Source of the DNA: a virus
Reading direction: 5' to 3' (one strand)
IMG/VR virus record: IMGVR_UViG_3300028833_002847
DNA: 29,340 nucleotides
Both the position numbers and the translations under genes were made by a program. Position 1 is the first letter of the stretch; every line of letters starts with the position of its first letter. This document shows, in pieces, positions 1-29,340 of this stretch. Under the pieces are notes generated by a model. The model had not been told where the DNA came from. It worked only from the letters and a program-made list of their open reading frames with translations, and searched no databases.

Positions 1-7979: not shown

Positions 7980-8768
7980 ATGGAAAGTAGTATTAAAAAA
8001 AGAGTAAGTCAGCATTTGCGGGAAGCCATAGATAAAGATGCTGTAACAGAAAAAGGTTGGTTTATTATAGCTCCATATGGCTCTATGAATTATGGCTTAT
8101 ATGATTATGATAGTGATGTAGATAGTAAAATTATTAAAGTTCCTAATATGCGGGAAATCATAAGAAATATAGGTTCACGTGGAAGCTTGACCCGCACACT
8201 TAATTTTAATAATGAAAAAATAGAAGTTAAAGATATAAGAGAATTTTCTCGTATTCTTAAAACAGGTTCTATTAATTTTATGGAAATTTTATTTTCAGAC
8301 TATGTTCAAGTAAATTCTTTATATGAAGAAGAGTGGAATTTACTTTGTAGTAGAAGAGAAGCCTTAGCCCGCGCATATCCTGAAAATACACTATCTTCTT
8401 CTCTTGGAATGGCTAAAACAAAATATCATAATTTAGAGAAACAAGATTATAATAATTGTAATTTAAAAGATTTTATGACTCTTATGAGATTAGAATTTTT
8501 TGTAAAAAATTATCTTGAAAAAGTTCCTTATAAAAAATGTATTACTGTTGAAGATTTACCAAAAGTTCAAGAATTATGGCTAAAATTTAAACATCAAAAA
8601 ACAATAAGTGCTGAGGGTTTTAATCGTATTTTATCAGAAGCTCAATTAATTGTTTCTAAAATAGCAAATATGATAGAAAATAGTGATATGACAACTGATT
8701 ATTCTATGGATAATTTTATATATGATATTAATAATAAATTAATTTTAAAGAGAATTAAGGAGACTTAA
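7980..8768 (+). CDS. Pol-beta-superfamily nucleotidyltransferase (262 aa)
   Basis: Minimal nucleotidyltransferase signature hG[GS]x9-13DhD: FIIAPYGSMNYGLYDYDSDVDSKII. Confidence 0.55.
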   Translation: MESSIKKRVSQHLREAIDKDAVTEKGWFIIAPYGSMNYGLYDYDSDVDSKIIKVPNMREIIRNIGSRGSLTRTLNFNNEKIEVKDIREFSRILKTGSINFMEILFSDYVQVNSLYEEEWNLLCSRREALARAYPENTLSSSLGMAKTKYHNLEKQDYNNCNLKDFMTLMRLEFFVKNYLEKVPYKKCITVEDLPKVQELWLKFKHQKTISAEGFNRILSEAQLIVSKIANMIENSDMTTDYSMDNFIYDINNKLILKRIKET

Positions 8769-9209
8769 GTGAAAAATCAAATTCTAAAAGATTTTTGGGA
8801 TGCAGAAAATGGAATTTGTGAACTAGTTGTACTAAATAAATGGGGAAAATTTTCCGCTAAAACAATTTGTTCAAAAGAAGATAAAGATGTTCTTAGTTAT
8901 TGGACTGGAATTCATCTTTGTGAATATAAAATTTTAATTAAAACTCTTCAAGCAAAAGCTTTAGCATTTGATCAGCGAGTTATTGGTATCAAACATGCTA
9001 TTAATGTTTTACAAAATATTGATTCTCAAGCTAAATGGTGTGCAAAAACAAATGGAGATAGCTATTTTAATCTTTGGTGCTGTGTAGAAGCTACTGAACT
9101 AGAAGCTAAAAAAATTCGTGCTAAAATCAAAGAACTTAAAGAAGGTTATCCTGTTTATGCAGAGCATTTAATTAATTCTAAGAGAGAAATCTCAAATAAA
9201 AATTATTAA
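8769..9209 (+). CDS. Hypothetical protein (146 aa), possibly HEPN-like
   Basis: GTG start immediately after the upstream TAA. Contains an Rx5H stretch (QRVIGIKH) that matches the HEPN Rx4-6H pattern, which is weak evidence. Confidence 0.35.
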   Translation: MKNQILKDFWDAENGICELVVLNKWGKFSAKTICSKEDKDVLSYWTGIHLCEYKILIKTLQAKALAFDQRVIGIKHAINVLQNIDSQAKWCAKTNGDSYFNLWCCVEATELEAKKIRAKIKELKEGYPVYAEHLINSKREISNKNY

Positions 9210-9222
9210 AAAGGAGTTTGAA

Positions 9223-9993
9223 ATGAGTGGTCGTATTTTTGTAGTAGCTGATATTCATGGTTCTGCGGCCGTAGTTAAAAATATTATTTCTTTAATTGGT
9301 AATCCAACATCAGATGATATTATTATTGTTGCTGGAGATGCTGGTTTTGAGTATGGTAAACATGTTATGGGTTCTGCAAAAAGGGCTGCTCATAAATTTG
9401 TTGGTAAATGGATTGTTATGAGGGGTAATCATGACAATTGTTATCAAGACAATCATGCTCATTGGAATAAAGAAAAACAAAATTATGATTTAGATACTGG
9501 ATGGTCTTGGGCAGAAGATGGATATTCTTTATATCAAAATAGATATCCTAATATTTTATATATTCCTGATAGTGGAGGAATTTTAAAAATTAAAGATTTT
9601 AATTTTCTCTTTTGTCCAGGAGCTTATTCTGTAGATAAGATGTATCGTTTAAGAATGGATTATCCTTATAATTCTAATGAACAACTATCTATAGAAGATA
9701 TGAATAAACTAATTGATATTGTTAAAGACTGGAATAAAAATGGTTTCGATATTGATTATGTAATTGGACATACTTTCCCACTTTATTTAGAACGTTATTA
9801 TCGTGATTTATTTATGTCTAGTATTTCTCAAACTTCCGTAGATAAAACTACAGAAAAGTGGTTAAATATTATTAGTGAAGAATATGAAAGAAATCCCGCT
9901 TTCAAACAATATTATGGTGGACATTTTCATGATTCTCGCATTCTAGATGATAAATATACTATGGTTTATCAAACTCCAATTCAAATTGTTTAA
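9223..9993 (+). CDS. Second calcineurin-like metallophosphoesterase (256 aa)
   Basis: Motifs ADIHGS, AGDAGFEYG, MRGNHDN, GHTFP, GGHFHD. Confidence 0.7.
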   Translation: MSGRIFVVADIHGSAAVVKNIISLIGNPTSDDIIIVAGDAGFEYGKHVMGSAKRAAHKFVGKWIVMRGNHDNCYQDNHAHWNKEKQNYDLDTGWSWAEDGYSLYQNRYPNILYIPDSGGILKIKDFNFLFCPGAYSVDKMYRLRMDYPYNSNEQLSIEDMNKLIDIVKDWNKNGFDIDYVIGHTFPLYLERYYRDLFMSSISQTSVDKTTEKWLNIISEEYERNPAFKQYYGGHFHDSRILDDKYTMVYQTPIQIV

Positions 9994-10004
9994 ACCTTCT
10001 TTCT

Positions 10005-10045
10005 AATGGTCTAAATTTCATTGAATTTAGACCATTTTTCTTTTG
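10005..10045 (+). terminator. Rho-independent terminator
   Basis: 13-bp perfect stem aatggtctaaatt / aatttagaccatt, loop tcattg, followed by tttttctttt. Confidence 0.7.
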
Positions 10046-10072
10046 ACAGTTATTAAAATTTTTTGATATAAT
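10043..10072 (+). promoter_or_regulatory. Sigma-A-type promoter: TTGACA-N18-TGaTATAAT
   Basis: -35 10043-10048 overlaps the terminator T-run; tg 10064-10065, tataat 10067-10072. Confidence 0.6.
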
Positions 10073-10103
10073 ATAAATAAAGAGAAAGAGAGGTGTTAAT
10101 AAT

Positions 10104-12014
10104 TTGAATAATTTTTATAAAAATGACTCAATTGAATCACTTACTCCACGAGAGCATGTTAGACTTCGTCCAGGAATGTATGCGGGAGATACTAGTGATG
10201 CAACACAACTTGCAATAGAAATCTTAGGAAATTCTATTGATGAATTTAATATTGGTCATGGAGATTTAATCGAAATTTATATAAATCCAGATTGGATTGA
10301 TGAACAGAATGTTATTCTAATTCGTGATCATGGTCAGGGATTCCCAATAAATGTTCAACGAGATGATGGAGAAACAGTTCTTCAAGCTTCTTTTGATGTT
10401 ATTAATACTTCTGGTAAATATCGTGATGATGGTGTGTATGAAGGAACAGCAATTGGTTTAAATGGAATTGGAGCAAAATTAACTAATTTTCTTTCTCATA
10501 AGTTAAATGTAGTTTCTTATGATAATGAAGGTAATTTTGAATCTATCTTTTTTACAGAAGGAATTTTTGAAAAAAGAGAAACAGGAAAATTAATTCATGC
10601 TTCTGGCACAGAAGTAGCTTTTATTCCTAGTGAAGAATTCTTTACTTCACCTATGGTAAATGAGAAGAAATTAAGAGATTTTTGTGAAGATATTACTTGT
10701 TTATGTGAAGGTCTTACTATTATTTTTAATAATGAGACTATTAAGCATGAAAATGGTATTCAAGATTTATTAATTAAACATCTTGGTAAAGAAATTGAAA
10801 TCCTTAATAATCCATTATTTATCCAAGAGAGAAAGAACAAACAAGCTATTTCATTAGGATTAACTTATACAAGTAAAGGTTCTTCTACTATTATTCCTTA
10901 TGTTAATTGTGGATTAACATCATCTGGCCCGCATATTACAGCTATTAAATCAACAATTACACGTGTTTTAAATAAATGGGCAAAAGAACAAGGAATATTA
11001 AAAGCTAAAGATAAAAATTTAGACGGTTCTTCTCTTCAAGAAGGATTGATTTTAGTTGCTAATATTACAGCAGAAAATGTAGCTTATAATGCTCAAATTA
11101 AATCTACAATTACTAAAATTGATACTAGTTTTATAAATACTATCCTTGCGGAGCAGCTTGAAATTTGGCTTGATAATAATGTTGAAGATGGCACTAAAAT
11201 TATTGAAAAAGCTCTTATAGCTCGTAAAGCCGCAGAAGCTGCTAAGAAAGCTAGAGAACAAGTCAAAAATAAAGCAAATAAATCTGAAAAAAAGAAAAAT
11301 ATTCAGTTACCTACAACTTTAACAGATTGTTGGAGTAAAGATAGAACAAAATGTGAATTATTAATTTGCGAGGGTAAGTCAGCTGCATCTGGATTAGTAG
11401 CAGCTAGAGACAGCGAAACACAAGCAGTTTATGGTGTTAGAGGAAAAATGTTAAGTGTTTTAAAAACAGCTCCCGCAAATATTTATAAAAACAAAGAAAT
11501 TAATAATTTAGTTCAAGCTCTTGGATTGGCTGTTAATCCTGCTAATTGTAAATTAACATATGATGCATCTAAACTTCGTTATGGAAAGATTATAGCTTGT
11601 GCGGATGCAGATCCAGATGGGTCAGCTATTGAAAATTTACTTTTTAATATTTTATGGTATATATGCCCAGAATTAATAACTAATGGTCATGTTTATTCGG
11701 CAGTACCACCTCTTTATAAGGTAATTACCAATAAGAATGAGTATATTTATCTTAAAGGTGATAAAGAATTAAAAGAATGCCAACAAGTTTGTACTATTAA
11801 AACGATAAATCGTTTAAAGGGACTTGGCGAAATGGATTCAACAGAACTTAATGAAACTCTATTAGATCCTGCTACAAGACAAGTTTTACAACTCGAAGTA
11901 AAAGATTTTAAAGAAACTGATAAAATTTTTACAGATCTTTATGGTAAAGTAGTTGAACCAAGAATTAAATTCTTACAAGAGCATGGAGAGGAAGCGAGAG
12001 CTGATTATGAATAG
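10104..12014 (+). CDS. Type II DNA topoisomerase, ATPase/TOPRIM subunit (GyrB/ParE or T4 gp39-like)
   Basis: TTG start 9 nt after RBS agagaggtg. GHKL ATPase region (LIRDHGQGFP, GLNGIGAKLTN) and TOPRIM region (LLICEGKSAASG, ACADADPDGSAI). Confidence 0.8.
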   Translation: MNNFYKNDSIESLTPREHVRLRPGMYAGDTSDATQLAIEILGNSIDEFNIGHGDLIEIYINPDWIDEQNVILIRDHGQGFPINVQRDDGETVLQASFDVINTSGKYRDDGVYEGTAIGLNGIGAKLTNFLSHKLNVVSYDNEGNFESIFFTEGIFEKRETGKLIHASGTEVAFIPSEEFFTSPMVNEKKLRDFCEDITCLCEGLTIIFNNETIKHENGIQDLLIKHLGKEIEILNNPLFIQERKNKQAISLGLTYTSKGSSTIIPYVNCGLTSSGPHITAIKSTITRVLNKWAKEQGILKAKDKNLDGSSLQEGLILVANITAENVAYNAQIKSTITKIDTSFINTILAEQLEIWLDNNVEDGTKIIEKALIARKAAEAAKKAREQVKNKANKSEKKKNIQLPTTLTDCWSKDRTKCELLICEGKSAASGLVAARDSETQAVYGVRGKMLSVLKTAPANIYKNKEINNLVQALGLAVNPANCKLTYDASKLRYGKIIACADADPDGSAIENLLFNILWYICPELITNGHVYSAVPPLYKVITNKNEYIYLKGDKELKECQQVCTIKTINRLKGLGEMDSTELNETLLDPATRQVLQLEVKDFKETDKIFTDLYGKVVEPRIKFLQEHGEEARADYE

Positions 12015-14106
12015 TATTAATGTTATTTCAGAGATTTCTCAAAACTTTCTTGACTCATCTCTTGAAACGAATATGAATAGAGCTTTTCCAAATATTCTTG
12101 ATGGATTGAAACCTGGTCAACGCGCTTGTATTTGGGAAATGTATATAAAGAAGTATACAAGTAAAAAACCTCATGTAAAATCTGCTAAGGTAAGTGGCGG
12201 TGTTATTGCTGATTTATGGCCACATTCCGACGTAGCTATTTATGAAACTTTTGCTCGTATGTCTCAACCATTTATTAATAATATTCCTGAAATTGATTGG
12301 CATGGAGCAAATGGTAATCCTATTCTTGGTGGAGATGCTTTAGCAAATCAACGTTATACTGAATGTCGTTTAGCAGCTATTACAGAAGATGGCATGCTTC
12401 AAGGAATTAATAAAAATAATGTAGATATGATTCCTAACTTCAGTGAAGATGCTAAATGGCCTAAAGTACTACCATCAATTTTTCCTCGCCTTCTTGTTAA
12501 TGGAGCACAAGGAATTGGAGTATCGCTATCAAATACTTGGCTTTGTCATAATTTTACTGAAACAGCTCAATTAATTTTTGATTATATCCGCACAGGAATT
12601 GTAGATAATGATAATTATTATCCTGATTTTCCAACAGGTGGAATTATTATAAACAAAGAAGATTTACCTAAAATTAATAAAACTGGTAAAGGTAAAGTTA
12701 TTATTGAAAGTAAATATACTATTAATGGGAATGAAATTAATTTTTCAGAACTTCCTTATCAAGTATATATTGAACCAGTAATTGATGAAATTAAAAAAGG
12801 AATCCAAGAGGATAAGATTACTGGAATTCAAGAGATCTATAATAAATCTGATAAAAATAGAATTCTTTTAACTATTGAGTGTGAAAATAATTGCAACCCA
12901 GAACAAGTAGTTCTTCAATTATTTGAAAATACTAATCTTCGTAAACAATATAATGCTAATCAAAATGGTATTATTAGTAAAACTCCAATTATGATTACTC
13001 TTGAGCAATATCTTCAAGAATATGTTAAACATAATCTTAATTGTATTAAAAGAGAATTTCAATATGATTTAGATGAAACAAATGAAAAAAAAGAAATTCT
13101 TGAGGGACTAGTTAAAGCTTTAGAAGATATTGATAATATTATTCAAACAATTAAACAAAGTAAAAATACTTCAGAAGCAAAAATTAATTTAATTAATAAA
13201 TTTAATTTTACAGAATTACAAGCAGATGCAATTCTTAAAATGAGACTTAGTAAATTAGCAAATATGGAAAAAATTGCTATTAATAATGAGCTCCAAGAGA
13301 AAAAGGAATTTGCATTATATTGTGCGGGAATTGTTGAATCAATAGATAAACAAAAAGAAATTCTAGTTAATAGATTAGAAGAACTTGTTAAAAAATATGG
13401 AGACAAGCGCCGCACACAAATAATTCAAAAAGAAATTGCTTCTAAAGATAAAAAGAAAAAAGAAAAAATTGTTAAAGATGTAGTTATTACTTACGATGAA
13501 AAAGGTTATTTACAAAATATTCCTATTTCTGCATATAAGAAAACTGGAACTAAAGTAAATGTTCTTAAAATGAAGTCAAATGAATTATTTTTACTTTTCT
13601 CTTCTCTTGGACGAATTTTTAAAGTAAGAGCAGAAGAGGTTAAAGAATGCGGGAATCGAGATAAAGGTCAAGCAGTTGGAACTATTTTAAACCTTGCTTC
13701 GCAAGAAAAGATTCTAAATATTTTTAATATGGGAATAGATAAAAAACATCCTTATATTATTTTCTTTACTAAATATGGTTTAGTAAAAAAGAGTGATAAA
13801 AATATTTGGACTACAACAACTCAAAATAAAAAGGGAATGAAAGGAATTTCTCTTAAAGAAAATGATTCTATTGTAGGAGTCTTTGAAAGTAATGGAGATT
13901 TAGCGGTTGTTAAAAGTAAAACTCATATTATTAAATTTGAAGTAGAATCTATTAGAGCTACTAAAAACGGATATGGAGTAAAAGCTATTTCTCTTGATGA
14001 GGATGAGATAGTAGAAAAAGTAGAAATTATTCCTAAAAATTCTATTAAATATAATAATATTAAAATTCAAAATCGTGGCGGTAGAGGAGTTCTTATTCAT
14101 GTCTAG
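12007..14106 (+). CDS. Type II DNA topoisomerase, DNA breakage-reunion subunit (GyrA/ParC or T4 gp52-like)
   Basis: LDGLKPGQRA matches the GyrA N-terminal motif; NQRYTECRL carries the active-site Tyr. ATG 12007 overlaps the subunit-B TAG (ATGAATAG). The track ORF begins earlier, at 11953. Confidence 0.8.
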   Translation: MNSINVISEISQNFLDSSLETNMNRAFPNILDGLKPGQRACIWEMYIKKYTSKKPHVKSAKVSGGVIADLWPHSDVAIYETFARMSQPFINNIPEIDWHGANGNPILGGDALANQRYTECRLAAITEDGMLQGINKNNVDMIPNFSEDAKWPKVLPSIFPRLLVNGAQGIGVSLSNTWLCHNFTETAQLIFDYIRTGIVDNDNYYPDFPTGGIIINKEDLPKINKTGKGKVIIESKYTINGNEINFSELPYQVYIEPVIDEIKKGIQEDKITGIQEIYNKSDKNRILLTIECENNCNPEQVVLQLFENTNLRKQYNANQNGIISKTPIMITLEQYLQEYVKHNLNCIKREFQYDLDETNEKKEILEGLVKALEDIDNIIQTIKQSKNTSEAKINLINKFNFTELQADAILKMRLSKLANMEKIAINNELQEKKEFALYCAGIVESIDKQKEILVNRLEELVKKYGDKRRTQIIQKEIASKDKKKKEKIVKDVVITYDEKGYLQNIPISAYKKTGTKVNVLKMKSNELFLLFSSLGRIFKVRAEEVKECGNRDKGQAVGTILNLASQEKILNIFNMGIDKKHPYIIFFTKYGLVKKSDKNIWTTTTQNKKGMKGISLKENDSIVGVFESNGDLAVVKSKTHIIKFEVESIRATKNGYGVKAISLDEDEIVEKVEIIPKNSIKYNNIKIQNRGGRGVLIHV

Positions 14107-15241
14107 TTTATATCCAGAATCTTGGCAAATTCCACCTATGAAATATTGCTCTAAAGCATCTGATAAAGCCGCAAGACAAGCTTTTGAATCAGGTGACTTT
14201 GTTATGCAAGAAAAATATGATGGAGCTTTATATCAATTAGAGAAAACTGATTCTGGATATATTTATTTATTTTCTAGAACAAAATCTCGTAAAACAGGAG
14301 AGCTTGTAGAAAAGTCTGATAACTTTCCTCATATTAAGAAATGGGCTGAATGGGCTATCCCAAATGGAACTATTCTCATAGGTGAAATTTATGTAGAAGG
14401 TGGACATTCTAACGATGTAACTAAATTATCTGGATGTTTACCTCAGAATGCAGTTAAACGTCAGTTTGATTCAAATGAATATGGTGGTCCTGTAAAATAT
14501 AAAGTATTTGATATTATTAGATTTGCAGGAGAAGATATTCAAAATAAACCAACTATTGAAAGAATTAATAATTATTTAAATAGTACTAGTTTAGACTATT
14601 CTTTTTCTGATAAGTATGTACAAAGAGTAACTACTTATTATGATAATTTTGAAGAACGACTTCAACAAATTTTTAAAAATGGTGGAGAAGGTGCTGTTTT
14701 TAAAAACAAAAATTGCCCTTATCGCGCGGGAAAACGTTCAACTGTATCTCAAGCTTTTAAATGGAAGCAACATTTAGATTCTGTTGATTTAATTTGTATT
14801 GGACTTGAAGATCCAATCATAGAATATACTGGTAAAGAAATTAATACTTGGCCATATTGGTATAGTTTTACAACTGATCATTTTTATAAATGGGAATTTG
14901 ATAAAAATAATCCCACATCGGCTCCATATAGCTTTGATGATGTTCCTGATATAGAACCGGTAACTAAGCCATTTTTTTACGGATGGAAAAATTCTATGTC
15001 TCTTGGATGTTATAAGAATGGAGAAATTGTTTATGTCGGTAAGGTAGCATCGGGATTAACTGATAGTATGCGGCAAGATATGGCAGAGCATCCAAAAAAT
15101 TATCTTAATAGAGTTATTCAGGTAAGTTGTATGTCTGTAGATCCTAAAGAAGGAACATTGAGACATCCAGTATTTGAACAGATACGTGAAGATAAAAATC
15201 CAGAAGATTGTATTTATAAAGAAATTTTCAATGTTAAGTAA
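14099..15241 (+). CDS. ATP-dependent DNA ligase
   Basis: Motif I KxDG (MQEKYDGALY). ATG 14099 overlaps the upstream TAG; RBS gaggag. Confidence 0.75.
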   Translation: MSSLYPESWQIPPMKYCSKASDKAARQAFESGDFVMQEKYDGALYQLEKTDSGYIYLFSRTKSRKTGELVEKSDNFPHIKKWAEWAIPNGTILIGEIYVEGGHSNDVTKLSGCLPQNAVKRQFDSNEYGGPVKYKVFDIIRFAGEDIQNKPTIERINNYLNSTSLDYSFSDKYVQRVTTYYDNFEERLQQIFKNGGEGAVFKNKNCPYRAGKRSTVSQAFKWKQHLDSVDLICIGLEDPIIEYTGKEINTWPYWYSFTTDHFYKWEFDKNNPTSAPYSFDDVPDIEPVTKPFFYGWKNSMSLGCYKNGEIVYVGKVASGLTDSMRQDMAEHPKNYLNRVIQVSCMSVDPKEGTLRHPVFEQIREDKNPEDCIYKEIFNVK

Positions 15242-15250
15242 AAATAATTA

Positions 15251-15280
15251 TTGGCAACAAGGTTAAAAATAGGTTATAAT
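15251..15280 (+). promoter_or_regulatory. Sigma-A-type promoter: TTGGCA-N18-TATAAT
   Basis: -35 15251-15256, -10 15275-15280, RBS aaaaggag before ATG 15318. Confidence 0.5.
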
Positions 15281-15317
15281 AATATAAAGTAAAAGTTAAG
15301 AGATAAAAGGAGTTTAT

Positions 15318-15563
15318 ATGATTTCAATTGATGAGGTACGTAATATTACCCCTGACCCGAAAGCTCTTATTAGTGATGAACTTATTAATGAGCTAATGGA
15401 TGAAATTGACGAGAAGATTAAGGTTGAAGCACATAAGGGTAATACCCGTGCTTGTTCTCGTCAGGTTAAACAAGCAGTAGGTGAAATTCTTGTAGAACGT
15501 TATGCTGCTGGTGGTTATAATGCAAAAATTCTTGGCAATCATACAGTAGAAATTAGTTGGTAA
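15318..15563 (+). CDS. Hypothetical protein (81 aa)
   Basis: Strong RBS; no motif recognised. Confidence 0.4.
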   Translation: MISIDEVRNITPDPKALISDELINELMDEIDEKIKVEAHKGNTRACSRQVKQAVGEILVERYAAGGYNAKILGNHTVEISW

Positions 15564-15571
15564 AAAAGTTT

Positions 15572-15600
15572 TTGACAGCATTATAAAAATATAATAAAAT
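15572..15600 (+). promoter_or_regulatory. Possible promoter: TTGACA-N17-TAAAAT
   Basis: -35 15572-15577; the best -10 at correct spacing is taaaat 15595-15600. A perfect tataat at 15590-15595 is only 12 nt from the -35. Confidence 0.35.
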
Positions 15601-15655
15601 ATAAATTGAAAAAAAAAGAGAATAATCTCAAAGAATGAAACAAAGGAGAAATAAA

Positions 15656-15922
15656 ATGGCTAAATATTTTTCAGATAACGCTAAGACTGTTGTAACCTTC
15701 CTTCGTGAGCATCAGGGTGTTGACCTTGTTCAGAATGATATCGCTGATGCAACTGGAATTGCTCGTCGTTCAATGACTGGTCTTATTAATTCTCTAGTTA
15801 AGAAGGACGTTGCTGTTCGTGATGAGGTTGAAATTGCAGAGGGTAAGACTGTTAAATATGTTCGTCTTACTGACCTTGGTATGACTATTGATCTTGATAT
15901 GGATAAACCTGTTAAAGCTTAG
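15656..15922 (+). CDS. Winged-helix DNA-binding protein (MarR-like wHTH), about 88 aa
   Basis: IADATGIARRSMTGLINSLVKKDVAVR has an HTH-like pattern. RBS aaaggag before ATG 15656; the track ORF starts at 15635. Codon usage is strongly biased toward cgt/ggt/ctt/gtt. Confidence 0.5.
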   Translation: MAKYFSDNAKTVVTFLREHQGVDLVQNDIADATGIARRSMTGLINSLVKKDVAVRDEVEIAEGKTVKYVRLTDLGMTIDLDMDKPVKA

Positions 15923-15940
15923 TATTTATTCTAAAAATTA

Positions 15941-15975
15941 ATAAAGAGATATAGAAATATATCTCTTTATTTTAG
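15941..15975 (+). terminator. Rho-independent terminator
   Basis: 13-bp perfect stem ataaagagatata / tatatctctttat with a gaaa tetraloop, then ttttagtt. Confidence 0.7.
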
Positions 15976-16021
15976 TTCTTAAGACTGAAAAATTTTATAA
16001 AAATAAGGAGAATAAATATTT

Positions 16022-16987
16022 ATGAAACAAAATTTTATTAATAATGTTGAAATTAGAGGATATGTTTTTAGTCATAGTCTTCAAGAACGTGTAACAGGAG
16101 CAACTGCAAAACAGCCTAATACAACTTTTATTATGGGTGATGTAAATATTGCTACTGATAATCAAGGAATGAATATTGTTCCTGTACATTTTACTTATGT
16201 AACTGAAACTTTTGCCAAGAGTGGTAAAAAGAATGCTACTTTTGATAATCTACGTCAGATTATTAATAATGCTAAAACTTTTGAAACAGATGGTACTAAT
16301 GCCGCAAAAGTTCGTATCACTGGACAAATTGAACTTAATGATTTTTATACTCGTCAAGGAGAGCTTGCTTCACCTAAGCGTGTGCGGGGAAGCTTCCTAC
16401 ATTTTCTTAATGCAGGAGAAACTATTGTTGATGATGTAAACAATACACTCTTTGATGTTGACTTTCTTGCTCTCGCTACCATTGAGCATGAGTATGAAGA
16501 TAATCCCCAACAAAACTATTTAGAGCTTAAAGGTTTTGCTTTTGATTATCGTGGAGCTGTACTCCCAATGAGTTTTTCAGTTTCAAATAAACCTGGTCAA
16601 ACTTTTTTCCAAAAAGAAGATATTAGTCAAACAAATCCTTATTTTGGAACCCTTCATGGAAATATTAAATCTACAACTATTGAAATTACTCCAGATGTAG
16701 ATGAAAGTCAAATGGGATTTGGTCAAGTAGTAGTTCGTCCAACTACTAGAACTTTCCGTTCTTGGGAAATTGTTGCAGCTAACATTAACGAGGGTGTTTC
16801 AGAAGATACTATTACTCCTGATGAACTTTCTCAAGGATTAGCTAATCGAGAAACTTATCTTGCTGAAATTAAAAAGCGCCAAGAGGAATATCAGAAAAGT
16901 CAAGCTGGTAATGCGGGATTCCCAAGCGGTTCTCAAGGAAATCAAGGGGCTCAAACTTTAGGTCAAATGGGTGGCTTTAAGTTTTAA
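16022..16987 (+). CDS. Putative single-stranded-DNA-binding protein (321 aa, atypical)
   Basis: Adjacent to the Sak4-like ATPase. Gly/Gln-rich C-terminal linker (SQAGNAGFPSGSQGNQGAQTLGQMGGFKF) ends in an SSB-like aromatic tail. Has highly-expressed-gene codon usage. No direct motif proof. Confidence 0.35.
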   Translation: MKQNFINNVEIRGYVFSHSLQERVTGATAKQPNTTFIMGDVNIATDNQGMNIVPVHFTYVTETFAKSGKKNATFDNLRQIINNAKTFETDGTNAAKVRITGQIELNDFYTRQGELASPKRVRGSFLHFLNAGETIVDDVNNTLFDVDFLALATIEHEYEDNPQQNYLELKGFAFDYRGAVLPMSFSVSNKPGQTFFQKEDISQTNPYFGTLHGNIKSTTIEITPDVDESQMGFGQVVVRPTTRTFRSWEIVAANINEGVSEDTITPDELSQGLANRETYLAEIKKRQEEYQKSQAGNAGFPSGSQGNQGAQTLGQMGGFKF

Positions 16988-17003
16988 TCGAAAGGAGTAA
17001 TAA

Positions 17004-18002
17004 ATGGCTGTTGATATTTTTGGAATTACTCCTCACAAAGTTAGTCGAGATCTTAAGGGATATACGGTGCTATTTTATGGAGCACCAAAGACAGGTAAGA
17101 CAACTATTGCATCTCAATTTGATAAAGCTCTATTATTAGCTTTTGAGGTTGGTTATTTAGCTCTTCCTGGTGTTATGGCACAACCTATTAATTATTGGTC
17201 AGATTTTAAACAAGTACTTCGTCAGTTAAAAGAAGATCAAGCTCATGAAATGTTTTCAAATATTATTATAGATACGGCAGATATTGCTTATGATCTTTGT
17301 GAAAAGTTTATTTGTAGTCAAAATAGTGTCAGTTCAATAGGTGATATGCCTTATGGCGCTGGTTATGCAAAAGTTTCTAAGGAATTTGATGAAGCTTTAC
17401 GACAAATTCCGCAAATGGGATATGGATTAATTATTATTTCTCATTCTCAAGATAAAGTTTTTAAAGATGAAAATGGGAAAGAATTTAATCAAATTGTTCC
17501 AACTCTTGGAACTCGTCCTCGTTTAATTGTAGATAGGATGTCAGATATTATCGGTTTTGCTCATCCTGAATTAGATGAAGAAGGTAATACTAGAACAGCT
17601 CTTTATCTACGTGGTACTCCTAGATTTATTGCTGGTAGTCGTTTTAAATATATTAAACCAGTAATTGAATTTACTTATGATAATCTTGTAGACGCTATTC
17701 ATGAAGCTATTGATAAAGAAGCAGAAGAACATGAAGGAAAACTTGTTGTTGATTCTGCTGAAAGAGTTACAGTAGAAGAAATTGATTATGATGCTTGTAT
17801 TGAAAAATTTAATCAATTAGTAAATAAACTTCAAGAAGTTAGTGGAGCTGAATTTGGTAATCGTTGGGCTGGTAAAATTATTGAACTAACTGACAAGTAT
17901 CTTGGTAAAGGTAAAAAGATTACAGAAACAACTTCAGAACAAGCAGAACAAGTATATTTAATTGTTACTGATCTTGAAGATGAAATGAAGAAATATCTAT
18001 AA
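17004..18002 (+). CDS. Sak4-like RecA-family (AAA_24) ATPase, single-strand annealing or recombination
   Basis: Walker A FYGAPKTGKTTIASQF, Walker B IIIDTADI. The size and its position next to an SSB and a helicase are typical of Sak4. Confidence 0.6.
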   Translation: MAVDIFGITPHKVSRDLKGYTVLFYGAPKTGKTTIASQFDKALLLAFEVGYLALPGVMAQPINYWSDFKQVLRQLKEDQAHEMFSNIIIDTADIAYDLCEKFICSQNSVSSIGDMPYGAGYAKVSKEFDEALRQIPQMGYGLIIISHSQDKVFKDENGKEFNQIVPTLGTRPRLIVDRMSDIIGFAHPELDEEGNTRTALYLRGTPRFIAGSRFKYIKPVIEFTYDNLVDAIHEAIDKEAEEHEGKLVVDSAERVTVEEIDYDACIEKFNQLVNKLQEVSGAEFGNRWAGKIIELTDKYLGKGKKITETTSEQAEQVYLIVTDLEDEMKKYL

Positions 18003-18014
18003 AGTTTAAAATAG

Positions 18015-18057
18015 AAAGGATAGGAAAATAAAATAGATTTTTCCTATCCTTTTTTTA
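18015..18057 (+). terminator. Rho-independent terminator
   Basis: 14-bp perfect stem aaaggataggaaaa / ttttcctatccttt, followed by ttttt. Confidence 0.75.
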
Positions 18058-18073
18058 ATATAAAAGGAATTTT

Positions 18074-18445
18074 ATGAATAGACGTCAACTGTTAGATAAA
18101 ATTAGAACTCATTATCTTAAAGATTATTATAATTATAATAAAGTAAGTTCTCAACTAAAAAGATATGAAGAACAAGGATTTAATTATGATACTATAAACG
18201 ATATCTTACATTATTGGTATGATATTAAAAAAGAAAAACCTGAAAAATCTAATGGTGGAATTGCTATTATTGAATATATTTTAGTAGAGTATAATAATTG
18301 GAAAAAAAGCCAAGAGGAACAAGAAGAAACAATAAAGTTAATTAAACAAAACATTAATAAGTTAAATTATAAAGAAAAAGAATACACCGTTAATCCAACT
18401 CCAATTAAAAGACCTCTGCATTTAAAATTATTTAATTTAGAATAA
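18074..18445 (+). CDS. Hypothetical protein (123 aa); by position, a possible helicase loader
   Basis: Immediately upstream of the DnaB-like helicase, as for the small SPP1 G39P-type loaders. Inferred from position only. Confidence 0.3.
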   Translation: MNRRQLLDKIRTHYLKDYYNYNKVSSQLKRYEEQGFNYDTINDILHYWYDIKKEKPEKSNGGIAIIEYILVEYNNWKKSQEEQEETIKLIKQNINKLNYKEKEYTVNPTPIKRPLHLKLFNLE

Positions 18446-18448
18446 GAG

Positions 18449-19888
18449 GTGTTTTTATTGAATAAGAATCAAATTAATAGTTTATATGATAGCGCTTCTG
18501 CGCTTCAAATTTTAGGATGTACAATGAAACATCCAAATTTAATTATTAATAGTGATGGTAAATATACTTTTACAGAAGATGATTTTGTTCCTGAAATTCA
18601 TAAAATTGCATTTGGAGCTTTATATAATTTAGCAATTATGGGAACAACAAATATTACAGTTCAAGTAGTTTATGATTATTTATCTGATAGACCTAAATCA
18701 TTAGGGGTCTTTCAAGCAAGTAATGGAGAAGAGCTTCTTACTAGAGCTAAAGAAGCAGCTGATTTTGCAGCTTTTGATTTTTATTATAATCGTTTAAAAA
18801 AATATTCACTTCTTAGAGGATATGCACGTGCGGGAGTTGACGTATCAGAATATTATAATTTTAACAATATTCTTAATATGAAAGAAAAGCAAGAAGAACA
18901 AGAAAGATTTGATTCTTTAACTTTAACTGAATTAGCTGATGAAATTGATAGTTCTATCATGCGAGTTAGAGACGTATATGTTGATAATAGTTTAGAAGAA
19001 TCTTATACAATTGGAGATAATCTTTTTGAACTTGTAGAATCTTTAAAAGAAACTCCTGAAATGGGACTTCCCTTATATGGTGACATTTGCAATACAATTA
19101 CTAGAGGAGCAAGACTTGGTTGTCTATATCTTCGTTCAGCAGCAACAGGAGTGGGTAAAAGTCGTAGTCTTTTAGCAGATTCTTGTTATATGGCTTGCTC
19201 AGAAATTTATAATAATTCGACGCAACAATGGGAAAATCACGGTAGCCCGCAACCTTCTTTATTTATTTCTACAGAATTAGAATTAAGAGAACTTCAAACT
19301 ATGGCTTTGGCATTTATATCTGGTATTCCTGAAAATAGAATTTTAGATGGAGAATTACATTTTGATGAAGAAGATAGATTGAAAAAAGCTATAGGATTAT
19401 TACAAAATGCTCCACTTTATATTGAATTATTACCTAATTTTTCTGTAAAAGATATTGAAAATTGTATTAAAAGAAATTTAAGAATAAACAGAGTGCAATA
19501 TATTTTCTTTGATTACTTATCTACTTCTCTTGGAATTCTTGAAGAAGTTGGACGTAGAACTCGCGGAGTTGCAATGCGAGAAGATAGTATTTTATTTTTA
19601 ATATCAACTAAACTTAAAGAAATAGCAGTTCAATTCAATGTTTTTATTATGACAGCGACTCAACTTAATATGGATTGGAAAACCGATCCGTTACCTGACC
19701 AAAATTTATTAAGAGGAGCAAAATCCATCGCAGATAAAACAGATTTTGGTAGTATTCTATTAAATTCAACAGAAAAAGATGAACAAATGTTAGCTCCTAT
19801 CATTCAAGAATTAGGATGTTCTATGCCTAATGTAAAATTAAGTGTATATAAAAATCGTAGAGGTTCAATTGTTCAATCTTATATTTGA
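18449..19888 (+). CDS. DnaB-family replicative DNA helicase
   Basis: RecA-like core with Walker A LRSAATGVGKS. The start is probably TTG 18458 after RBS aagaggtg. This is the only ORF in the window that nominally ends in TGA (19886-19888); see the next feature. Confidence 0.75.
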   Translation: MFLLNKNQINSLYDSASALQILGCTMKHPNLIINSDGKYTFTEDDFVPEIHKIAFGALYNLAIMGTTNITVQVVYDYLSDRPKSLGVFQASNGEELLTRAKEAADFAAFDFYYNRLKKYSLLRGYARAGVDVSEYYNFNNILNMKEKQEEQERFDSLTLTELADEIDSSIMRVRDVYVDNSLEESYTIGDNLFELVESLKETPEMGLPLYGDICNTITRGARLGCLYLRSAATGVGKSRSLLADSCYMACSEIYNNSTQQWENHGSPQPSLFISTELELRELQTMALAFISGIPENRILDGELHFDEEDRLKKAIGLLQNAPLYIELLPNFSVKDIENCIKRNLRINRVQYIFFDYLSTSLGILEEVGRRTRGVAMREDSILFLISTKLKEIAVQFNVFIMTATQLNMDWKTDPLPDQNLLRGAKSIADKTDFGSILLNSTEKDEQMLAPIIQELGCSMPNVKLSVYKNRRGSIVQSYI

Positions 19889-20005
19889 ATGGTAGCCGAT
19901 AAATCAACTTGTAGATTTAATCCAATTTTTGTAACTGATTGGTGGTATAAACCAATAGAAGTAGAAAAAACTAAAATTAAAGTAGTATTACCTTGGGAAG
20001 ATTAA
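19889..20005 (+). CDS. 38-codon ORF in frame with the helicase. Either a C-terminal read-through extension (if TGA = Trp) or a separate small peptide.
   Basis: ATG 19889 directly follows TGA 19886-19888 in the same frame; TAA 20003-20005 is followed by the primase ATG 20007. Confidence 0.4.
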   Translation: MVADKSTCRFNPIFVTDWWYKPIEVEKTKIKVVLPWED

Positions 20006-20006
20006 T

Positions 20007-21077
20007 ATGGCTTTTTATGATAAAGATGAAGTTAAAAATGCCTTAGATATAGAAGATGTATTTGATATTTTAGAATCATTAAATGCTGAGCCAGACTTGC
20101 GGGAAGATTATATTATAGCTATTACAGTTTGTCATGGTGGAGATAGTCATAAATTATATTATTATGATAATACTAAACTTTTTAAATGTTTTACTCATTG
20201 CGGAACAATGGATATCTTTGAATTATTAATGAAGATTAAACAAATAGATTTAAATACTGCTGTATCTTATGTTGTTAATTTCTTTAATTTGGGTTGGAAA
20301 ATTAAAAATAAAGATAATATTGATAATTTTTTAGACTGGAGAATATTAGATAAATATGAATATATAACTAATATTAAAATTAATAATCAAAAAGCAGTTT
20401 TTCCAGAAATTGATTCTAAAATTTTACAACATTTCCCGCAACCTAGAATATTAAATTGGGAACAAGAACATATACCAAAAGAAATAAGTGATTATATGGA
20501 CATTCATTATAATCCTTTAACCGGAGGTATCCTTATTCCGCATACGGATGAAAATAATAGATTAATTGGTATTAGAGAAAGAACTTTAGTTCAAGAAAAT
20601 GAGAAATATGGTAAATATCGTCCAGCAAGAATTAATGGCAATATGTATAACCATGCTCTTGGATTTAATTTATATGGTTTCTATCAAGCTAAGGAAAATA
20701 TTAAAAATACTCAAATTGCTTTAATTTTAGAAGCTGAAAAAAGTGTTCTTCAAGCAATTAATTATTTAGGAATAGCAAATAATATAGCTGTTGCAGTTTG
20801 CGGATCAACCTTATCTTCATATCAATTGCAAATGCTATTGGACATAGGAGTAAAAGAAATTGCAATAGGTTTTGATGCTGATTATCAAAAAATTGGAGAT
20901 AAAGAATATGAAGAAACTATAAAAAAATTTGAAAAAATATATAATAAATATTGTGGATATGTTAATATAAGTTTTTTATTTGATATAAATGGTGATTTAT
21001 TAGAATATAAAAATTCTCCAACAGACAAAGGAAAAGATGTATTTTTTCAATTATGGAGAAATAGAGTATTCTTATAA
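20007..21077 (+). CDS. DnaG-type DNA primase (zinc finger plus TOPRIM)
   Basis: CHC2 zinc finger CHGGDSHKLYYYDNTKLFKCFTHCG; TOPRIM glutamate in LILEAEKSV; DxD in GFDADYQ. Confidence 0.75.
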   Translation: MAFYDKDEVKNALDIEDVFDILESLNAEPDLREDYIIAITVCHGGDSHKLYYYDNTKLFKCFTHCGTMDIFELLMKIKQIDLNTAVSYVVNFFNLGWKIKNKDNIDNFLDWRILDKYEYITNIKINNQKAVFPEIDSKILQHFPQPRILNWEQEHIPKEISDYMDIHYNPLTGGILIPHTDENNRLIGIRERTLVQENEKYGKYRPARINGNMYNHALGFNLYGFYQAKENIKNTQIALILEAEKSVLQAINYLGIANNIAVAVCGSTLSSYQLQMLLDIGVKEIAIGFDADYQKIGDKEYEETIKKFEKIYNKYCGYVNISFLFDINGDLLEYKNSPTDKGKDVFFQLWRNRVFL

Positions 21078-21092
21078 AAGGAGGTTTTTAAA

Positions 21093-22850
21093 ATAAATAT
21101 TAAAGAATATAATAGTCCAAATCCTTTATATACTCCAATTCAACAAGTTCTTTATAACAGAGGTATCCCAATAGAAGAACAAGAAAAATGGTTAAATGCT
21201 GATTGAAGATATATTAATGATTGAAGAGCTTTTGGAGAAGAAAGGGTGCGGGAAGCAGCGTCAATTATTTATAAAGCTCTTAAAAATAATGAACGTATTT
21301 CAACAGTAGTTGATCCAGACGTTGATGGATTTACATCGGCCGCAATTATGATTAATTTTATTAATAATTATTTTCCAAAATATGTTAATGAAAATTTTTA
21401 CTATGTGCTTCATTCTGGTAAACAACATGGTTTAGCTGATATTGATTTACAAGATATTGTTGATAGAGGTACTAGTATAATGTGGATTGGTGATGCTGCT
21501 AGTAATGATTATGAACAACATAAGTTTTTAGTAGATAACGGTATAGATGTAATTATTACAGACCATCACGAATGTGACGAATATAGTCCATATGCAATTA
21601 CTATTAATAATCAAATGTGTGATTATCCAAATAAAAGTTTAAGCGGTGTTGGTGTTACTTGGCAACTTTGTAGAGCAATTGAAGAGATTTATCAATTAGG
21701 TGATTATACTTCTAAAATGGTTGATTTAGTTGCTTTAGGTGTTTTATCAGATATGATGGATTATCGGCAGATAGAAGTTAGAGCTTTAGTAAATCTTGGT
21801 TTAAATGCAATTACCAATCCTTTTTTCCGTGGAATGACTATTAAGAATAAATACTCTATTGATAAAATGAATGGTATTAATTATTTTTCAACTGCTTTTT
21901 ATGTAACTCCTTATATTAATGCAATCTGTAGAAGTGGAACTCTAGCAGAAAAAGAAATTGTTTTTAAAGCTATGTGTATTCCATATGCTTTTCAAAAAAT
22001 ATTAACAACTAAAAGAGGTCATAAAGGTGAAACTGTTGCTTTATATGAAGAAGCTATTTTAATTGCAGATAGAGTAAAAAGACGTCAAACAAAATTACAA
22101 GATGCTTCAATGGCTTTGTTAAAAAATAAAATTGAAAAAGAGCAACTTCTTAATAATTCAGTAATAGTTCTTTTATGCAACCCTGGTGATGTAGAGCCAA
22201 ACATTGCTGGATTATGTGCAAATAAAATTCAAGCAGAATATCAACGTCCAACTCTTATCTTAATTAAAACACATCAGTTTAAAGATAAAGAAGATATTTA
22301 TAGAGGCTCTGCCCGCAATTATAGTCAATGTGAAATTGAAGATTTTCGTAAAGTATGCGAAGATACTGGTGAAACAAGTTTAGCACAAGGCCATCAAGGA
22401 GCTTTCGGTTGCTGGATTCCCGAATCTAATTTAGATAATTTTATTTCAAAAACAAATGAATATTATAAAAATCTAGATATGTCTCCTACCTATTGGGTTG
22501 ATTATAATTGGAATAGTAATCAAATTGATTCTAAAATACTTTTAGATTTAGCAGATTTAAATATTTTTGGTCAAGAAATACCAGAAGTATTTGTTGCAAT
22601 AAAAGATGTTTCTTTATCAGAATCTAATGTTACTTTAATGAGTCCTGATAAACATCCAACAATTAAGATACAAATAGGAGATGTTTCTATTATCAAATTT
22701 AAATCAAGTCAAGAAGAATATGAGAGTTTTATCCAACCAAATACTAAAATTACTTTAATAGGTAAGCCTGCTAAAAATGAATGGATGGGGAGCGTATCCG
22801 CTCAGATTTTAATTGATAATTATGAATTAAAAACAGAATGGGTATTTTAA
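21093..22850 (+). CDS. RecJ-like DHH-family ssDNA exonuclease. The N-terminus, with two TGA = Trp codons, lies upstream of the tracked ORF.
   Basis: DHH motifs VVDPDVDGFTS and ITDHHE; DHHA1 motif GHQGAFG. The frame is open from 21078 with RBS aaaggagg at 21077-21084 but no in-frame ATG. Either an ATA 21093 or ATT 21099 start is used, or GTG 21246. The upstream peptide YTPIQQVLYNRGIPIEEQEKWLNADWRYINDW resembles the RecJ N-terminus. Confidence 0.65.
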
Positions 22851-22927
22851 CCTCTGCAAGCACGAATATTTAGCAAAAACACGCCTGGGAAATTTTTTAA
22901 TCGAATCCCTTAAAAAGGAGAAAAACA

Positions 22928-23095
22928 ATGTCAAAAAATAATCAAGTTCAAGATGATAATGAAAAACTTCGTAAAGATTTTAAGCGTTTTATTAATAGTA
23001 AAAAGTTTATTGATTTTATAGTTCAAAATGCTCCAGATATTTATGTTTCAACTATTATTTTTGAGGCTCTTGATAAAGCATTAAAGGAAATTTAA
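22928..23095 (+). CDS. Small protein (55 aa)
   Basis: RBS aaaaaggag, ATG 22928, TAA 23093-23095. Below the track cutoff. Confidence 0.35.
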   Translation: MSKNNQVQDDNEKLRKDFKRFINSKKFIDFIVQNAPDIYVSTIIFEALDKALKEI

Positions 23096-23125
23096 TTGAC
23101 AACTTTTAATTTATAATGATATAAT
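23096..23125 (+). promoter_or_regulatory. Sigma-A-type promoter: TTGACA-N18-TGaTATAAT
   Basis: -35 23096-23101, tg 23117-23118, tataat 23120-23125. Confidence 0.6.
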
Positions 23126-23154
23126 ATTAATGTAAGATAAAATAGTGACGAAAG

Positions 23155-26100
23155 GTGTCAATTTTGAATCAAAGGGTAAGCATTCATAATCACACTTATT
23201 TTAGTAATCTTCGCCTACTTGATGCTTTATCGTCACCAGAGGCGTTGATTGACAAAGCAATTGAATTAGGTCTTGCAGGAATCGGAATTAGTGACCATGA
23301 ATCTTTATCAAGTCATGTTAGAGTAAATAAATATGCTCAAAAAATTAAAGAAGATTATCCAGATTTTAAAGTAATTCTAGGTAATGAAATTTATTTAACT
23401 AAAACTAGAGATTCAGGACAAAAATATTATCACTTTCTTTTAGCTGCTAAAGATGAAATTGGTCATAAAACTATGCGGGAATTATCAAGTATTGCTTGGT
23501 TAAATAGTTATTTTGATAGAGGGTTACAAAGAGTTCCTACACTTTATGATGAATTAAAAGAAATTGTTTTAAAATATGGCAAAGGTCATCTTATTGCTAG
23601 TTCAGCATGTATAGGTTCAAATCTTGGACAAAATATCTTAAAAATGCGAGAAGCAGATATTATTGGAGATATTACTTCTCGTAAAGAAGCACATGATGAT
23701 ATTGTTAATCATGTATTATTTTGTCAAGACTTATTTGGAGATGATTTTTATTTTGAAATTGCTCCAGCATTATATGAAGAACAAATTTATGTTAATCAAA
23801 AAACTTATGAATTAAGTAAAATATTTGGAACTAAAGTAACAGTTCAAGATGATAGTCACAGAATAACTCAAGAAGATTATATTGCTCATAAAGCTCTTCT
23901 TAATAGTAAACAAGGAGAGCGAGAAGATATTGATAGTTTTTATCAATATACTTATCTTCAAAGTTATGAAGATATTAGAAAACATTTAGCTCCAACCAAT
24001 TTAGATTGTGATGAACTGTTTGCTAATAGTATGGAAATTTATAATAAAGTAGAAGAATATTCTTTACTTCATAATCAGAAAGTAGTTCAAGTAGCAGTAC
24101 AAGATTTTCCTAAAAAAGAAAAAACTGAATTAGATAAAGAAAAATATTCTGTTTTAAATTCTTTATATAATAGTGATAATATTCAAGAAAGAAATTGGGT
24201 TAATCAATGTATTAATAAACTTAAAGAAAAAAATATTTTTAATGATTTATATTTAACAGAATTAGAGTATGAAGCAGATATTCAAAAAGTTGTTGGAGAA
24301 AAATTAGGAACTTGTTTATTTGCTTATCCTCTTTTTCTTCAACACTATATTGATTTATTTTGGGAGTGCGGAAGTCCTGTTGGAGTCGCTAGAGGATCGG
24401 GCGCAGCTGGTCTTAACCACTATCTTCTTGGTATTACTCAGTTAGATCCCCTTAAAGAAGGTTTTAAATATTGGCGATTTCTTAATAAAGAGCGCCTAGA
24501 GCTACCAGATATAGATATAGATACGGCACCAGATCGAAAACAAGCGGTCTTTAGTAAAATAAGAGAAGAACGAGGTCCACTTGGTTTAGTTCAAATTTGT
24601 ACATTTGGTACTCTAAGTAGTCGAGCATCTGTACAAAGTGCTTGTAGGGGTTATAGATCAGCTGAATATCCAAATGGAATTGATGTAGATGAAGCTCAAT
24701 ATTTAACTTCTCTTATTGGTAGTGAAAGAGGTTTTGTATGGAGTATCCATGATACTGTTTATGGTAATCCAGATAAAAATAGAAAACCTGTTAAAAATTT
24801 TGTTAATGCTGTTAGTAAATATTCAGGTTTATTAGATATTATTCTTAAACTTGAAGGTTGTATATCTCATAGAGGTATTCATGCAAGTGGAGTTCTCTTT
24901 CTTGATAAAGGTCATGAGTATGATATTAATGCATTAATGATGGCTCCTGATGGATCAATAACAACACAATATGACCTTCACGATGCAGAGTCAACTGGAA
25001 ATGTTAAGTATGACTTCCTTTACACAGATGTTGAAAGCAAAATAGCTCAATGTCTACAACTTTTACAAGAACATGGTAAAATTGAAAAAGATTTAACTTT
25101 ACGTGAAGCTTATAATAAATATTTACACCCAGATGTTCTTCCAATGGAAGAAGATAAGCTTTGGGATGCAATTGATAAAGCAAATATTCCTAGTCTTTTT
25201 CAATTAACTTCTATGGTTGGTTCTCAAACAGTTAAAAAATTAAGACCTAGAAATATTAAAACATTAAATGATGTTAATGGTATTATGCGTCTTATGGCTG
25301 ATGATAGTGGTGAGTCTCCAACAGATAGATATGCAAGACTTCAAAATAATCCTCAACAATGGGAAGATGAAATGAATTATTATAATCTTACCCAAGAGGA
25401 AAAGAATGTTATTAGAGAATATGTCAATAATGGAGTTTTAATTGATCAAGAGACTCTAATGAGAATTCTTATGGATGAAAGAGTTTGTTCATTTTCTCTT
25501 AAGGAATCTAATGCAGCTCGTAAAATCGTAGCTAAAAAACAAATGAATCAAATTGAAAAACTACATCAACAAATTCTTAATAAGGCAACAAGTGAAGCGA
25601 TGGGAAAATATCTATGGTTCCTCCTAGCTCCGTCCATGGGCTATAGTTTTTCATCCATTCATGGAACAAGTTACAGTTATATTGCCGTTCAATGTGCATA
25701 TCTTGCCACATATTTTCCATCTATTTATTGGAATACTGCTTGTGTACGAGTAGATGCGGGATTAGGATTAGATGATACAACCGCATATGAAAAAATTGCT
25801 AGAGCATTAGGAAATATCAAAGAACAAGGTATTGGTATTTCAACAATTGATATTAATAAATCTGGGATGTCTTTTGAGCCAGATGAAAAAAACAATACAA
25901 TTATTTATGGATTAAAAGCACTTAATGGAGTAGGTGGAGAAATTACTCAACAAATTATTGATAATAGACCTTATACCTCTGTTGATAATTTTAAAGAAAA
26001 AGTTAAAGTAAATAAAACTGTAATGATATCTTTAATTAAATCTGGTGCTTTTGATGAATTTGGTCCAAGAGACAAGATAATGAAAGATTATTTATATATC

Positions 26101-26979
26101 ACGTGCGGGCCAAAGAAAAGAATTACTCTTCAAAATTTTAAAGGTTTAATGGATAGGAACCTTATCCCGCAAGAATTTGAATTTCAAAAAAGATTATTTG
26201 TTTTTAATAAAGCATTAAAAGCAAATTGTAAAATTGGTGATATGTATGGTATAAACTTTAATTATTATGATTTTTATGAAGAGTTTTTTGATACATCATT
26301 ACTTGAACCTCTTGGTCAAGGTTTAGGAATTCCTCAAAAAACTTGGGATAAACTTTATAAAAATGGAATGGATCCTGTAAGAGATTATTTTAAAGCAAAT
26401 CAACAAGAAATTTTAGATTTATTTAATAATACTCTTTTACAAGAAGAATGGGATAAGTATGCTCAAGGAACTCTTTCTACATGGGAAATGGATTCTTTAT
26501 CTTTTTATTCTCATGAACATGAATTAAGTCATATTGACAATTCTAGATATAATATAGTAAACTATAATAGTCTTAAAAGAGAACCTGAAATTGAATATAT
26601 GTTTAAAAGAAATGGACATGATATTCCTATTTATAAAACTTTTAGAATTGCTGGAACTGTAATTGCTAAAAATAGCACTAAATCAATTGTAACTATTTTA
26701 ACAACAGATAATAATGTTGTAGATATTAAGTTTACAAGAGATTATTTTGCAAAATATAATAAAAGAATTAGTGAAATTGGTTTAGATGGGAAAAAACATA
26801 TCATAGAAAAAGGATTCTTTGATAAAGGAACATTAGTAATTATTAATGGTTTTAGACGTGGAGATATGTTTGTTTCTAAAAAATATTCAAGAACAAAAAG
26901 TCATCAATTATATAAAATTATTAAAATTAATCAAGATGGAAGTCTTGAGATAACAAATAATAGAGCAGGAGAAGAGTAA
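23155..26979 (+). CDS. dnaE: DNA polymerase III alpha subunit (DnaE-type, with N-terminal PHP domain)
   Basis: PHP motifs IHNHTYFS and GISDHES. Palm motif PDIDIDTAPDRKQAVFSKIREERG (compare DnaE DFDMDFC-DRR). GIHASGVLF. True start is probably TTG 23164 after RBS aaaggtg. Zero TGA in 1274 codons. Confidence 0.85.
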   Translation: MSILNQRVSIHNHTYFSNLRLLDALSSPEALIDKAIELGLAGIGISDHESLSSHVRVNKYAQKIKEDYPDFKVILGNEIYLTKTRDSGQKYYHFLLAAKDEIGHKTMRELSSIAWLNSYFDRGLQRVPTLYDELKEIVLKYGKGHLIASSACIGSNLGQNILKMREADIIGDITSRKEAHDDIVNHVLFCQDLFGDDFYFEIAPALYEEQIYVNQKTYELSKIFGTKVTVQDDSHRITQEDYIAHKALLNSKQGEREDIDSFYQYTYLQSYEDIRKHLAPTNLDCDELFANSMEIYNKVEEYSLLHNQKVVQVAVQDFPKKEKTELDKEKYSVLNSLYNSDNIQERNWVNQCINKLKEKNIFNDLYLTELEYEADIQKVVGEKLGTCLFAYPLFLQHYIDLFWECGSPVGVARGSGAAGLNHYLLGITQLDPLKEGFKYWRFLNKERLELPDIDIDTAPDRKQAVFSKIREERGPLGLVQICTFGTLSSRASVQSACRGYRSAEYPNGIDVDEAQYLTSLIGSERGFVWSIHDTVYGNPDKNRKPVKNFVNAVSKYSGLLDIILKLEGCISHRGIHASGVLFLDKGHEYDINALMMAPDGSITTQYDLHDAESTGNVKYDFLYTDVESKIAQCLQLLQEHGKIEKDLTLREAYNKYLHPDVLPMEEDKLWDAIDKANIPSLFQLTSMVGSQTVKKLRPRNIKTLNDVNGIMRLMADDSGESPTDRYARLQNNPQQWEDEMNYYNLTQEEKNVIREYVNNGVLIDQETLMRILMDERVCSFSLKESNAARKIVAKKQMNQIEKLHQQILNKATSEAMGKYLWFLLAPSMGYSFSSIHGTSYSYIAVQCAYLATYFPSIYWNTACVRVDAGLGLDDTTAYEKIARALGNIKEQGIGISTIDINKSGMSFEPDEKNNTIIYGLKALNGVGGEITQQIIDNRPYTSVDNFKEKVKVNKTVMISLIKSGAFDEFGPRDKIMKDYLYITCGPKKRITLQNFKGLMDRNLIPQEFEFQKRLFVFNKALKANCKIGDMYGINFNYYDFYEEFFDTSLLEPLGQGLGIPQKTWDKLYKNGMDPVRDYFKANQQEILDLFNNTLLQEEWDKYAQGTLSTWEMDSLSFYSHEHELSHIDNSRYNIVNYNSLKREPEIEYMFKRNGHDIPIYKTFRIAGTVIAKNSTKSIVTILTTDNNVVDIKFTRDYFAKYNKRISEIGLDGKKHIIEKGFFDKGTLVIINGFRRGDMFVSKKYSRTKSHQLYKIIKINQDGSLEITNNRAGEE

Positions 26980-26998
26980 AAATATTCTTCTCCTTTTG
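26968..26998 (+). terminator. Probable terminator overlapping the polymerase stop codon
   Basis: 8-bp stem ggagaaga / tcttctcc, 10-nt loop, then tttt. Confidence 0.4.
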
Positions 26999-27006
26999 GA
27001 GATAAA

Positions 27007-27321
27007 ATGAATGAATATTGATTTGTACATGAGCCTAAACCTGAATGGGTGCGGGAATTGCAAGAACAAGGAATTTTAACTGGCCCTGAATATGCTGCTG
27101 TAACTATAGTATATACTTTTTATACAGGAGAACATAAAGATTATCTTTATGATGGAGATGCTTTAATTAAAACTACAGAAGGTATTATTGCTCCAATTTC
27201 TTATCAGTGGATAGACAGAGCTAAAAGAAAAAATCCAGATATGAAATTATATTCACCAGTTGAAGGACAAATGGAAGAAATTCTTGCATCTATTTATTCC
27301 AATTTGGGCAAAAATAAATAA
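27007..27321 (+). CDS. Hypothetical protein (104 aa) using both TGA and TGG for Trp
   Basis: RBS ggaga, ATG 27007, in-frame TGA 27019-27021 and TGG 27046-27048. The tracked ORF 27049..27321 is the C-terminal part. Confidence 0.45.
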
Positions 27322-27383
27322 ATTGTAAATTTTTAATTATATTATAAATAAGTGAGCACAAAATCTAGTATAGGGAGGAATAG

Positions 27384-27587
27384 ATGATTACACTTTATAG
27401 TACAGGTTGTCCTCGTTGTAAAGTTTTAGAGCAAAAACTTCAACAAAAAAATATTGATTTTAATATAGAATCAGATATGCAAACTATTATTGATATGGGT
27501 TTTAGAGCAGCTCCTATTCTTAAAGTAGATGAAAACTTTTATGATTTTGGAGGAGCTATTAAGTGGGTAAATTCATATGAAGATTAA
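27384..27587 (+). CDS. Glutaredoxin-like (NrdH-like) redoxin, 67 aa
   Basis: CPRC active site near the N-terminus (MITLYSTGCPRCKVLE). Small thioredoxin-fold size. Adjacent to the ribonucleotide reductase. Confidence 0.6.
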   Translation: MITLYSTGCPRCKVLEQKLQQKNIDFNIESDMQTIIDMGFRAAPILKVDENFYDFGGAIKWVNSYED

Positions 27588-27588
27588 T

Positions 27589-29340
27589 ATGAAATTAAAC
27601 CGCAATTTTACAACTCAATATAATAAATTGCAAGGTGAATTTGGAACAGAAATTGCAGAATTAAATGGTTTTGGAGATGAGCAACTTTCTTATACGGATT
27701 TTATTTCTAATTTTATAGATAAACAAACAGTAGCAGATGCTTCTATTGATAGTAATTCAAATGTTAGTCATAAAGACATTGTAACTTTAGAAAGAGAAAT
27801 GCCTAAACCTCATTCTAAGCTTTTAGCTTTTAATAAAATTTATTATGAAATTCAAAAGAAATATGGGTTTAAAACAGCTAATGAGTGGTTGCGGGCAGAG
27901 TGGATAGGTCAGCTTTATATGCACGACGCTCCATCATCAACATTTAGACACTATTGTTTTGCTTATGACTTAAAAGATTTAGCAGAAAGAGGGTTATACT
28001 TCTTTCCTGAAAGAAATGCTAAACCAGCAGAGCATTATACAACTTTTATTGATTTTGTAAAAGAGTTTGTTAATTATACTTGTAATCGATCTTCAGGTGC
28101 AGTAGGGTTGCCAAATCTTCTTCCATATATGTTTTACTTCTGGAAAAAAGATATAAATGACGATTATCTAGGCATACGAACTTCGGGCAATGAACGATAC
28201 TATGCTGATCAGGGATTCCAACGATTTATTTACGCGGTAAACCAAAACATCATGAGAGATGGTTCACAATCAGCTTTCACAAATACATCAATTTTTGATC
28301 GACCATATTTTGAAGCTCTTTTTGGTGGATCAACATTTCCTGATGGAACCTTTATGATTGATTATGAAGAAGAAATAATTGAATTTCAAAAATGGTATAT
28401 GGAAGTTATGTCTGAAATTCGATCAACTAATATGTTAACATTCCCAGTAAACACAATATCTCTTCTTCGTAAAGAAGGAAAATATGATTTAAACACTCTT
28501 GATGGTTTTGTTGATCAAAATTTTGCAGAGTGGGCTATTAAACATAATATGAAATGGTCAGATTCAAATATTTTTCAAGATACATCTGTTAATAGTTTAT
28601 CAAATTGTTGTCGATTAAAAAGTGATATTGCTGAGCTTGGCTATTTTAATAGCGTCGGGGGATCAGCACTTAAAGTCGGATCTGTTAAAGTATCGACAAT
28701 AAATCTTGCTCGTTTAGCATTAGATACAGATTCAGAAGAAGAATATTTACAAGAACTTGAATATAGATTAATTTTAAATCTTAAAGCTCTTGATTGTATT
28801 CGCCATATAATTCAAAGAAATGTTGACAAGGGTTTGCTTCCTAATTTTTCATATGGCTTAGTTGATTTCCCGCATCTTTATAATACAATTGGCTTCCTTG
28901 GTGTTTATGAAACAATGAAAAAATTTGGATACACTAAAGTAGATACATTAGGTAATACTTATTATACTGATAAAGCTTCTTTGTTCGGTCAGAAAATTTT
29001 TGAAACTATTCGTGAAGTATCTAATCAATTTATTAAAGATAATAATTTAGATTATAAGATTAATTGTGAACAAATTCCTGGTGAAAATGCAGCAGATAAA
29101 TTGATGAAAAAAGATAAATTCTTTTATCCAAATGCTAATATTTATGATTTACCATTATATGGTAATCAATTTATTCCTTTAGGAATTCAAACTACTGGAC
29201 AAGAAAGAGTTAGAATTCAGGCGCAATTTGATGCTTTCTGTAATGGAGGATCAATACTCCATTATAATATTGATGCACCTTTTACAAGTTACGAAAAAGC
29301 TTTATATATGACTAATTATATTGCTCAAAAACGTGTTACA
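27589..29340 (+). CDS. nrdD: Anaerobic ribonucleoside-triphosphate reductase NrdD (class III), 3'-truncated by the window end
   Basis: Frame open from ATG 27589 to the window end (584 codons). LSNCCRLKSD...GSVKVSTINLARLALDT aligns with T4 NrdD PMGCRSF...GVVTLNLPRIALDS (recalled from memory). Not in the ORF track because no stop codon is reached. Confidence 0.7.
   Translation, partial: MKLNRNFTTQYNKLQGEFGTEIAELNGFGDEQLSYTDFISNFIDKQTVADASIDSNSNVSHKDIVTLEREMPKPHSKLLAFNKIYYEIQKKYGFKTANEWLRAEWIGQLYMHDAPSSTFRHYCFAYDLKDLAERGLYFFPERNAKPAEHYTTFIDFVKEFVNYTCNRSSGAVGLPNLLPYMFYFWKKDINDDYLGIRTSGNERYYADQGFQRFIYAVNQNIMRDGSQSAFTNTSIFDRPYFEALFGGSTFPDGTFMIDYEEEIIEFQKWYMEVMSEIRSTNMLTFPVNTISLLRKEGKYDLNTLDGFVDQNFAEWAIKHNMKWSDSNIFQDTSVNSLSNCCRLKSDIAELGYFNSVGGSALKVGSVKVSTINLARLALDTDSEEEYLQELEYRLILNLKALDCIRHIIQRNVDKGLLPNFSYGLVDFPHLYNTIGFLGVYETMKKFGYTKVDTLGNTYYTDKASLFGQKIFETIREVSNQFIKDNNLDYKINCEQIPGENAADKLMKKDKFFYPNANIYDLPLYGNQFIPLGIQTTGQERVRIQAQFDAFCNGGSILHYNIDAPFTSYEKALYMTNYIAQKRVT

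Follow-up and report, generated by a model that had tools for sequence, protein, structure and literature searches.

Within a 29,340-nucleotide stretch of phage DNA (the window), a helicase reading frame meets a TGA at 19886-19888 and then stays open for 38 more codons. This raises the question of whether the TGA is a stop followed by an optional extension, or a sense codon inside an ordinary protein. A sequence-only reading of the window had taken the standard code as its reference and proposed a conditional C-terminal extension with two helicase isoforms. The window belongs to a large tailed phage of low GC (29%) whose sequences come from metagenomes of rumen or gut type. Comparison with its relatives indicates that this genome very probably reads TGA as Trp (genetic code 4), with TGA 19886 as Trp477 of a 515-residue helicase.

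The helicase gene and its C-terminal tail

The gene for this DnaB-family replicative helicase lies at 18458..20005 on the + strand and runs from a TTG start, through the TGA at codon 477, to a TAA at 20003-20005, giving 515 aa. TTG 18458 is a likelier start than GTG 18449, with a Shine-Dalgarno (SD) sequence AAGAGGTG at 18444-18451 and a spacing of 8 nt. The earlier observations that the TGA is in frame with the helicase ORF, and that 38 in-frame codons including three TGG codons lead from it to the TAA, are correct. An open run of this length after a stop is only mildly unusual: stops make up ~7.8% of + strand trinucleotides and the chance of such a run is ~0.045 by our own arithmetic. The case rests on homology, not on ORF length.

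Some 120 helicase homologues, each 505-515 aa long, align over 97-99% of the read-through protein, and an N-terminal PF00772 domain is on record for many of them. Pfam DnaB_C (PF03796) matches the helicase with E=3e-17 over profile positions 11-242 of 255; the match ends three residues short of the TGA, and the remaining strands come from the tail. Megablast of the helicase region against GenBank phages gave no match. At the protein level the helicases of Bacillus SPbeta/BUCT083 and Enterococcus VRE9/EF5 are 35-37% identical across residues 5-509, tail included. The gene thus resembles those of SPbeta-like and Herelle-type Bacillota phages in its tail-inclusive identity, its DnaB_C domain and its neighbours (a YorF-like protein, AAA_24, primase and a PolC-type polymerase), whereas these standard-code phages have TGG at Trp where the window has TGA. 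The dnaB gene of one relative (L020) contains a 351-bp insertion, for which an Rfam search matched no intron family.

The TGA falls on the invariant Trp of the motif Y(L/I)WMxADKxTCRF. Trp occupies this column in all homologues examined (~150 proteins and loci), without variation in our 32-sequence alignment (A2), where W473, R482, F487 and T489 are invariant. Among distant loci with DNA, all 28 encode this Trp by TGG and have the 38-residue tail; five related genomes, with nucleotide identities as low as 83%, keep TGA (L001/L003, which are one and the same contig, L002, L004, L020 and L035). In L004, which is 83% identical overall, the tail differs at 9 of 117 nt; 5 of the changes are synonymous and 4 alter an amino acid but are conservative, so that the tail is better conserved than the surrounding helicase gene. 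The AlphaFold model of P0002, a homologue with 56% identity, places the corresponding W473 (pLDDT ~95) inside a strand at 470-477, followed by a strand at 482-490 (pLDDT ~91-95); PDB DnaB alignments end ahead of the tail.

Together these data identify the last 38 codons (19889..20002, + strand; MVADK...LPWED) as the conserved C-terminus of every homologue, with invariant residues and two predicted β-strands, and not as an extension or a separate ORF. The alignment to DnaB homologues that the sequence-only reading had proposed as a check keeps the tail throughout, and no homologue ends at the TGA position except standard-code gene calls in the same clade (P0001). The alternative it had weighed, TGA read as Trp with the 38 codons belonging to the helicase, therefore stands: on the alignments, TGA 19886 is an ordinary Trp codon and the tail is the normal helicase end. 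The three TGG codons of the tail are no argument against this, TGG being the majority Trp codon in replication genes. Independent translation of a 38-aa peptide is unlikely because the ATG at 19889, directly after the TGA, encodes the Met conserved in the WM.ADK motif and lacks an SD. A predicted tryptic peptide of the read-through helicase is GSIVQSYIWMVADK.

Downstream lies a primase gene with a CHC2 zinc finger (20007..21077, + strand), whose Pfam Zn_ribbon_DnaG match is below the curated cut-off (E=9e-4, 19.5 bits vs 24.9). Its ATG (20007-20009) adjoins the read-through end, as had been noted before. Given that this ATG sits 1 nt past the helicase TAA and showed no SD in our scan, translation of the primase is probably coupled to that of the read-through helicase.

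In-frame TGA codons in the window and the wider phage

The helicase codon had been described as the only TGA stop in the window. This does not hold: read with the standard code, a TGA (529-531) also terminates the left-edge ORF, and on read-through eight genes of the window contain 16 in-frame TGAs between them, 15 of these outside the helicase in seven genes. All 16 are conserved in relatives with one TGA/TGG swap, Pfam domains extend across in-frame TGAs, and at the positions aligned to the other window TGAs relatives mostly have TGG or aromatic residues. Glycine (code 25) was rejected as the meaning of TGA, the aligned residues being Trp or aromatic and not Gly.

All of these genes are on the + strand. 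The left-edge ORF (1..1698; TGAs 529 and 559) is the C-terminal part of an LPXTG-anchored Gram-positive pilin gene (Pfam GramPos_pilinBB, SpaA, Gram_pos_anchor), called as a single 602-aa gene in two related contigs (L039 and L041). Two small genes at 1824-2006 and 2022-2318 hold one TGA each (1992 and 2121), the former being TGG in one relative. With the standard code, ~3.7-4.35 kb and 6.97-7.34 kb look gene-free; they actually contain TGA-broken genes. The first is that of ThyX, a flavin-dependent thymidylate synthase (3740..4348; TGAs 3833, 4013, 4052, 4241 and 4301, with one TGG), whose Pfam Thy1 match (E=9e-51, residues 6-181) spans four of the five TGAs; relatives have TGG at aa 188 in 15/15 loci and at aa 168 in 10/17. 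The 'AQWEIR' site in ThyX was dropped as an argument for Trp, since PDB ThyX structures have no Trp there. The second is a SLOG/DprA-like gene (6968..7336; Pfam DNA_processg_A, YAcAr) with TGAs at 7112, 7178 and 7238 and no TGG, and its TGAs are kept in four related contigs.

Beyond the primase, a RecJ-like DHH exonuclease gene (21093..22850; Pfam DHH, RecJ_OB, DHHA1) appears to use TGA as Trp at 21204 and 21222, where relatives have TGG in 13 and 21 loci, respectively; codon 21204, TGG in L004, is the one swap. The gene starts at an ATA after the SD AAGGAGG; the start codon comparison for it covered ATA, ATG and ATT. Lastly, a gene at 27007..27321 encodes 104 aa and contains TGA 27019; gene calls in L035 and L036 give it the same length. 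An Rfam scan of the window found nothing.

We extended the count to a 99%-identical 93-kb contig, covering its positions 7.8-93.2 kb. Here 141 in-frame TGAs stand against 203 TGGs, and 25 of 69 genes (36%) contain TGA. The use of TGA is strongly uneven: it accounts for 13% of Trp codons in the replication/nucleotide block vs 74% in the structural/lysis blocks (Fisher p=1e-24), with 17 TGAs in the endolysin gene, 2 in the holin gene and 61 in a 3923-aa ORF. At 16 of the 17 endolysin sites Trp is dominant among 119 homologues, one of which, from a 57% GC standard-code source, has 18 TGG codons, no in-frame TGA and TGA as its stop. Homology continues past the TGA in every standard-code ORF that ends at one. 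When 51 genes were called with TGA as sense, by a caller unable to pick TGA as a stop, TAA ended 41 and TAG ended 10. TGA behaves as a sense codon across the whole phage, and the standard code from which the earlier reading set out is not the appropriate reference.

The UCA tRNA and competing explanations

A tRNA with anticodon UCA, found in the 99%-identical contig, lies ~6 kb upstream of the window and outside it, within a 25-tRNA array that shares its strand with the replication genes (L039:1481-1576, also found as L125:10815-10910; ARAGORN; Rfam tRNA 56 bits). It has A1-U72, G73 and an encoded CCA, and by our own reading of the sequences only this tRNA and tRNA-Trp(CCA) combine A1-U72 with G73 in the array. 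ARAGORN labels it 'SeC', while Rfam scores it as a generic tRNA; its variable arm is long, as in Ser/Sec-type tRNAs, and its acceptor-T branch is a normal 7/5 one. A 93%-related phage has a different, tRNA-Sec-like UCA tRNA at the same place (L130:20931-21026); in this tRNA and that of L126 the acceptor stem has 8 bp and the D stem 6 bp. Another relative, L127, has an amber suppressor tRNA instead, which recalls the mixed codes within the Agate clade of recoded phages. The phage-encoded tRNA(UCA) is likely to be the UGA decoder, and we infer that it is charged with Trp. Its long variable arm is an odd shape for a tRNA delivering Trp. Low-efficiency read-through by tRNA-Trp(CCA) alone was rejected as impossible for ORFs with 17-61 TGAs.

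The identity of the inserted amino acid deserves scrutiny given these tRNA shapes. Long variable arms and G73 are features that this phage group's UCA tRNAs have in common with the allo-tRNAs and tRNA-Sec-like tRNAs of Mukai et al. 2017 (PMC5389517). The L130 and L126 tRNAs also share the tRNA-Sec stem lengths, and SerRS is known to charge long-arm opal-anticodon scaffolds (PMC5389517). UGA might on this account, and on the ARAGORN label, be decoded as selenocysteine or serine. Allo-tRNAs carry Ser, Cys or Sec (PMC5389517), whereas the codons here speak for Trp: the residues aligned to TGA sites are Trp or aromatic, with a single Ser among them all, and the sites include invariant Trp positions in DnaB and the endolysin. 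Unlike tRNA-Sec-like tRNAs, that of the 99%-identical contig has the normal 7/5 branch and the generic Rfam score already described. For selenocysteine, 141 sites lie far beyond SelB-dependent insertion, and no stable or SECIS-like hairpin was found downstream of TGA 19886, where the RNA fold was no better than shuffles (z=0.27). We regard Sec or Ser decoding as a remote prospect. More distant still is a broken gene, whether by nonsense mutation, sequencing error or a split in which the 38-aa ORF is translated apart and complements in trans. An ATG does follow the TGA immediately and standard-code callers do list the ORF, but that ATG is the SD-less motif Met, the break would cut a modelled β-strand mid-way, separate assemblies of several samples have the same TGA at identities as low as 83%, and the tail, more conserved than its surroundings, shows mixed synonymous and conservative changes. 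This account is barely credible.

The idea closest to the sequence-only reading is that TGA 19886 is a genuine stop with regulated, minority read-through, yielding functional helicase isoforms of 476 and 515 aa. In its favour, this is the sole TGA of the helicase in a replication block otherwise using TGG, it is kept as TGA in five genomes, and the published model of recoded phages permits stage-dependent decoding. The A1 extension of the Qbeta coat protein is a programmed stop-codon read-through, and the helicase likewise has an in-frame UGA followed by an open frame, from which two products are conceivable if decoding is incomplete. In contrast to A1, the part downstream of this UGA is an ancestral conserved core present in all homologues and part of the fold, the codon is sense genome-wide, no local stimulatory structure was found (the same z=0.27), and no homologue ends here bar the standard-code calls noted above. 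Moreover, there are 140 in-frame TGAs elsewhere, with up to 61 in one ORF, and therefore decoding must be efficient. Regulated read-through at this site is very unlikely. Slim odds also attach to the notion that code 4 is the host's own code and the phage merely conforms to it, without code conflict or switching. TGA=Trp is the code of Mycoplasmatales/Entomoplasmatales, and the MAG bins holding the helicase family are mixed Bacillota of which some are labelled Mollicutes, Anaeroplasmatales or Acholeplasmatales. However, a long-standing code-4 genome at 29% GC is expected to favour TGA throughout, whereas here TGA is found in 36% of genes with strongly modular use, and the phage has its own UCA tRNA. 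Partial modular recoding is seen in phages of standard-code hosts, while phages of recoded hosts have ~90% of genes recoded (bioRxiv 10.1101/2021.08.26.457843). The phage also encodes an LPXTG pilin, a sortase, an endolysin with GH25, CHAP and PG-binding domains and an SPP1-type holin. Because the sortase, the pilin and the peptidoglycan-targeting endolysin require a cell wall, the host would be a walled Gram-positive, in our view a Bacillota bacterium with the standard code. Among cultured phages, those with related helicases have Bacillus, Enterococcus, Staphylococcus and Lactobacillus as hosts; a pilin scan of GTDB genomes for the host found nothing.

Relation to recoded phages and the onset of replication

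Given Trp as the meaning of TGA, the phage can be compared with those of Borges et al., whose preprint reportedly appeared later in Nat Microbiol 2022. That study describes TGA-recoded phages of animal and human guts, including the Agate and Jade clades, with 26-71% of genes recoded (bioRxiv 10.1101/2021.08.26.457843). Like them, our phage is low in GC, has TGA in frame at Trp positions, encodes a UGA suppressor tRNA and is represented by contigs of ~90-150 kb from ruminant samples. Its 36% of recoded genes falls inside their range, and lysis and structural genes are likewise heavily recoded, replication genes lightly or variably. In contrast to the Agate examples, in which the replication machinery is TGA-free, DnaB has 1, RecJ 2 and ThyX 5 TGAs here. 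The UCA tRNA with a long variable arm is a further difference, as is the RF1/TrpRS 'code-change module', neither gene of which was found in the 85 kb examined (7.8-93.2 kb of the 99%-identical contig). We place the phage among the TGA-to-Trp recoded kind, its likeness to Agate and Jade being one of size, source and recoding pattern.

These data allow us to outline how the helicase may be made. Translation would proceed through the TGA, decoded by tRNA(UCA) from the array, to the TAA at 20003, with the primase start one base on. Before tRNA(UCA) is expressed, translation would stop at codon 477, presumably giving a truncated, probably non-functional helicase and uncoupled primase translation. 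Stage-dependent truncation of the helicase, or two isoforms, would be compatible with the published model. A stronger proposal is that Trp477 serves as a translational checkpoint, in which active helicase and coupled primase appear only after tRNA(UCA) accumulates and a class-II-shaped, partly tRNA-Sec-like tRNA delivers Trp; this we consider speculative and rather improbable.

The most immediate consequence is for annotation. The standard code truncates or misses the helicase, ThyX, RecJ, pilin, endolysin and giant tail protein, and the public gene call P0001 splits the helicase into a 476-aa protein and an orphan of 38 aa. The phage adds a ruminant-associated example to the known TGA-recoded phages, and its unusual UCA tRNAs prompt one to ask how Trp could be loaded onto scaffolds of this kind. 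The presence of TGA in a few replication genes bears on whether code switching times more than lysis. If the checkpoint were real, the code switch would control when phage DNA replication begins, and not only lysis.

The C-terminus of the DnaB-family helicase

The sequence-only reading had proposed that the plus-strand helicase gene, with TGA at 19886-19888, carries a possible conditional C-terminal extension, and a check of the sequence upheld its coordinates: the TGA is followed in frame by 38 open codons (19889-20002), three of them TGG, then TAA at 20003-20005 and the primase ATG at 20007. The helicase likely starts at TTG 18458, downstream of the Shine-Dalgarno (SD) sequence AAGAGGTG (18444-18451), which makes the read-through protein 515 aa long and the TGA codon 477. 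From trinucleotide counts we calculated P ~0.045 for 38 open codons after a stop arising by chance in the AT-rich window sequence, so the length of the ORF is by itself weak proof.

A search with the read-through helicase returned thousands of relatives, of which the best 120 were aligned. These are mostly 505-515 aa long, with query coverage of 97-99%. The 38-residue tail aligns along its entire length as a conserved part of the helicase. At the TGA column each full-length homologue listed has W, within the motif Y(L/I)WMxADKxTCRF. W473, R482, F487 and T489 (numbering of the homologue P0002) are invariant in a 32-sequence alignment. Only P0001 looks "short" among the relatives, at 476 aa and 97% identity; it comes from a standard-code gene call on a sister contig that has the identical TGA and the same 38-codon "orphan". 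In the AlphaFold model of P0002, which is 56% identical to the helicase (mean pLDDT 87.8), the Trp at the TGA site lies within β-strand 470-477; strand 482-490 is next (pLDDT about 91-95), followed by two short strands. As modelled, termination at the TGA would sever a β-hairpin of the ATPase domain. The tail is thus not a conditional extension, since all listed full-length homologues carry it, invariant residues included; the TGA was correctly observed and is an ordinary consequence of a known genetic-code change.

All five related genomes compared have TGA at helicase codon 477: L035, L002, L003 (the same contig as L001), L020 and L004, with 99.98%, 99%, 94.5%, 94.4% and 83% nucleotide identity to the window, respectively. 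More distant loci (46-55% amino acid identity) have TGG there in 28/28 cases. The L004 tail differs at 9 of 117 nt, with five synonymous changes and four that replace amino acids (S-to-A, T-to-A, K-to-E and D-to-E). The ATG immediately after the TGA encodes the conserved Met of the helicase motif; no SD was found before it, in contrast to 20 of the window's 25 gene starts, and no unusual RNA structure was found 3' of the TGA (z=0.27). Separately, dnaB of L020 contains a 351-bp insertion (L020:519-869, at window ~19717) with stops in all frames, which looks intron-like and matched no Rfam intron family.

In-frame TGA codons across the phage

The helicase TGA had been taken for the window's sole TGA stop. 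This was mistaken: a standard-code ORF from the left edge also stops at TGA 529, and read-through frames show 16 in-frame TGAs across eight genes. Five TGA and a single TGG occur in ThyX (3740-4348), whose Pfam Thy1 match (E=9e-51) extends across four of the TGAs; the SLOG/DprA-like gene has three, the RecJ-like and LPXTG pilin genes two each, and three small genes one apiece. The window's in-frame TGAs are all kept in related contigs; position 21204 is TGA in the window versus TGG in L004. Relatives mostly have TGG at the window's TGA positions, including ThyX residue 188 (15/15 loci) and RecJ residue 49 (21 loci). Public gene calls under code 4, in which TGA is read as Trp, already exist for DnaB (515 aa in L035) and ThyX (202 aa in L039).

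A strong SD, AAGGAGG, precedes the ATA start codon of the RecJ-like gene (21093) by 8 nt (start region, window 21078-21095), so that standard ORF lists omit the gene's first 51 codons, including two TGA Trp codons; L003 has ATG and L004 has ATT as the corresponding start. L003 also has two ORFs that are not in the window, one LAGLIDADG-type (L003:2058-3095) between the YorF-like and AAA_24 genes (window ~17088) and one encoding 84 Cys-rich residues (L003:7086-7348) between primase and RecJ (window ~21077).

Overlapping loci were joined to reconstruct positions 7825-93199 of JGI contig Ga0247611_10000367, a 99%-identical contig of 93,199 bp (also IMGVR_UViG_3300028591_004246). This region has 141 in-frame TGA versus 203 TGG codons, with at least one TGA in 25 of 69 genes. 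TGA makes up 74% of Trp codons in the structural and lysis blocks versus 13% in the replication/nucleotide block (Fisher p=1e-24). There are two TGA in the SPP1-type holin. In the GH25+CHAP+PG-binding endolysin, 17 Trp codons are TGA and 7 are TGG; its TGA sites are Trp-dominant in 16/17 cases among 119 homologues, several being Trp in 116-119 of the 119. To guard against circularity in these Trp assignments, we inspected the DNA of one endolysin homologue, L129 (57% GC, TGA = stop), which has 18 TGG and zero internal TGA. The heaviest recoding among the genes seen is in a 3923-aa ORF with 61 TGA and 12 TGG (81415-93186, minus strand, reaching the contig end; L123), whose product is probably a giant protein of the tail or a fibre. 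The invariant W column, the uniform TGG of the distant loci and these genome-wide TGAs bear out the reading of TGA as Trp, which applies to the entire phage.

TGA-recoded phages have been described that have low GC, loss of TGA as terminator and suppressor tRNAs; they recode lysis and structural genes preferentially and replication genes variably, and in a standard-code host 26-71% of phage genes are recoded (bioRxiv 10.1101/2021.08.26.457843). The phage here fits, by description rather than by clade placement, the Agate clade of about 127-154 kb, some of it sampled from cattle, whose members variously recode TGA, recode TAG or keep the standard code (bioRxiv 10.1101/2021.08.26.457843). Such mixed codes are echoed by a related 132.7-kb contig, L127, which has a tRNA with a CUA anticodon (amber suppressor; L127:8424-8499) in place of a UCA tRNA, suggesting a different recoded stop among relatives.

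UCA tRNAs and the host

No tRNA was found in a scan of the window. On the 99%-identical contig, a 25-tRNA array lies ~6 kb upstream on the same strand; among its members are tRNA-Trp(CCA) and a UCA-anticodon tRNA of 96 nt (L039:1481-1576 = L125:10815-10910 = L131:20620-20715; ARAGORN "SeC", Rfam generic tRNA, 56 bits). The latter has A1-U72, G73 and an encoded CCA, a combination that, by our own reading of the sequences, is otherwise found in the array only in tRNA-Trp(CCA). Its 7/5 acceptor-T branch is normal and its variable arm is long; Trp tRNAs normally lack a long variable arm. At the same array position, a 93%-related phage has an unrelated UCA tRNA (L130:20931-21026), a version also carried by L126 (L126:12898-12994), whose 8-bp acceptor stem, 6-bp D stem and long arm resemble tRNA-Sec. 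The UGA-reading tRNAs of this group thus come in two unrelated versions of class II shape. Scaffolds of this kind with UCA anticodons are known from bacteria and phages, and SerRS can charge them (PMC5389517). Despite the shape of these tRNAs, the codon-level evidence points clearly to Trp as the meaning of TGA. Neither RF1 nor TrpRS genes were seen in the 85 kb examined.

The phage also has a 91-nt tRNA-Ile(UAU) with a long variable arm, unusual for Ile (L039:7234-7324), and the array contains a full-length ROOL RNA (L039:4894-5541; 298 bits). The ROOL-bearing contig further has genes for a TROVE/Ro60-like protein and for one bearing a major-vault-protein shoulder domain; its reverse transcriptase gene adjoins tail-fibre-like genes.

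Phage genes include one for a sortase (Pfam E=4e-25; Ga0247611_10000367 18404-19207, L131:1157-1960) and, 25 kb away, one for an LPXTG-anchored Gram-positive pilin with backbone-pilin, SpaA and anchor domains (window 1-1698). The phage endolysin is peptidoglycan-directed. Related helicases occur in cultured phages of Bacillus, Enterococcus, Staphylococcus and Lactobacillus, and the MAG bins that contain this helicase family belong mostly to Bacillota of ruminant and rabbit guts. This gene content and these affiliations point to a walled Gram-positive host, probably with the standard code.

Decoding and the primase start

The reading that these data best support is that the phage tRNA(UCA) decodes TGA 19886 as Trp, which would yield the full-length helicase. 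Ribosomes would then stop at TAA 20003 and could re-initiate at the primase ATG, which is a single base past that TAA and lacks an SD (window 20003-20009). This arrangement suggests termination-reinitiation coupling, and we infer that helicase and primase may be translationally coupled; such coupling would depend on ribosomes passing TGA 19886. A host terminating at UGA before the tRNA(UCA) accumulates would make a 476-aa helicase fragment without the conserved strands, and primase coupling would be lost. Termination of this kind might serve as a timing device, in keeping with both the published recoded-phage model and the idea in the sequence-only reading.
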